Part shown: positions 1 through 64,000 of the stretch, in pieces
Layout of the letters: every line of letters begins with the position of its first letter
How positions within the stretch are numbered: position 1 is the first letter of the stretch
Source of the DNA: Bacteroidota bacterium
GTDB lineage: Bacteria > Bacteroidota > Bacteroidia > UBA7662 > JAYUJN01
Assembly (NCBI GenBank): GCA_043765195.1
Contig: JAYUJN010000001.1
Location: 6,171-70,170, forward strand
Length of the DNA: 64,000 nt
Reading direction: 5' to 3'
Translations under genes and position numbers: made by a program
Notes under the pieces: model-generated
What the model saw: only the letters and a program-made list of their open reading frames with translations
What the model was told of the DNA's origin: nothing
Databases searched by the model: none

Positions 1-511
1 TTGCCAACAGGTGCTGTGGCACACGCTGAACAAGGTCTGGTCTTTTTTGGAGTAAGTTCAAATATCGCTGTTCGGGAGAGGAAGTTTTAAATTCGTCAAA
101 ATCTATTTGTTGTTTGGCTAACAATTCTTCGGACAATATTCTGCACATTATTTCAAATTTTGGAAACTTACTGTTTACTTCTACGCCCATTTCAGCAGTT
201 GAAACTGAAAGTATTGTGTCTTCTACACAACTTATATAATATTCAGATGGAGCATTGTTTTTTGCACAATGAGGTGTTACGCCTTCCATTTCTGTATAAA
301 ATGCCGTCGTTTTTTCTTCTCCGTCTATGTCGTAATATTTTCGTATGCACCCTTTCAACACAAAATATTCTTCTTTCGATTTCTGTCCTTCTTTGAGTAA
401 AATAGTTCCTTTTTTGGTTGTGCGAAATAGGTCTAACGAAAGTATTGCTTGCTTTTCCTCTTCTGTCAGAGAAATGTATTTTGAAATAAAATCAAATAGA
501 ATTTCTTGCAT
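1..511 (-). CDS. Crp/Fnr-family cyclic-nucleotide-binding transcriptional regulator (partial; C-terminus runs off the left window edge)
   Basis: Absent from the ORF track because no stop codon lies inside the window. Hand translation of the reverse strand from the ATG (complement of 509-511) gives an open 170-codon frame: MQEILFDFISKYISLTEEEKQAILSLDLFRTTKKGTILLKEGQKSKEEYFVLKGCIRKYY...SPEQRYLNLLQKRPDLVQRVPQHLLA. This matches the usual cNMP-binding barrel plus linker of Bacteroidota Crp-like proteins. Confidence 0.7.
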   Translation of the reverse strand, partial: MQEILFDFISKYISLTEEEKQAILSLDLFRTTKKGTILLKEGQKSKEEYFVLKGCIRKYYDIDGEEKTTAFYTEMEGVTPHCAKNNAPSEYYISCVEDTILSVSTAEMGVEVNSKFPKFEIMCRILSEELLAKQQIDFDEFKTSSPEQRYLNLLQKRPDLVQRVPQHLLA

Positions 512-546
512 TTTTATGTGTTTTTATGTTGTGGTTACAATGGTGG

Positions 547-1887
547 CTACCTCTCAAACACCAGCCTTGCGCCGCTTTGCGGCGCACCTTTTTTTCCATT
601 TGCCCACACCAGTGCGCCGTTCACAAAACAGTACGCCACTTGCGCACTCATGCGCACACCTTCCAAGGGCGACCAACCGCATTGGTACAAAATATTTTGC
701 TTGGATACCACAAACGGCGCATTCAAATCGGTAATGACTAAGTCGGCAAAGTAGCCCTCTTCTATAAAACCACGGTTTTTTATGCCAAATAAACGTGCTG
801 GATTGTGGCACATTTTTTCGACGATGGTGGCTATGCTCGGCAAAACGCCCCGCTTATACAGCTCCAGCATGGCTACCCAAGTGTGCTGCACCAGCGGTGC
901 GCCCGAGGGCGCTTGCAAATAATCCACACTTTTTTCGGCTAAGGTATGCGGCGCATGGTCGCTGGCTATCACGTCTATTTTGTGGGTAAGTATGGCTTTT
1001 CGCAGCGCATCACGGTCGGTGTGGCTTTTTATGGCTGGATTCCATTTTATAAAATTCCCCCTTTCGGCATAGTCCTCTTCGCTAAACCAAAGGTGGTGCA
1101 GGCACACTTCGGCGGTTATTTTTTTGTGGGCGGTTAGCGGCGCATCGTCGAAGAGCGCAAGCTCCTTTTCGGTGGAAATGTGCAGTATGTGCAACCTGCT
1201 ACCGTGCTTTTTCGCCAGCAATACCGCTTTTTGCGATGACGCAAAGCAAGCCTCGGCATCTCGCACTTTTGGGTGGTGTTCGGGCTGCAAATTATTGCCG
1301 TATATGGCTTGGGTTTTCAGCAGGTTTTGGGCTATGAGGTCGTCGTCTTCGCAGTGGGTGGCAATGAGTGCGGGCGCATTTCTAAAAATTTCTTCTAAGG
1401 CAGTTTCGTCATTTACCCGCAAATTTCCTGTGGAAGAACCCATAAAAATTTTTATACCGCAGATTTTGGCATAATCCGCACGCATTATTTCAGCCAAGTT
1501 TTGGTTGCTCGCACCCAAAAAAAACGAGTAGTTTACCCAAGAGTTTTGGGCGGCAATGGCGTATTTTTGCTCCAGCAGTTCTATGGTGGTGGCTGCTGGC
1601 ACGGTGTTGGGCATTTCCATGTACGAGGTTACGCCGCCTGCGGCTGCTGCCAGGCTTTCGCTGGCTATGCTGCCCTTTGTGGTCAAGCCCGGCTCTCTAA
1701 AATGCACTTGGTCGTCTATGCACCCAGGCGTGAGCAGCCGCCCTTTTGCGTCTATGGTTACGTCGGCGATGCGCAGCTTGCTTAGGCTGTCTAAGTTGTA
1801 TATCAGCCCGTTTTTTACCAATATATTGGCTTCAAACTGCTGGTGGTCGTTTACTACTACGGCATTTCGTATGGCAAAACTCGGCAT
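547..1887 (-). CDS. pyrC: dihydroorotase (amidohydrolase fold)
   Basis: Track ORF 547..2046 trimmed to the internal ATG (complement of 1885-1887), giving MPSFAIRNAVVVNDH. Motifs DDQVHFREPGLTTKG and ASDHAPH are present. The 53 extra upstream codons overlap the divergent nrnA promoter and gene start. Confidence 0.85.
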   Translation of the reverse strand: MPSFAIRNAVVVNDHQQFEANILVKNGLIYNLDSLSKLRIADVTIDAKGRLLTPGCIDDQVHFREPGLTTKGSIASESLAAAAGGVTSYMEMPNTVPAATTIELLEQKYAIAAQNSWVNYSFFLGASNQNLAEIMRADYAKICGIKIFMGSSTGNLRVNDETALEEIFRNAPALIATHCEDDDLIAQNLLKTQAIYGNNLQPEHHPKVRDAEACFASSQKAVLLAKKHGSRLHILHISTEKELALFDDAPLTAHKKITAEVCLHHLWFSEEDYAERGNFIKWNPAIKSHTDRDALRKAILTHKIDVIASDHAPHTLAEKSVDYLQAPSGAPLVQHTWVAMLELYKRGVLPSIATIVEKMCHNPARLFGIKNRGFIEEGYFADLVITDLNAPFVVSKQNILYQCGWSPLEGVRMSAQVAYCFVNGALVWANGKKGAPQSGARLVFER

Positions 1888-1930
1888 TTTATTTGTATAA
1901 AAGAGGTATTGTAAAACAAAGATAGTGCAG

Positions 1931-1938
1931 TAACTTTG
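1931..1938 (+). promoter_or_regulatory. Bacteroidota-type -7 promoter box for nrnA
   Basis: TAACTTTG is a perfect TAnnTTTG. TTG at 1909-1911 is a possible -33 element. The nrnA ATG lies 20 nt downstream. Confidence 0.5.
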
Positions 1939-1957
1939 CAAACTATAAACTTTTTTT

Positions 1958-2965
1958 ATGCAGAACTTACCAGAGCTAAAAAAAATGCTCCTCTCGCCAC
2001 AGCGCATTGCCATTATTACCCACCACAACCCCGACGGCGATGCCATGGGTTCGTCGCTGGGCTTGTACCATTATTTTTTGGCTAAAAACATACACCAGCT
2101 CACCGTGGTTTTGCCGTCGGCTGCGCCCAAGTTTTTGGGTTTTTTGCCCGATAGCCACATTGCCATAAGCCACGACCAGCAGCCCGAGTTGTGCGTGCAG
2201 GCGTTGGAAGAAGCCACGCTCATTTTTTGTTTGGATTTCAACGACCCCGCACGGGTTTATGGTTTGCAGCAAGCCTTGGAGCAAGCCCAAGCCCCAAAAG
2301 TGATGATAGACCACCACCTTTACCCAAAAGATTTTTGCATTTTTGAGTTCAGCCAGCCCAGTGCCGCCGCCACCTGCCAGCTCATCTACGATTTTATAGT
2401 GCTTTTAAACGATGCCGAAAGCCTAAGCCCCACCATAGCCCAGTGCCTTTACACAGGCATTGTTACGGATACTGGCTCGTTTCGGTTTGCTGCCACTACG
2501 CCGCAAGTACACCAAATAGCGGCGCACCTCATAGAACTGGGCGCAAAAAACACCGAAATCCATCAGAGCCTCTACGACATAAATACGCCAGAAAAACTAA
2601 AATTTTTGGGTTATTGCCTCAGCCAAAAAATGCACGTGTTGCCCCAATACAAAACCGCTTACCTTAGCATATCGCTCGAGGAACTGCGCCAACACCACAG
2701 CCAACCGCAAGACACCGAGGGGCTGGTGAACTACGCCCTGAGCATACAAGGCGTGGCGCTGGCGGTGATTATGATAGAGCGCACCCACGAGGTGAAGCTA
2801 TCGTTTCGGAGCAAGGGCGCAATACCCGCCAACTTATTTGCCGAAATATTTTCGGGTGGCGGACATAAAAATGCAGCAGGCGGGCAATCAAAGAAAAATT
2901 TGCAAGAAACCACCGAGCGTTTTTTGGAGGAATTGCCCGCTTTTGCCCAAAAATACATTGTGTAA
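1958..2965 (+). CDS. nrnA: DHH-family oligoribonuclease / pAp phosphatase NrnA
   Basis: DHH-family motifs HHNPDGDAMGS and MIDHHL, plus the DHHA1 motif GGGHKNAAGG. Confidence 0.85.
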   Translation: MQNLPELKKMLLSPQRIAIITHHNPDGDAMGSSLGLYHYFLAKNIHQLTVVLPSAAPKFLGFLPDSHIAISHDQQPELCVQALEEATLIFCLDFNDPARVYGLQQALEQAQAPKVMIDHHLYPKDFCIFEFSQPSAAATCQLIYDFIVLLNDAESLSPTIAQCLYTGIVTDTGSFRFAATTPQVHQIAAHLIELGAKNTEIHQSLYDINTPEKLKFLGYCLSQKMHVLPQYKTAYLSISLEELRQHHSQPQDTEGLVNYALSIQGVALAVIMIERTHEVKLSFRSKGAIPANLFAEIFSGGGHKNAAGGQSKKNLQETTERFLEELPAFAQKYIV

Positions 2966-2977
2966 CCAGCCCTAAAA

Positions 2978-3469
2978 ATGACCACAAAAATACTTTTTTT
3001 GGATAGAGACGGCGTAATAAACCACGACCCCGAGGATTATACCAAAAACCTAAGCGAACTAACGCTGCTGCCAAATGCCACAAAAGCCGTGGCTTATGCC
3101 ACAAGTTTGGGTTACACCATTGTGGTAATTACGAACCAAGCGGGCGTGGGCAAGGGGCTTTATACCCACCAAAATGTAGTGGAAATACACCAGTACATCG
3201 CCCAAAAAGCCGAAGAAGCGGGCGGAGAAATAGCGGCTTTTTACTATTGCCCACACAACCCAAATGCCACCAAGTGCCTCTGCCGAAAACCCGACCACAT
3301 TATGGTACAAAAAGCACTGGCAAGATACAATGCCTCGCCGAGCCAGAGCTTGTTTATAGGCGACAAACCCCGAGACGTAGCCTGCGCCGAAGCCGCAGGC
3401 GTAAAAGGAATACTAATGCCGTGTAACGGCGACTTACTATACATTTTAACACAAAACCTACCCAAATGA
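2978..3469 (+). CDS. HAD-IIIA phosphatase, D,D-heptose 1,7-bisphosphate phosphatase-like
   Basis: Motifs LDRDGVIN, ITNQAGVGKG, CLCRKP and GDKPRD are typical of the GmhB / histidinol-phosphatase-like HAD subfamily. Confidence 0.7.
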   Translation: MTTKILFLDRDGVINHDPEDYTKNLSELTLLPNATKAVAYATSLGYTIVVITNQAGVGKGLYTHQNVVEIHQYIAQKAEEAGGEIAAFYYCPHNPNATKCLCRKPDHIMVQKALARYNASPSQSLFIGDKPRDVACAEAAGVKGILMPCNGDLLYILTQNLPK

Positions 3470-4551
3470 ACGCACCAGACAACGAATTTTTAGCCGAAGA
3501 AGAAGACCAATACCAAGACGAAAACCAGGACGAGAACCAAGACGAATTGTTTGAACACCACAGGTTTGTGGCAGATGCCAAACAAGGGCTTTTTCGGGTA
3601 GATAAATTTGTGGCAGACCGCCTGCCCAACACCTCACGAAATAGGGTGCAAAATGCCATAGATTCTGGTACGGTGTTCGTAAACGACAAGCCCACCAAGG
3701 CAAACTACAAGGTAAAACCGCACGATGTGGTAACCATTGTGATGGGGCAGCCGCCCAGAGACAAAACCATATTGCCCCAAGACATTGCGCTTAATATTGT
3801 GTATGAAGACGACGATATTTTGATTATAAACAAGCCTTCGGGTATGGTGGTACACCCAGGGTTTGGCAATTATGAAAACACGCTGATAAATGCGCTGGTG
3901 TTTCATTTTAAAAATTTGCCCACAAAAAACGGCTTAGACCGCCCAGGGCTGGTACACCGCATAGACAAAGAAACCTCGGGGCTGCTGGTGGTAGCCAAAA
4001 CCGAAATAGCCATGAACCACCTCGCACGCCAGTTTTTCGACCACAGCATACAGCGGCGCTATCAGGCTTTGGTTTGGGGCGATGTGGTGCAAGACGAAGG
4101 CACGATTACGGGCAACTTAGACCGCAGCCCCAAAGATAGGCGCATCATGGCGGTGTTTGCCGATGGCGGTCAGGGCAAGCACGCCGTAACGCATTACAAG
4201 GTTTTGCAGCGGTTTGGCTACGTGAGTCTGCTGGAATACGCCTTGGAAACGGGGCGCACCCACCAAATAAGGGTGCATTCGCAGTACATAAAACACCCTA
4301 TTTTTAACGATAGCTCGTATGGCGGCAACAAAATTTTGAGGGGAACGGTGTTTACAAAATACAAGCAGTTTGTCGAAAACTGTTTTGCAAAAATGCCCCG
4401 TGTGGCACTACACGCCAAAACGCTTGGTTTTATACACCCAACTTCTGGCAAAGATATGTTTTTTGAGGCTGCGCTGCCACCCGATTTTGTAGCCGTGATA
4501 AGTAGCTGGCAAAACTACGTAAACTACAAGCCATTGCCCGAAGAAGATTGA
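3466..4551 (+). CDS. rluD: RluA-family 23S rRNA pseudouridine synthase (RluD-like)
   Basis: S4-like segment RVDKFVADRL and catalytic motif HRIDKETSGLLVVAKT. ATGA start/stop overlap with the upstream gene. The N-terminus is acidic (QDENQDENQDE). Confidence 0.85.
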   Translation: MNAPDNEFLAEEEDQYQDENQDENQDELFEHHRFVADAKQGLFRVDKFVADRLPNTSRNRVQNAIDSGTVFVNDKPTKANYKVKPHDVVTIVMGQPPRDKTILPQDIALNIVYEDDDILIINKPSGMVVHPGFGNYENTLINALVFHFKNLPTKNGLDRPGLVHRIDKETSGLLVVAKTEIAMNHLARQFFDHSIQRRYQALVWGDVVQDEGTITGNLDRSPKDRRIMAVFADGGQGKHAVTHYKVLQRFGYVSLLEYALETGRTHQIRVHSQYIKHPIFNDSSYGGNKILRGTVFTKYKQFVENCFAKMPRVALHAKTLGFIHPTSGKDMFFEAALPPDFVAVISSWQNYVNYKPLPEED

Positions 4552-4982
4552 TACAGGTACAAAAAATAGAAAAACCCGAGGAGCTCGAGCAGGCATTTGG
4601 CATAAGAATGTCCGTGTTTGTGGTGGAGCAGGGCGTGCCAGCGCACATCGAGCAAGATGCCTTTGATGGGGCGGCGGATACCACGCATTTTTTGTTGCGC
4701 CTCGGCGGCGAGCCGTGTGCCACCGCACGGTGCAGGGCCACCGAACACGGCATTAAAATAGAGCGCATGGCGGTAATGGCTGGGCATAGGCACATTGCGG
4801 CGGGCAAAAACCTGTTGCTGTATATGCTTAATTACATACAAGAGGCGCAGCCAAACACACATATTTACCTGCACGCCCAGCACCAAGTTGTGGGTTTTTA
4901 TGCCCGTTTTGGTTTTGTGGCACAGGGAGCTACTTTTATGGAAGCCGACATTACACACCAAAAAATGGTTTTTGGTGCGTAG
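4548..4982 (+). CDS. GNAT-family N-acetyltransferase
   Basis: Pattern IRMSVFVVEQGVPAHIEQDAFD ... FYARFGF matches the GNAT fold. The start is a TTG overlapping the rluD stop, so the start is uncertain. Confidence 0.6.
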   Translation: MIQVQKIEKPEELEQAFGIRMSVFVVEQGVPAHIEQDAFDGAADTTHFLLRLGGEPCATARCRATEHGIKIERMAVMAGHRHIAAGKNLLLYMLNYIQEAQPNTHIYLHAQHQVVGFYARFGFVAQGATFMEADITHQKMVFGA

Positions 4983-5068
4983 TGAATTTGGCTATATTTT
5001 TAACGGCATTGTACTTAAAAATGGGCTTTTACCTCATTTACACCCACAAAACCATTGAGCTTTTACAC

Positions 5069-6145
5069 TCAACCGTGCGATTTTTCGAAGGCTTGCATTA
5101 TTTCTACCAAGGCTTGCACGCTGTCTAAATCCATGGCATTGTACATACTGGCTCTAAAACCGCCCACGCTGCGGTGTCCTTTTATGCCGCTGATGTTGGC
5201 TTGGGTAGCAAGTGCCATAAATGCGGTTTCTTGGCTTGGGTCGTGTAGCACAAAAGTGGGGTTCATAATGCTGCGGTCGGTAGGGTTGGGTACTACGGCA
5301 CTAAACAGCCCGTTGCGCTCTATTTCGTTGTAAAGCAGGGCGGCTTTGGCGTTGTTGCGCACTTCTATGGCATCTGTGCCTCCAAAATTATCCAGCCACT
5401 CGAGCGTGAGCATCATTACATAAACCGCAAAAACGGGTGGCGTATTGTACATACTGCCGCCTTTTATGTGCGTTTGGTAGTTGAGCATGGTGGGTATGTT
5501 CCTGCCCGATTTGCCCAATATTTCGTCTTTTACCACCACCATGGTTACGCCTGCGGGTCCCATGTTTTTTTGTGCGCCTGCGTATATTAGCCCAAATTTG
5601 GAGGCATCTATCGTTCGGCTGAACATATCTGACGACATATCGCACACCATCGGCACGGGGCTATCGGGGAAGCTGTGCATTCTGGTGCCGTATATGGTGT
5701 TGTTGGAAGTGCAGTGAAAATAGTCGGCATCTTTGGGTATTTCGTAGTTTTGCGGCACAAAATTGAAGTTTTTCTCTTCCGACGAGGCAAGTACGTTCAC
5801 ATTTCCCATCATTTTTGCTTCTTTGATGGCTGCCGTAGCCCACACGCCTGTATTGGTGTAGGCTGCCGTGCCTTGCAGGCTCAGGAGGTTCAGCGGCACC
5901 ATGGCAAACTGCGTGCTTGCGCCGCCTTGCACAAATATAACGGAGTAGCCTTGGGGTAGGTTTAGCAGTTTTTTTACCAAGTCCACCGATTTTTGCATCA
6001 CGGCTTCAAAATCCTTGCTGCGGTGCGAAATTTCTAAGATAGACAGCCCCGAGTCGTTAAAATTTAGAATGGCTTCCGCCGATTTTTTAAATACCTCTTG
6101 GGGTAAAATGGCTGGACCTGCGCTAAAATTATGTATTTTATTCAT
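5069..6145 (-). CDS. serC: phosphoserine aminotransferase
   Basis: N-terminus MNKIHNFSAGPAILPQEV and PLP-lysine region YAGAQKNMGPAGVT. Full length, 358 aa. Confidence 0.9.
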   Translation of the reverse strand: MNKIHNFSAGPAILPQEVFKKSAEAILNFNDSGLSILEISHRSKDFEAVMQKSVDLVKKLLNLPQGYSVIFVQGGASTQFAMVPLNLLSLQGTAAYTNTGVWATAAIKEAKMMGNVNVLASSEEKNFNFVPQNYEIPKDADYFHCTSNNTIYGTRMHSFPDSPVPMVCDMSSDMFSRTIDASKFGLIYAGAQKNMGPAGVTMVVVKDEILGKSGRNIPTMLNYQTHIKGGSMYNTPPVFAVYVMMLTLEWLDNFGGTDAIEVRNNAKAALLYNEIERNGLFSAVVPNPTDRSIMNPTFVLHDPSQETAFMALATQANISGIKGHRSVGGFRASMYNAMDLDSVQALVEIMQAFEKSHG

Positions 6146-6170
6146 TTGAAATCTGTTTTTTATTTAGTAA

Positions 6171-6178
6171 CAAAGGTA
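6171..6178 (-). promoter_or_regulatory. -7 promoter box for serC
   Basis: The reverse strand reads TACCTTTG (TAnnTTTG). The serC ATG lies 26 nt downstream. Confidence 0.45.
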
Positions 6179-6215
6179 AAACTTAATAACGGAAAAAAGC
6201 AATGGTAGTTTGGTT

Positions 6216-7130
6216 TTAGATGTTAAAACCTTCAAAATCGTCGTATTTGTGCAGCGTATCGCCGTATTTTTCGTAAATTTGCAGTACCAATCCATCTTTT
6301 AGCCCCACGTGCGAGGCTTTTATTTGTTTGATGTCGGTTTCTTGCAAAATGGTGTAAAAAATTTGGGCGGCTGGCACTATTACGTCTGCTCGGTTTGGGT
6401 TTAGCCCCAGTAGCTGCACCCGTTCTTTGAGCGAAAACTGCTCCATTTGCCTACAAATTTTTTCGAAACTCTTGCTGTCCGCACTCTTGTTTTTGGGTGT
6501 TTTTAGCAGTTCCATCAGTTTTTTTATGTTGCCGCCCGTGCCTATCACGCACTCTGGTTTTTGCGGTTTTATGTGTATTCTTAGCCAGTTGCGCAGCGCA
6601 GTCCAGGTTTTGTCGTCGTCTTGGTTGTCTAATATGCGCACGGTACCCAGCTCAAACGATTTGGATACCAGCTTATTTTTTCCGTTCATGAGCGTAATTT
6701 CGGTGCTGCCGCCGCCCACATCTACCAAAAGCGTGATTTCCTTGGGTTTCAAAAAATCTTGGTGTGCGTTTAGTATCAGTTCGGCTTCTTCTTGTCCGCT
6801 TATAATTTCTATGTTTATGCCCGTTTCTGCCAGTATTTTTTGGGTGATGTCGCCGCTGTTTTTTGCCTCACGCATGGCGGAGGTAGAGCAAGCCCGATAG
6901 TGCTGCACGCCGTAGAGCTGCATTAGGTTGGCAAAGGCGGTCATTAGTTTGATGAGTGCGGCTTCTTTGTGTGGCGGGATTTCGTGGTTCATAAACACAT
7001 AGTCGCCCAGGCGCAGCGGCACACGCAGGTACTGCACTTCTTTGTAGCGGGACGCCGACTCGCTACCCGCAAAAAAAGAACAGATGTACAGCCTCACGGC
7101 ATTAGAGCCAATATCAATGGCAGCTATCAT
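6216..7130 (-). CDS. ppx: Ppx/GppA-family phosphatase (exopolyphosphatase catalytic core, short form)
   Basis: ASKHA-fold motifs AAIDIGSNAVRLYI and DVGGGSTEI. At 304 aa it is the N-terminal two-domain core only. Confidence 0.8.
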   Translation of the reverse strand: MIAAIDIGSNAVRLYICSFFAGSESASRYKEVQYLRVPLRLGDYVFMNHEIPPHKEAALIKLMTAFANLMQLYGVQHYRACSTSAMREAKNSGDITQKILAETGINIEIISGQEEAELILNAHQDFLKPKEITLLVDVGGGSTEITLMNGKNKLVSKSFELGTVRILDNQDDDKTWTALRNWLRIHIKPQKPECVIGTGGNIKKLMELLKTPKNKSADSKSFEKICRQMEQFSLKERVQLLGLNPNRADVIVPAAQIFYTILQETDIKQIKASHVGLKDGLVLQIYEKYGDTLHKYDDFEGFNI

Positions 7131-7179
7131 TTTTATTTGGCTAAAAAAAATTGGGTTGTGCCTTGTCTATTTTGAGTTT

Positions 7180-7227
7180 GTTGGGCTGCATTTTTACCAA
7201 AGCGTTTTTGGTGCGGTGCAGCCCAAC
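7180..7227 (-). terminator. Perfect 11-bp stem hairpin 5 nt after the mreB stop (probable terminator or structured element)
   Basis: GTTGGGCTGCA (7180-7190) pairs perfectly with TGCAGCCCAAC (7217-7227). The 26-nt loop contains a second small stem, ACCAA/TTGGT. No U-tract follows immediately on the minus-strand RNA. A U8 run lies further downstream (complement of 7143-7150). Confidence 0.45.
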
Positions 7228-7232
7228 GGGTT

Positions 7233-8258
7233 TTATTTTAGTAAAAACGGCATAAAACGCTCCACATTTTTTAGTGCCACGCCCGTGCCACGCACCACCG
7301 CACGTAGTGGGTCTTCGGCTACGTGTACGGGTAGTTTGGTTTTTTGGCTAAGGCGTTTGTCCAAGCCACGCAGCAGCGAGCCGCCGCCTGTGAGGTAAAT
7401 CCCCCGCTGAAAAATATCCGACGACAGCTCGGGAGGCGTAATTTCGAGGGCTTTTAGTATCGCACTTTCTATTTTGGATATAGATTTGTCCAAGGCGTGC
7501 GCTATTTCGCTGTAATTCACGTTTATTTGCTTGGGTATGCCCGTCATTAGGTCTCTGCCGCTTACTTGTATGTCGGCTGGCGGATTGTCTAACTCGGGTA
7601 GGGCTGCGCCCACTTCTATTTTTATTTGTTCTGCGGTGCGTTCGCCTATCAGTATGTTGTGTTGTTTGCGCACATAATCAAAAATATCGGCGGTAAATGT
7701 ATCGCCTGCAATGCGTATGCTTTGGTCGCACACAATGCCCGAAAGGGATATTACCGCAATTTCGCTTGTACCGCCGCCTATGTCTATAATCATGTTTCCT
7801 GTGGGTTCTTCCACATCTATGCCTATGCCTATGGCGGCTGCCATGGGTTCGTGTATCATATAAACCTCTTTTGCGCCTGCGTGTTCGGCACTGTCTTTTA
7901 CGGCACGTTTTTCTACTTCGGTAATGCCCGAGGGTATGCAAATCATCATGCGCCAAGAGGGTGCGAACAAGCCTCTTTTTACGCCTATCATGTCTATCAT
8001 GCCACGAATCATGTACTCGGCAGCGTGAAAATCAGCGATTACGCCATCTTTCAGCGGACGTATGGTTTTTATATTGTCGTGGGTTTTGCCGTGCATTTGC
8101 ATGGCTTGTTTGCCTACGGCTATTATTTTATTTGTAAGCCTATCTTGTGCCACTATCGAGGGCTCATCTACTACTATTTTATCTTTGTAAATAATCAGTG
8201 TATTGGCGGTGCCAAGGTCTATGGCTATTTCTGGTGTTAAAAAATCGAACCAACCCAT
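7233..8258 (-). CDS. mreB: rod shape-determining protein MreB
   Basis: Actin-like motifs IAIDLGTANTLI and DIGGGTSEIAV. 341 aa. Confidence 0.95.
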   Translation of the reverse strand: MGWFDFLTPEIAIDLGTANTLIIYKDKIVVDEPSIVAQDRLTNKIIAVGKQAMQMHGKTHDNIKTIRPLKDGVIADFHAAEYMIRGMIDMIGVKRGLFAPSWRMMICIPSGITEVEKRAVKDSAEHAGAKEVYMIHEPMAAAIGIGIDVEEPTGNMIIDIGGGTSEIAVISLSGIVCDQSIRIAGDTFTADIFDYVRKQHNILIGERTAEQIKIEVGAALPELDNPPADIQVSGRDLMTGIPKQINVNYSEIAHALDKSISKIESAILKALEITPPELSSDIFQRGIYLTGGGSLLRGLDKRLSQKTKLPVHVAEDPLRAVVRGTGVALKNVERFMPFLLK

Positions 8259-8304
8259 TTTGTATAATTTATTAGTTTGTGTATATTAATTTAGTTTTGC
8301 AGCG

Positions 8305-8312
8305 CAAAATTA
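8305..8312 (-). promoter_or_regulatory. -7 promoter box for mreB
   Basis: The reverse strand reads TAATTTTG. The mreB ATG lies 47 nt downstream. Confidence 0.4.
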
Positions 8313-8330
8313 CGCTTAATTATGGTGATA

Positions 8331-9827
8331 TTAATGTTTAAAATGCCTAACGCCCGTAAAAATCATCGTCATTTGGTTTGCATTGCAATAGTCGATGCTA
8401 TCTTGGTCTTTTATAGAGCCTCCTGGCTGTATAATGGTGTTTATGCCTTCGAGGTGTGCCAGCTCTACGCTGTCGGCAAACGGAAAAAAAGCGTCGGAGG
8501 CTAAGGTTGCGCCTTGCAGGTCGAGGTTGAATGCCTTGGCTTTGGCTATGGCTTGTTTTAGCGCATCTATTCTGGAGGTTTGCCCCGTGCCGCTGCCGAT
8601 GAGTTGCAGGTTTTTGGTCAGTACTATGGCATTGCTTTTTGTGTGCTTTACAATGGTATTGGCAAAAATAAGGTCGTTTATAAGGTGCTGGCTCGGGCTG
8701 TTTTGGGTTACTACTTTTAGGTCTTGGGCTGTTTCTGTTTTTAGGTCTTTTTGCTGTTTTATAGTGCCGTTTAGCAGGCTGCGGTGCTGCCACGTGCCAG
8801 TAAGCGGTTTTATTTGCCGCAGCACAATCCTTTTTTTGTTTTGGGTGAGTATTTCTTGGGCTTCGGGCGTGTAGTTGGGGGCTATGAGTACCTCATAAAA
8901 AAGTTTGCTTATGTCCGTAGCCGTTTCGGCATCTATGGTGGCGTTGGTTATTAATATGCCGCCAAAAGCCGAAACTGGGTCGCCTTCGAGGGCGGCTTTC
9001 CACGCCTCGAGCACCGTGGGGCGTGAGGCTACGCCGCAGGCATTGGTGTGTTTGAGTATGGCAAAGGTCGTTTGGGTAAAGTCTTGCATTAAGTTTACGG
9101 CGGCATCTACGTCCAGCAGGTTGTTATAGCTGATGGTTTTGCCGCCTAAGTGTTCAAAAAGCTCGCTTAATTGCCCCTCAAATACCGCCGTTTGGTGCGG
9201 ATTTTCGCCGTAGCGCAGCGTTTCGCTTTGGTTGGTTTGGGCATTAAAGTAGCTGCTTATGGCTGCATCGTAGTGTGCGCTGGTGCTAAATGCCTTGGCT
9301 GCCAGCATTTTTCGTTGGTCGAGGGTGGTGCAGCCGTCTTGGTTTTGTAGCATTTCTATCACCTGCTCGTATTGCACTTGCTGCGAAATTATGGCTACAT
9401 CTTGGTAGTTTTTGGCGGCGGCTCTAATGAGCGAAATGCCCCCGATGTCTATTTTTTCTATCGTTTCTGGGTGGCTGGCACCGCTGGCGAGCGTAGCCTC
9501 AAACGGGTACAAATCCACGACCACCAAATCAAAACTGGGTATGTTGTATTGCGCCAAGGTAGCCATGTCGTCGGGTTGGCTGCGCCGTGCCAAAATCCCC
9601 CCAAAAACCTTGGGGTGCAGCGTTTTTACCCGCCCGCCCAGTATGCTCGGGTAGTCGGTTAGGCTTTCTACGCTGTGTACTTTTATGCCCATTTGCGCTA
9701 TAAATGCCTCCGTGCCGCCCGTGCTGTACAGCGTTGTGCCGTGGCTGTGTAGCGCATTTACTAAGGCATCTAAGCCCGTTTTGTCGTACACGGATATAAA
9801 TGCGCTGGCTATTTTAATGCTTTCCAT
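8331..9827 (-). CDS. purH: bifunctional AICAR formyltransferase / IMP cyclohydrolase
   Basis: MGS-like N-terminus (ISVYDKTGL), AICARFT C-terminal half, terminal RHFKH. 498 aa. Confidence 0.95.
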   Translation of the reverse strand: MESIKIASAFISVYDKTGLDALVNALHSHGTTLYSTGGTEAFIAQMGIKVHSVESLTDYPSILGGRVKTLHPKVFGGILARRSQPDDMATLAQYNIPSFDLVVVDLYPFEATLASGASHPETIEKIDIGGISLIRAAAKNYQDVAIISQQVQYEQVIEMLQNQDGCTTLDQRKMLAAKAFSTSAHYDAAISSYFNAQTNQSETLRYGENPHQTAVFEGQLSELFEHLGGKTISYNNLLDVDAAVNLMQDFTQTTFAILKHTNACGVASRPTVLEAWKAALEGDPVSAFGGILITNATIDAETATDISKLFYEVLIAPNYTPEAQEILTQNKKRIVLRQIKPLTGTWQHRSLLNGTIKQQKDLKTETAQDLKVVTQNSPSQHLINDLIFANTIVKHTKSNAIVLTKNLQLIGSGTGQTSRIDALKQAIAKAKAFNLDLQGATLASDAFFPFADSVELAHLEGINTIIQPGGSIKDQDSIDYCNANQMTMIFTGVRHFKH

Positions 9828-9849
9828 CTAATTTTTGGGTAGTTTTGCG

Positions 9850-9857
9850 CAAAGATA
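9850..9857 (-). promoter_or_regulatory. -7 promoter box for purH
   Basis: The reverse strand reads TATCTTTG. The purH ATG lies 23 nt downstream. Confidence 0.45.
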
Positions 9858-9870
9858 ATGCTTTTTAGCC

Positions 9871-9878
9871 TAACTTTG
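9871..9878 (+). promoter_or_regulatory. -7 promoter box for ppk1
   Basis: TAACTTTG. The ppk1 ATG at 9892 lies 14 nt downstream, with a second ATG at 9898. It sits back-to-back with the purH box. Confidence 0.45.
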
Positions 9879-9891
9879 CCACCAAATACCA

Positions 9892-11985
9892 ATGCGAATG
9901 AGCCTACACAATATTTATTATCAAACCAAGGTAAAACAAATCAATTGTAAAATACTAAATAGGGATATTGGCTGGCTGCAATTCAACGAACGGGTGCTGC
10001 AAGAAGCCGCCAATGCCAGCACGCCGCTGCTGGAGCGTTTGCGGTTTTTGGCTATTTTTTCCAGTAATTTAGATGAGTTTTACAAAGTGCGGGTGGCGGC
10101 ATTGCGGCGTTACACCAATTTACCCAAGGTAGCGCAGGCAAAGTTGCTGTTTAACCCAAACCATATTATCCACGAAATTACGCACCGAATAAACGTGCAG
10201 CGCATCGCTTTTGAGCGCATTTTCGAGGAAGCCATAAAGCCCGAGCTTACCCAACAAAATATTTTTTTGATAGACGAAAAAGCCCTGGATTTGGCGCAAA
10301 GTAGCTACGTAAAAGAGGTGTTTAAAGCCCAAATTTTGCCATTTATTACGCCCATAATCCTTTCGGAAAAAAGCAAAACCACGCCCTTAAAAGATACGCT
10401 TATTTATTTGGCGGTAACGATGCACAACCAAAAAATGCCCGAAAAAGTGCAGCACGCCCTCGTGGGGCTGCCCGTGCCGCTGCTGCCACGGTTTTGGGTG
10501 CTGCCCAGCGTGGGCAAAAAACAGTTTGTGCTTTTTTTGGACGATGTACTAAGGCATAATTTGAACGATATTTTTTCGCCCTTGGGCTACGATACATACC
10601 AAGCGCACACCATAAAAATAACCCGTGATGCCGAGCTGGATTTGGAGAGCGATGTACCCGAGTCGTACATTCAAAAACTGAGCAAAAGCCTAAAAAAACG
10701 CAAGCAAGGGCAGCCCATTAGGCTCATTTACGACCAAGAAATACCCGCTACATTTATTCAAATACTGACAAAAAACTTGGGCATAAAAAAAATAGAACTC
10801 AGCCCAGGCGGGCGCTACCACAATTTTAGGGATTTTATGGATTTTCCGAACCTGAACCACAAAGAGCTGCGCTATCCCACTTTTTTGCCCATTGCGCTGC
10901 CGCAGGTAGATGCCACGCCACGCATTTTTGATGCCATAAAAAAACAAGACATACTGCTGCATCACCCCTACCAAAGTTTCGATTATACGGTGCGGTTTTT
11001 GAGGGAAGCCGCCATAGACCCGCAGGTAGTTTCTATAAAAATAACGCTTTATCGGGTGGCAAAAATATCGAACATCGTAAATAGCCTCGTTACTGCCATC
11101 ATGAACGGCAAAAAGGTAACCGTGGTGGTGGAGCTGCGGGCGAGGTTCGACGAGGAGTCGAATATATACTATGCCGAGCGGCTAAAAGATGCGGGCGCAA
11201 CGGTCATTTATGGCTCTAACGATGGTAAAAAAGTGCATTGCAAAATGTGCCTCGTTACCCGCCGTGAGGCACGCAAGTTGCAGCAATACGCCCACCTAAG
11301 CACGGGCAACTACAACGGAAATACCGCTCAGGTTTACTGCGACGATGCCCTGCTCACCGCCGATAAACGCCTGACCGCCGACGTAGCCAAGCTCTTTAAC
11401 TACCTCGAAAAACCGCAAAGCATAGAGCCGCACTTCGACCATTTGCTGGTAGCACCCAAATACCTGCGAAGCGCATTTTACAAACTCATAGACCGAGAAA
11501 TAGCCCACGCAAAGCAAAAAAAACTGGCTTATATTCAGCTAAAAATGAACAGCCTCACCGATTTTGCCATGATAGCAAAGCTGTATGAAGCCGCCGAGGC
11601 GGGCGTAAAAATTCAGATAATAGTGCGGGGAGCGTGCAGCCTAATAGGCGAGTTGTACAAAAACATCACCGTAATAAGCATCATAGACCGCTTTTTGGAG
11701 CATTCTCGCATATACGTTTTTGGCAATGCGGGGCAGGAGGTGATGTACCTTGCCTCCGCCGACTGTATGGAGCGCAACCTGAGCAACCGCATAGAAATAG
11801 CCTACCCAATTTACCAAAAAAAGCTGCAAAAACAGCTAAAAAAAATGATAGACATACAACTAAACGACAACCAAAAAGCACGCCACATAGCCGACCCAAC
11901 CCAAAACACGCAGCCACAAAACCACAACAATGCGCCGAGCATTAGGGCGCAAGTGGATATTTATGCCTTTTTGCAGGGGAAATAA
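9892..11985 (+). CDS. ppk1: polyphosphate kinase 1
   Basis: N-terminal NRDIGWLQFNERVLQEA and two PLD-like C-terminal domains (KVHCKMCLV, FLEHSRIYVF). 697 aa. Confidence 0.9.
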   Translation: MRMSLHNIYYQTKVKQINCKILNRDIGWLQFNERVLQEAANASTPLLERLRFLAIFSSNLDEFYKVRVAALRRYTNLPKVAQAKLLFNPNHIIHEITHRINVQRIAFERIFEEAIKPELTQQNIFLIDEKALDLAQSSYVKEVFKAQILPFITPIILSEKSKTTPLKDTLIYLAVTMHNQKMPEKVQHALVGLPVPLLPRFWVLPSVGKKQFVLFLDDVLRHNLNDIFSPLGYDTYQAHTIKITRDAELDLESDVPESYIQKLSKSLKKRKQGQPIRLIYDQEIPATFIQILTKNLGIKKIELSPGGRYHNFRDFMDFPNLNHKELRYPTFLPIALPQVDATPRIFDAIKKQDILLHHPYQSFDYTVRFLREAAIDPQVVSIKITLYRVAKISNIVNSLVTAIMNGKKVTVVVELRARFDEESNIYYAERLKDAGATVIYGSNDGKKVHCKMCLVTRREARKLQQYAHLSTGNYNGNTAQVYCDDALLTADKRLTADVAKLFNYLEKPQSIEPHFDHLLVAPKYLRSAFYKLIDREIAHAKQKKLAYIQLKMNSLTDFAMIAKLYEAAEAGVKIQIIVRGACSLIGELYKNITVISIIDRFLEHSRIYVFGNAGQEVMYLASADCMERNLSNRIEIAYPIYQKKLQKQLKKMIDIQLNDNQKARHIADPTQNTQPQNHNNAPSIRAQVDIYAFLQGK

Positions 11986-12061
11986 CGGTGAATTAAGCGT
12001 TGTTTTCATCGTTTTAAAACACAAAAAAGTTATAGAAAACATAGATTTTTACCCATAAAAA

Positions 12062-12742
12062 ATGAACCAAAGTTTGGCACACATCGCCATAGTAGTGGAC
12101 GATTACGACAAAGCAATAGAATTTTATACCCAAAAATTGCATTTTAGGCTGACCGAGGATACCGTTTTGTCGGACACAAAAAGGTGGGTTTTGGTTACAC
12201 CACAAGGCGCAAGCGAATGTTCGCTGTTGCTGGCAAAAGCTGCGACCGAGGCACAAAAAAGCAGCATTGGCAACCAAACGGGCGGGCGGGTTTTCCTTTT
12301 TTTGCACACCGATAATTTTAAAAGAGATTATCAAAACCTGCTCGACCACAAAATTAAAATAATAAGAGAGCCATCAACCGAAACGCATGGCACGGTAGCT
12401 GTTTTTGAAGACATTTTTGGCAATTTGTGGGACTTGATAGAACCCGTTAAGACCCAAAATTTGTATTGTTCCACAGCCATTTTGAAAATAAAAGACCAAG
12501 AGAAAGTAGAACTTGTAAAAAGCGAACTTGCAAAACTCAAAGCGCAAACGATTATGGAAAAAGGAAACAAAACCTTTGACATTCATCAATCAAAAGAAGA
12601 CGAGACAAAAATAATTATTTGGGAGTGTTTCCTGAGCGAAAATGCGTTTAAAGAACATTTGGCTTCAAAGCACTTTCAGCATTTCTTTAGCCTGCACTTG
12701 GTAGAAATGGAAACTGCGCACACCACCAACAAAATTTTGTAG
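12062..12742 (+). CDS. VOC (glyoxalase/bleomycin-resistance fold) domain fused to an ABM-like (antibiotic biosynthesis monooxygenase-type) domain
   Basis: The first ~128 aa (LAHIAIVVDDYDKAIEFYTQKLHF ... FGNLWDLIEP) look like a VOC domain. The C-terminal ~95 aa (ILKIKDQEKVELVKSEL ... IIIWECFLSENAFKEHLASKHFQHF) look like an ABM ferredoxin-like domain. Confidence 0.6.
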   Translation: MNQSLAHIAIVVDDYDKAIEFYTQKLHFRLTEDTVLSDTKRWVLVTPQGASECSLLLAKAATEAQKSSIGNQTGGRVFLFLHTDNFKRDYQNLLDHKIKIIREPSTETHGTVAVFEDIFGNLWDLIEPVKTQNLYCSTAILKIKDQEKVELVKSELAKLKAQTIMEKGNKTFDIHQSKEDETKIIIWECFLSENAFKEHLASKHFQHFFSLHLVEMETAHTTNKIL

Positions 12743-12760
12743 TAGAACCAATAAAGCACA

Positions 12761-13129
12761 ATGGCACTAAAAATAATTTACATCGCAAACATAATTGTAG
12801 CAGGCTGGATAAGCCTCACTTCAATTTTCAACCCAAAACACTCGGCTGTTTCGGTTTTTCAAAACGCCTACCAGCCCACAGAAGTAATTAGGCTCGTGGG
12901 TTGTTTGTGGTTAGCCATCGCCGTTTTATCGGTTTTGGGGCTTTGGCGACCTGTTTCCTTTTCACCAATTTTGTTGGTGCAGCTCATTTACAAAGGAACT
13001 TGGCTTTTGGTGGTGGCACTTCCAGCCATAAAAAACAACCAACCCTATCCATCGGGCATGGCGGGTTTTTTTCTGGTTTGGTGTTTGGTTTTGCCATTCG
13101 TTATTCCGTGGGCGGAGTGGACGAAATGA
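12761..13129 (+). CDS. small integral membrane protein (about four hydrophobic segments), function unknown
   Basis: 122-aa ORF with hydrophobic stretches (IIYIANIIVAGWISL, LVGCLWLAIAVLSVLGL, LLVVALPAI, FFLVWCLVLPFVI). It starts 18 nt after the preceding gene. Confidence 0.5.
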   Translation: MALKIIYIANIIVAGWISLTSIFNPKHSAVSVFQNAYQPTEVIRLVGCLWLAIAVLSVLGLWRPVSFSPILLVQLIYKGTWLLVVALPAIKNNQPYPSGMAGFFLVWCLVLPFVIPWAEWTK

Positions 13130-13206
13130 TGGTTTTCGGGAGGTGTGGAAAGCGTAGTAAAGATGTATTTTTACTTTTTGATTTACACAAATCTCCCCCC
13201 AAACCC

Positions 13207-13809
13207 CTAATACAAAAACGGCAGGCGTGCCGTTAGGCTTCTGCCCAGCGTAATTTCGTCGGCGTATTCCAGCTCGCCGCCTATGGCTATGCCCCGAGCT
13301 ATGGTACTTAGTTTTATGGGCATACTTTTTAGGCGTTTGCTTATGTAAAAAGCCGTGGTATCGCCGTCCATGGTGGCGCTAAGTGCCAAAATAACCTCTT
13401 GCACCGAGCCACTTTTTATGCGTTCTATCAGGCTATCTATGTTTAGTTGGGCTGCGCCCACGCCCTCCATGGGTACTATAAGCCCGCCCAGCACGTGGTA
13501 CACGCCCCTAAACTGCCCCGTGTTTTCGAGTGCAATCACATCACGCATATCGGCTACCACGCACAGCGTATTTTGGTCTCGGGCGTGGCTGCTGCATATC
13601 CCACAAATCGGCGTATCGCTTAAGTTGTGGCAGGTGCTGCACCTCAAAATCTTTTCTTTCAGCACCGATATGGCATCGCAGAGCTGCTGCGCCACAGTGT
13701 CGGCTTGGGGTTGTAGTAGGTGCAGGGTAAGGCGCAAGGCGGTTTTTTTGCCAATGCCAGGCAGCCTACTAAATGCGTTTACGGTATCTTCTATGAGCTT
13801 TGGGGTCAA
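13207..13809 (-). CDS. recR: recombination protein RecR
   Basis: HhH motif LPGIGKKTALRL, C4 zinc finger CSTCHNLSDTPICGIC, Toprim region. 200 aa. Confidence 0.95.
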   Translation of the reverse strand: MTPKLIEDTVNAFSRLPGIGKKTALRLTLHLLQPQADTVAQQLCDAISVLKEKILRCSTCHNLSDTPICGICSSHARDQNTLCVVADMRDVIALENTGQFRGVYHVLGGLIVPMEGVGAAQLNIDSLIERIKSGSVQEVILALSATMDGDTTAFYISKRLKSMPIKLSTIARGIAIGGELEYADEITLGRSLTARLPFLY

Positions 13810-13821
13810 GGCTTGGTTGCT

Positions 13822-14700
13822 TTATTGGGTGAGTACTTGGTGCATCATGGCTTGTATGTCCGCCACAAGCGACGGTGCAGCCATTATTTTTTGTAATTTA
13901 TCTATGTTTAGCGTGGTGTTTAGCGGGCGTGCGGGCTGCCAATCTTGGGCATTTATGCTGCGAGGCATCACGAGGCTGGTGGGTAGTTTTAGGGCGTAAG
14001 CCACCGCAAGCGCAAACTCATACTTGCTCATTTGGGGCTGGCTACCCACGTTTAAAATGCCTTTTTCGGTTGTTTCTACGGCTAAATGGTAGATTATTTC
14101 GGCAAGGCTTTGGGTATATACAGGGTTAAAAAACACATTGTCAAACCCAGAAACAGCTTGGCGGGCTTGCAAGTTTTGTAGCAGCCATTCTGCCAGTGAT
14201 GCGCCAGTGGGGCTGTGTAGCCCAAAAATATTGGTGCGTAAAACCAGTGCATTTTGGCTGTGGGCAAGGGCGGCTTTTTCACCCTCTAATTTGGTTTTTG
14301 CGTAAATATTTAGCGGATTGGGCGTATCCAGTTCGGTGTAGTTGCCTTTTTTGCCATCAAAAACGCTGTCGGTAGAAATATACAAAAAACGGGCTTGCGG
14401 TGCATTTTTGGCTAAATATTCCGTGGCTTGCACGTGGCTTTGGTGCGCTATTTCGGGGTTTTGCTCGCAAAATTGCAGGTTGGTAAGCGCAGCGCAATGC
14501 ACTATTATTTCGGGTTTTGTGTGCGCCAGTAGTTTTTTTACAAAACTTTCTTGGCACAAATCACCCAATATAAGTTGGTTTTGGGGTATAAAATCGGCAT
14601 GGTTTCGGGCGGCTGCCCAGGTATTCAGCGCATTTTTTTTTGCAAAAAAACCATAAACTACCCTGCCCAGCAGCCCAGTTGCACCTGTAATGAGTACCAT
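13822..14700 (-). CDS. SDR-family NAD(P)-dependent sugar reductase, dTDP-4-dehydrorhamnose reductase (RmlD)-like
   Basis: Rossmann motif ITGATGLLG and YxxxK (YAKTK). Length and layout match the RmlD substrate-binding family. Confidence 0.7.
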   Translation of the reverse strand: MVLITGATGLLGRVVYGFFAKKNALNTWAAARNHADFIPQNQLILGDLCQESFVKKLLAHTKPEIIVHCAALTNLQFCEQNPEIAHQSHVQATEYLAKNAPQARFLYISTDSVFDGKKGNYTELDTPNPLNIYAKTKLEGEKAALAHSQNALVLRTNIFGLHSPTGASLAEWLLQNLQARQAVSGFDNVFFNPVYTQSLAEIIYHLAVETTEKGILNVGSQPQMSKYEFALAVAYALKLPTSLVMPRSINAQDWQPARPLNTTLNIDKLQKIMAAPSLVADIQAMMHQVLTQ

Positions 14701-14706
14701 TTTGGG

Positions 14707-16128
14707 TTAGTTTACCACTATTTTTGTGGTATAAATGCCTTTTTTACCCACAATTTTGGCTATATACACGCCATAACTCAGCGGCTTGGGCGCATATATT
14801 TGGTGTTGGTATAGCGCAGGCAGCTTTTGGTTTAGTATCTGTTTGCCCTGCGCATCGTATAGGGTTAGCTGCGCATCGGTTTCTATTTCTTGGCAATAAA
14901 TATTAATGGGCAGCTCGGGGCTTATGGTGTTTGGGTAAATGTTTATGTTGGTGTTTTGGGCGGTTTCTTGTGCGCTCACATTGATTAACGGCTTAAAATA
15001 ATTGTAGCTCGTATTGGTACAAAACGACCTGTTGCCCACGGGTTTTACGCTCCATTTAAACCACATGGAGCTAAATCGGAACACATTTACATTGCCGCTA
15101 TAACTATAAAATGTGTCGGTGGTAAACACATCGGCGTGAAACGAGTTGGGCGATGAGGCTCTGCCCACCCTAAAAATGTAGCCGTTGGCGTTGGGTACTT
15201 TGCGCCACGTAAAGTTAAAACTGGTTAGCCCCACCACCGAGTCGCTGGGCGAAACCAAGCTGGGCTGGGCGAGGTTCAAAAAGCTATTTACGCCGCCGTT
15301 GAGCAAATACGGGCGGTCGGCAGACAACGATACGTTCATGGCATTGGCTTGCTGGGGCGAAAAACGCCTCTGGCAATTGTCCAGCGAGTAGCTCATAAAC
15401 AGCGTTTGGTCGGGGTTGTATAGGTCGCCGTTGGGGTCGGTGTTAGCGCCAGTGTACGGGCAAGACCAGCGGTAATCCAAAAAATCGGCTCTGGTATCGC
15501 AAAACAAATCGCCAGCCGTGGCGCAGTTGCTACCATTTACGTACTCCAATTGCCCGAAGTTATTAAAAGGGTGCGGCAACGAAAGGTAATGCCCCATTTC
15601 GTGGGCGAGCGTGGTGCTGCCCGTGGGTGCGCTGCAGCTTATGTTCAAAAATATGCCCGCATTGCCCCCAAACGGTCCCGTTTGTGGGTAGTAGGCGTAG
15701 CCGCAATTGCCAGCGGGGCTGCTGTTTATATACACATTGCACACGTTGGCTACGTTGTATTGGTTCATGCACTGGTCGCCCACGGAGTAGTCGGTAAAGC
15801 TGTAATATGCGTCGTTGCTTATAAAATTTGTGGGCAAAACCATGTAAAACCGAATGTTTGTGGTATCGAACTGCTTGTTTAGCGTACACATAAGCTCGTA
15901 CAGGTTGGTTTGCCTATAAAATCCGCCGCCAGCCGAGTTGCCTATCAGGTGAAATTTTATGGGTACATATTTCAGTTCTTCGGTGCTACCCAAGCCGTTT
16001 TGTAGCTGTGCGGCACGTGCTATCCAGTTGGTTTTGTCGGTGGGTGTGTGGGTGGTGCCGCACGGGTTTTGGGCTACTATCTGGCTTGTTATGAGCAAAA
16101 GAAGTGATAGAAATGCTAATTTTTTCAT
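14707..16128 (-). CDS. secreted zinc metalloprotease (metzincin/M43-like) with T9SS C-terminal sorting domain
   Basis: Signal peptide MKKLAFLSLLLLITSQIVAQ and zinc motif HEMGHYLSLPH. The last ~80 aa (LTLYDAQGKQIL ... GVYIAKIVGKKGIYTTKIVVN) have the usual T9SS CTD pattern. Confidence 0.7.
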   Translation of the reverse strand: MKKLAFLSLLLLITSQIVAQNPCGTTHTPTDKTNWIARAAQLQNGLGSTEELKYVPIKFHLIGNSAGGGFYRQTNLYELMCTLNKQFDTTNIRFYMVLPTNFISNDAYYSFTDYSVGDQCMNQYNVANVCNVYINSSPAGNCGYAYYPQTGPFGGNAGIFLNISCSAPTGSTTLAHEMGHYLSLPHPFNNFGQLEYVNGSNCATAGDLFCDTRADFLDYRWSCPYTGANTDPNGDLYNPDQTLFMSYSLDNCQRRFSPQQANAMNVSLSADRPYLLNGGVNSFLNLAQPSLVSPSDSVVGLTSFNFTWRKVPNANGYIFRVGRASSPNSFHADVFTTDTFYSYSGNVNVFRFSSMWFKWSVKPVGNRSFCTNTSYNYFKPLINVSAQETAQNTNINIYPNTISPELPINIYCQEIETDAQLTLYDAQGKQILNQKLPALYQHQIYAPKPLSYGVYIAKIVGKKGIYTTKIVVN

Positions 16129-16156
16129 TTTAGGGTAATATAAAAGAAACGATACG

Positions 16157-16164
16157 CAAATATA
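16157..16164 (-). promoter_or_regulatory. -7 promoter box for the metalloprotease gene
   Basis: The reverse strand reads TATATTTG. The ATG lies 29 nt downstream. Confidence 0.45.
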
Positions 16165-16268
16165 CTGTTTTTCTTTTGTACTAAGTGCTTTTGGCTCAAA
16201 TTTTATGGGCGATGCGGGTTTTAGTGTGTGGTTAAGATAGGAATAAACGAACTTCTCCCCCCAAAAAA

Positions 16269-17045
16269 CTACCAGCTACCGCCTGCGCCGCCGCCGCCGA
16301 AACTACCGCCGCCAAACCCGCCGAAGCCTCCGCCACCCGAACTACCTCCGCCAAACCCGCCGCCCGACGAACCCCAGCCGCCGCCCATAAATGGCGTGCT
16401 GCCCCAGTGCGTGCGTGTGCCGTGTGGCGTGTACGTAATGCCCGAGCCGCCGCCGCCCATCGATTTTATGATAATCATTACAAGAATAAGCACCAACAAA
16501 ATAATGAGCCAAGTCGGTATGCCGTCGCTGCTATTGCTGGCATCGGCTTTGTATGCGCCAGTAAGCCGCAAAAAAAGGTTGTCCACGCCCGCATCTATGC
16601 CCTCGTAGTATTTTCCTTCTTTAAAAAAAGGTATCATTTCCTGCCGCACTATTTCGCCTGCCGCCATATCGGTTACAAAACCCTCTATGCCGTAGCCCGT
16701 GGCTATAAAACTTTGTCGTGCTTCGGGGCAAATGAGTATTACAATGCCATTGTCTTTGCCTTTTTGCCCTACGCCCCATATCCTGCCGAGCTTAAAAGCG
16801 TACTCGGCTATGTTTCCGTCTTCTAAGGTGGGCAGTATGGCTACCGTAATTTGGGTAGAGGTGGAGTCGTTGTAGCGCACCAGTTTGCTTTCTAAGGCGG
16901 TTTCTTGCTCAAAGCTAAGTACCTGCGCAAGGTCGTTTACGAGCCGTGGCGGATTGGGTCGCTCGGGTATTTGGTAACCAAATGCGGCATTTGCCACCAA
17001 AAGCAAAAGGCTGAAAAACACAAACGAATTTAGTTTTTTTTGCAT
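16269..17045 (-). CDS. TPM-domain protein (YgcG-like) with TM segment and glycine-rich tail
   Basis: Signal peptide, TPM-like core (LVNDLAQVLS, TQITVAILPTL), hydrophobic WLIILLVLILVMIII, then a GGGWGSSGGGFGGGSSGGGGFGG tail. Confidence 0.75.
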   Translation of the reverse strand: MQKKLNSFVFFSLLLLVANAAFGYQIPERPNPPRLVNDLAQVLSFEQETALESKLVRYNDSTSTQITVAILPTLEDGNIAEYAFKLGRIWGVGQKGKDNGIVILICPEARQSFIATGYGIEGFVTDMAAGEIVRQEMIPFFKEGKYYEGIDAGVDNLFLRLTGAYKADASNSSDGIPTWLIILLVLILVMIIIKSMGGGGSGITYTPHGTRTHWGSTPFMGGGWGSSGGGFGGGSSGGGGFGGFGGGSFGGGGAGGSW

Positions 17046-17047
17046 GG

Positions 17048-17476
17048 TTACAATCCGTAAGAAATTTCGTTGCTCAATTCATTGGTATCGCCGCTCTGGT
17101 ACGGAAAAAACTCCGATAGCCTCGCCGTAACCTCTTGTATGGCGGCTATCAAGCCGTCGGCGTATCTTTTTTGCCTAAAATACACCAAAATGAGCTGTAT
17201 AATATCGTCCCAATAATCTTCGGGTACAAGCGAATAAATGCCCTTGCCGCCGTATATGGCTATGCGCCGTGTGCCTGTGGCACAATAAATGAGCACGCCA
17301 TTTTGCTGCTCAGTTTCTTGCATTTTTAGGTGCTTAAACACTATTTTGGCACGTTCCAAGGCGTTCGTGTCGCATTTGTTTTCTATGTGTATGCGTATTT
17401 CGGCGGAGGTATGCTCCTCGGCGGTGTGTATGGCTTGTACCACACGTTGGTTTTCTTCGTCTGTTAAAAAATCCAT
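17048..17476 (-). CDS. TPM-domain protein (cytoplasmic-type, short)
   Basis: Track ORF 17048..17656 trimmed to the ATG (complement of 17474-17476), giving MDFLTDEENQRVVQAIHTAEEHTSAEIRIHIE. The longer version would overlap the lemA 3' end. Confidence 0.65.
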   Translation of the reverse strand: MDFLTDEENQRVVQAIHTAEEHTSAEIRIHIENKCDTNALERAKIVFKHLKMQETEQQNGVLIYCATGTRRIAIYGGKGIYSLVPEDYWDDIIQLILVYFRQKRYADGLIAAIQEVTARLSEFFPYQSGDTNELSNEISYGL

Positions 17477-17573
17477 GGTTTGGCTGAGTTTAGGCGGTTT
17501 GTTTTTAAAACAGATTTTTGTACGCAGCGGTTTTACAAAACAACTGCGTACAAAAAACAATGGTGCGCAGTGC

Positions 17574-18164
17574 TTATTTTTTTGTGCCAAAGTCCACAGT
17601 AGGCGGTGTGTCGCTGCCTGCTTTTGACTCGAAGTAGCCTTTGGTTTTAAACCCAAACATTTTTGCGGATATTACGCCAGGGAAGCTGCGGCAATCGCCG
17701 TTGTAGCCTTGTACTGCCTCATTAAAGTCGCCACGAGCCACGGTAATGCGGTTTTCTGTGCCCTCGAGCTGGTCTTGTAGGGCTTTAAATCCTTCGTTGG
17801 CTTTTAGGGTTGGGTAATTTTCCGATACCATCATCAAGCGGCTAAGTGCGCCGCTAAGTTGGCTTTGGGCGGCTTCAAACTTTTTTATGTTTTCTTCGCT
17901 CAAATCGTTGGCATCTAATTTTATTTGGGTAGCCGATGCCCTTGCCTGAATTACAGCCTCTAACGTGCCTTTTTCAAAATCTGCTGCGCCTTTTACCGTG
18001 TTTACCAAGTTGGGTATGAGGTCGGCACGCCTTTGGTATTGGTTTTCTACTTGCGCCCATTTGCCTTTGGTGTTTTCGTCGCCGCTTACCAAATTGTTGT
18101 AGCCGCAGCTACTTAGTGAGGCGGTAGCTACCAAAAGGAGCATAAAATTAAGTGTTTTTTTCAT
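17574..18164 (-). CDS. lemA: LemA-family protein
   Basis: Lipoprotein-like N-terminus (LSSCGYNNLV) and the LemA signature KWAQVENQYQRRADLIPNLVNTVKG. Confidence 0.85.
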   Translation of the reverse strand: MKKTLNFMLLLVATASLSSCGYNNLVSGDENTKGKWAQVENQYQRRADLIPNLVNTVKGAADFEKGTLEAVIQARASATQIKLDANDLSEENIKKFEAAQSQLSGALSRLMMVSENYPTLKANEGFKALQDQLEGTENRITVARGDFNEAVQGYNGDCRSFPGVISAKMFGFKTKGYFESKAGSDTPPTVDFGTKK

Positions 18165-18201
18165 GGTTTGAGTGTTTTTTGGTTTGAAAATGAATTAATA
18201 A

Positions 18202-18209
18202 CAAAGGTA
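18202..18209 (-). promoter_or_regulatory. -7 promoter box for the lemA-TPM-TPM cluster
   Basis: The reverse strand reads TACCTTTG. The lemA ATG lies 38 nt downstream. Confidence 0.45.
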
Positions 18210-18323
18210 TTTTTATTTTGTGAGAAACCAAGTATTTGTGCATTTTTTTATAAAACAAAAATTTTGCTGTAAAAATTCGGTGGTAGTTTAGTAACTTCGC
18301 ATTTCATTTAAAAAAATAGAGCT

Positions 18324-18776
18324 ATGCCAAGTTGGTTTTTATGCAAAATAAAATACAAAAAAGAAGATAACAAGGGGCGCATTAAAACGGTAAGCGAACA
18401 ATATTTGGTAGATGCCGTATCGTTTACCGAAGCCGAAAAACGCCTGCACATTGAGCTTGGTAGTTTGCTGGGCGAGTTTCACTTATCCAACATTACACGT
18501 AGCAATGTGGCTGATGTGTATTTGTATGAGGACTCGGATATTTGGTATCGCTGCAAAATATGCTATATAAGCATAGACGAGGCGCAGGAACGGGAGAAAA
18601 ATATAACGACCAATATGCTGCTGACGGCAAACGACATAAAAACGGCGTATGAGCGTGTGCAGCACCAGCTACGCACCATGGTGGTGAACTACGAAGTGCC
18701 AGAAATATCGCAGGTGGCTATTTTGGAGGTTTTTGCCAACTATGAAATGCCCAAGCTGCCCGCAAAACTGGTGTGA
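18324..18776 (+). CDS. DUF4494-like protein
   Basis: N-terminus MPSWFLCKIKYKKEDNKGRIKTVSEQYLVDAVSFTEAEKRL matches my recollection of the Bacteroidota DUF4494 family. Its TGA overlaps the kdsB ATG (TGATG). Confidence 0.55.
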   Translation: MPSWFLCKIKYKKEDNKGRIKTVSEQYLVDAVSFTEAEKRLHIELGSLLGEFHLSNITRSNVADVYLYEDSDIWYRCKICYISIDEAQEREKNITTNMLLTANDIKTAYERVQHQLRTMVVNYEVPEISQVAILEVFANYEMPKLPAKLV

Positions 18777-19537
18777 TGGTAGTAGGCATTGTACCCGCAC
18801 GCTATGGTTCTACCCGATTTTTGGGTAAGCCGCTGGTAAAAATAGGCAATAAAACCATGATAGAACGGGTGTATGCGCAGGCGAGCCTGGCGCAAAGTTT
18901 ATCGTGGGTGGCGGTAGCCACCGACGATAAACGCATATTCGATGCCGTGGTGGCTTTTGGCGGTAGGGCAATAATGACCAAAATAACCCACGAAAATGGC
19001 ACGAGCCGCTGCGCCGAAGCCGTGGCATTGCTTGGGCTTGCGCCCCAAGTGGTGATAAATATACAGGGCGACGAGCCTTTTATTGAGCCAGAACAAATAG
19101 ATGCGCTGGCAGGCGTTTTTTTGCAAAACCAATCGGTGCAAATAGCCACGCTCATCAAAAAAATAACCGAGCCAGCCGAGCTACTCAGCCCCAATTGCGT
19201 GAAAGCTGTGGTGGACAACCACGGCAAAGCCCTTTATTTTAGCCGAGCCGCCCTGCCGCACCACCGAGACGTGCCAAACCCAGCCCACTGGCTAAACCAT
19301 CAAACGCACTACAAACACATCGGGTTGTACGGATATGAAACCGAAATACTGCAACAAATAGCCGCCCTGCCGCCCACCGATTTGGAGCAAACGGAAGCCT
19401 TGGAGCAACTCCGCTGGCTGCAACACGGCTACACCATACACACGGCTACCACGCAGCACCAGAGCATTGCCATAGATACGCCAGCCGACCTCGAGCGCAT
19501 ATTACAAACCATGCCCGAGTTGCTTACCAAAAACTGA
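18776..19537 (+). CDS. kdsB: 3-deoxy-manno-octulosonate cytidylyltransferase
   Basis: Motifs IVPARYGSTRFLGKPL and NIQGDEPF. Start taken at ATG 18776, one codon inside the GTG listed by the track. Confidence 0.9.
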   Translation: MVVGIVPARYGSTRFLGKPLVKIGNKTMIERVYAQASLAQSLSWVAVATDDKRIFDAVVAFGGRAIMTKITHENGTSRCAEAVALLGLAPQVVINIQGDEPFIEPEQIDALAGVFLQNQSVQIATLIKKITEPAELLSPNCVKAVVDNHGKALYFSRAALPHHRDVPNPAHWLNHQTHYKHIGLYGYETEILQQIAALPPTDLEQTEALEQLRWLQHGYTIHTATTQHQSIAIDTPADLERILQTMPELLTKN

Positions 19538-19538
19538 C

Positions 19539-20447
19539 ATGAACACGCAGCTTAGGCACGTTATCGTTACCCGTTTTAATTTGAAATCGCAGGTGTGGCG
19601 CACCACCAAAAACAACGAACTGCTACAAACCCAAGCGTGGCTGCGGCATAGGTTCGAGCTTTTTGAGCTATATTGCCTGCCATCGGTACAAAACCAAACC
19701 AATCAAAACTTTGAGTGGTTTGTCTATTTTGATACCGAAACGCCGCCCGAGTTTTTGACCAAAATAAACCATTATGCCAAGAGCTACGGTAATTTTAAAC
19801 CCGTTTTTTTGGAAGACATAGAGCTGCTAAAACCGCACATAAAAGCCCACCTCCAACAAAATACCCAAACGCCCTACCTGCTCACCACAAGGCTGGACAA
19901 CGACGATAGCCTGCACCAAACCTTTGTGCAAACCATAAATGATTGCGCCCAAAACCATATAAGCCATGCAAATAATGCGCTCGAAACGCCGCTTTTAATA
20001 GACGTTACCCACGGTTTTATGCTGAATACCCAACCTAAAATGCTGCTCGGCAACTGCAAAATGCCCTTTAACCCGTTTATGAGCCTGCTCGAAGCCGTAG
20101 AACCCAACAACGAACCAATTACGATATACCACCAAAACCAAGAACACTGGATAGCGCACCCAAACTGCCTAAAAATAGCCAATAAACGGCTTTGGTTGCA
20201 GGTAATTCACGAAAAAAACAAGTTAAATAAATTTTCGCCCAGTAGCCTAAACCCAAACCTAAGCCAGCTCACAAACTTTGGCATTGCGCCCCAAAACATT
20301 GCAGAGCCTCAAAAATGGCTGGGTTTTGTGCAAGAAAATACCATAGTGCGCCAAAAAACATTGGTGCTAAACCTAAAAATTTGGGGCAAAAAAATGTATT
20401 GTAAAACAACTTGGCTGTTACGTTGTTTAAAAAAGCAAAATACTTAG
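19539..20447 (+). CDS. putative glycosyltransferase (rhamnosyltransferase-like family)
   Basis: N-terminal HVIVTRFNLK and the RLDNDD motif resemble the 'putative rhamnosyl transferase' family. It starts 1 nt after the kdsB stop. Confidence 0.5.
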   Translation: MNTQLRHVIVTRFNLKSQVWRTTKNNELLQTQAWLRHRFELFELYCLPSVQNQTNQNFEWFVYFDTETPPEFLTKINHYAKSYGNFKPVFLEDIELLKPHIKAHLQQNTQTPYLLTTRLDNDDSLHQTFVQTINDCAQNHISHANNALETPLLIDVTHGFMLNTQPKMLLGNCKMPFNPFMSLLEAVEPNNEPITIYHQNQEHWIAHPNCLKIANKRLWLQVIHEKNKLNKFSPSSLNPNLSQLTNFGIAPQNIAEPQKWLGFVQENTIVRQKTLVLNLKIWGKKMYCKTTWLLRCLKKQNT

Positions 20448-20451
20448 AACC

Positions 20452-21156
20452 ATGCAAAATATTTTAGTAGTAGGCGGCACAAAGGGCATCGGGCTGGCAC
20501 TCGTGCAAAACCTCGTAGCGGCGGGGCATCATGTGATTTCGGCGGCTCGCACCCACAGCACCACGCTCGCCGATTTGGGCGTGCAGCAAATTTTGTTCGA
20601 CGCTACCAAGCCCATCGCCGACCAAACGCTCGAGCTACCCGACGTGCTACACGGGCTGGCGTATTGCCCAGGCAGTATAAACTTGAAGCCGTTGCAGCGG
20701 CTTACCCAAGAAGATTTTTTGCAAGATTACCAAATAAACGTGCTCGGCGCAGTACAAATAGTGCAGCATTGCCTAAAAAGCCTGCGCAAAGCCGAAAGTG
20801 GAGCTAACATCTTGTTTTTCAGTACCGTAGCCGTAGGCACGGGCATGGCTTTTCATGCTTCCATCGCCGCCGCAAAAGGTGCATTAGAAGGGCTTACACG
20901 CTCGCTGGCTGCGGAGCTTTCGCCCAATAAAATTTGTGTAAATGCCATAGCGCCCTCGCTCACCAACACCTCGCTGGCGGGCGCACTGCTGGCTTCGCCC
21001 GAAAAAACGGAGGCAGCCGACAAGCGCCACCCGCTGGGTAGGGTGGGGCAGCCAAACGACGTGGCGAATATGGCGGCTTTTTTGCTCTCGCAAAAAAATA
21101 GCTGGATTACGGGTCAGATAATAGGCATAGACGGCGGTATGGGCAGCATAAAATAA
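20452..21156 (+). CDS. SDR-family oxidoreductase (atypical: no tyrosine in the active-site segment)
   Basis: Rossmann motif VVGGTKGIGLAL and the classical SDR layout. The segment where YxxxK is expected reads FFSTVAVGTGMAFHASIAAAKGAL and contains no Tyr. Confidence 0.7.
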   Translation: MQNILVVGGTKGIGLALVQNLVAAGHHVISAARTHSTTLADLGVQQILFDATKPIADQTLELPDVLHGLAYCPGSINLKPLQRLTQEDFLQDYQINVLGAVQIVQHCLKSLRKAESGANILFFSTVAVGTGMAFHASIAAAKGALEGLTRSLAAELSPNKICVNAIAPSLTNTSLAGALLASPEKTEAADKRHPLGRVGQPNDVANMAAFLLSQKNSWITGQIIGIDGGMGSIK

Positions 21157-21236
21157 ATGCTTGAACCGTAGGTTTTACGTAAAAAATAGCATAGCAATGT
21201 TGTGAGAATAAAAACCATAAAATCGGCTTTTTTTGC

Positions 21237-21244
21237 TAATTTTG
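21237..21244 (+). promoter_or_regulatory. -7 promoter box for the FkbM-type methyltransferase gene
   Basis: TAATTTTG. ATG 21268 lies 24 nt downstream, which argues against the upstream GTG 21202 start in the track. Confidence 0.45.
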
Positions 21245-21267
21245 TGCCTCATTTCAAACAAAAAAAT

Positions 21268-22044
21268 ATGCAGTTCGCCACAGTTCCCTACTACAAACGT
21301 AGGCTGCGCAGTATCATTTTTACGCTATTCAACCGTTTAGAGTACAACAACAATGCGCATTTTGAGCAAAATGGCGAGTCTCTTTTTGTAAAAAACCTGC
21401 TGAAAAAGCACGAAAATAGTACCATAAATGTATTTGATATAGGTGCAAACAAAGGCGATTATACCCAAATGTTGCTGGATATGCAGCCAAATTATGGTGT
21501 AAACTGCCAAATATCGGCGTTTGAACCGCAAAAAACGGCTTTTCCGTGGCTGCAAAAAAGGTTTGGGCAGCACGCAAACGTGCGGCTATTTAACTACGGC
21601 ATTTCGGACGAAAATACCCAAGCCCAAATTTATTTTGATGCGCCAGGCAGTACGCTTGCTTCGCTTTTTCATAGGGATTTTAGTCATTTCGAAAAGCACA
21701 ATTTGGCGCAAACAAACGCCGAAACCATAGAACTAAAAACGCTTGAATGGCATATAAAAACCGAAAATACGCCCAAAATTCACTTTTTGAAAATAGACAT
21801 AGAGGGCAACGAACTAACGGCATTTAAGGGTTTGGGGGCGTACCTAAACCCGAGTTTTATAGAAATAATACAGTTTGAATACGGCGGTGCGAACCTCGAT
21901 GCGGGCGTTTTTTTGAAGGAATTGTTTGAGCTTTTGGAAAAAAACGGCTATGCCATTTACAAAATCACGCCCAAAGGGCTGGAAAAAAAGAAGTATTCGC
22001 CGATGCTCGAAAACTTTCAATACGCCAATTATGTGGCTATGTAA
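21268..22044 (+). CDS. FkbM-family methyltransferase
   Basis: Motifs FDIGANKGDYT and KIDIEGNEL. Start moved to ATG 21268 (MQFATVPYYK) because the -7 box lies inside the longer ORF. Confidence 0.75.
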   Translation: MQFATVPYYKRRLRSIIFTLFNRLEYNNNAHFEQNGESLFVKNLLKKHENSTINVFDIGANKGDYTQMLLDMQPNYGVNCQISAFEPQKTAFPWLQKRFGQHANVRLFNYGISDENTQAQIYFDAPGSTLASLFHRDFSHFEKHNLAQTNAETIELKTLEWHIKTENTPKIHFLKIDIEGNELTAFKGLGAYLNPSFIEIIQFEYGGANLDAGVFLKELFELLEKNGYAIYKITPKGLEKKKYSPMLENFQYANYVAM

Positions 22045-22047
22045 CGG

Positions 22048-22839
22048 TTAGAGTGCCACGCTGCCCTGATACACAAAAGTGGCATCGCCCTCCAAAAAAA
22101 TGTTTTGAAACCTGCCGAGCCTCGGCTGCTCCAAAGAAACGGATAGCTCGCCGCCTTTTACCAAAAAATGGTGGTGGCTGCTGCCCAGCGTTTGTGCCTT
22201 AAACGCCAAAACGACCGCCGCCGCCGTTGCGCCCGTGCCGCAGGCGTAGGTTTCGTCTTCCACGCCACGCTCGTAGGTGCGCAGGTGGTTTTGGTTTTGC
22301 GCCTGCTCCAAAAAATTAACATTGGTGCCGCCCAGCGGTGCGTGCTGTGCGTTGTAGCGTATGGCTTTGGCTTGGGGCAATATGTCTATTTGGGCGAGGT
22401 TTTGGGTAAAAATGATGTGGTGCGGCGAGCCAGTATGCACAAAAAAATTGTGTTCATCTATTTTTGTTACCTCCGTTACATCTGCCATCGCCAACCGAAT
22501 TTTTTTGGGTGAAATGTGGGCGGTGTGCGTGCCGTCGGCTGCCATAAAAGCGGTATTTTCGTTGCTGGTTAGCCCCAAAAAGTGGGCAAAACGCACGGCG
22601 CACCGCCCGCCATTGCCGCAAAAGCTACCCAAGTTGCCGTCGGCGTTGTAGTATTTCATAGAAAAATCGAGGCTTGCGTGCGGCTCTAACACAATGATGC
22701 CATCTGCACCTATGCCAAAGCGGCGGTGGCACAGTTTTTCGTAGATTGCTGCGCTATGTGGCGGCAGCTCATTTTTTGGGTTGTGGAACAAAATAAAATC
22801 GTTGCCACAACCCTCGTATTTATAAAACGGAAATAGCAT
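22048..22839 (-). CDS. dapF: diaminopimelate epimerase
   Basis: Motif GCGNDFI and two catalytic-Cys motifs, SFCGNGGRC and YACGTGATA. Confidence 0.9.
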   Translation of the reverse strand: MLFPFYKYEGCGNDFILFHNPKNELPPHSAAIYEKLCHRRFGIGADGIIVLEPHASLDFSMKYYNADGNLGSFCGNGGRCAVRFAHFLGLTSNENTAFMAADGTHTAHISPKKIRLAMADVTEVTKIDEHNFFVHTGSPHHIIFTQNLAQIDILPQAKAIRYNAQHAPLGGTNVNFLEQAQNQNHLRTYERGVEDETYACGTGATAAAVVLAFKAQTLGSSHHHFLVKGGELSVSLEQPRLGRFQNIFLEGDATFVYQGSVAL

Positions 22840-23868
22840 TTATTTGGGTTGGGGTAAGCGAGGTCGGTGTGTTTGTCCATTTTTTCGATTGCCCGAAAAA
22901 GTATAGTCTTCGTAGCTTAGTTTGCGCTGCTCGGGTGTGAGCGCCCAAAAATCTTTGCATTGGGCGGAGCAGCAGTTTTCGTATTTTTGGGCGCAGTTTG
23001 CGCATTGCACAAAAAGTATATGGCAATAATCGTTGGCGCAGTTGCGGTGTTGGTCGGCGGGCTGGGCGCACTGGTGGCATTTGGCTACTATTTCGGCGGT
23101 TATTTTTTCGCCCAGTCGCTCATCGAACACAAAGTTTTTCCCCCTAAATTTGTTTTCCAAACCTTGCTCGCCCACCTGTTGGGTGTAGTTTATAATGCCG
23201 CCGTAGAGTTGGTTTACGTCCTTAAATCCGTGGTGTTTTAGGTATGCGCTGGCTTTTTCGCAGCGTATGCCGCCTGTGCAGTACAGCAAAATTTTGTGTT
23301 CCTCTTGGTCTTTTAGCAGCTCGAGTGTGAGCGGCAGCTCCTCCCGAAAACTATCGGCGTTGGGTCTGATTGCGTTTTCGAAATGCCCTATTTCGCTCTC
23401 ATAAAAGTTGCGCATATCCACCACCACAGCGTTTTTTTGCGCCATTGCTTGGTTAAACTCCGCCGCATCGAGGTGCGTGCCTACATTGGTTACATCGAAA
23501 CTGTGGTCGGGCAGCCCGTCGGCTACCAGTTTGTTTTTTAGTTTTATATCCAACACAAAAAAAGATTTGCCATCTTCGCCTATCGCTTTTTTTATGGGTA
23601 TGTTTTTTAGGTAAGCAAAGTCGTTTATCAGTTCCAAAAAAGCGGCGTACTCGTGTTCTGGCACGCTCATTTGGGCATTTATGCCTTCATTTGCAATGTA
23701 AATCCTACCAAAACAGTTCAGGCTATGCAGCTTTTGGTACAGCTCATCTCTAAAAACTTGGGGTTCGTTTATGTAAATGTACCTATAAAACGAAAGCGTG
23801 ATGCGCTTAAAAGTTTCGTTTTGTACCAATATTTTTAGTTCTTTTCTATTGATTTTATTAAAAAGCAT
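22840..23868 (-). CDS. trhO: rhodanese-domain tRNA uridine(34) hydroxylase (UPF0176/TrhO family)
   Basis: Rhodanese active-site loop LLYCTGGIRCEKASAYL and a Cys-rich C-terminal extension. Its stop abuts the dapF start with no spacer. Confidence 0.8.
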   Translation of the reverse strand: MLFNKINRKELKILVQNETFKRITLSFYRYIYINEPQVFRDELYQKLHSLNCFGRIYIANEGINAQMSVPEHEYAAFLELINDFAYLKNIPIKKAIGEDGKSFFVLDIKLKNKLVADGLPDHSFDVTNVGTHLDAAEFNQAMAQKNAVVVDMRNFYESEIGHFENAIRPNADSFREELPLTLELLKDQEEHKILLYCTGGIRCEKASAYLKHHGFKDVNQLYGGIINYTQQVGEQGLENKFRGKNFVFDERLGEKITAEIVAKCHQCAQPADQHRNCANDYCHILFVQCANCAQKYENCCSAQCKDFWALTPEQRKLSYEDYTFSGNRKNGQTHRPRLPQPK

Positions 23869-23883
23869 CGTAAAAATTGGGAG

Positions 23884-24408
23884 TTAGTCGTGTTTTAGCC
23901 AAACCTCGTTGGCGGTTAGGTCGGCGACGATGCGCTGGTTTTCGAGCGTATCTACGTGTATGCCGCAGTAGTCGGGTTCGATGGGGAACTGGCGGGAGTA
24001 GCGGCGGTTTACCAGCACCATTAGCTCTACTTTTTGGGGTCTGCCAAAGTCCAGCAGCGCATCAAACCCAGCCCTAATGGTGCGCCCCGTAAAAAGTACG
24101 TCGTCTATCAAAAGTACTTTTTTGTCTTCTATTTCAAAATTTATGGTGGTGTCTTCGGGGAGCATTATTTTGTTGTTTCGCCGAAAATCGTCTCGGTGAA
24201 AAGTAGTATCCAACTGCCCGTAGGTTATTTTTTTGCCCAATATTTTTTCTAAATTTTCTACGATTGGTAGGCTAAAAAAAATGCCTCTTGGCTGCAAGCC
24301 TATCACCACCGATTGCTCAAAATTGGCGTGTGTTTCGATGGCTTGGTGGCATAGCCGTTGGGTAATAATGGCTATTTGCTGGCTATTTAGTATCAGGCGG
24401 CTTTGCAT
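23884..24408 (-). CDS. pyrR: bifunctional pyr operon regulator / uracil phosphoribosyltransferase PyrR
   Basis: PRPP-binding motif VLLIDDVLFTGRT. Size and N-terminus are typical of PyrR. Confidence 0.85.
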   Translation of the reverse strand: MQSRLILNSQQIAIITQRLCHQAIETHANFEQSVVIGLQPRGIFFSLPIVENLEKILGKKITYGQLDTTFHRDDFRRNNKIMLPEDTTINFEIEDKKVLLIDDVLFTGRTIRAGFDALLDFGRPQKVELMVLVNRRYSRQFPIEPDYCGIHVDTLENQRIVADLTANEVWLKHD

Positions 24409-24429
24409 GGCGTGGGTTTTTAAGCGTGG

Positions 24430-26838
24430 TTATCGTATGGTTGCGCCCAGTTCGGTGGTAAATGCGTGCATTAATTTGTTCATGGTGCTTTCTATTTGGG
24501 CATCGGTGAGGGTTTTTTCGGTGTCTTGTAGTATAAAACTTAGGGCGTATTGTTTTTTGTCCGAGCCTATTTTTTCGCCTTCATACACATCAAAAACCTG
24601 TACATTTTTTATGAGTTTGCGCTCGGTTTTTTGGGCTATGGCTGCCAGTTGGGTGTATTCCACGCTTTTGTTTATGACCAATGCCAAATCACGGCGCACA
24701 CTTGGGTATTTGGGTAGCTCGGTGTAGCGCAGTTTCTTTTGGTCGAAGGCTTCCCACAGCTTTTGGTAGTATATTTGGGCGTAATAAACGTCTTGTTTTA
24801 TACCAAAGTTTTTTAGCACGTTTGGTGCTACTTTTCCTATTTCGGCTATGGTTTGGTTGCCTCTTTTGTAGCACAGCCCGATGCTAAATTGTTGATTTGT
24901 GCTGGTTTCTGTGCTTAGTTTTGTGAGGTTTACGGTACCAAATATTTTTTGGAGGAGGGCGTTTAGTTGGTAAAAATCCGTTTTTCGGGTGGCGTTGTAC
25001 CAGCTATCTGGCTCGGCTTGTCCACATATCCACATTGCCATTGTGTATAACTCGGTGGTGGTGTCGTTTGCGTTGTGGTATGTATTGCCAAACTCGAATA
25101 TTTTTAGGTCTTTTTGTTGGCGGTTTGCATTGTGGGCTATGGTTTGCAGCCCGCCCCAAAGTAAGGTGGGGCGGAGTATGTTTAGGTCTTCGCTTAGTGG
25201 ATTTTCGAGGGTGATTTCGGTGTTTTTCAGGTCAGAATCCAGGTGTAAATAGGCACTTGCCGTGAGCGAGTTGCACATTATTTCTTGGTAGCCTTGGGCA
25301 GCCAGTGTATCCGAGAGTTGGTTTTGTAGTTGCGTTTTGGTGGTGCGCAGCGGGTAGGCGGCTTGGTAGCTTATTTGGGTGGTTGTATGCACATTGTTGT
25401 AGCCATAAATGCGCAAAAGTTCTTCGGCTACGTCGGCGGGTGCGGTTACATCGGTGCGGTATGAGGGCGGCGCAAGGCTTACGTTTTCGTTGGTTTGGCT
25501 TAGTATTTCGAAGTCCAGTTTTTTGAGTATGTCCAGTATTGTTTGTGTGGGTATGGTGATGCCCAGGAGTTTTTGTAGGTAGGCGTAGTGCAGGGTGATG
25601 GTGGGCGGCGGCACGGGGTTTGGGTACACGTCTATGATGCTTGCGGCGGCTGCGCCGCCGCAGAGTTCCAGCACCAGTTGGGTGGCACGCTCTATCGAGG
25701 GTAGCGTGGCATTTATGTCTGCGCCCCGCTCAAACCGAAACGACGCATCGGTTTTTAGGTTGTGGCGTTTGGCGGTTTGGCGTATGGCGGTGGGCAAAAA
25801 GTAGGCACTTTCTATAAAAATACTCGTAGTTTCGGCGTTTATGCTGTGCGCCAAACCGCCCATGATGCCGCCCAAAGCTATGGCACTATCGTCGCCGTTG
25901 GCTATCACAATGTCGCTTGTGCTTAGGGTATAATCCTTTTTGTCGAGCAGCGTTATTTTTTCGTTTTCGTGGGCTGGGCGCACTATTATGCCCTTGGTTA
26001 AAGTACTGGCATCAAATGCGTGTATGGGTTTTCCGCTCTCGTGCATCACAAAATTAGTAATGTCCACCACATTGTTTATGGGTGTGAGCCCAATGGCAGT
26101 GAGGTGTTTTTTGAGCCAATCGGGCGAAGGTGCTATCTGTACATTTTGTATCAAAATGCCCGAAAACCTCGGGCAAAGCAGCGTGTTTTGTATGTCTATT
26201 GGCAAAGATTTTGTGGGTGCGGCGGTAGGTATGCTGGGCGGTTTGGGTAGGCAAATTTCCAGGTTTAGCACGGCGGCTACGTCTCGGGCTACGCCTATGT
26301 GCGAGGCGGCATCTATGCGGTTTGGGGTAAGCCCTATTTCGAACACGGGGTCGCTTTCTAGCCCAAAATACTGTGCGGCGGGCGTGCCTACCACAGCCTC
26401 GCTGGGTAGCACCAATATGCCAGCGTGCGATGCGCCCAAGCCTATTTCGTCTTCGGCGCAAATCATGCCCTCGGAGGTTTCGCCCCTGATTTTGGCTTTT
26501 TTTATCGCAAACGGTTCGCCCGTGCTGGGGTACACCGTGCTGCCCACGGGGGCTACCACCACCTTTTGCCCCGCCGCCACGTTGGGTGCGCCGCACACAA
26601 TTTGCAGCGCATCGCCCGTGCCTATATTTACCGTAGTAATGCTCAGGCTATCGGCGTTTGGGTGTTTGGCGCAGCTCAACACCTCGCCGATGAACAGCCC
26701 CTGCATTCCGCCTTTTATATGCTCCACAGCCTCCAAGCCATCTACTTCCAAGCCCGTTCCTGTGAGTATTAGGCTCATTTTTTCGGGGCTAAGTTCGGTA
26801 TTTATATATGTTTTCAGCCAACTGTACGATATTTTCAT
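24430..26838 (-). CDS. pheT: phenylalanine--tRNA ligase beta subunit
   Basis: MKISYSWLKTYI N-terminus with tRNA-binding, B3/4, B5 and C-terminal FDX-ACB regions. 802 aa. Confidence 0.95.
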   Translation of the reverse strand: MKISYSWLKTYINTELSPEKMSLILTGTGLEVDGLEAVEHIKGGMQGLFIGEVLSCAKHPNADSLSITTVNIGTGDALQIVCGAPNVAAGQKVVVAPVGSTVYPSTGEPFAIKKAKIRGETSEGMICAEDEIGLGASHAGILVLPSEAVVGTPAAQYFGLESDPVFEIGLTPNRIDAASHIGVARDVAAVLNLEICLPKPPSIPTAAPTKSLPIDIQNTLLCPRFSGILIQNVQIAPSPDWLKKHLTAIGLTPINNVVDITNFVMHESGKPIHAFDASTLTKGIIVRPAHENEKITLLDKKDYTLSTSDIVIANGDDSAIALGGIMGGLAHSINAETTSIFIESAYFLPTAIRQTAKRHNLKTDASFRFERGADINATLPSIERATQLVLELCGGAAAASIIDVYPNPVPPPTITLHYAYLQKLLGITIPTQTILDILKKLDFEILSQTNENVSLAPPSYRTDVTAPADVAEELLRIYGYNNVHTTTQISYQAAYPLRTTKTQLQNQLSDTLAAQGYQEIMCNSLTASAYLHLDSDLKNTEITLENPLSEDLNILRPTLLWGGLQTIAHNANRQQKDLKIFEFGNTYHNANDTTTELYTMAMWICGQAEPDSWYNATRKTDFYQLNALLQKIFGTVNLTKLSTETSTNQQFSIGLCYKRGNQTIAEIGKVAPNVLKNFGIKQDVYYAQIYYQKLWEAFDQKKLRYTELPKYPSVRRDLALVINKSVEYTQLAAIAQKTERKLIKNVQVFDVYEGEKIGSDKKQYALSFILQDTEKTLTDAQIESTMNKLMHAFTTELGATIR

Positions 26839-26923
26839 GGTGTTTTTTTAGTGTTTTTTTGGTTTTTGGGTTAATGCGAAATGGAAAGTTGAGTTTTTTG
26901 TAAAATCATTTTCTATGCCGTAC

Positions 26924-27847
26924 TTAATTCTCGCCAAGTCTGCGTTTCATTTCCTCGAGTTGTTTCAATAATTCTATATTTGTCTTTTCGCTTTCATTCA
27001 AAGCCCTCTGACTGTCGTCAAGTTCTTGCATTAGTTTGTCTGCTCTTTCTGCTTTTTCTCTTAAATCACCCGTCAAAGCATCAACAGTCCGCCAAGCCTC
27101 TTGTTCTATCTCTAATTTCTTTTTTTCCACTGGGTCTGTGCCCGAATAATGCAAAATGTCGGTTATGATTTTTACTTCTTCAATGTCTGCTTCATGCTTA
27201 AATTCCTTGGTTATTTCGGTAGAATCAAGAAAATCTGTTTGTTCAAAAACGCTTAACAACTTATCTAATTTCGTCTGATACCTATTCGTAATACGTCTTA
27301 CTTGAACTATATAACTGTCATGGGTTAGTTTTTCAACAAAATCACTTTTGGTATCAATTATCTTTTTACTGATTAAATCTCTATAATTTCTTTCTATTTT
27401 TATACACGATTCTTTGATTTCTGGGAGCTTAAATCCCAAAATATAGATTGTTGTAATTGGTAAAATCACTTTTTTGTCATTTACAATATCTTCTTTTTTA
27501 TACTGTTCGCCCAAGTAGTTTCTGAAACGCATTAAATCAATTTGATTTTTTGCTTTTTGAATCTCAATCAGTACTTTTTTGAGTTCGCCAGTTTCAGTTT
27601 TTATTGTCGCCACAAAATCTAAGCGCATCACATTGATAGAGAGGCGCTCTTGAATTTTTTGTATGATATATTTTTCTACCTCAGGGTCATCTTGGTCTAA
27701 GTCTTTGATAAAAGTAAACTCCTGCGGTTTTACTTCAACGGATTCTATGGTTTGCTCTAAAAGTGTTCCGATGAAAAACTTTGCAATGCGATTGTCTTCC
27801 ATTAGTCTTTTAAATACAACGTCGTATATAGGATTTGCAATTACCAT
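26924..27847 (-). CDS. PD-(D/E)XK nuclease family transposase-like protein with C-terminal coiled coil
   Basis: N-terminus NPIYDVVFKRLMEDNRIAKFFIGTLLEQ is typical of that family. A D...E-x-K arrangement is present (RLDFVATIK ... LIEIQKAK). The gene is markedly AT-rich compared with its flanks. Confidence 0.6.
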   Translation of the reverse strand: MVIANPIYDVVFKRLMEDNRIAKFFIGTLLEQTIESVEVKPQEFTFIKDLDQDDPEVEKYIIQKIQERLSINVMRLDFVATIKTETGELKKVLIEIQKAKNQIDLMRFRNYLGEQYKKEDIVNDKKVILPITTIYILGFKLPEIKESCIKIERNYRDLISKKIIDTKSDFVEKLTHDSYIVQVRRITNRYQTKLDKLLSVFEQTDFLDSTEITKEFKHEADIEEVKIITDILHYSGTDPVEKKKLEIEQEAWRTVDALTGDLREKAERADKLMQELDDSQRALNESEKTNIELLKQLEEMKRRLGEN

Positions 27848-27995
27848 TTTGTCTTATTTAGTCTTGTAAATGTGCCGTTTTTTAGTTTTTGTCCTAATAA
27901 TAAAGGTTGAAATATACGATTGTCCTATGATACTTAACGGTCGCACGTACTCGCAACCCTTTAATCACCCTCTTTTTACGTTACAAAGATAAAAC

Positions 27996-28027
27996 AAAAA
28001 ACCGCAACTTTACAGTTGCGGTTTTTT
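27996..28027. terminator. bidirectional rho-independent terminator
   Basis: Stem ACCGCAAC / GTTGCGGT (28001-28008 and 28015-28022) with a 6-nt loop. An A5 run lies upstream and a T-run downstream. It sits 25 nt after the stop of the minus-strand lipoprotein gene. Confidence 0.6.
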
Positions 28028-28051
28028 GAAATGAGGCGTTTGCGCCCCAAA

Positions 28052-28855
28052 TTATAATTTTACTTTGTTTACATTTATAAAAGTAATGGGCTTGCCAGCG
28101 GCATTTACTTCCCAAAGTACCACGGCGGCATACATTTTGCTCATCACCATGTTGGCTTTGTTTTTTACAAATATATAAGATTTTCCGATGTTGTCGGTGG
28201 CGGTTACAGGTCCGCTTTTTATGGTTTCGCCATAGCCAAGTGTGGCTTTACCTACTATTAGGTGGTCGTGTACAAATGGGTTTGTGGCTGCGCCAGCTTG
28301 TTGTTGGGCTATGCCATCTTGTAGTATATACACACCCAAGGCGTATATTTTGTTGCCTGCGTCCGCTTTCAAAAACTTCACACGGGCATCTATTTTTAGC
28401 GTATCGCCGCTCACGGTTTGGCGCACACCCAAACCTGCCAGTACGTTGCCAGCCGCCTTGCGGGCTGCACCAGCGGTTTTGCATTGTTGCATACTTTGCT
28501 CGTAGCCATTTATGCCCTCACCAAACGAAGGTATGCCCGATGCGCCACTTGGTGGGTACAATAGATTGTCTAATTCCACGGCTATGGGCGAAAAAAGAAC
28601 GTCGTTGTTGTTGCTTGGGTGGCAAGAAAAGCCTACGCTGGCGGTGTCTGCTGCCAATGCAGCCTTAAAATCGGGTATGCCATACTGCCCGCATGGTGGG
28701 CACCAAGTAGCCGTAATGTCGTAATACAGTACTTTTTGGTAGTCGGCGGTGGCTATTTTTTCGGGGGTGATTACCGTAGGCTCTTTTTCGCCGCAGGCAG
28801 ATAGTGCTAAGGAGGCTACGCAAGCCAAAAATGCAAGTTTAAATGTGTTTTTCAT
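28052..28855 (-). CDS. thioredoxin-fold lipoprotein with WCPPC motif (possibly Omp28-related family)
   Basis: Lipobox LALSAC and redox motif YYDITATWCPPCGQYGIP. 267 aa. The Omp28-related assignment is from memory only. Confidence 0.55.
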   Translation of the reverse strand: MKNTFKLAFLACVASLALSACGEKEPTVITPEKIATADYQKVLYYDITATWCPPCGQYGIPDFKAALAADTASVGFSCHPSNNNDVLFSPIAVELDNLLYPPSGASGIPSFGEGINGYEQSMQQCKTAGAARKAAGNVLAGLGVRQTVSGDTLKIDARVKFLKADAGNKIYALGVYILQDGIAQQQAGAATNPFVHDHLIVGKATLGYGETIKSGPVTATDNIGKSYIFVKNKANMVMSKMYAAVVLWEVNAAGKPITFINVNKVKL

Positions 28856-29075
28856 TGTAAGTTTTTTGAAGTGTTTGAATTTGGTGGTAAAGTTAATTTC
28901 TTTTTTTGGATATTAAAAATATAATTGTACGGGCATTTAGCCAACGAAGTTATAGGTACGCAAATCCGCCCAAAAGCGTTGGGTAATGCAGCAAATTTGG
29001 GTCAGAAAAATACATTTTTGGGCTGCCTGATGCAACTAAATGCTGTGTAAAACCAGATAGCAAGCCACAAAACAT

Positions 29076-29112
29076 AAAAAATCGATGAAAATTGCCAAAA
29101 AATCGATGAAAA
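29076..29112. repeat. two copies of a 16-nt direct repeat AAAAAATCGATGAAAA spaced 21 nt (candidate operator)
   Basis: Exact copies at 29076-29091 and 29097-29112, each centred on palindromic ATCGAT. They lie in the 350-bp divergent intergenic region, 48-84 nt upstream of the TATATTTG box of the C25 gene. Confidence 0.35.
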
Positions 29113-29159
29113 ACCACTTTTTTTATAGAAATAATGTACAAATACAGTTATTTCAATCC

Positions 29160-29167
29160 TATATTTG
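29160..29167 (+). promoter_or_regulatory. -7 promoter box for the C25-like gene
   Basis: TATATTTG. ATG 29206 lies 39 nt downstream. Confidence 0.45.
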
Positions 29168-29205
29168 CTTGTGATTTCTAATGTTCGTTTTTTAAAAACC
29201 CTTTT

Positions 29206-32200
29206 ATGAAAAAATTTCTCTTTTTAGCGCACTTTATCGTATTTTTACTCGTGGCGCACAGCAGTTTTGCACAGCTTTTTGGCAATGAGTGGATTAATGC
29301 CACACAACCTTACTACAAAATAAGGGTGGCGCAGCAAGGCATGGTTCGGCTATGGCAACCGCAGCTTTTGGGCGCAGGTTTGGCATCTGGCACCAACCCA
29401 AAAAATATGCACTTGTACCTAAACGGCGTAGAAGTACCCATGTATGTGCATGGCGAAGCCGACAATGCCTTTAATAATACGGATTACATAGAGTTTTTTG
29501 GTAGCCCCAACTCGGGAAGCACCGATGCTGGGCTATACGCCAACCCAGCCGACCAGCCGCACCAGTACAAAAGCCTCATAACCGATACGGCTACCTATTT
29601 TTTGACCCACAACAATACGCCAGGTTTGCGCTTTGTAGCCAGCAATACCGCCAGCCTAAGCGGCACGCCCGAGCCATATTATATGCACGAAGAGCTGCAA
29701 CTGCTCTCGGGCAGTTACTACACCAACGAATTGGTGGGTTCACGTGTGCCTCACTCCGACTATATGCCTGGCGAGCATTTGTGCAGCCCAAATTTTGCCA
29801 AAGGAAGTAACTTTAACTACACCCTAAATACGCCATATAGCTATCAAGGCACTGCACCAGCACCCAGCATTCAAATTTTGGGTTATGGGTCTAGCCAAAC
29901 TTGGATACCCAATAACCTCCATTCTCCCAAATTTTATGTAGGACCAAATGCCAGTAGCTTATCCCTTGTTTTGGATACATCTTACGCTAATTATGCCAAA
30001 ATAATGGTAAATAAGCCACTAACCATAGCCCAAATAGGTGCAGCTACCACTGCTGTGAGCATTCAATCACTACCTACCAATGGCATCGTAGAAACATCTA
30101 ACTACCACTATATAAAGCTAAAATACCCACGCAGTTTTGAGCTAAATGGCAGCAGCAGCAAACTATTCGATATAAACAGCGCAAGTGCCGCCAAAAGGAT
30201 AGAATTTGGCAACTACAATGCCGCCAAAAACACGGCTTATATATACAACCTAACCACAAATAAACGCATAAGAGCCAACCTAAATGCCAGCAACTGCGCC
30301 GCAATGCTCGATGCCAACGGAAAAATATACCTAACCGACAGCACCGATGCCATAGCAGCCATAGACGTGCAGCCGCTTACTTTTAACAATATAAATACGG
30401 CAGCCAACTACGATTTTATACTGCTCACCCACAACAAACTACTAACCGCCGCCCAAACCTACGCCAACTACCGCCGCACCAGCCAAGGCGGAAACTACAA
30501 CGTACTGGTAATAACTACCAGCACGCTCTACGACCAGTTTGGCTACGGTGTATTCAACCACCCGCTGGCAGTAAAGAATTTTATGCGCTACTTGGCAACA
30601 CAGCAAGCCAACCCACCGCAGCACTTGTTTTTGGTGGGCAAGGGCTACAACACCAAGGATTTACGGCTTGTGTCACGTTGTTTTTCTAACAATTTAGTGC
30701 CTACTTGGGGCGATATAGGCTCGGATAATATGCTTACTGCGCTCATCACCAACACATCTGTAAATGCTCCTGGCATATCCACGGGGCGGTTTTCTGCCAC
30801 CAACCCGCAGCAGGTATTGGATTATTTAGCCAAAATACAAGCCTACGAAACAGCACCCAGCGGCGCATGGCAAAAGAAAATAATAACCACCACTGGCGCA
30901 CGTTCAACAAACGATCGCACCAACTTTCGCAGTTATTTGAACCAAATGAGCCAACACTTTACTGGCTCTAAACTTGGGGCGGATACTGTAAACTTTGATA
31001 AGAGCTATGGCAACGAACCTACGCAGGTTATATCTAAAAACTTTATTTTAGACAAATTCAACCAAGGCGCTATTATGTACACTTATTTTGGGCATGGTAC
31101 TTACGGTTATGTAGATATAGATGAGGGCAAGCCCAGCGAATACCCCGACAAATTAGCAACGGGTCAGTTTCCGTTTTTGTACTACAACGGCTGTAACATA
31201 GGCAATGCCTTCGGCGATTATGTATCCAGGGGCGAAACCTTGGTAGCCGAACCCCGCAAGTGCGGTATAGGTTTGCTTTCACAATCTACTTTGGGTTTTG
31301 AGTATTACCTCGTAAAAATGGGGTTGATTTTTAGCCGCCGCTTTTCGAACGATGACTATGGGCAGCCCATAGGTGAAATTGCAAAAAGAACCGCAAATGA
31401 AATGTCTATCACATCAGAATATGACATAGTGCAGGTGCAACAAAGCGTGCTGCAATGCGACCCAGCCCTGCGCATGAGAACTTTTGCCAGCCCCGAACTT
31501 ACCGTAAGTTTTGATGCGGTGCAGCCAGCTTACAACGCATACGGCGACTCAATAAGCCTGAAAATAACCATACAAAACCTTGGTAGCACCGCACCAGACT
31601 CTATACCATACAGAATAGTGCGCACGCTACCCGACGGCACTACACAGGTATATGATTTTAAAAGTAAAAAAGTAGCCCAAAAAAATTCATTGACCATAAG
31701 CGTGCCTAACACAAACAAGTGCTGCGTGGCAGGCAACAATAGTTTTTTGGTGATTGTAGATAACACCAACCAAATAGCAGAAAGCAATGAGTCGAACAAC
31801 GCAGCGAGCTACACGCTAAACATAGCCAACGGAGCTACGGTAGCCGTTTTGCCCGTGAACCAAAGCATCGTAGCCACAAGTGCCGTGCAACTGATGGCGC
31901 AAAGCACCAACCTGCGTGCCTTGCCCGAGGTTTATACTTTCGAAATAGATACAACCATTAACTTCAACAGCAGCCAAAAAATTACGACCACCGCCAGCTC
32001 CATAAATGCTACGGCTACTGCCACAGTAAACCTTGCATTGAACAATACCGCTTACTTTTGGCGGGTGAAAACAGCCAGTGAAACCACTTGGCAGCAAAGC
32101 AATTTTACATACAGCAATGGCGCAACTGCGGGTTGGCAGCAAAATAGCTTTGAGCAGTTTAAAACCCTTTCAACCAGTCTCATTACCCTCGATGCCGCCA

Positions 32201-34077
32201 ACAAAAAGTTTGGTTTTGCCAACAATCACTACTTTATAAGTAGCAATACCGACGTTTACGGCACTTCTGGCATTTATGCTACGAGCATGAGGAACAATTT
32301 TACTTTAATGTCGGGTGGATATGATTGCGGCGCAAACTTACGCCTTGGTCATATAAAAAACAACACATTAGGCATTACAAAATTCACGGATTGTGTAGCC
32401 AACAGAGATGCCATATCCATTGATATAAGCAACCCAGCGGGCAGGCAAAGCCTAAAAAACATTTTAGACACCATACCCGCAGGTGACTATGTAGCCGTAT
32501 TTACTACCTTGGGTAGCGCAGAATACCTAAAATACAACAACTTGCTGCCCAGCCTTGCCCCTTACGGTGTGGATACCACGGCATTGCGCAACCTAAGCCC
32601 CACTTCTACTGGAAACTCACTGGCTTTTGTGGCACAAAAAGGCAACCCGAGCTTTATAAGTCAGGCGCTTGTGAACAGCCCAAGCAGCAGCCAAGATGTA
32701 TCGGCTCTTTCTCAAAACCACGTAAAAGGATTGTGGCACAGAGGCACGCTAACCACGCAGCGGGTAGGCCCAGGCACAAACTGGACGAGTTTTCAGTGCA
32801 GCTTTTTACCCAGCACCGACTCGGTACGCATAACCATATCGGGCATCAATACATCGGGCTTTGAAGTGGTGCTGGTAAACCAACAACTATCCAGTACCAT
32901 AAACTTGGCAGCCATACCCAATATAAACAATTATAGGTACCTAAAAGTAAAAGCACAGCTCTTTAACTACCGCACACGCATGGCACCGCAGCTACAAAAA
33001 TGGAGCATAAACTACACGCCGACTGCCGAAACCACCTTGGTTTTTGATGCTACGTATAGCCCAGTGGCAGATACCATGTACTCGGGAGGTGTGATACAAC
33101 AAAGCATAAAAATTAGAAATCTATCGCCCGCCACACCACCAGCTTTGCTACAATATTATTACATAAAAAATAGCAGCGGTGCAGTGGTGCATTTTATGGG
33201 AGGGAGCTTCATAAACCTAAGCGTAGCAGGCACTGCCACCGACCAAATGGTTGTGGTACTTAACCAGAGTATAAATAATTTGCCAGCGGGCAATTACACG
33301 CTCGTTACCAGCTTTTTGCCAAACGACCAGAGCTTGGAACAAAGCAAGGCAAACAACACTTTTTGTAAATCGTTTTATATAAAAGGTTCGCCGCTGCCTA
33401 TAAAAGTACTGCTGCAAGGCTGCTACAATACCAGCACAGCCCTCATGAACGACAATTTGCGCAGTTTGGGCGTTTTGCCCGCCACAGAGCAATACACAAA
33501 TATGTTGGCTGTTCCAGTAGCAAACAACTATACCATAGCACAACCCAATGTGTTAGCCCAAACGGGTAACAATGCCGTTGTGGATTGGGTAATGGTGCGC
33601 CTGCGTAGCAAAACCAACCCAGCCATAGTCGTAAAAAGCTATGTAGGTTTGTTGCAGCGAGATGGCGATTTGGTGAGTTCCGACGATGGCATTTCGCCCA
33701 TTGTTTTTGGGGTGGAAATCGACCAGTACTATGTAGAAGTGCGCCACCGAAACCATTTGAATGTAATGACAGCTACGCCCATTTCGCTACAAAGCACTGG
33801 CAACGCTATACTTGATTTTACCAACGTGAATACGCCTACTTACGGCATGAATGCCCAAAATGTAATGGGAGGTAAAAACGTGCTGGTTTCGGGCAATGCA
33901 AACCAAGACAAACAGGTAAACGCAACGGACTTTAATGCAAAATGGCTGCCACAAAATGGTCAGACTTACAACTACGTTACGCAACAAGCCGACTTTAATT
34001 TAGATGGGCAAGTAAACTCCTCTGATTTTAATACCCAATGGCTGCCAAACAACTCTAAACAATCGCAAGTGCCTTGA
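29206..34077 (+). CDS. large secreted C25 (gingipain-like) cysteine peptidase family protein with CARDB-like repeats and dockerin-like C-terminal duplication
   Basis: Signal peptide MKKFLFLAHFIVFLLVAHSSFAQ. C25-type core (FILLTHNKLLTAAQTYANYRR ... LFLVGKG) with the His-Cys dyad retained: YFGHGT (His630, 31093-31095) and YYNGCNIG (Cys663, 31192-31194). ESNESNNAASYTL-type CARDB signatures are present. The C-terminal pair NQDKQVNATDFNAKWLP / NLDGQVNSSDFNTQWLP lies at 33892-34050. No recognisable T9SS CTD. Confidence 0.7.
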   Translation: MKKFLFLAHFIVFLLVAHSSFAQLFGNEWINATQPYYKIRVAQQGMVRLWQPQLLGAGLASGTNPKNMHLYLNGVEVPMYVHGEADNAFNNTDYIEFFGSPNSGSTDAGLYANPADQPHQYKSLITDTATYFLTHNNTPGLRFVASNTASLSGTPEPYYMHEELQLLSGSYYTNELVGSRVPHSDYMPGEHLCSPNFAKGSNFNYTLNTPYSYQGTAPAPSIQILGYGSSQTWIPNNLHSPKFYVGPNASSLSLVLDTSYANYAKIMVNKPLTIAQIGAATTAVSIQSLPTNGIVETSNYHYIKLKYPRSFELNGSSSKLFDINSASAAKRIEFGNYNAAKNTAYIYNLTTNKRIRANLNASNCAAMLDANGKIYLTDSTDAIAAIDVQPLTFNNINTAANYDFILLTHNKLLTAAQTYANYRRTSQGGNYNVLVITTSTLYDQFGYGVFNHPLAVKNFMRYLATQQANPPQHLFLVGKGYNTKDLRLVSRCFSNNLVPTWGDIGSDNMLTALITNTSVNAPGISTGRFSATNPQQVLDYLAKIQAYETAPSGAWQKKIITTTGARSTNDRTNFRSYLNQMSQHFTGSKLGADTVNFDKSYGNEPTQVISKNFILDKFNQGAIMYTYFGHGTYGYVDIDEGKPSEYPDKLATGQFPFLYYNGCNIGNAFGDYVSRGETLVAEPRKCGIGLLSQSTLGFEYYLVKMGLIFSRRFSNDDYGQPIGEIAKRTANEMSITSEYDIVQVQQSVLQCDPALRMRTFASPELTVSFDAVQPAYNAYGDSISLKITIQNLGSTAPDSIPYRIVRTLPDGTTQVYDFKSKKVAQKNSLTISVPNTNKCCVAGNNSFLVIVDNTNQIAESNESNNAASYTLNIANGATVAVLPVNQSIVATSAVQLMAQSTNLRALPEVYTFEIDTTINFNSSQKITTTASSINATATATVNLALNNTAYFWRVKTASETTWQQSNFTYSNGATAGWQQNSFEQFKTLSTSLITLDAANKKFGFANNHYFISSNTDVYGTSGIYATSMRNNFTLMSGGYDCGANLRLGHIKNNTLGITKFTDCVANRDAISIDISNPAGRQSLKNILDTIPAGDYVAVFTTLGSAEYLKYNNLLPSLAPYGVDTTALRNLSPTSTGNSLAFVAQKGNPSFISQALVNSPSSSQDVSALSQNHVKGLWHRGTLTTQRVGPGTNWTSFQCSFLPSTDSVRITISGINTSGFEVVLVNQQLSSTINLAAIPNINNYRYLKVKAQLFNYRTRMAPQLQKWSINYTPTAETTLVFDATYSPVADTMYSGGVIQQSIKIRNLSPATPPALLQYYYIKNSSGAVVHFMGGSFINLSVAGTATDQMVVVLNQSINNLPAGNYTLVTSFLPNDQSLEQSKANNTFCKSFYIKGSPLPIKVLLQGCYNTSTALMNDNLRSLGVLPATEQYTNMLAVPVANNYTIAQPNVLAQTGNNAVVDWVMVRLRSKTNPAIVVKSYVGLLQRDGDLVSSDDGISPIVFGVEIDQYYVEVRHRNHLNVMTATPISLQSTGNAILDFTNVNTPTYGMNAQNVMGGKNVLVSGNANQDKQVNATDFNAKWLPQNGQTYNYVTQQADFNLDGQVNSSDFNTQWLPNNSKQSQVP

Positions 34078-34099
34078 TGTAAATGCACCTAAAACGAAC

Positions 34100-35248
34100 A
34101 TGAAACACAAAATATTTTTAATCGTAGCTGGCATTTGCCTAAGCCTAATGGCAGCGGCGCAGCCCTACGCCATAGGAAAAGCCACCCGCAACTACATAGA
34201 CCAAAGCCGCAGCAGCCGCAGCATAAATGTGGAGCTGTACTATCCAGCCCAGAGCGCAGGCACAAATACGGCGGTGGTAAGCGGCAGTTTTGGTACGATA
34301 ACGGTGGGGCATGGTTTTGTGATGGGCGTAGATGCCTACTACCACCTGCGAGATACGCTTGTGCCGATGGGCTATGTGGTGGCTCTGGTGAATATGGAGG
34401 GCGGTTTGTCGCCGAGCCACGGTAGTTTTGGGCAAGATATGGCTTTTGTAGCCCAAGCCTTAGCCGACGAAAACACGCAAAATAGCTCCATTTTTTATGC
34501 CAAGTTAAACGACAAAAAGGTGCTTTTGGGGCATTCCATGGGTGGCGGTTCTGGCATACTTGCCTCGAGCCAAAACGCCAACATAAACGGTTACATAGGT
34601 TTTGCGCCCGCCGAAACCAACCCCTCGGCTATTGCGGCAGCCAGTGGCATGAGCTGCCCCACGCTCATTTTTGCGGGCAGTGCCGACTGTGTATCGCCGC
34701 CCGCTGCCAACCAACTACCGATGTACAATGCCGCAAAAATGGGTTCGAGCTGCGCCACGTACATAGCCCTGCAAGGCGGAAGCCACTGCAAGTTTGCGTA
34801 CAACAATTTGGCGTGTAACTTTGGCGAGTCGAACTGCCAAGGCACAATTACACGTGAGGTGCAGCACCAAAGAATGTTCAAATACCTAAAACCGTTTTTG
34901 GATTATACCCTAAATGGCTCGCTGGTTAGCCTTACGCTGTTTAAAAACAACCTTACAACCGACCCAAACATTAGCTATGAGCAGCAATGTAGTGCGCAAG
35001 CCGAGCAAAATATAAGGGAAAAAATGAGTGCCAGTATCCAAAAGATTTCGGAGGGAAACTATAAAATTGTGGTGCAAGAGCCAGTAATGCTATCTGTATT
35101 TGATGTGCTGGGTAATAAAATAACGCAAAAAAATACTTACAAAAGTAGTTGGGAACTAAATAAGCAAGATTTTGGGGGCGCAGATGCCTTTTATTTTGTG
35201 CAGTTAAAAAACGCCCGCAACGAAATAATTTTTTTTAAATTGAACTAA
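34100..35248 (+). CDS. secreted alpha/beta hydrolase of the dienelactone-hydrolase/cutinase (PETase-like) type with T9SS C-terminal sorting domain
   Basis: Signal peptide. Nucleophile elbow GHSMGGG (Ser146, 34535-34537). PTLIFAGSADCVSP (Asp196, Cys197). LQGGSHCKF (His229, Cys230). The C-terminal ~80 aa (VMLSVFDVLGNKITQ ... FYFVQLKNARNEIIFFKLN) follow the T9SS CTD pattern. It starts 22 nt after the C25 gene. Confidence 0.7.
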   Translation: MKHKIFLIVAGICLSLMAAAQPYAIGKATRNYIDQSRSSRSINVELYYPAQSAGTNTAVVSGSFGTITVGHGFVMGVDAYYHLRDTLVPMGYVVALVNMEGGLSPSHGSFGQDMAFVAQALADENTQNSSIFYAKLNDKKVLLGHSMGGGSGILASSQNANINGYIGFAPAETNPSAIAAASGMSCPTLIFAGSADCVSPPAANQLPMYNAAKMGSSCATYIALQGGSHCKFAYNNLACNFGESNCQGTITREVQHQRMFKYLKPFLDYTLNGSLVSLTLFKNNLTTDPNISYEQQCSAQAEQNIREKMSASIQKISEGNYKIVVQEPVMLSVFDVLGNKITQKNTYKSSWELNKQDFGGADAFYFVQLKNARNEIIFFKLN

Positions 35249-35311
35249 CATACTATTGTGGATAAAGCGGCGTTTTAGTATAAATCTAACCAATAAACCA
35301 GAAAGATTTCT

Positions 35312-35518
35312 ATGACAAAACGCTACTCTAATGAAGTTCTAAAATTTAGTTTCGGGGAGTTTTCGGCGGACGAAAAAAATGGTTTTGAACACAAATTAAT
35401 AAGTAATATTGATTTACAAAAGCAGTGCCTGGAAATAAAGGCACTAAGTAAATTGATGCGCAATGCTTGTGTTCAGCCCCGCCAAACCACGATTGATGCT
35501 ATTTTAAATTATGCTTAA
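35312..35518 (+). CDS. small hypothetical protein (68 aa)
   Basis: ORF MTKRYSNEVLKFSFGEFSADEKNGFEHKL...IDAILNYA is followed 4 nt later by a very strong hairpin terminator, which argues a plus-strand transcript ends here. No family recognised. Confidence 0.45.
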   Translation: MTKRYSNEVLKFSFGEFSADEKNGFEHKLISNIDLQKQCLEIKALSKLMRNACVQPRQTTIDAILNYA

Positions 35519-35521
35519 ACA

Positions 35522-35554
35522 CCGCCCCCGCCCTGCGAAGCAGGGCGGGGGCGG
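35522..35554. terminator. strong GC hairpin between convergent genes (bidirectional terminator)
   Basis: Perfect 15-bp stem CCGCCCCCGCCCTGC / GCAGGGCGGGGGCGG with a GAA loop, followed by TTT. It lies between the plus-strand 68-aa ORF and the minus-strand diheme peroxidase gene. Confidence 0.7.
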
Positions 35555-35585
35555 TTTCGAAAGGCTGTTTACAAAATTTCTTGGC

Positions 35586-36686
35586 TTAAAAAGGACTTTT
35601 ATATTTTGGGTTGTTTGTAAAGCTGGTATCGGTAAGGGTTTTCAAAAAATTGACCATATCCGTTACGTCCGAGTTTGTAAACCGCAAGCCTTCGCCCACC
35701 GATTTTATTACGGGGTCGATGGTGTTCGAGCCTTTTTGGTGGAAGTTATAAAAATCTATGGTTTCCCTCAACGTCGCAAACCTACCGTCGTGCATATACG
35801 GCGCACTAAGCTCGATGTTGCGCAGGGTTGGCGTTTTAAATTTGCCTTGGTCTTGGGGCAAGCCCGTAACCATTCCTCTGCCTCCGTCGGTAAATACACT
35901 ATCCAAGCCGTTGTTTGTAAACTTATTGGTGCTAAAAAACACGTTTCCGTGGCAGTGGAAGCAGTCGCCGCCGCCCTTTAAACCCGAGGCGGTGCTTTTA
36001 AACTCTTTATCAAATAGCGATTTTCCGTTTGCCTCCGAGGTAGTGAGCGAGGCTTCGCCTCGCAGGTATTTGTCGTACTTCGAGTTGCCCGACACAATGG
36101 TGAGCATAAATTGCTCGAGGGCTTTTGCGATGTTTTCGGGTGTGATTTTGGAGTTGCTAAAAGCCTTGGCGAACATCAGTTCATATTTTCTATCGTCGGT
36201 GAGTTTAGCTACCACATTGGGCAGCGTTTCGTGCATTTCTATGGGGTCTTGTATGGGTATGAGGGCTTGCTCTTGCAGGTTTTTGGCTCTACCGTCCCAA
36301 AAAAACGGGCTGTTGCTCCACGCCAAATTAAAAATGGGCATGGCGTTTCTATTCCCTGCTATGCCATCGATGCCCACGCTAAATTGCCTGCTATCGGTCA
36401 GGGCATTGTTTAGGGCGTGGCACGAGGCGCACGATTGCGTGTTGTTGCGGGATAGCTGCGTGTCGTAGAATAGATGCCTGCCCAGCTCCACGCCCTCATC
36501 GGTAAGTGGGTTGTTGGCGGGCAATATGGGTGCTGGAAACCCCACGGGTCTCACAAAATTATAAGGCGTTTGCCCTTGTTTTAAGGCTTGTTTCAGCTCG
36601 CTATCGCAGGCTGTTAGGCTGCACACCGCCACAAAAAACCCAAGAAATAAACCAGTTTTATTATTCATTTTTAATGTATAATTCAA
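35586..36686 (-). CDS. diheme cytochrome c peroxidase family protein (MauG/MbnH-like)
   Basis: Two CxxCH haem motifs (CASCH, CFHCH), a lipoprotein-like N-terminus (SLTAC), and the typical PANNPLTDEGVELGRHLFYD segment. Confidence 0.8.
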   Translation of the reverse strand: MNYTLKMNNKTGLFLGFFVAVCSLTACDSELKQALKQGQTPYNFVRPVGFPAPILPANNPLTDEGVELGRHLFYDTQLSRNNTQSCASCHALNNALTDSRQFSVGIDGIAGNRNAMPIFNLAWSNSPFFWDGRAKNLQEQALIPIQDPIEMHETLPNVVAKLTDDRKYELMFAKAFSNSKITPENIAKALEQFMLTIVSGNSKYDKYLRGEASLTTSEANGKSLFDKEFKSTASGLKGGGDCFHCHGNVFFSTNKFTNNGLDSVFTDGGRGMVTGLPQDQGKFKTPTLRNIELSAPYMHDGRFATLRETIDFYNFHQKGSNTIDPVIKSVGEGLRFTNSDVTDMVNFLKTLTDTSFTNNPKYKSPF

Positions 36687-36691
36687 TATTT

Positions 36692-37429
36692 TTACCGCAA
36701 ATAAACCAAGCTAACCATGTCCTTCATGTTTTCTGCCAATTTGGGTGCTATTATTGCATCGCCTACGGTGTTGGTAGCTTCGCCAGTTTCGAAATTATGC
36801 GTGCCAAAAAACTTTTTTATGTCCAAATTGATGTTTCCACTCAGGCTTTTGCCGTCTATCACAAAGTTTTTATCGAGGGTGTACGTGCGAGCAAACTCAT
36901 CTGAACCTATGTGGTAAAAATACGTGCTGCGTGTGCCGTCGGCTTTGTTGTATCTGCCCTCCACCTTAAAGAAAATAAAGCCAGGGTTCCAGCTCCAATA
37001 CATATCGTTGTGTACCGATTGGTGCAGCACCGTTTTGGGCGATACGCTGGCGGGGTCGCCGTGGTTGCTGGTGGGGTCTATGCCTATCACAAATTTTATT
37101 TGCTTGTAATTTCCGCCAGGCGCATCTATGCTAAAACTCGATTGGTTTTCGCTTACATCTATCAGCCCTGTGGTATTTATGGGTACTTCTACGCCGTTTG
37201 CTTCCACCATCACTATTTCATCTACAAAATACTTTATTTTTTCTATGCTTATCTCGCTGTTTGCGGCTTGATTTAGGTATCTGCCCGAAAAAATAATGAT
37301 AGGCGTATCGCCAAAACTGTGCGAAAACGTCAAATTTATTTTGGCATCATTTGGTTCGGGTTCGCTCACGGTACACCCACCCAAGCCTAAAATGAGTAAA
37401 AAGCACAGCGCAAAAGAGATTTTTTTCAT
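36692..37429 (-). CDS. MbnP-family protein (partner of MbnH-type diheme peroxidases)
   Basis: Lipobox LGLGGC. Pattern INLTFSHSFGDTPI ... IEKIKYFVDEIVMVEANG ... MYWSWNPGFIFFKVEG matches my recollection of the MbnP family. It lies 5 nt upstream of the peroxidase gene. Confidence 0.6.
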   Translation of the reverse strand: MKKISFALCFLLILGLGGCTVSEPEPNDAKINLTFSHSFGDTPIIIFSGRYLNQAANSEISIEKIKYFVDEIVMVEANGVEVPINTTGLIDVSENQSSFSIDAPGGNYKQIKFVIGIDPTSNHGDPASVSPKTVLHQSVHNDMYWSWNPGFIFFKVEGRYNKADGTRSTYFYHIGSDEFARTYTLDKNFVIDGKSLSGNINLDIKKFFGTHNFETGEATNTVGDAIIAPKLAENMKDMVSLVYLR

Positions 37430-37564
37430 GGTTGTATTTATTTAAAAAAGGATTTATTTGTTGCCGATGCCCCTGCGAGCATTCGTCGTTTTTGTGTAAT
37501 TGCCCCATTTACCTTTACGTATTAAACGGTGTTGGGGTTTGTTTGTTTTGTTGTATCTCAAAAA

Positions 37565-40348
37565 TTAGTGCGCCTCGAGCCAGTTTTTACCCACGCCTAT
37601 TTCTATTTCCAGGGGTACGCTTAGGCTCATGGCGGTGGTCATGCAGTGTTTTATGGTGGTTTTTAGGGCGGGCAATTCACTATTTAGCGCATCAAAAACC
37701 AGTTCGTCGTGTACTTGCAAGGTCATTTTAGAAACCAAGTTTTGCTCCTGTATCGAAGTTTGGGTTTTTATCATGGCGAGCTTTATAAGGTCGGCTGCCG
37801 AACCCTGAATTGGGGCATTTATCGCATTGCGTTCGGCGTGTTGCCGTAGGGCTACGTTGCGGTTATTTATGTCGGCGAGGTAGCGTTTTCTGCCCAAAAT
37901 AGTCTCCACAAAGCCGTTTTCTCGAGCCAAATTTATTTGGTTGTCCATAAACAGTTTTATGCCTGGGTAGCTGGCAAAATATTCTTTGATGAGTTCCGAG
38001 GCTTCGGCTCGGGCTACGCCGAGCCGCTGTGCCAAACCAAAGGCAGAAATACCGTAAATAATGCCGAAGTTTACCATTTTTGCCTTGCGCCGTTGCTCGC
38101 TGTTCACGTCGCTTGGGCTTGTACCAAAAACCTTGGCTGCCGTGGCGGTGTGAATGTCTATGCCTTGCAAAAATGCGTTTATCATGGCTTGCTCCTGGCT
38201 AAAATGCGCCATAATGCGCAGTTCTATTTGCGAATAATCCGCAGAAACGATGCTAAACTCGGAGCTGCGTGGCACAAAAGCACGGCGCACCTCACGCCCT
38301 TGCTCGGTGCGTATGGGTATGTTTTGCAGGTTTGGGTTATTGCTACTGAGCCTGCCTGTGGCAGCCACGGCTTGGTTAAACGATGTGTGCAGCCTACTTG
38401 TTTGGCTGTTTATGAGTTCGGGCAGGGCATCTACGTAGGTGCTTTTTAGTTTTTGTAAGCCCCTAAAATCCAGCACTTTGGCGGCTATTGGGTGTTTTGG
38501 GGCGAGGTTTTGCAGTACTTCTTCGTCGGTTTTGTATTGCCCTGTGGCGGTTTTTGGCGGCTTGCTATCCAGCTTTAACAAATCAAAAAATACTTCGCCT
38601 ATTTGCTTCGGCGAGGCAATGTTGAAGTGCGTGCCAGCGAGGCTATAAATCTCTTTTTCGATGCCCACCACCGCTATCTCGAGTTCTTTTGAGTATTCGT
38701 TTAAGGCTTGTTTGTCTAAGGCTACGCCTTCGGTTTCGAGCTGTGCCAGCACACGCAGCAGGGGCAGTTCTACGTCGTAAAACAGTTTTTCTAATTTGGG
38801 TTCGGCGGCAAGGGCTTTTTCAAACACAAGTTTTAGTTGCAGCGTAATGTCGGCATCTTCGCAGGCGTAGTCCGTTATTTTTTCGAGGTCCACGGAGCGC
38901 ATGGTTAGTTGGTTTTTGCCCTTCTTCCCTATCAATTCGCTGATGCTGGTGGTTTGGTAGCCCAAATAGCTGCTGGCAAGGTAGTCCATGTTGTGGCGTT
39001 GGTCGGGCTGCAATAGGTAGTGCGCCAGCATGGTATCAAAGAGTTTTCCTTGTATATTTATGCCATATTTGAGCAAAACCTCGAGGTCAAACTTGATGTT
39101 TTGCCCTATTTTTTCGATGTTTGGGTTCTCGAAAAACGGTTTAAAAATCTGCACAATTTTATGCGTTTCCTCAAAATCGTCGGGCGTGGGTATGTAAAAC
39201 GCTTGGTGCGGCGTGTAGGCAAACGAAATGCCCACCAGCCCGCAGGTAATGGTATCCAGCCCGTCGGTTTCGGTATCGAAGCACACGCTTGGCTGCGCCT
39301 CGAGGGTTTTTGCCAGCTCGAGCATGGCTGCGTGGGTGGTTATGGCGTGGTATTGTGTGGGCTTTTTTTCCAAAAAAACGGGTGCGGCATCGGCTGTGGG
39401 CGCACTTGGTGGCTCGGGCAGCGCATTGCCAAAAAGGTCGAGCTGCGGCGCATTGCTGGGCTGGGCTTTGGCGGTGGCACTCGGGTTGAGCATGGTTTTT
39501 AGCAGGGTTTTAAATTCCAGCTCCTCATATATTTGGGTGAGCGCCTCGAGGTTGGGTTCGGCTATTTTTAGGGCATCTAAATCAAAGGGCATCGGCACAT
39601 CTATGTCTATGGTCGCCAGTTGCTTGCTCAATAGCCCTTTATCGCCATTTGCCATAATGGTTTCTTTTTGTTTGCCAGTGAGTTGGTGGGTGTTTTGCAG
39701 CAGGTTTTCGATGCTACCAAATTTTTGCAGCAGGGTTTTGGCGGTTTTTTCGCCTATGCCAGGTATGCCAGGTATGTTGTCGGAGGTATCGCCCATCAGC
39801 CCCAAAATATCGATGAGTTGCTTGGGTGTTTCGATGCTCCATTGCGCCAAAATTTCGGGTACGCCCAGCACCTCAAACCCCACTTCTTTGCGAGAGGGTT
39901 TGTACATAAAAATGTTTTCGCTCACTAATTGCCCGTAGTCCTTATCGGGCGTAACCATAAAAACCTGCACGCCAGCCGCCGCCGCCTTGGTGGCAAAACT
40001 ACCGATGATGTCGTCCGCCTCAAATCCTTCTTTGATTAAAATCGGTATGTTTTTTGCCTCCAAAACCTTGTAAAGATACGGCAGCCCGTCCCTGATGCCG
40101 TCGGGCATGGCTTGCCGCTGCGCCTTGTACTCGGGGTAGGCGATGTGCCTAAACGTGGGCGCAGCCAAATCGAAACTCACGGCTAAATGCGTGGGCTGCT
40201 CCTTGTTGGTTATTTGGTTTAGGGTGGTAATAAAGCCATAAATTGCGCTGGTGTTCAGCCCTTTGCTGGTGAGGCGTGGGGCATACTGAAAGGCATAAAA
40301 AGCACGGTAAACCAGCGCCATTCCGTCTAATAAAAAAAGTTTTTGCAT
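37565..40348 (-). CDS. polA: DNA polymerase I
   Basis: 5'-nuclease N-terminus, 3'-5' exonuclease region, and polymerase motifs DYSQIELRIMAH and LQVHDELVFD. 927 aa. Confidence 0.95.
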   Translation of the reverse strand: MQKLFLLDGMALVYRAFYAFQYAPRLTSKGLNTSAIYGFITTLNQITNKEQPTHLAVSFDLAAPTFRHIAYPEYKAQRQAMPDGIRDGLPYLYKVLEAKNIPILIKEGFEADDIIGSFATKAAAAGVQVFMVTPDKDYGQLVSENIFMYKPSRKEVGFEVLGVPEILAQWSIETPKQLIDILGLMGDTSDNIPGIPGIGEKTAKTLLQKFGSIENLLQNTHQLTGKQKETIMANGDKGLLSKQLATIDIDVPMPFDLDALKIAEPNLEALTQIYEELEFKTLLKTMLNPSATAKAQPSNAPQLDLFGNALPEPPSAPTADAAPVFLEKKPTQYHAITTHAAMLELAKTLEAQPSVCFDTETDGLDTITCGLVGISFAYTPHQAFYIPTPDDFEETHKIVQIFKPFFENPNIEKIGQNIKFDLEVLLKYGINIQGKLFDTMLAHYLLQPDQRHNMDYLASSYLGYQTTSISELIGKKGKNQLTMRSVDLEKITDYACEDADITLQLKLVFEKALAAEPKLEKLFYDVELPLLRVLAQLETEGVALDKQALNEYSKELEIAVVGIEKEIYSLAGTHFNIASPKQIGEVFFDLLKLDSKPPKTATGQYKTDEEVLQNLAPKHPIAAKVLDFRGLQKLKSTYVDALPELINSQTSRLHTSFNQAVAATGRLSSNNPNLQNIPIRTEQGREVRRAFVPRSSEFSIVSADYSQIELRIMAHFSQEQAMINAFLQGIDIHTATAAKVFGTSPSDVNSEQRRKAKMVNFGIIYGISAFGLAQRLGVARAEASELIKEYFASYPGIKLFMDNQINLARENGFVETILGRKRYLADINNRNVALRQHAERNAINAPIQGSAADLIKLAMIKTQTSIQEQNLVSKMTLQVHDELVFDALNSELPALKTTIKHCMTTAMSLSVPLEIEIGVGKNWLEAH

Positions 40349-40365
40349 CTACATAATTGTTTATA

Positions 40366-40373
40366 CAAAGGTA
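40366..40373 (-). promoter_or_regulatory. -7 promoter box for polA
   Basis: The reverse strand reads TACCTTTG. The polA ATG lies 18 nt downstream. Confidence 0.45.
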
Positions 40374-40445
40374 GAAACTTTAACCGAACAAAAGGGCAGT
40401 TTTTTGTGTTTTCTACCATTGACACCCAATATTTATAACCACTAA

Positions 40446-41147
40446 GTGAAAAAATACCTAATTCTTTTTCTGCTGCTCGGCGTACCGCCTATTTTTTACA
40501 TTTTTTACGTAACATTTGCCCAAAATAAATACAAAAAACAGCCCTACTACGGCGCACGCCTCGATACTTTTACGGCTTACAACCGCAAAGGAAAACCGTA
40601 CATAGATACCGTTTACCACAAAATAGCCGATTTTAGCTTCACCGACCAAAACAGCCGCACTTACAACAGTACCGATAGCCTGAACGGGCGCATTTATGTG
40701 GCGCATTTTTTTTATGCCACACCCAACGGGTTGAGCAAAAGCCTTATATACCAGTTTACGAGGGTTCAGAGTGCGTTTTCCGACAATCCAAAAGTGCGCT
40801 TGGTTTCCTTTACCGTAAACCCCGAGCGAGATACACCCGAAAAAATGAACTTATTTGCCCAAAAAAATGGCATCAACTACCCAAAATGGGTAGTACTTTC
40901 GGGCAACCGCACGGAGATAGAAACACTTGCCCAAAAGAGTTTTTTGCAGCTAAATAGTGGCTCGCAAAACGACGGGTTTTTCAACTCCTCGAGAGCCATA
41001 GTGATAGACGACGAAGGGCATATACGGGGCATATACGACGGCACATCTGCCCGCCCCACCGACGAAATGATGGGCGCAATACGTGGCTTGCTCATAGAGT
41101 ACACCAACCGCAAGCCGCTTTTGAAGGCACTAAACGCCAAAAACTAA
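40446..41147 (+). CDS. SCO1/SenC-like thioredoxin-fold protein lacking the CxxxC and His copper ligands
   Basis: SCO-like layout (FSFTDQNSRTY ... VSFTVNPERDTPEKM ... WVVLSGNRTEIETLAQKSF ... IVIDDEGHIRGIYDG). The position of FxxxCxxxCP reads FFYATPNGLSKSL, and the usual His position reads NSS. GTG start. Confidence 0.65.
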   Translation: MKKYLILFLLLGVPPIFYIFYVTFAQNKYKKQPYYGARLDTFTAYNRKGKPYIDTVYHKIADFSFTDQNSRTYNSTDSLNGRIYVAHFFYATPNGLSKSLIYQFTRVQSAFSDNPKVRLVSFTVNPERDTPEKMNLFAQKNGINYPKWVVLSGNRTEIETLAQKSFLQLNSGSQNDGFFNSSRAIVIDDEGHIRGIYDGTSARPTDEMMGAIRGLLIEYTNRKPLLKALNAKN

Positions 41148-41153
41148 CCAAAT

Positions 41154-41501
41154 TTACGCAGCCGCACCGAAGCCCGCACCGAGCTCGAGTTCTTGCAAGC
41201 AATAGTCGAGGTAGCCTTGTGTGGTGGCTATGGCGGCTACTTTTAGCTTGTAAAACTCCAAGCGGCGGGTTTCGAACCTGTGCCACCACGCAGCCGCAGC
41301 CACGCCCTCGGTGCTAAGTGCCACAATGGTTTCGTGCATTTTTTTGGCTGTGCCGCCTGGTTTGCCGCCCTCGCATTGCCTGATGCTCTTGGCTATCTGG
41401 CGCAGGTCTTGGGCAAATTGTTCAAAGTCGGTGCTGCCTACCAAAAAATTTTCTTGTATTTGGCTAAGTTTGTTTTGTATGTCTAAAATTGGATTTTTCA
41501 T
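41154..41501 (-). CDS. hypothetical protein (115 aa)
   Basis: ORF with ATG start and no recognised motif. It converges on the SCO-like gene with a 6-nt gap. Confidence 0.4.
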   Translation of the reverse strand: MKNPILDIQNKLSQIQENFLVGSTDFEQFAQDLRQIAKSIRQCEGGKPGGTAKKMHETIVALSTEGVAAAAWWHRFETRRLEFYKLKVAAIATTQGYLDYCLQELELGAGFGAAA

Positions 41502-41563
41502 GGTTCTTTGTTTATTTCACCACAAAACTACCAACCCAATAGGACACCTTTTGTCAAAAAAAA

Positions 41564-42895
41564 CTAACCCAGTTTTTTGGATAGGTAAAAAAAGCGTTTT
41601 ACCAGCAAAAAAGCCACAATAAGCAGCCCAAACGACAGCGCATACCAAATGCCAGCTTCGTTTAGCTGAAACCTAAATGCCAGCACATAGCCCATGGGTA
41701 TAGCCAGCACCCAGTAGGCGATTGTTATCATGATGGTCGGAACTTTTACGTCTTCCAGCCCACGTAGCAAGCCCGCCGCCACGGCTTGTGCGCCGTCGAA
41801 TATCTGAAAAAATGCGGCAATAACCAGTAGCTCTGCTGCAATGCGCACCACCTCATCGTCGTCGATAAAAAATGCGGCGATGGCGTGGCTGAACAAAAGC
41901 AATATCAAGCCGCAAACGCCCATAAAACCGATGCCCATCACCAACGAACTTTTGCCGATGTTGGTTACTTTTTCGTAGTTTTTTTCGCCCCTTGCCTTGC
42001 TTATAAGTATGGCACTGGCGGCGGCTAAGGCACTTACTACAATAAAAGAAAGCACGGCTATGTTTATGGCTATGTTGTGGGCAGCCAACGATTTTGTGCC
42101 TATCCAACCCATCATAATGGCGGCTACGCTAAATGCGCCTGCTTCCAAAGTCCACTGCAAACCGCCTGGTATGCCCAGTTTTAGCAGGCGAACAATCACA
42201 TCTTTTTTGGGCTTGGGCAGTATGTCTCTCGGAAAAAACGGCTTGAATACTGGCTTGCGCATCACAAAAATCATTAGCCCCACCATGATGGCGGTGCGGG
42301 TAAAAAAAGTGCCGTAGGCAGCGCCCATGTAGCCGTTGTAAAAGGTTATTTCGCCTGGGTTTGAGTTCATAAGCCAGTAGTTTAGCACAATGTTTAGCGG
42401 AACTGCCAGCAGCGCGGCTATGAGCGGCGGTATTACTATTTCGAGTCCTTCCGAAAATTGTTTGTAAGTCATAAAAACCATAAACGGAATAAACGACAAG
42501 CCGATAACTTGTAAAAAAGGTTTTGCGAGTATGCTTACTTCTGGCGGCTGGTTTAAATAAAAAACGATGTTTGCCCCGAAAAATATGGTAGCGGCTATAA
42601 TAATGGCAGCTATCATGTTTAGCATCAGCGAGTTATTGAGCATAATGGCTGCTTTTTTGGTTTCGCCTTTGCTTAGGGCATTGGCTAAAATGGGGCTTAG
42701 GGCGTAGGCAAGCCCCAAACCAAATAGCATGATAACCGAAAAAATGCTGTTTGCAAGTGCCACGGCGGCGAGCGGCGTAGCGCCCAATTTGCCCACCATA
42801 TAGGCATCTACCAAGCCGAGCAGTATCTGGGATAGTTGCCCCAAAATCATGGGCAGGGCGAGGTTGAGCGTATTTTTGGATTCTTGCAGTAGCAT
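41564..42895 (-). CDS. MATE-family efflux transporter
   Basis: 443 aa with about 12 hydrophobic segments and a typical N-terminus (LALPMILGQLSQILLGLVDAYMVGKLG). Confidence 0.85.
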   Translation of the reverse strand: MLLQESKNTLNLALPMILGQLSQILLGLVDAYMVGKLGATPLAAVALANSIFSVIMLFGLGLAYALSPILANALSKGETKKAAIMLNNSLMLNMIAAIIIAATIFFGANIVFYLNQPPEVSILAKPFLQVIGLSFIPFMVFMTYKQFSEGLEIVIPPLIAALLAVPLNIVLNYWLMNSNPGEITFYNGYMGAAYGTFFTRTAIMVGLMIFVMRKPVFKPFFPRDILPKPKKDVIVRLLKLGIPGGLQWTLEAGAFSVAAIMMGWIGTKSLAAHNIAINIAVLSFIVVSALAAASAILISKARGEKNYEKVTNIGKSSLVMGIGFMGVCGLILLLFSHAIAAFFIDDDEVVRIAAELLVIAAFFQIFDGAQAVAAGLLRGLEDVKVPTIMITIAYWVLAIPMGYVLAFRFQLNEAGIWYALSFGLLIVAFLLVKRFFYLSKKLG

Positions 42896-42916
42896 AGGGT
42901 ATTTGTATAAAGCAAA

Positions 42917-42942
42917 CAGCCCCGAAGTATTTCGGGGTGCTG
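42917..42942 (-). terminator. hairpin between the small membrane ORF and the MATE gene
   Basis: Stem CCCCGAA / TTCGGGG with a GTAT loop and partial extension (CAGC...GCTG with a bulge). T-rich sequence follows on both strands. Confidence 0.4.
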
Positions 42943-42961
42943 TATTTTGGGTAAAAATATG

Positions 42962-43162
42962 TTATTTTTTGTTCCTGGCTTTGTTGTCCATGTCCTCAAA
43001 AGCACCCGTACAAATGTACCAAGCAGCCGCAGATACCAAGGCGAGCAGTATAAATATGTGCGGGAATTTGATGTTGCCGTGTCCGTTGTACCCTAAGTTC
43101 ATGAGGTATAAAGTAAAGGCTATGGCTGTTGCGCTAAATGCTACGCCGAGTTTAAATTTCAT
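42962..43162 (-). CDS. small two-TM membrane protein, hypothetical
   Basis: Track ORF trimmed to MKFKLGVAFSATAIAFTLYLM...FILLALVSAAAWYIC...NKARNKK. No homology recognised. Confidence 0.35.
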   Translation of the reverse strand: MKFKLGVAFSATAIAFTLYLMNLGYNGHGNIKFPHIFILLALVSAAAWYICTGAFEDMDNKARNKK

Positions 43163-43226
43163 TTTGTGGTTGTTTTGGTGTGCAAAAATAAGCAATAAAA
43201 CTGATATTGCAATGTTTGTGCTGCGG

Positions 43227-45092
43227 TTATTTTGTTTTTAGTCCGAGCAGTTGGTCTATGGGTTGGCTCAGGTTTTCGAGGTAATGGTTTGTGTATTGGT
43301 AGCCTATTTCGGCTATTTTGGTGATAGAACCCATATCCAGCAGCCCGAAGTTTTTTACGGGCGGTTGCAAAAACATGGCTGCCTGCGTGCGCAGGTGTTT
43401 GGTTTTTTGGCTGCTATTTATGAGCGAGGCTCGCAGTATGATTTCTAAAATATCGGGCGTGCGGTTTTTTTGGGGTATGTTTAGCGTTTTTTCCAACAAA
43501 AAACTGAGCAGCGATGGTTTTTTTTTGCCTATTATTTCCAAATTATCGTGCGCCATTACGTCGGCTAATATGGTTTTACCGCCAAATTTTTGGTACATAA
43601 TGTCGGCTGGTAGGTTGTTTATCAGTCCGCCATCTATGAGCATTTTTTGGTTGGTTATCAGCGGCGGAAAAATTACGGGCAGCGATGCGCTGGCTCTTAG
43701 GGCTTGTGCCAGGCTGCCGCTTTGGTGTATTTCTATGTCGGAGGTGGCTAAGTTGCTGGATACGCAAAAGTAGTTGAGCCACATATCTTCTATTTGGGTG
43801 TTGCCAAATATTTTTTGGAGGTCTTCGTCGGCGGTTTTTCCTTTTATAATAGATACCGTGGGCAGGGTATAATCTTTGAGCAGCCGCCAGTTCGAAAAAG
43901 TTTTTTTGCATATTTCCTCCATGCTTTCCGTTTGCCAGTTTAGGGCTATGGAAGTACCAATAACTGCGCCCATGCTGGTGCCGCCCACGGCATCTATGGG
44001 TATGTGGTGTTCTCTTAGGGCTTTTATGATGCCAATGTGCGCCAGCCCTCGTGCGCCGCCGCCGCCCAGTACCAAGCCTATGCACTTGCCCGCCACAATG
44101 CGTGCGAGGCGGTTGTAGCTTTCGGGGGTGTGGTTTTGTATGTGAAAATGGTTTTTTGCGGGGTAGTTTTGCAGCCAGATGGCGGTGTTTTGGGGCGTGC
44201 TTTCGGGTGGGTGCAGCAGGGCTAAGTATATATTTGCTTTGCTGTTGGGTTGGGCGTGGTACAGCAGTTTTTTGAGCTGCGGGCTGGGGTAGGGCGGGCT
44301 TTGGGCATCGGCTACCACCAGTATAAGGTCGGCTTGGCGCAGGCTACGCAGCGTCCACGGGCTGGGGTCGGGGTCGGTTTGGTAGAGTATAAAGCGGTTT
44401 TTTTGTTCCTTTTGGGCGAGCCAAGTCGTTATTTTGTACGAAAAATCGGGGTCGTCTTCGCTTAGTTCTTGGGGCAAGTCTGCGTTTTTGCCAGGGTTTT
44501 GTGGGTTCAGCAGTAGGGTTTTGCCAATGTTGCTCAGGGCTTTGTTCAGGTTTTTGGCAAATATATTTAAGTCCGTATGCTCGTTGGCGGCAATGATCGC
44601 TATGTTGTTTATTTCGGCTTTTGGTTCACTAATTTTGGGCTGGGCAGATGGGTTGTTTAGCCTTTTTAGGGTGGTGTGGGTAATGTGGTAAAAAATCTGC
44701 GGGTACTTTTGGGTCAGTGCCTGAAACTCCGTGTGGCTAAGGCGAGCCAGCACACAATCCCGCAGGGCGAATATGCTCGCCGAGCGTTTTTCTTGCGGAA
44801 ACATCGCCATTTTTCCCACTATTTCGCCGTGTTTTACCTCGCCCACCGTGCGCTCTATGTGCGTGGTGCTGTTTTTTTGGCACACTTGCAGCCGCCCCGC
44901 CACCACTATATAAATGGCATCGGCGGCATCGTTTTGTTTAAAAAGGTACTCGCCGCTTTTAAGCTCTTGCCAGCTTATAGCGGCTTCAAAACTTTGGAGC
45001 ATCGCAGCATCGAGGCTGCCACCAAATAGCTTTAAAAGAATTTCGTGTAAATAGCCGTTTAGTGGGCTGTGGTCGGGCTGGGCGGTTTTCAT
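43227..45092 (-). CDS. cyclic-nucleotide-binding domain fused to patatin-like phospholipase (NTE-like)
   Basis: N-terminal cNMP-binding region (GEYLFKQNDAADAIYIVVAGRLQV ... RSASIFALRDCVL). Patatin motifs GLVLGGGGARGLAHIG, GTSMGA and IDGGLINNLP. Confidence 0.8.
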   Translation of the reverse strand: MKTAQPDHSPLNGYLHEILLKLFGGSLDAAMLQSFEAAISWQELKSGEYLFKQNDAADAIYIVVAGRLQVCQKNSTTHIERTVGEVKHGEIVGKMAMFPQEKRSASIFALRDCVLARLSHTEFQALTQKYPQIFYHITHTTLKRLNNPSAQPKISEPKAEINNIAIIAANEHTDLNIFAKNLNKALSNIGKTLLLNPQNPGKNADLPQELSEDDPDFSYKITTWLAQKEQKNRFILYQTDPDPSPWTLRSLRQADLILVVADAQSPPYPSPQLKKLLYHAQPNSKANIYLALLHPPESTPQNTAIWLQNYPAKNHFHIQNHTPESYNRLARIVAGKCIGLVLGGGGARGLAHIGIIKALREHHIPIDAVGGTSMGAVIGTSIALNWQTESMEEICKKTFSNWRLLKDYTLPTVSIIKGKTADEDLQKIFGNTQIEDMWLNYFCVSSNLATSDIEIHQSGSLAQALRASASLPVIFPPLITNQKMLIDGGLINNLPADIMYQKFGGKTILADVMAHDNLEIIGKKKPSLLSFLLEKTLNIPQKNRTPDILEIILRASLINSSQKTKHLRTQAAMFLQPPVKNFGLLDMGSITKIAEIGYQYTNHYLENLSQPIDQLLGLKTK

Positions 45093-45144
45093 GGCAGTTA
45101 GTTAGCACAAATCTAAGCAAAAAAAGCCAATGCGCCTACACACT

Positions 45145-45513
45145 TTATTTTTTTAGCAATTTTGTTCCCAAGTCGCTCAGTGCCTTGCTTATCGTGGCTA
45201 TGTCGGCGGTATCGGTGGTTAGCGTGTTTATTTTAAGGTTTAGCTCTCGGCTTAGTTCCTGTATTTTTGCCAGAGCCTCGGTTTTATTTTGCGTAGTTTC
45301 GGTTTGTAGTTGGCTGGTGGTTTTGGCTATTTTTTCATCAAAATAAACCTTCAATGCGGCTATTTTTTCGCTTTGCTCCGTCATTTGTGCGGTTAGCCTA
45401 TCTTCCAAAAGGTTCAGGCGTTCTTCCAGTCCGCCCATTTCTTGCCCAAAAAGAATGTCTTTTAGAGCGTCCATTTTTGTGTAGTTCGTGGTATCTACGG
45501 TTTTGTTTGACAT
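45145..45513 (-). CDS. coiled-coil hypothetical protein (122 aa)
   Basis: Heptad-rich, Glu/Leu/Thr/Lys-rich ORF immediately downstream of parB on the same strand. Confidence 0.45.
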   Translation of the reverse strand: MSNKTVDTTNYTKMDALKDILFGQEMGGLEERLNLLEDRLTAQMTEQSEKIAALKVYFDEKIAKTTSQLQTETTQNKTEALAKIQELSRELNLKINTLTTDTADIATISKALSDLGTKLLKK

Positions 45514-45590
45514 AATTTTGTGGAGTTTTATGAGTTAGTACTAAGTTACAAATATAGCATTTATTGAAATAAATATGCCAAAAAATATTT

Positions 45591-46505
45591 TTATATATTC
45601 GGCGATGAAGCCTCCAAAATATCCAGCATTCTATTCAAATCGTCGTTCGAGAGGTAAGGAATAATAATTTCGCCCTTTCCGCTGTTTTGGTGCTTTATTT
45701 GCACCTTGCTATCCAGCTTCATGCGCAGTTTTTCTTGCACATCTAACACAAAAACTTGGTGCGGATTGTCGTTTTTCGGCTTTTCTGCTATTGGCTCTTT
45801 TTCTGCCTTGGGCTGCTCGAGTATGCGCACCAGCTCCTCTACTTTTCTTACGGTAAGGTCGTTTTTTATAATTTGGTCATAAATGCTTATTTGGTCGCTT
45901 ACCTCCTTTATGTTAATGAGCGCTCGGGCGTGTCCCATGCTCAGTTTTGCGTCTCTTATGCCTATCTGAATTACGGGTGGCAGTTTGAGCAAGCGCAAAA
46001 AATTGGTTACCGTCGTGCGGTTTTTGCCCACACGGTCGCCCAGTTCTTCTTGTTTTAGGCTGCATTCGTCTATCAGTCGGCGGTAGGCAAAGGCTATTTC
46101 CATCGCATTTAGGTTCTCACGTTGTATGTTTTCTATGAGCGCCATTTCTATCATGCCTTGGTTGTCGGTTTCGAGTACGTAGGCGGGTATGTCTTTGAGT
46201 TCGGCTATTTTCGAGGCACGCAAGCGGCGCTCGCCCGATACCAGTTGGTAGTGGTCGTAGCCAAGTTTGCGCACGGTTATGGGCTGTATAATGCCGTGCA
46301 TTACTATCGATGCGGCGAGTTCTTGCAGGGCATCTATCGGAAAATCGGTGCGTGGCTGGTATGGGTTCGTTTCTATTTGGGTGAGCAATATACGCCCCAA
46401 TGTGCCAGAAATAGGCGGTTGTGTATTTTTTATACTTTCGTTTATGTCGTTCGATAGTAGTGCGCCAAGTCCTCTGCCCAATGCGTTTCTTTTGGTGGTG
46501 TTCAT
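45591..46505 (-). CDS. parB: chromosome partitioning protein ParB/Spo0J
   Basis: Motifs GRGLGALL and the ParB box SGERRLRASK, plus an HTH region. Confidence 0.9.
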   Translation of the reverse strand: MNTTKRNALGRGLGALLSNDINESIKNTQPPISGTLGRILLTQIETNPYQPRTDFPIDALQELAASIVMHGIIQPITVRKLGYDHYQLVSGERRLRASKIAELKDIPAYVLETDNQGMIEMALIENIQRENLNAMEIAFAYRRLIDECSLKQEELGDRVGKNRTTVTNFLRLLKLPPVIQIGIRDAKLSMGHARALINIKEVSDQISIYDQIIKNDLTVRKVEELVRILEQPKAEKEPIAEKPKNDNPHQVFVLDVQEKLRMKLDSKVQIKHQNSGKGEIIIPYLSNDDLNRMLDILEASSPNI

Positions 46506-46529
46506 TATTTGCTATAAAAAAAGATTGGT

Positions 46530-47339
46530 TTATTTTTGATTTTCGTTTCTATTCGACTGCACAGGCTGGGCTATTAGGTGGTTTTTTACCAGCAGTTCTT
46601 TGGCTAAATTGATGTAATTTATAGCGCCTTTGCTGGCTGCATCGTGCATTATCACCGATTTTCCAAAACTCGGCGCTTCGCTGATGCGGGCGTTTCGGTG
46701 TATAATGGTTTTAAACGCCATGTCGCCAAAGTGGTTGGTTACCTCTTCCACCACTTGGTTCGAGAGCCGCAGCCTACCGTCGTACATCGTTAGCAGAATG
46801 CCTTCTATTTCTAAGGTCGCATTCAGGCGGGTTTGCACTATTTTTATGGTATTGAGCAGTTTACCCAAGCCCTCCAAGGCGTAATATTCGGTTTGCACGG
46901 GTATCACCACCGAGTTGGCGGCGGTAAGGGCGTTTATGGTTACCAAACCCAGCGATGGCGAGCAGTCTATGAATATAAAATCGTAGAGGTTTTTTATCGG
47001 CTCTATCATTTGTAGCATGATGCGCTCTCGGTTGGGGCGGTTTATCATTTCTATTTCTGCGCCCACAAGGTCGATGTGTGCGGGCAGCAAATCCAAAAAC
47101 GGCACTTCCGTTTTTACAATGGCATCTCGGGCTGGCACGCCGTTTATGAGGCAGTCGTATATGCCCGATTGTATGTTGTTTACGTCGGCACCCACGCCCG
47201 ATGTGGCGTTGGCTTGCGGGTCGGCATCTATGAGCAGGGTTTTATACTCGAGTACCGCCAGGCTCGCCGCCAAATTTATGGCGGTGGTTGTTTTTCCTAC
47301 TCCACCTTTTTGGTTGGCAACACAAATTACTTTGCCCAT
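46530..47339 (-). CDS. parA: chromosome partitioning ATPase ParA/Soj
   Basis: Deviant Walker A motif [16 protein letters not shown]. 269 aa. Confidence 0.9.
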
Positions 47340-47565
47340 TGTTTGTATGTATTTTTATTTGAAATCTTTTTTTAAAATAAAGCAGTTTAGGCGCAGCAAA
47401 ATCATTTTTTTGGGTAAAAAAACCCAAGTTCAGTTACAAAAATGCTGTGCGCTAAAATCAATTTTTTAAACCATAGTGTATTTGGCTCGGGTTGGCTAAG
47501 GTCAAAAATGTGCCACAAAGTTAGCTTTTTTTTTGTTAGCAAAATAAAACAAAAACGCCTCCTTT

Positions 47566-48177
47566 TTAAAAAGCGTAGCCCACACTAAATACCACCCTCG
47601 AGGGTCGGGTGTCGAACTGGTAGGTTTCGCCGCCCACCGTAATGCCGTTGCCTAAGCCCGATACGCTGCCCTCGTATTTTAAATCCAAGATGAGCTTGCC
47701 CAGTAAATCTACGCCCACGCCCGCTTGGTAGCCGTAGGTAAAGGCATCGTAATATACGTCGGCATCGGTTAGCTCCGACCAGTTACTAAGCGTGTAGCTG
47801 CCTATGGGTCCGGCTTGTATGCGCAGCGGTCCGGCTTTCATGCCTACCATTACGGGCAAATCCAGGTTGTACCTGCTGCCGTTGTAAGTATTTATAATGC
47901 TAGTGCCTGCCTGCTCTATGGTGTATTCCATCGTGCCTGAGTTTAGCAGGGCTTCGGGCTGTACGTACAGCGGGCCCAATTTTAGGCGCATAAACAAGCC
48001 AGCGTGCAGCCCAAATTTGCTGCTTAATACTTGCTGCGTGTTGCCGCTTATGGCGAGGCTTTGGGCTTGGCTGGGCGATGTGCTTAAACCCACACGTGCG
48101 CCGTATTTAAAAATTTGGGCGTGGGTAATGTTGGTTAGTGTAGCGAAAAAAAATAAAAGAGCGTACTGTTTTTTCAT
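47566..48177 (-). CDS. small outer-membrane beta-barrel (porin-family) protein
   Basis: Signal peptide, alternating beta-strand pattern, and a C-terminal aromatic residue (VVFSVGYAF). Confidence 0.65.
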   Translation of the reverse strand: MKKQYALLFFFATLTNITHAQIFKYGARVGLSTSPSQAQSLAISGNTQQVLSSKFGLHAGLFMRLKLGPLYVQPEALLNSGTMEYTIEQAGTSIINTYNGSRYNLDLPVMVGMKAGPLRIQAGPIGSYTLSNWSELTDADVYYDAFTYGYQAGVGVDLLGKLILDLKYEGSVSGLGNGITVGGETYQFDTRPSRVVFSVGYAF

Positions 48178-48206
48178 GGTACAAAAAAGTTTATTGGTTT
48201 AGATAC

Positions 48207-48214
48207 CAAAATTA
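48207..48214 (-). promoter_or_regulatory. -7 promoter box for the beta-barrel gene
   Basis: The reverse strand reads TAATTTTG. The ATG lies 30 nt downstream. Confidence 0.45.
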
Positions 48215-48251
48215 CATAAAAATATGCTTACTACCAAACGAAACTTTTGCG

Positions 48252-48259
48252 TAATTTTG
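48252..48259 (+). promoter_or_regulatory. -7 promoter box for icmF
   Basis: TAATTTTG lies inside the track's longer ORF (48224 start). ATG 48290 lies 31 nt downstream. Confidence 0.45.
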
Positions 48260-48289
48260 CACACATATCACCCTTTACTTTTTATTCTG

Positions 48290-51200
48290 ATGCAAAATGC
48301 CACGCCTTACCAGCCAAAAAACCATATAAGAATTGTTACGGCTGCCGCCCTCTTCGACGGGCACGATGCCGCCATAAACATCATGCGGCGCATCATGCAA
48401 AGCTCGGGCGCAGAGGTAATACACCTTGGGCATAACCGCTCGGTGCAAGAAATAGTAGCCTGCGCCGTACAAGAAGATGCGCAAGCGATAGCCATTACTT
48501 CGTACCAAGGCGGACATACCGAAACCCTAAAATATATGTACGACCTGCTAAAAGAACAGGGCGCAGCGCATATAAAAATATTTGGCGGCGGCGGCGGTAC
48601 TATATTGCCCAGCGAAATAGCCGAGCTGCATAGCTATGGCATTACCCGCATATACAGCCCCGACGATGGGCGCAGCATGGGCTTACAAGGCATGATAAAC
48701 GACTTGCTGCAACAAGCGGATTTTGCACTGGATTATACTGGCTTGCACACCAATACCAACGACAAAAAAAATGTGGCTCGGCTTATATCGTGTGCCGAAA
48801 ACGAACCCGAGCAGTTTTTGGAACTGAAAAAAAACCTACAACCCAATGCCACAAAAACACCGATATTGGGCATTACAGGCACGGGCGGTGCGGGCAAAAG
48901 TAGCTTGGTAGATGAGCTTATTCGGCGGTTTTTGATGGATTTTGACGATAAAACGCTCGCCATTATTTCGGTGGACCCGAGCAAGCGCAAAACGGGCGGC
49001 GCACTGCTCGGCGACAGAATACGCATGAACGCCATAAGCCCCGAGCTGGCTGGCACACGCATTTATATGCGCTCGCTCGCCACCCGCCAAAGCAACCTTG
49101 CCCTAAGTAAATACGTGCAAGATGCCTTAGATGTGGTAGCCGCAGCGGGTTTCGACCTTATTATACTCGAAACTTCGGGCATTGGGCAAAGCGACACCGA
49201 AATTATAGAGCATAGCCACGCCAGCCTTTATGTAATGACCCCAGAATACGGGGCGGCTACGCAGCTCGAAAAAATAGATATGCTCGACTTTGCCGACGTA
49301 ATAGCCCTAAATAAGTTTGACAAACGGGGCGGGCTGGACGCATTGCGTGATGTGAAAAAACAATACCAACGCAACCACAACCGCTGGGAGGAGGATTTAG
49401 ATGTGATGCCTGTGTTTGGTACGATAGCTTCGCAGTTTAATGACCCAGGCGTGAATAATTTGTACCACGCCATACTCAAAAAAATAACGGAGAAAACGGG
49501 TGCCGATTTTAGTACGTCTCATTTTTTGGGCAGCCAAGCCCAAAGCGAAAAAATTTATATTATTCCGCCGCAGCGCACACGCTATTTAGCCGAAATTACC
49601 GAAAAAATACAGGGCTACAACCAACAAACGGTAACACAAAGCCAGATAGCCGACCAACTTTTTGCGCTGACCGAAACCATAAAAATACTGGGCGCAGACC
49701 ACACCAGCGACGATGTGGCAACGAAGCTGCAAAAAAAGTTTGAGACCATACAAAAAGACCTAAATCCGCACCACTGGGACATACTGCAAAACTGGCAAAA
49801 AACGCTGAATAACTATAAGGGCGATGAGTTTGTGTACCAAGTGCGGGGCAAGGACATTAGGGTGCAAACCCGCAGCCGGAGCCTGTCGAACCTAAGCATA
49901 CCTCGGGTGGCTGTGCCTCGCTATACGAGCTGGGGCGACCAGCTTCGGTGGGCGTTGCAAGAGAATTTTGCGGGGGAGTTTCCATATACAGCGGGCGTTT
50001 TTCCGTTTAAACGGGAGGGCGAAGACCCCGCACGAATGTTTGCGGGCGAGGGCTGCCCCGAGCGCACCAACAAACGGTTTCACTACCTAAGCCTGGGTAT
50101 GCCCGCCAAGCGGTTGAGCACGGCTTTTGATAGCGTAACGCTTTATGGCGAAAACCCCGAGCTGCGACCCGATATTTATGGCAAAATAGGCAATGCGGGC
50201 GTGAGCATTTGCTGCCTGGACGATGCCAAAAAACTGTACTCGGGCTTTGATCTCTGCGACCCAAAAACCTCGGTGAGCATGACCATAAACGGACCTGCAC
50301 CGATGCTGCTGGCTTTTTTTATGAATGCCGCCATAGACCAACAATGCGAAAAATACATTGTGGCGCATGACCTGACGCACCTCGTAAACCAAAAACTGAC
50401 CGAAAAATACGACCAAAAAAACCTGCCACGCCCCCAATACAACAGCCAGCCGCTGCCCGAGGGAAACAACGGGTTGGGCTTGCTGCTGCTGGGCATTACG
50501 GGCGATGAAATACTGGAACCCGCCATTTACCAAAAAATAAAAAGTGATGCCATGAGCCAAGTGCGTGGCACGGTGCAAGCCGATATTTTGAAGGAAGACC
50601 AAGCCCAAAATACGTGTATTTTTAGCACCGAATTTGCGCTTAGGCTCATGGGCGACGTGCAAGCGTTTTTTATTGAGAACCAAATAAGGAACTTTTATTC
50701 GGTGAGTATATCGGGTTACCACATAGCCGAAGCGGGCGCAAACCCGATTACGCAGCTTGCTTTTACGCTGTCCAACGGGTTTACTTATGTGGAGTATTAT
50801 TTATCCAGGGGCTTGAATATCAATGACTTTGCGCCTAATTTGTCGTTCTTTTTTAGCAACGGAACCGACCCCGAGTACGCCGTGATAGGTAGGGTGGCGA
50901 GGCGTATATGGGCGAAGGCAATGAAGCTGAAATACGGCGCAAACGAGCGCAGCCAAATGCTGAAATACCACATACAAACGTCGGGGCGCAGCCTGCACGC
51001 CCAAGAAATAGATTTTAACGACATACGAACCACGCTGCAAGCGCTGTATGCCATATACGACAACTGCAACAGCCTGCACACCAATGCCTACGACGAAGCC
51101 ATAACCACGCCCACCGAGGAAAGCGTGCGCCGTGCCATGGCTATACAACTGATTATAAATAAGGAACTTGGCTTGGCAAAAAACGAAAACCCGATGCAGG

Positions 51201-51664
51201 GAGCATTTATAAACGACGAGCTAACGGACTTGGTGGAGGAAGCCGTGATTTTGGAGTTTAACCGCATATCGGAGCGGGGCGGCGTGCTGGGCGCAATGGA
51301 AAATATGTACCAGCGCAACAAAATACAAGAGGAAAGTATGCACTACGAAATGAAAAAACACACGGGCGAGCTGCCGATTATAGGCGTAAATACTTTTTTG
51401 AACAGCAAAGGCTCGCCCACCATACTGCCGCAAGAGGTAATAAGAGCCACCCAAGAAGAAAAGCAATGGCAGCTAAATACCGTAGCCAACCTGCACCAAA
51501 CCCACGCCCAAAAACTACAAGCGGGCTTAGAAAAATTGCAGGAGGCAGCCCTAAAAAACCAAAATATATTTGACTATTTAATGGAGCTAAGTCAGTTTTG
51601 TAGCCTCGGGCAAATGACCAACGCCCTGTACGCCGTAGGCGGGCAATACAGGCGGAATATGTAG
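48290..51664 (+). CDS. icmF: fused isobutyryl-CoA mutase (B12-binding domain + MeaB-like GTPase + mutase barrel), IcmF
   Basis: B12-binding DxHxxG ([10 protein letters not shown]), P-loop [17 protein letters not shown], and a long methylmalonyl-CoA-mutase-family C-terminal domain. Start moved to [16 protein letters not shown]. Confidence 0.9.
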
Positions 51665-51989
51665 GGAGTGGGGGGAAGGCATAATGTCAGTTTGGTAAAA
51701 TAGTTTTTTATTAAAAACAATATTTGTTGTTTCTGTTTTTTTTGTATATTTACAAAGTTGGATTATTTCATTATATTGCTCTTGTCAAGCCCCAAAACGT
51801 TAGCGGTCATTTTAAAATAGAACCGCACACCAAAAGTGGAAGAAACTACAAAATTGAGAAAAACAGAACAAATTCATAAATGACGATGAAAAATTTAAGA
51901 CCACTAAAGTCATTGAAAAACAATACATTATGAAATGTTTCCTTTATTTATGAGGGAAACATAAATACTTTTGAATAAAAATTGAAAAT

Positions 51990-53000
51990 ATGAAAGATTT
52001 GACCGTTTCGGCTATTGACCGACAAAACATAATTAATAATAAAAAAGCAGTACAGAATATACAAACTTATTTGGGTGTTACTGGTATGCTTTTTCAAGGT
52101 GAGTATAAATTTACACGACAACAAATTATAGAATTTTACGCTATAGACAATTCAACCATAGATAGATATTTATCTCAAAACCAAGAAGAATTAAAACATA
52201 ATGGTTATGTAAATCTAAAAGGGAAAGCACTTAAAGAATTTAAAGATGAATTTGGTTGGATGTTGCAGGAGGGAGCTAAGGCTCCGCAACTTGGCATTTT
52301 CAATTTTCGTTCATTTTTAAATTTGGGAATGCTGCTAACAGAGAGTGAAAAAGCTAAAGCATTAAGGAGTAAAATATTGGATATTGTAATTGACACTCTT
52401 AACCAAAAGTTAGGTGGCTCAACAAAGTATATTAACCAGCGTGAAGAAGATTTTTTAATTGCAATGGCTCGTGAGCCCGTTTATAGAAAAGAATTTACTG
52501 AAGCATTAAATAAATATTTGGAAATGGGGAACTATAAATATGCTGTTTATACCGATGCTATTTATAAAGCCATTTTTCTTGAAAAATCAGCTGAATATAA
52601 AGTGATTTTGAAGTTAGAAGAAAAAGAAAATATGAGGGACACAATGTATTCTGAGGTTCTTCGGTTGATTGCTTCGTTTGAAGTAGGAATAGCAGATGCA
52701 ATGAAGTTAAAATCTGAAAAACTGAATAGGAAACTGCAACCACCAGAATTAGATGAATTGATAGACGAATTTTCAAAACAACGATTTTGGACACCACAAA
52801 TTGAAGATGCAAGAAGCAAAATGGCAAGCCGAGATTATGGTTTAAGGAATATTATTCATGAAAGGTTAAAACCCTATATCAATTCACTAAATGCAGTGGA
52901 TTATGACAGATTTTTAGGAGATAAAAGTAAAGACCTTATACAAAGAGTAACAGAAAATCCTGACCTATTAGATGTTTTCAAACGATTAAAAGACCGATAA
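51990..53000 (+). CDS. hypothetical DNA-binding-like protein, 336 aa (possibly distant RhuM-like), upstream partner of Doc
   Basis: N-terminal HTH-like stretch KFTRQQIIEFYAIDNSTIDRYLSQNQEEL followed by a long helical region. Its stop TAA is separated from the doc ATG by a single nucleotide. The RhuM resemblance is weak and from memory only. Confidence 0.5.
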   Translation: MKDLTVSAIDRQNIINNKKAVQNIQTYLGVTGMLFQGEYKFTRQQIIEFYAIDNSTIDRYLSQNQEELKHNGYVNLKGKALKEFKDEFGWMLQEGAKAPQLGIFNFRSFLNLGMLLTESEKAKALRSKILDIVIDTLNQKLGGSTKYINQREEDFLIAMAREPVYRKEFTEALNKYLEMGNYKYAVYTDAIYKAIFLEKSAEYKVILKLEEKENMRDTMYSEVLRLIASFEVGIADAMKLKSEKLNRKLQPPELDELIDEFSKQRFWTPQIEDARSKMASRDYGLRNIIHERLKPYINSLNAVDYDRFLGDKSKDLIQRVTENPDLLDVFKRLKDR

Positions 53001-53001
53001 C

Positions 53002-53448
53002 ATGGCATTTGCATATTTTGATACTGCTCGTGCTATAACGATGCACGACGAAATAATAAATCAATCAGGTGGGTCGTTAGGCATTTTGAATATAGGCTTA
53101 TTAGAGAGTGTTATAGAGCATATTCAAAATGATTTTTATTATCCAAAATTTGAACACAAACTTACGCACCTATTCTTTTCAATTAATAAAAATCACAGCT
53201 TTCAAGATGGAAATAAAAGAGCTTCAATTGCATTGTCTGCTTATTTTTTGGAAATCAATAATTGTTCATTTAAAACAGAACAATTTATAGCTGAAATGGA
53301 AAACGTAGCAGTGGATGTAGCAGACAACAGAATTGATAAAGATTTGCTTTTTGAAATAATCCATTCAATAATTTACGAAGACGATTACACCGAAGAATTA
53401 AAATTGAAAATAATTTATGCCAAGGGATTTGATAACGAAGACCAATAA
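53002..53448 (+). CDS. doc: Fic/Doc-family toxin (death-on-curing type)
   Basis: Fic motif HSFQDGNKRAS (53194-53226) and N-terminal HDEIINQSGG, typical of Doc. 148 aa. Confidence 0.8.
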   Translation: MAFAYFDTARAITMHDEIINQSGGSLGILNIGLLESVIEHIQNDFYYPKFEHKLTHLFFSINKNHSFQDGNKRASIALSAYFLEINNCSFKTEQFIAEMENVAVDVADNRIDKDLLFEIIHSIIYEDDYTEELKLKIIYAKGFDNEDQ

Positions 53449-53670
53449 TCTTACAATTCAACAGCCCCCCCAACTCCAACATTTCCCCTCCACCCACACT
53501 CTGCGCTCCGCCCTGTGTTTCTAACAAAAGTTTTTTGGTGCGGTTGAAAATTACTTGCGTTTTTATTGTTTTTTTGCTTAATTTTGGGCTTGAAAATATG
53601 CTATAATTTGCGCCTTTTTGCAGTTTATAGCCCAAACCCACCACCTACGACCAAACCTAACGCCTACGCT

Positions 53671-55590
53671 ATGAGCCTATTAGTAAAAACATTTAGCCTA
53701 TTTACGGACTTTGATGCCAATTTGTTCAAATCGGGCAAGCACTTTAAATTATACGAAAAACTCGGCTCGCACATCGTAACCCACGACGGCGAAACGGGCG
53801 TTTACTTCGCCGTGTGGGCACCCAACGCCAAAAATGTAAGCGTTATCGGCAACTTTAACCACTGGCAGCCCTACCAGCACAACCTCTGCGCCCGCTGGGA
53901 CGGCACGGGCATCTGGGAGGGTTTTGTGCCACGCCTCGGCAAGGGCGAAGTGTATAAATACCACATTCACAGCCAACACAGCGATTTGCGCTTAGAAAAA
54001 GCCGATCCCTTTGCCTTTATGTGGGAAGTGCCGCCCAGCACCGCATCTATCGTTTGGGATTTGGATTACAAATGGAAAGACAAAAAATGGCTGGCTGCCC
54101 GCCTCAAAAAAAATGCGCTCGACCAACCATTTTCCGTGTATGAAATGCACATAGCCTCGTGGCGGCGCAAGCTCGACGAGGGCAATCGGTCGTTTACCTA
54201 CTTAGAGCTTGCCAAAGAACTGGTGGCGTACCTAAAAGCCATGCACTTTACGCACGTGGAGTTTTTGCCCGTAATGGAGCACCCCTACGGTCCGAGCTGG
54301 GGCTACCAGAGCTTGGGCTACTTCGCACCCTCGAGCCGTTTTGGCACGCCCCAAGAGTTTATGCAGCTCGTAGATGCGCTGCATGAGGCGGGCATCGGCG
54401 TTATTTTAGACTGGGTGCCCTCGCATTTCCCAGGCGATGCCCACGGCATACACAAGTTCGACGGCACCAGCCTCTACGAACACGAAGACCCCCGCCAAGG
54501 CTACCACCCCGACTGGAACTCCTGGATATTTAACTACGGGCGCAACGAAGTGCGCAGTTTTTTAATAAGCAGCGCAGGCTTTTGGTGCGATTTGTACCAT
54601 GCCGACGGGCTACGGGTAGATGCCGTAGCCTCCATGCTCTACCTCGATTATTCACGCAAAGAGGGCGAATGGATACCCAACCAATACGGCGGCAGAGAAA
54701 ACTTAGAAGCCATTTCGCTGCTCAAAGAACTAAACGAATACCTCTACACCAGTTTTGAAGGCATACAAACCATCGCCGAAGAAAGCACGGCGTTCCCCAT
54801 GATTTCTCGCCCCGTGTATTTGGGCGGGTTGGGTTTTGGCATGAAATGGATGATGGGCTGGATGAACGACACCCTCCAATACTTTAAACGAGACCCATAT
54901 TACCGCCAATACCACCAAGGCGAAATCACATTTAGCCTCGTGTACGCATTCACCGAAAATTTTATGCTGCCCTTTTCCCACGACGAAGTGGTGCACGGCA
55001 AAGGCTCGCTACTAAGCCGTATGCCTGGCGATGCGTGGCAAAAGTACGCCAATCTCAGGCTGCTGTACGCCTATATGTTTTCGCACCCAGGCACCAAGCT
55101 CATATTTATGGGCTGCGAGTTTGGGCAATTTACCGAGTGGAGCCACGAGGGGCAGCTACCCTGGGAACTCACCCACCAACCCAACAACCAAGGCATTCAA
55201 AAGCTATTTGCGGAGCTAAACAGGCTATATACAACCGAAAAAGCGTTTTTTGAGCTGCAATTTTCGCCCGAGGGCTTCGAGTGGATAGACCACAGCGACA
55301 CCCAAAACAGCATAATTAGCTACGTGCGAAAAAGCAAAAACGGCAAAGACCAAATAATGGTAATATGCAACCTAACGACCATACCACGAAACAATTATAG
55401 ATTGGGCGCAACCAAAGCAGGCACGTGGCAGCAAATACTAAACACCGACGACCTTGCCTACGGTGGCAGCCAATACCAAATAGCGCCCCAAGCCAAAACC
55501 GAAGCCATAGAAAGCCACGGCAAAGCGCAATCGGTGCTGCTAAACCTACCGCCGCTCGGTGTAATTATGCTCAAACACAGCAAAGGATAA
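53671..55590 (+). CDS. glgB: 1,4-alpha-glucan branching enzyme
   Basis: GH13 motifs HADGLRVDAVASMLY, IAEESTAFP and LPFSHDEVVHGK. Start moved to ATG 53671 (MSLLVKTFSLFTDFD); the 35 upstream codons of the track ORF look non-coding. Confidence 0.9.
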   Translation: MSLLVKTFSLFTDFDANLFKSGKHFKLYEKLGSHIVTHDGETGVYFAVWAPNAKNVSVIGNFNHWQPYQHNLCARWDGTGIWEGFVPRLGKGEVYKYHIHSQHSDLRLEKADPFAFMWEVPPSTASIVWDLDYKWKDKKWLAARLKKNALDQPFSVYEMHIASWRRKLDEGNRSFTYLELAKELVAYLKAMHFTHVEFLPVMEHPYGPSWGYQSLGYFAPSSRFGTPQEFMQLVDALHEAGIGVILDWVPSHFPGDAHGIHKFDGTSLYEHEDPRQGYHPDWNSWIFNYGRNEVRSFLISSAGFWCDLYHADGLRVDAVASMLYLDYSRKEGEWIPNQYGGRENLEAISLLKELNEYLYTSFEGIQTIAEESTAFPMISRPVYLGGLGFGMKWMMGWMNDTLQYFKRDPYYRQYHQGEITFSLVYAFTENFMLPFSHDEVVHGKGSLLSRMPGDAWQKYANLRLLYAYMFSHPGTKLIFMGCEFGQFTEWSHEGQLPWELTHQPNNQGIQKLFAELNRLYTTEKAFFELQFSPEGFEWIDHSDTQNSIISYVRKSKNGKDQIMVICNLTTIPRNNYRLGATKAGTWQQILNTDDLAYGGSQYQIAPQAKTEAIESHGKAQSVLLNLPPLGVIMLKHSKG

Positions 55591-55622
55591 AAAGCTGGTT
55601 TACACCAAGCCCAAAAACCAAT
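55492..55622 (+). repeat. copy A of a direct repeat (functional 3' end of glgB plus ~30 nt downstream)
   Basis: 55495-55590 aligns without gaps to 58159-58254 (88 of 96 nt identical). Weaker, gapped similarity continues about 30 nt past the stop. Confidence 0.8.
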
Positions 55623-55697
55623 TTTGCCAAAAAAATATTCTTGCTTTGTTTCATTTGCCCCAAACACCTACAACACAGGCATTTGGGGTAAATTCTC

Positions 55698-57878
55698 TTA
55701 ATTCAGTTCCTCAAAATGCACCTGCCCAGTAGCAATGTCGTGGTAGGCGCTTATAATGCCAATCTCTTTGTGGTCTATTCTGTGCTTCAAATACGGGCTT
55801 TGCTCCAATATTTCTTTCACCGAATTGTTGGCATTTTGTTTGGTCGTTTTTTCCATGAGTTCATCTTCGCTGGCGTTTTCAGGTTTTGGGTAGCAACCAC
55901 ATTCGGCGGCTACCTTCTGAATTTTTGAGGTAACGGTATGAATGTTGTCGTCCATTACATTGGCTAACGAAAGCGCCACAGCACCGCAGCTCGAATGCCC
56001 TTTTACCACAATTAGTTTTGCGCCCAGTTTTTTTACCGCAATTTCCAAGCTCCCAATTATTTCGGGGTTTATAATGTTGCCCGCAATGCGAACGGTCAAT
56101 AAATCGCCCAAATTTGCATCAAACAATATTTCGGGCGAGGTTCTGCTATCGATGCAGCTAACCAAAACCGCCATCGGGTTTTGCCCCATAGAAGTAGCTT
56201 TTACCTGATGCAAATAGTGTTTGTCGGTGCCGTTTCCATCTACAAAGCGTTTGTTGCCTGCTTTTAGCAACTCCAAAGCGTCCAGTGGTTTTAGTTTTTG
56301 TTGGGTTTCTTTGTCCAACACATTTATAAACTGTACGTTGTCTTTTAAATTATATTGCCCTTTTATGCCAAGCAAATTCAACTGAATGTTTCTTTCGGGC
56401 GCAATGGTGGTTTTAAAATCGTCTATTATTTCACGCACATCATTGTCTATAAAATTGGCGTAGGTAGCATCTATCACCACTTTTGAGCCTTTGGGTATGC
56501 TCCAAAGCGTTTCTTTTATGGTTGCTTTGTTCAAAAATGAGGTTTGGTTGGGCAGCTCCAATTTTATAACCTGACCGATGTTCAGTTTGCTTTCGTTTCT
56601 TAAAAATGGGTTTTTAAAATTGCTCCTTAGTATGTAAAACACCGCAGTAGCCAAACCTATGATTACGCCGATTAATAAATCGGTAAAAACGATTGCCAAA
56701 ATAGTGATGACAAAAGGCACAAACTGCGGTCTGCCTTTTTGGTACATTTCTTTAAACAAAGATATTTTGGTTAGTTTATAACCCGTCATAAGCAGTATGG
56801 CAGCCAGCGATGCCAAAGGAATTTGGTTTAATAATGCACTTAAAAACAACACAAAAACCAACAAAAATGCGCCGTGCAATATCGCCGAAAGTTTGGTTTG
56901 GTTGCCCGCCTGCACATTTACAGAGCTACGAACAATTACCGAAGTTACGGGCAAACCGCCCAGCAATCCCGCCATCATGTTGCCTATGCCTTGCGCCACC
57001 AATTCGGTGTTTGGGGGCGAGTTTCTTTTGTGCGGGTCCAGTTTATCTACGGCTTCGATGTTTAGCAGTGTTTCCAGCGATGCCACAATGGCGAGCGTAA
57101 GCGCCACGAGCCAAACTTGGTAGTTCGATAGGTTGGTTAGGTTGGGTAAATGAAAATAGCCCGATAGGTTGTTGGTATCAATGGCTGGAATGTTTACCAA
57201 GTGGGATTGTTGAACGGCTAAAAAAGGCACAAAATTCGTAAAAATATAATTTAAAAACACCCCAAATATAACCACAAACAAAGATGCTGGCAACAGTTTT
57301 ACATTTTTTAGTGGCGTTTTGTCCCAAAAAAGGATTACCAAAATGGATAGTAAACTTATGGCAATTGCGCCTGGGGTAATGTGGTTTAGGGCATTTAATA
57401 TTTCCGAAAAACTGTTTTCGCCATCAACCTGAAAAAAGGCACTTTCGCCCTCGGGGTCTTTGTCGTAACCCAAGGCGTGCGGTATTTGCTTGATAATCAA
57501 CAAGATGCCAATAGATGCCAAAAGCCCTTTAATTACATTTGAGGGTACAAAGTTGGCTACCAAACCTGCTTTGGCTATGCCCAGCAGTAACTGAATAATG
57601 CCTGCCAAAAATACCGCAGTTAGAAACACCTCGAACGAACCGAGCTTTGTGATTGAGGCGAGTACCACGGCGGCAAGCCCAGCGGCGGGTCCGCTCACGC
57701 TTGTTTGCGATTGGCTTATAAACCCCACCACAATGCCACCAATGACCCCAGAAATGATGCCCGAAAGTAGCGGTGCGCCCGATGCCAAGGCGATGCCCAA
57801 GCACAGCGGAATTGCTACCAGAAATACAACGATACTGGCTGGTAAGTCGCTTTTGATGTTTCCGAATAATTTTTTCAT
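55698..57878 (-). CDS. SulP-family anion transporter fused to STAS-like region and C-terminal beta-carbonic anhydrase
   Basis: SulP membrane domain, STAS-like segment (IKLELPNQTSFLNKATIKE ... VVIDATYANFID). The C-terminal ~200 aa carry beta-CA motifs VSCIDSRTSPE and KGHSSCGAV. Confidence 0.85.
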   Translation of the reverse strand: MKKLFGNIKSDLPASIVVFLVAIPLCLGIALASGAPLLSGIISGVIGGIVVGFISQSQTSVSGPAAGLAAVVLASITKLGSFEVFLTAVFLAGIIQLLLGIAKAGLVANFVPSNVIKGLLASIGILLIIKQIPHALGYDKDPEGESAFFQVDGENSFSEILNALNHITPGAIAISLLSILVILFWDKTPLKNVKLLPASLFVVIFGVFLNYIFTNFVPFLAVQQSHLVNIPAIDTNNLSGYFHLPNLTNLSNYQVWLVALTLAIVASLETLLNIEAVDKLDPHKRNSPPNTELVAQGIGNMMAGLLGGLPVTSVIVRSSVNVQAGNQTKLSAILHGAFLLVFVLFLSALLNQIPLASLAAILLMTGYKLTKISLFKEMYQKGRPQFVPFVITILAIVFTDLLIGVIIGLATAVFYILRSNFKNPFLRNESKLNIGQVIKLELPNQTSFLNKATIKETLWSIPKGSKVVIDATYANFIDNDVREIIDDFKTTIAPERNIQLNLLGIKGQYNLKDNVQFINVLDKETQQKLKPLDALELLKAGNKRFVDGNGTDKHYLHQVKATSMGQNPMAVLVSCIDSRTSPEILFDANLGDLLTVRIAGNIINPEIIGSLEIAVKKLGAKLIVVKGHSSCGAVALSLANVMDDNIHTVTSKIQKVAAECGCYPKPENASEDELMEKTTKQNANNSVKEILEQSPYLKHRIDHKEIGIISAYHDIATGQVHFEELN

Positions 57879-57925
57879 TTATAAATTTTAGTAAAATATG
57901 GTGTTTTGCCTTTATTTTTGGCATA

Positions 57926-57933
57926 CAAATATA
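57926..57933 (-). promoter_or_regulatory. -7 promoter box for the SulP-CA gene
   Basis: The reverse strand reads TATATTTG. The ATG lies 48 nt downstream. Confidence 0.4.
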
Positions 57934-58155
57934 AGCTAAAATGGTGGAAAATCAAGCCGTGTTCAAAGTTTTATCTGTATTTTGGCTAAAAAGAAATTGA
58001 ATATAAAGAGTTTTAACAATTTGTAAATTAAGTGGTTAATTGTTTTTGGGTAATTGTGTTGGGTGTTTAAAATATACAAAAGCCGTGATGCAGCTAAGTT
58101 GGTTTTGGGTGTGAAACACATTGCCACAAAAGCTCAAAACCCAACATAAAAGCCA

Positions 58156-58254
58156 GCTAAAACCGAAGCCATAGAAAGCCATGGCAAAGCACAATCGGTG
58201 CTGCTAAACCTACCGCCGCCGGGTGTAACTATGCTCAAACATAGCAAGGGTTAA
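58156..58254 (+). pseudogene. orphan 3' fragment of a glgB gene (copy B of the direct repeat)
   Basis: Translates in frame as (A)KTEAIESHGKAQSVLLNLPPPGVTMLKHSKG*, versus KTEAIESHGKAQSVLLNLPPLGVIMLKHSKG* for the real glgB end. An in-frame TAA at 58147-58149 truncates it upstream, and no start codon is present. Confidence 0.75.
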
Positions 58255-58388
58255 AAGCTGTTTTTATACAAAACAACCGAAAAAACCAACAAAAGCTAAA
58301 AATGCGATTGAGTTTAGAAACTTTGTTAAATTGTTAAAATGTCTATGTGTTCTGCGCCCTTGCACCCAAAACCATAAAATATCGGCAT

Positions 58389-58396
58389 TATATTTG
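58389..58396 (+). promoter_or_regulatory. -7 promoter box for the 146-aa ORF / SulP-Dab operon
   Basis: TATATTTG. ATG 58421 lies 25 nt downstream. Confidence 0.4.
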
Positions 58397-58420
58397 TTGC
58401 TCTAACAAAAATGGGCAACA

Positions 58421-58861
58421 ATGCCCAAAATCAAGTGTTCAACCAACACAAAAAGTAGTTTACAAATGCAAGGCGCACAAAGAAAATTCTTATTTTTTGC
58501 TTTATTCACAGCTCTCTGCTGCTTTACCCAAGTGTTTTATTTGGGTAGCAACAAGCAAGCCGCTGTGCATAGCACCCAAATAAATGAGGTTAGCCAGCTC
58601 GTAAGCCACGCACCCAACTCGGACGTAAAAACGACCGAACTCGACTTTAAAAAGCCACAAATTTTTATAGAGGAAACTGCGCAAGACGATACCAGCGCTC
58701 CCGAAAAAAACTTTGGTGGCTCTAACCAACTTTTTAATGGTAGCAAAAACGAATTTGGCGCACATTTAAGCCAAATTTTTACTAATTTCTTTGCTATTTT
58801 AGGTATCTCTACCATAGTTCCACTTTACTTGCTTTACAACAAGTTAAAGGTTTTTTGTTAA
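58421..58861 (+). CDS. hypothetical protein with N-terminal and C-terminal hydrophobic segments (146 aa)
   Basis: ORF begins 25 nt after a perfect -7 box. It has an N-terminal hydrophobic stretch FLFFALFTALCCF and a C-terminal stretch FFAILGISTIVPLYLLY. No family recognised. Confidence 0.4.
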   Translation: MPKIKCSTNTKSSLQMQGAQRKFLFFALFTALCCFTQVFYLGSNKQAAVHSTQINEVSQLVSHAPNSDVKTTELDFKKPQIFIEETAQDDTSAPEKNFGGSNQLFNGSKNEFGAHLSQIFTNFFAILGISTIVPLYLLYNKLKVFC

Positions 58862-58924
58862 TTAATTTACGGCAATAAAATTACTCCAAAAGTAATTTGG
58901 GCTACCACCAAGGCATACCCCACA

Positions 58925-58968
58925 GCACGCTCGCACATTTTGTTTGCGCAGAGCCGTGCGTATTTTTT
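58925..58968 (+). terminator. imperfect GC hairpin followed by a T-run, upstream of the SulP start (terminator or attenuator-like)
   Basis: GCACGCTCGC (58925-58934) pairs with bulges to GCGCAGAGCCGTGC (58946-58959), then TATTTTTT (58961-58968). It lies 35 nt upstream of ATG 59003. Confidence 0.3.
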
Positions 58969-59002
58969 ACAAATCGTAACCAAAAAATTAATTAATCGAA
59001 CA

Positions 59003-60598
59003 ATGAACAATCAAAAAAACTACCCTGTCGATGGTTTCGCAGGCTTAAAACAAAATATTTCTACCGATGCCATTTCTGGCTTCATCGTATTTTTACTGGC
59101 ATTGCCCCTAAGTTTGGGTATCGCCAAGGCATCAGAGTTTCCGCCGCTCATGGGGCTGCTCACAGCCATGATAGGCGGGTTGGTGGTGAGCCTAATTTCT
59201 GGCTCATTGCTTACCATAAAAGGACCAGCCGCAGGGCTTATCGTAATTGTAGCTGGTGCCGTAACCGATTTTGGCGGCGGCGATACTGGCTGGCACCTTG
59301 CGCTGGGCGCTATGGTGGTGGCTGGCTTGATACAAATTTTATTTGGCGTGCTTAAATTAGGGCGATTCTCTGATTTTTTTCCGTTGGCTGCCATACACGG
59401 TATGCTGGCTGCCATAGGCATTATAATTGTAGCCAAACAAGTACCAGTGCTTATGGGCGTGAACCCCGCACTAACCAAGGGCAAAGCACCGCTGGAACTG
59501 CTGGCAAATATCCCCAATTTTATAACGCACCTAAACCCAACGGCTACGCTTATTGGCGTGGTTAGTTTGGTTATTATGATGGGTTTGCCGATGATAAAAA
59601 ACAAATTTGTGAAAAAAATACCAGGTTCGCTCCTCGTACTTATGGTAGCCATACCCGCAGCTTTATTTCTACAATTTAAAACCACCCAGCCCGCTTACAC
59701 ACTCGTAAAAATAGGCAACTTACTGGACAATATAAAAATAAACGTAGATTTTTCGGGCATACACCAAATGGGTACTTTTGTAAAATACGTAATTATGTTT
59801 GCGCTGGTGGGTACGCTCGAGTCGTTGCTTACCGTAAAAGCCATAGACATGATGGACCCCCACAAACGCAAATCCAACACCAACAAAGACATTATAGCCA
59901 TAGGTGTAGGCAACGTAATATCGGCAATATTGGGCGGTTTACCCATGATTTCGGAGGTAGCACGTAGCTCGTCCAACGTAAACAACGGCGCAAAAACCAG
60001 GTGGGCAAACTTTTTTCACGGGTTTTTTATCTTAGTATTTGTGCTTTTTGCAGCCCCACTCATAGAAATGATACCCAACGCCGCTTTGGCAGCCATGCTT
60101 ATAAGCGTGGGCATAAAATTGGCGCACCCAAAAGAGTTTATCCACGTGTTTAAAATCGGAAAAGAACAATTAGCCATATTTTTAGTAACCATTTTCTTTA
60201 CTTTATCCCAAGATTTATTGGTAGGCATCGCCGCAGGTATTGCCCTAAAAATGATTGTACACGTGATAAACGGCGCACCCATCAGCTCTTTGTTCAAAGC
60301 CGTGGTATCTATCTCATCGCACGAAGATGATTATTTGGTAGAAATAGAACAATCGGCGATATTCAGCAATTTTATAGGCATAAAAAGCCAATTGGAGAGC
60401 ATACCACACGGCAAAAACTTGACCATAAACCTTTCCAAAGCCAAACTAATAGACCACTCGGTGATGGAAAACCTGTACCATTTTCAGGAGGATTACATAG
60501 CCGAAGGTTATAGGTGCGTGCTCGAGGGCATACAAAACCACAGACCACTGTCGGCGCACGAGCTGGCTGCCAGAAAAATAACCCGCCTAACCGTTTAA
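59003..60598 (+). CDS. SulP-family anion transporter with C-terminal STAS domain (BicA-like architecture)
   Basis: Start moved to ATG 59003 (MNNQKNYPVDGFAGLKQNI). SulP membrane core and STAS-like C-terminus (YLVEIEQSAIFSNFIGIKSQLESIP ... LSKAKLIDHSVMENL). Confidence 0.85.
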   Translation: MNNQKNYPVDGFAGLKQNISTDAISGFIVFLLALPLSLGIAKASEFPPLMGLLTAMIGGLVVSLISGSLLTIKGPAAGLIVIVAGAVTDFGGGDTGWHLALGAMVVAGLIQILFGVLKLGRFSDFFPLAAIHGMLAAIGIIIVAKQVPVLMGVNPALTKGKAPLELLANIPNFITHLNPTATLIGVVSLVIMMGLPMIKNKFVKKIPGSLLVLMVAIPAALFLQFKTTQPAYTLVKIGNLLDNIKINVDFSGIHQMGTFVKYVIMFALVGTLESLLTVKAIDMMDPHKRKSNTNKDIIAIGVGNVISAILGGLPMISEVARSSSNVNNGAKTRWANFFHGFFILVFVLFAAPLIEMIPNAALAAMLISVGIKLAHPKEFIHVFKIGKEQLAIFLVTIFFTLSQDLLVGIAAGIALKMIVHVINGAPISSLFKAVVSISSHEDDYLVEIEQSAIFSNFIGIKSQLESIPHGKNLTINLSKAKLIDHSVMENLYHFQEDYIAEGYRCVLEGIQNHRPLSAHELAARKITRLTV

Positions 60599-60612
60599 AC
60601 GACACTAATAAA

Positions 60613-61377
60613 ATGAAATATTTCAAAATAATAATAGTAGCCGCCCTTGTATGTATGAGCGGCTACACCGCCCAAGCCCAGCGCAACACAGTAATAAACA
60701 ACAATGCGTGGCTGGTATATAACGGCGACCACAAAGTAAGCGATAAGTGGGGCGTTCACTTAGAAATGCAAGTGCGCCGCAACGAGCTGCTATCGAAACC
60801 CATGCAGCTACTGCCAAGGGTGGGCATTAACTATTACTTCAATCCGCAAGTAATGGCTACGGCTGGCTACGCCTACGTAGAAACCGACCCCTACGGCAAG
60901 TTTCCAGTAACCACCAAGTTTGGGGAGAGCCGTGCTTGGGAGCAAATACAGATAAAAAACCAGTTTAATAGGGTGGAGCAAGTAAACAGAATACGCCTCG
61001 AGCAGCGGTTTGTAAACCTGCCCGTTCGCTCGGCAACCGACGGCACGTACAAGCCCGGACCAGCCGTTTATTCCAACCGCATACGCCTACAAAACAGGAT
61101 AGCCGTGCCTTTAAACGGAAAAACGATTGTAGATAAATCGGTGTACGTTACGGCTGCCGACGAAATATTTGTGAATTTTGGTAAGAATGTAGGCAAAAAT
61201 ATTTTTGACCAAAACCGTGCCTACGCCGCCATAGGCTACAAAGTACCCAAACTGGGTAGGGTAGAGGCTGGCTATCTGTGGCAGGTAATAGCCAAATCGG
61301 ACGGCATACGCATAGAGAGCAACTACACGCTGCAAGTGGGCATTTTTTCTACCATCGATTTTTATAAAAAAAAGTAA
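60613..61377 (+). CDS. DUF2490-like protein with signal peptide (predicted beta-rich, possibly outer-membrane)
   Basis: Start moved to ATG 60613 (MKYFKIIIVAALVCMSGYTAQAQ). NNNAWLVYNGDHKVSDKWGVHLEMQVRRN matches my recollection of DUF2490. Its stop TAA is directly followed by the dabA ATG. Confidence 0.6.
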   Translation: MKYFKIIIVAALVCMSGYTAQAQRNTVINNNAWLVYNGDHKVSDKWGVHLEMQVRRNELLSKPMQLLPRVGINYYFNPQVMATAGYAYVETDPYGKFPVTTKFGESRAWEQIQIKNQFNRVEQVNRIRLEQRFVNLPVRSATDGTYKPGPAVYSNRIRLQNRIAVPLNGKTIVDKSVYVTAADEIFVNFGKNVGKNIFDQNRAYAAIGYKVPKLGRVEAGYLWQVIAKSDGIRIESNYTLQVGIFSTIDFYKKK

Positions 61378-63939
61378 ATGAACACGCACACACAAACCGA
61401 TAACACGTTCGATGCGCACGAAGTGCTGCACGAACTGGCGCACTATTTGCCCTCGCAAACGCCCATAAAAGACTTTATACACCACAACTCGCTGCACGCT
61501 TTTCAGGATATGAAGTTTTTTGATGCCATTTTTAAAGCCTCAAAAATATTTGGCTACCAAGCTACTTTGCAGCTCGCCGATTATAGAACCATGTATGAGC
61601 AAGGGCGCATTAGCCCCGAGGTACTAAACAGGCTTATTTTGGACAAAAAAGGTGTGGCGCAGCTCATTAACTGGCAACAAAAACTACTAAGCCAAACCTA
61701 TAATGTAGAAAGCGATGCCAGAATAGGCACATTGCGCCAAAACTGGAAAAAGCACTACAAAATAGACATGGACACAATGGTTCACCCTACTTTGTTTCGG
61801 ATACTTTGTAGCTATTTGGACCAAGGCATCGCCATTTGGGATTTTCCTACCAACGGAAAAGGCTTGATAGCGGGCTTAAAAACGCTGGAAAAAAACAGTT
61901 TTACCAGTTTTTTTAAAACCAAAACGGCTCGCAAGCTATTGCTATCCGATGACTGCACCATAGAATCGTTGCTTAAAATGGTGGTGGGCAACCCCAGCTA
62001 CTACAAACAATATTTGTACGACCAGCAGTTTGCGCACAGAGGCTGGTCGGGCATGGCGGCTACCTTAGAGCATAGCCCAGATACCTTGCTCAGTCCCAAA
62101 AAAATAACGCTGGAAGAGGTAGTGCTGCTCGACCTTTTGCTGGAAATAGACAACCTAACCTACAAATTTGGCGTGGGCAACTGGCAGCCACTGGCGGAGT
62201 ACCTAACCGAGCCGCCGATGGAGTTGCTGGATAGCGTGCCGCCCACGGAGCTGCAAGAGGTATATGAACTGTGGCAAAAAGCCTTTGAGTGGAGCTACTA
62301 CGACCAAGTACTGTCGGGCATAAGTGCCTTAAAAGACAAAAAAAGTAGGGAATTGCCGCAAAAAGAAGCGTACCAAAAAAGTTTTCAAGCCATATTTTGT
62401 ATAGATGAGCGAGAATGCTCCTTGCGCCGCCACGTGGAGCAGTTAGATACCGAATGCGAAACGCTGGGTATGCCAGGGTTTTTTGGGGTGGAGTTTTATT
62501 TTCAGGCAGAAAACGCCAAGTTTTACGACAAAATGGCACCTGCGCCCGTTACGCCTCGTTTTCTTATAAAAGAGCAAAACAACAACAAATCACGCCCGCA
62601 CGAGGCTTTTTATAATTCTAAGGCGCACACGCTTTTGGGCGGATATTTGGCATCGTTCACCTTTGGTTTTTGGGCTATTGGAAAGCTAATACGCAACTTG
62701 TACGCACCCAAAATGACACCCGCCATTTCCAATGCTTTTGCGCACATGCACAAATACTCGAGCCTGAGCATAGAAAACAAAGACGTAAACGACCAAGAAA
62801 ACGGGCTGCAAATAGGCTTTACCACCACCGAAATGGCGGATAGGGTAGAGGGCGCACTGCGCAACATTGGGCTTATAAAAAACTTTGCGCCGCTTATATA
62901 TTTGGTATCGCATGGGGCAAGTACAGCCAACAACCCGCACCACGGCGCATACGATTGTGGTGCGTGCAGCGGCAGACCAGGCTCTGTGAACTCAAAAGTG
63001 ATGGCATTTATGGCGAACCACCCCAAGGTAAGGGAAATATTGGTGCAAAGAGGCATAACGATACCAGATACTACGCAGTTTTTGGGGGCGATGCACGATA
63101 CTTCTGCCGACGAAATGCAGTTTTATGAATTAGATGCGCTCACAACCGTAAACCAAGAAGCACACAAAAACAATGAAATAACGTTTGAAAATGCTTTAAA
63201 TTACAACGCAAAAGAACGCTCTCGCAGGTTTGCCTCCATAGATACCAAAGGTAGCTTGGTAAAAGTACGCCAAAAAATAAAAGAGCGCTCGGTGTCGTTT
63301 TTTGAGCCACGCCCAGAGCTTGGGCACGGCACCAATGCCCTGTGTATTATAGGCAACCGCAGTTTTACCAAGGGTTTGTTTTTGGATAGGCGTGCGTTTA
63401 TGAACTCCTACGACTACAAAACCGACCCCGAGGGCAAGCTCTTACTGGGTGTGATGCGCCCCATAGGTCCGGTTTGCGGCGGTATAAACTTGGAGTACTA
63501 TTTTTCGAGGGTAGATAACTATAAGCTGGGGGCGGGTACTAAGCTCTCGCACAATGTAATGGGGCTTATTGGTGTAGCCAACAGCAGCGACGGCGACCTA
63601 CGCCCAGGCTTGCCCATACAAATGGTAGAAGTGCACGACCCCGTGCGCCTAATGGTAATAGTGGAGCATAGCCCCGAAATAGTACTAAAAGCAATAAACA
63701 CCCAAGCCGATACCTACCAGTGGTTTCAAAACGAGTGGGTGCATTTGGTGGCGGCTTGCCCTGTAACGAACAAGTATTTTTACTTTAAAAATGACCAGTT
63801 TCAGGAATATAAGCCAGGCTTTGTAGAAATACAAAACAAAAAAAACATGATTGACCTCATAGAATCGGCTAAACTAATGAAATCCAATAAAATAGTAGAT
63901 TCTACCAAAGAAAACCTCCCAATCCACATTTTACAATAA
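61378..63939 (+). CDS. dabA: DUF2309-family protein, inorganic carbon pump subunit DabA
   Basis: 853 aa. IKDFIHHNSLHAF. Beta-CA-like zinc site residues are conserved in the same spacing as described for DabA: FCIDERE (Cys341, Asp343; 62398-62406), His512 (62911-62913) and YDCGAC (Cys527, Cys530; 62956-62967). Confidence 0.85.
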   Translation: MNTHTQTDNTFDAHEVLHELAHYLPSQTPIKDFIHHNSLHAFQDMKFFDAIFKASKIFGYQATLQLADYRTMYEQGRISPEVLNRLILDKKGVAQLINWQQKLLSQTYNVESDARIGTLRQNWKKHYKIDMDTMVHPTLFRILCSYLDQGIAIWDFPTNGKGLIAGLKTLEKNSFTSFFKTKTARKLLLSDDCTIESLLKMVVGNPSYYKQYLYDQQFAHRGWSGMAATLEHSPDTLLSPKKITLEEVVLLDLLLEIDNLTYKFGVGNWQPLAEYLTEPPMELLDSVPPTELQEVYELWQKAFEWSYYDQVLSGISALKDKKSRELPQKEAYQKSFQAIFCIDERECSLRRHVEQLDTECETLGMPGFFGVEFYFQAENAKFYDKMAPAPVTPRFLIKEQNNNKSRPHEAFYNSKAHTLLGGYLASFTFGFWAIGKLIRNLYAPKMTPAISNAFAHMHKYSSLSIENKDVNDQENGLQIGFTTTEMADRVEGALRNIGLIKNFAPLIYLVSHGASTANNPHHGAYDCGACSGRPGSVNSKVMAFMANHPKVREILVQRGITIPDTTQFLGAMHDTSADEMQFYELDALTTVNQEAHKNNEITFENALNYNAKERSRRFASIDTKGSLVKVRQKIKERSVSFFEPRPELGHGTNALCIIGNRSFTKGLFLDRRAFMNSYDYKTDPEGKLLLGVMRPIGPVCGGINLEYYFSRVDNYKLGAGTKLSHNVMGLIGVANSSDGDLRPGLPIQMVEVHDPVRLMVIVEHSPEIVLKAINTQADTYQWFQNEWVHLVAACPVTNKYFYFKNDQFQEYKPGFVEIQNKKNMIDLIESAKLMKSNKIVDSTKENLPIHILQ

Positions 63940-63945
63940 ATTATT

Positions 63946-64000
63946 ATGCAACAGATACTTGCTCTTTTTATACTTATTCCATTGCTGGGGCTTATAATAA
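63946..64000 (+). CDS. dabB: start of NuoL/Mrp-like membrane subunit, probable DabB (partial, runs off the right edge)
   Basis: ATG lies 6 nt after the dabA stop. It reads MQQILALFILIPLLGLII, the hydrophobic N-terminus typical of NuoL-like proteins. Assignment rests mainly on context. Confidence 0.5.
   Translation, partial: MQQILALFILIPLLGLII

Follow-up and report, generated by a model that had tools for sequence, protein, structure and literature searches.

The locus described here raises the question of why a gene for an exported protein of the DUF2490 family should lie between the genes for a SulP-family anion transporter and DabA, the cytoplasmic β-carbonic anhydrase (β-CA)-like subunit of the DAB CO2-hydrating pump. 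Bacterial systems for uptake of inorganic carbon (Ci), namely SulP/BicA, SbtA and DAB, are described as inner-membrane machines. To our knowledge, the crossing of the diderm outer membrane by HCO3− has received little attention so far, and we came across no publication on an outer-membrane channel dedicated to Ci. The DAB complexes described to date (DabA/DabB, with DabC in DAB1) comprise inner-membrane and cytoplasmic components only (Desmarais et al., bioRxiv 10.1101/476713; bioRxiv 10.64898/2026.05.01.722082), and the words "outer membrane" and "porin" are absent from these two papers. DUF2490 (PF10677) is listed in TCDB as 1.B.81, a "putative porin family" whose functions are not established (PMC4827864). 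The DUF2490 papers that we found assign no substrate or genomic partner to the family, and none links it to SulP, DabAB or carbonic anhydrase.

The window, i.e., the whole 64,000-nucleotide stretch of Bacteroidota DNA that was analyzed, contains a divergent gene on the minus strand (55698–57878), encoding a 726-residue SulP–β-CA fusion (Pfam Sulfate_transp, E = 2.4e-60; Pro_CA, E = 6.1e-32), in whose translation the CA motifs CIDSR and HSSC were both seen. The features that follow are on the plus strand. Ahead of the operon is a small ORF of 146 residues (58421–58861) with no match in Pfam or NCBIfam. It has positional counterparts in 13 other related dabAB loci; when aligned, these proved alike in just three features: a hydrophobic N-terminus, an acidic central part and, at the C-terminus, a motif resembling L[YF]L[LF]xxx[LW][KR]. 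The operon SulP gene (59003–60598; Sulfate_transp, E = 9.9e-66) encodes 531 residues when counted from the first ATG (MNNQKNY, at 59003), the listed ORF beginning with a TTG at 58940. Its scores against the NCBIfam models sulP, DauA and BicA were each under the cut-off; it is the likely HCO3− importer. The DUF2490 gene (60613–61377, 254 residues) is followed by dabA (61378–63939, 853 residues; PF10070, E = 3e-212, 707.5 bits), with CIDER and HG...C motifs in the translation, and by the 5′ end of dabB (63946–64000). The latter encodes a NuoL/Mrp-like protein of 622 residues (Proton_antipo_M, PF00361, E = 2.9e-35; Proton_antipo_N, PF00662, E = 6.7e-11) and extends past the window end to contig position 71984 (G000:C1:71984; ORF L003:6117-7985). 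DabA and DabB are represented here by bona fide members of PF10070 and PF00361.

All detectable SulP, β-CA and DabAB genes of the genome are at this one locus, and the SulP–β-CA fusion is the sole β-CA found in the assembly. No RuBisCO was detected in the genome, so bicarbonate would serve carboxylases of heterotrophic metabolism.

The preliminary description had reported a distance of 14 nt from the SulP stop codon to the start of the DUF2490 gene, and a stop codon of the latter that directly abuts the start of dabA. Both observations were confirmed: the SulP stop (60596–60598) is separated from the ATG at 60613 by nucleotides 60599–60612, and the TAA at 61375–61377 adjoins the dabA ATG at 61378 with a gap of 0 nt. 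The gap between dabA and dabB is 6 nt, and no terminator-like sites were found on the plus strand from the SulP stop to the end of dabA. In related loci, when the first ATG was taken as an approximate start, most gaps flanking the DUF2490 gene were no longer than 20 nt. Such tight spacing alone is ordinary for an operon. An alternative GTG start at 60514, giving a product of 287 residues, would run into the SulP gene; it is unsupported, since the N-termini of homologs align with the ATG at 60613.

The family assignment and the signal peptide proposed in the preliminary description also held. The protein matched PF10677 with E = 3.6e-47 and 160.9 bits (cut-off, 29.8) over model positions 2–182 of 186. 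This was the sole match in a Pfam search to E = 10; there was no Pfam match to DabA (PF10070) or to DabB/DabC (PF00361), and the protein is homologous to none of the DAB subunits. Its N-terminus, starting from the ATG at 60613, reads MKYFKIIIVAALVCMSGYTAQAQ. It combines two lysines with a hydrophobic core and an A-Q-A motif for cleavage, and was recognized by eye as a Sec signal peptide covering residues 1–23 (60613–60681), with the predicted cut between MKYFKIIIVAALVCMSGYTAQA and Q (AQA/Q). This N-terminal pattern is common to DUF2490 homologs.

AlphaFold2 modeling, which bears on the earlier question of whether the protein forms a β-barrel, gave a closed, antiparallel all-β barrel with high confidence (pLDDT 94.9, pTM 0.85), in which a helix at residues 2–20, corresponding to the signal, precedes the first strand. 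DSSP assigned 11 long strands and a short hairpin to the model, and since this number is odd, the modeled topology is tentative. Near the C-terminus, F250 is nearly invariant and is followed by a YKKK tail. When the model was compared with the PDB by Foldseek, the 50 matches listed were solely outer-membrane barrels; the best size-matched neighbors were NanC, KdgM, PcoB and autotransporter barrels, with TM scores of 0.43–0.52. A profile search of PDB sequences gave nothing relevant, i.e., no solved relative by sequence. The DUF2490 protein is a full-length member of TCDB 1.B.81 and is predicted to be a Sec-exported barrel, presumably located in the outer membrane.

KdgM and NanC (PDB 4pr7, 2wjr, 8xua) are small, monomeric, operon-encoded channels, each dedicated to its substrate, with basic residues lining the lumen; the substrates are sugar acids, not Ci. 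The DUF2490 protein is similar to them in size and barrel class, but it has no sequence relationship to them, and the best target-normalized TM score of ≈0.5 indicates fold class only. A functional analogy is offered by OprP and OprO of Pseudomonas (PDB 2o4v, 4rjw), phosphate- and pyrophosphate-specific porins, respectively, in that an anion-specific outer-membrane channel with an arginine-rich lumen serves anion uptake at the inner membrane. Those proteins, however, are 16-stranded trimers of ≈410–430 residues, compared with 254 residues and ≈11–12 strands in the DUF2490 protein; there is no sequence similarity, and neither OprP nor OprO was among the 50 Foldseek matches listed.

On every strand of the DUF2490 barrel, one face is polar and nearly invariant, and hydrophobic, variable residues make up the opposite one. 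The conserved polar face holds 14 K/R, 8 D/E and 1 H. The family-wide Arg/Glu/Tyr core of the lumen is found here as R55, R107, R126, R128, E184, R202 and Y178. We considered these residues as a mark of Ci-linked copies and rejected them, as neither the Arg/Glu core nor the net charge (≈+6.5) differs between Ci-linked and unlinked members, so that no specificity signature is provided. Core and charge are therefore possibly structural. In 238 DUF2490 models, an Arg/Glu-type network is reported to be buried, with a relative accessibility of 0.04–0.05 (bioRxiv 10.64898/2026.07.29.741452), so the lumen could be occluded.

We then considered the genomic neighborhoods of the close DUF2490 subfamily in 79 species-level loci, with neighbors identified by ORF calls, phmmer and Pfam tallies. 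Adjacency was used as the measure of linkage, since DUF2490 occurs in ≈88 of 100 sampled genomes of the class and genome co-occurrence with DabA is uninformative at that level. In 33 of the 79 loci, dabA or dabB was at most four genes away, and in six more there was SulP or β-CA without dabA/dabB; in one additional locus, the contig ends right before dabA. Across the phylum, by comparison, just 24 of the 401 genomes sampled had DabA. The distribution of DUF2490 relative to dabA and SulP, a random pattern of which would have counted against the preliminary description, is strongly non-random. The dabAB-linked loci had five gene orders (S-D-A-B, S-A-B-D, A-B-S-D, b-a..S-D and D-A-B), the DUF2490 gene being most often directly after SulP. 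Linked and unlinked genes were interleaved in the subfamily tree, where well-supported branches force at least nine changes, which shows that the link to Ci genes is not a single inherited synteny block. Among the 40 unlinked loci, no alternative recurrent partner appeared; the Plug domain of TonB receptors came first, with 5 of 107 neighbors. Of the 46 genomes in which no dabA/dabB was seen at the subfamily locus, 39 lacked DabA genome-wide, so DUF2490 cannot be regarded as an obligate component of DAB.

Many of these loci belong to related freshwater lineages represented by metagenome bins. In Flavobacteriales, a SulP–DabAB cassette has been gained or lost beside a resident DUF2490 gene after the suf operon. 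A 167-residue lipoprotein downstream of DUF2490 in this order was considered as a CA of another class, but this was unsupported: it had no Pfam match and a helical-looking sequence.

The wider family was sampled in 40 loci from the same class and 20 more from other classes. In the former, Pro_CA was the most frequent Pfam family within two genes on either side (11 of 150 proteins, in 10 of the 40 loci), and six of the ten CA neighbors were exported, with lipoprotein or SPI signal peptides, four being lipoproteins. Ci genes occupied 10 of the 80 immediately adjacent slots, and their frequency dropped with distance. A Ci gene was within two genes in 25% of loci, compared with <1–2% per locus expected by chance (binomial P = 2e-13 to 5e-9), and the linked DUF2490 genes fell into four or more distinct clades of the family. 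CAs of the α and ι classes were absent from the 25 most frequent neighbor families in these samples. There was no Ci gene near the other 30 of the 40 loci, nor near any of the 20 from other classes, and DUF2490 is often multicopy in genomes of the class, most copies having no Ci neighbor. A few copies were beside other ion transporters: an Na+/H+ exchanger, TauE and, at one locus, a bestrophin.

The envelope-spanning Ci pathway with an exported DUF2490 protein, as envisaged in the preliminary description, is thus sustained in two respects, the predicted outer-membrane barrel and the linkage to Ci genes. It is not sustained in making DabA as such the partner: a DabA-specific partnership is disfavored, because DUF2490 most often follows SulP and because β-CA, often an exported one, is the commonest neighbor in the wider family.

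Further evidence came from the clade-I dabAB loci, of which 10 of 14 contained orthologs of the operon SulP (E = 1e-171 to 1e-251) and 12 of 14 a SulP of either type. In 4 of the 14, the DUF2490 slot was taken by an unrelated protein of ≈450 residues with a classical porin fold, matching Omp32, OprO, OprP and OmpF with E ≈ 1e-9 to 1e-10. This barrel is a non-orthologous replacement for DUF2490, and a porin fold in that slot argues for a conduit. Altogether, 9 of the 14 sampled Bacteroidota dabAB–SulP operons have an outer-membrane barrel of their own, drawn from two unrelated families.

The reading that we favor, by a modest measure, is that DUF2490 supplies SulP with HCO3− as an anion-selective conduit through the outer membrane, and is not a DabA-specific partner. 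In this model, the DUF2490 protein would be co-transcribed with SulP, DabA and DabB and would form a monomer-sized outer-membrane barrel acting at the outer-membrane step of Ci acquisition. The barrel, taken to be an open pore, would provide a narrow conduit admitting HCO3− to the periplasm; with its arginine-rich lumen, it would probably be selective for anions, and perhaps for HCO3−. SulP would then move periplasmic HCO3− over the inner membrane, DabAB would turn CO2 into HCO3− that is trapped in the cytoplasm, and the divergent SulP–β-CA fusion would be a second route. Since DabAB acts at the cytoplasmic face, with CO2 as its substrate (bioRxiv 10.64898/2026.05.01.722082), it should need no anion channel, and the benefit of DUF2490 would go to SulP, not to DabAB. 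A point against this model is that HCO3− is small enough for passage through general porins, and the need for a dedicated channel is thus not obvious. A more far-reaching version is possible, though we regard it as doubtful: DUF2490 would be the first outer-membrane channel dedicated to Ci, bicarbonate-selective and forming, with exported CAs, SulP and DabAB, a trans-envelope pathway in heterotrophic Bacteroidota with periplasmic CO2/HCO3− interconversion, and possibly a barrel–CA complex where the CAs are lipoproteins.

The DUF2490 protein might instead act in Ci handling without being a channel, either as a closed outer-membrane scaffold that docks or positions exported or lipoprotein CAs, or as an outer-membrane enzyme or sensor using the buried Arg/Glu/Tyr network. 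SusC-like barrels do pair with lipoproteins, and PagP and OmpT are small barrels that are enzymes. The exported CAs of the wider family, four of them lipoproteins, fit such a role, as does a charge network that is family-wide and reported as buried (bioRxiv 10.64898/2026.07.29.741452). However, no exported CA lies beside DUF2490 at the present locus, where the sole β-CA is fused to SulP; furthermore, a classical porin fold can fill the barrel's slot in dabAB loci, and the best size-matched structural neighbors include the real channels NanC and KdgM. On this evidence, a non-channel role appears unlikely.

We also assign a low probability to DUF2490 being a general small-solute or anion channel, or a structural barrel, that has no preference for Ci and is co-regulated with its neighbors by the same condition, e.g., alkaline, low-CO2 water, or to SulP carrying sulfate or another anion. 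The abundance of DUF2490 copies without a Ci neighbor, the failure of the lumen residues to separate Ci-linked copies, the sub-threshold BicA score of the operon SulP and the few copies beside other ion transporters are all consistent with this reading. It is opposed by β-CA being the top neighbor of the whole sample, by SulP being flanked by DabAB and the SulP–CA fusion, so that its context is firmly one of Ci, and by the recurrence of the linkage across five gene orders and no fewer than four clades. Much less probable still is that there is no functional link and that a small gene hitch-hikes with a mobile SulP–DabAB cassette or is there by chance. The cassette turnover in Flavobacteriales and the many related freshwater bins would accord with hitch-hiking, but the excess of Ci neighbors over expectation is large, and the association extends to divergent clades with varied partners (DabAB, SulP, cytoplasmic CA and exported CA) and varied orders.

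The position of DUF2490 beside Ci genes in many other Bacteroidota, as well as at this locus, points to an undescribed outer-membrane step of inorganic-carbon handling. It also provides a large uncharacterized family, with 4,234 UniProt members (bioRxiv 10.64898/2026.07.29.741452), with a concrete hypothesis that is cheap to test. If true, this hypothesis would bear on the supply of bicarbonate to carboxylases in freshwater heterotrophs, on how Ci-uptake modules are designed for heterologous use in Gram-negative hosts, and on how thousands of "DUF2490 domain-containing proteins" are annotated.

The DUF2490 (PF10677) ORF starts with an ATG at 60613 and ends with a TAA at 61375–61377 on the forward strand, encoding a protein of 254 residues with the N-terminus MKYFKIIIVAALVCMSGYTAQAQ. 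It lies 14 nt downstream of the stop codon (60596–60598) of a forward-strand gene for the anion transporter SulP (Pfam Sulfate_transp), and 0 nt separate its TAA from the ATG of dabA at 61378 (forward strand; Pfam DabA, PF10070, E = 3e-212). ORF list and sequence agree on this arrangement, as given in the preliminary description, and the abutment is ordinary operon spacing. A NuoL/Mrp-type dabB (622 aa; PF00361 and PF00662) starts 6 nt past the dabA stop on the same strand and runs on past the end of the window, which spans G000:C1:6171–70170; no terminator-like site was found between the four forward-strand genes. Divergently upstream of the operon, Pfam identified a 726-aa fusion of SulP and β-carbonic anhydrase (CA). 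An assembly-wide search placed all detectable copies of SulP, β-CA and DabAB at this one locus, and found no RuBisCO large subunit in the assembly (82.6% complete). Elsewhere in the window, at 51990–53448, 1 nt separates a 336-aa ORF without a Pfam match from a downstream 148-aa Fic/DOC-family protein (PF02661, E = 1.2e-11).

The protein belongs to DUF2490, matching PF10677 at E = 3.6e-47 and 160.9 bits (cut-off 29.8); NCBIfam has no model for DUF2490. Among 5.8 billion proteins, 215 relatives were found, the best at 45–63% identity, all containing PF10677 and nearly all from Bacteroidota metagenome bins. The earlier suggestion of an exported, possibly outer-membrane protein was supported by AlphaFold2 (model m85d483e52e89, from a 54-sequence alignment; mean pLDDT 94.9, pTM 0.85), which confidently predicted a β-barrel with an N-terminal helix, corresponding to the signal peptide, ahead of 11 long β-strands and one short hairpin. 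Foldseek against the PDB returned outer-membrane barrels only; the size-matched ones were NanC, KdgM, PcoB and autotransporter β-domains, at TM-scores of 0.43–0.52, which for this predicted model establish the fold class and nothing closer. No sequence link to a solved structure or another Pfam family was found. On each strand the hydrophobic face is variable and the polar face, with 14 Lys/Arg, 8 Asp/Glu and one His in all, is nearly invariant. The 11 long strands (by DSSP) are an odd count, unusual for a bacterial outer-membrane barrel, and the near-invariant F250 is not terminal, as a Lys-rich tail comes after it. In TCDB, DUF2490 is classed as putative porin family 1.B.81, with "functions not established" (PMC4827864). 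In literature naming DUF2490 or its accession, no link to inorganic carbon (Ci) was found. The assembly also encodes a second paralogue (G000:C25:9862–10521, equivalent to L004:5862–6521, reverse strand; 20% identity, PF10677 E = 8e-18), flanked by gldB and a gene for a fatty-acid hydroxylase, without Ci context.

DabA was detected in 24 and DUF2490 in 137 of 401 genomes drawn evenly from the phylum. Twenty of these DabA loci were fetched and annotated, and 14 formed clade I, with a DabA close to that in the window and a DabB of 618–645 aa. SulP was in the cluster in 12 of the 14, and DUF2490 lay directly 3' of SulP in five (genomes G000, G012, G095, G077 and G111). The remaining loci had a distant DabA, a short DabB and neither SulP nor DUF2490. 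The small forward-strand ORF ahead of the operon (58421–58861) could encode a genuine small membrane protein or serve as a leader. It is matched by position in 13 other clade-I dabAB loci; the sequences have in common nothing beyond a hydrophobic N-terminus, an acidic central part and, near the C-terminus, a motif resembling L[YF]L[LF]xxx[LW][KR].

The close subfamily was then scanned with one genome per species, giving 80 loci, 79 with a callable DUF2490 ORF. The association with Ci genes raised in the preliminary description held up: dabA or dabB lay within four genes of DUF2490 in 33 of the 79, versus DabA in 24/401 genomes, and a further six had SulP or β-CA only. One locus scored as unlinked ends at a contig edge just before a dabA fragment. 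With S for SulP, D for DUF2490, A for DabA and B for DabB, the window's order S-D-A-B recurred at 12 other loci, with S-A-B-D at 10, A-B-S-D at four, divergent b-a..S-D at four and D-A-B at three. Linked and unlinked genes were interleaved on a maximum-likelihood tree, the well-supported branches of which require at least nine changes of linkage state, and neighbors of the unlinked loci had no other family in common. Two Bacteroidota-type loci labeled Phycisphaerales (L028) and Bifidobacterium (L051) were nested among Bacteroidota and are probably mis-binned or mislabeled metagenome contigs.

For the wider family, the 40 best PF10677 matches among same-class genomes of the 401-genome sample were analyzed. 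A β-CA, SulP or both lay within two genes at 10 of the 40 (P ≈ 5e-9 against a generous 2% chance per locus). In an unbiased Pfam tally, Pro_CA came top (11 of 150 proteins at ±2 positions), ahead of GNAT (6) and TonB-receptor domains (5); of the 80 slots directly next to DUF2490, 10 held a Ci gene, and such genes became sparser with distance. Six of the neighboring CAs are exported, four with a lipoprotein Cys box and two with an SPI-type signal (L105:4175–4915, L112:5653–6396, L130:3369–4109, L132:4179–4916, L140:5687–6454 and L141:5732–6493). These lie 5–60 nt from DUF2490 or overlap it slightly, forming two-gene units without SulP or DabAB; L130 differs in having a single LRR gene between the two. 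On the family tree, Ci-linked genes fall in at least four separate clades, and three large clades have none; no Ci neighbor was found at 20 loci of the phylum outside the window's class. In one genus, DUF2490 is flanked by a bacterial bestrophin, belonging to a family of anion channels, and by a Na+/H+ exchanger (L109:5668–6672 and a 537-aa gene in L107/L109). TauE and sirohaem synthase genes adjoin DUF2490 at three other loci.

Nine clade-I dabAB loci lack DUF2490, and in four of them an unrelated protein of ≈450 aa is encoded after SulP or DabB (L010:14974–16320, L017:15033–16385, L009:18741–20000 and L020:1021–2379). It bears a signal peptide and ends in ..QYQFSF or a closely related sequence. 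No Pfam family was found for this predicted porin, which belongs to a large family (1,672 relatives at E ≤ 1e-10). Its AlphaFold2 model (pLDDT 81.8) matched classical porins in Foldseek, including the anion-selective Omp32, the phosphate porins OprO and OprP, and OmpF-type porins. A predicted outer-membrane barrel from one of two unrelated families is thus encoded in 9/14 clade-I loci, which supports a conduit role for this slot.

Given the recurrent Ci neighbors, it is very improbable that DUF2490 has no functional link to these genes. A dabAB-specific role is limited by the finding that, of 46 genomes with neither dabA nor dabB detected at the subfamily DUF2490 locus, 39 have no DabA anywhere. 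In Flavobacteriales, DUF2490 sits after the suf operon, with a SulP–DabAB cassette between them present or absent. This polymorphism, between sufBCDSE and the resident DUF2490, distinguishes bins L048, L055 and L057 from L050, L031, L061 and L077; L029 keeps SulP only. A general channel that is simply co-regulated with Ci genes we consider unlikely in light of the Pro_CA excess. A Ci-related barrel that does not conduct, acting for instance as a scaffold for CA or as an enzyme, is rather unlikely; it would suit the exported CAs, and the second barrel family argues for a conduit. Ci-linked and unlinked members do not differ in the Arg/Glu lumen core or its net charge, both of which may be structural; the residue network, described as "buried" (bioRxiv 10.64898/2026.07.29.741452), could mean a closed lumen.

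We lean towards DUF2490 being an operon-encoded outer-membrane conduit, probably anion-selective. Its proposed mode of action is like that of the dedicated channels KdgM/NanC and OprP, yet it is a member of neither kind. Because DabA is cytoplasmic and uses CO2 as its substrate (10.64898/2026.05.01.722082), an anion channel would serve SulP, not DabAB. HCO3− would thus cross the outer membrane via the putative DUF2490 conduit and be supplied to SulP, as part of what may be a heterotroph's Ci-acquisition module.
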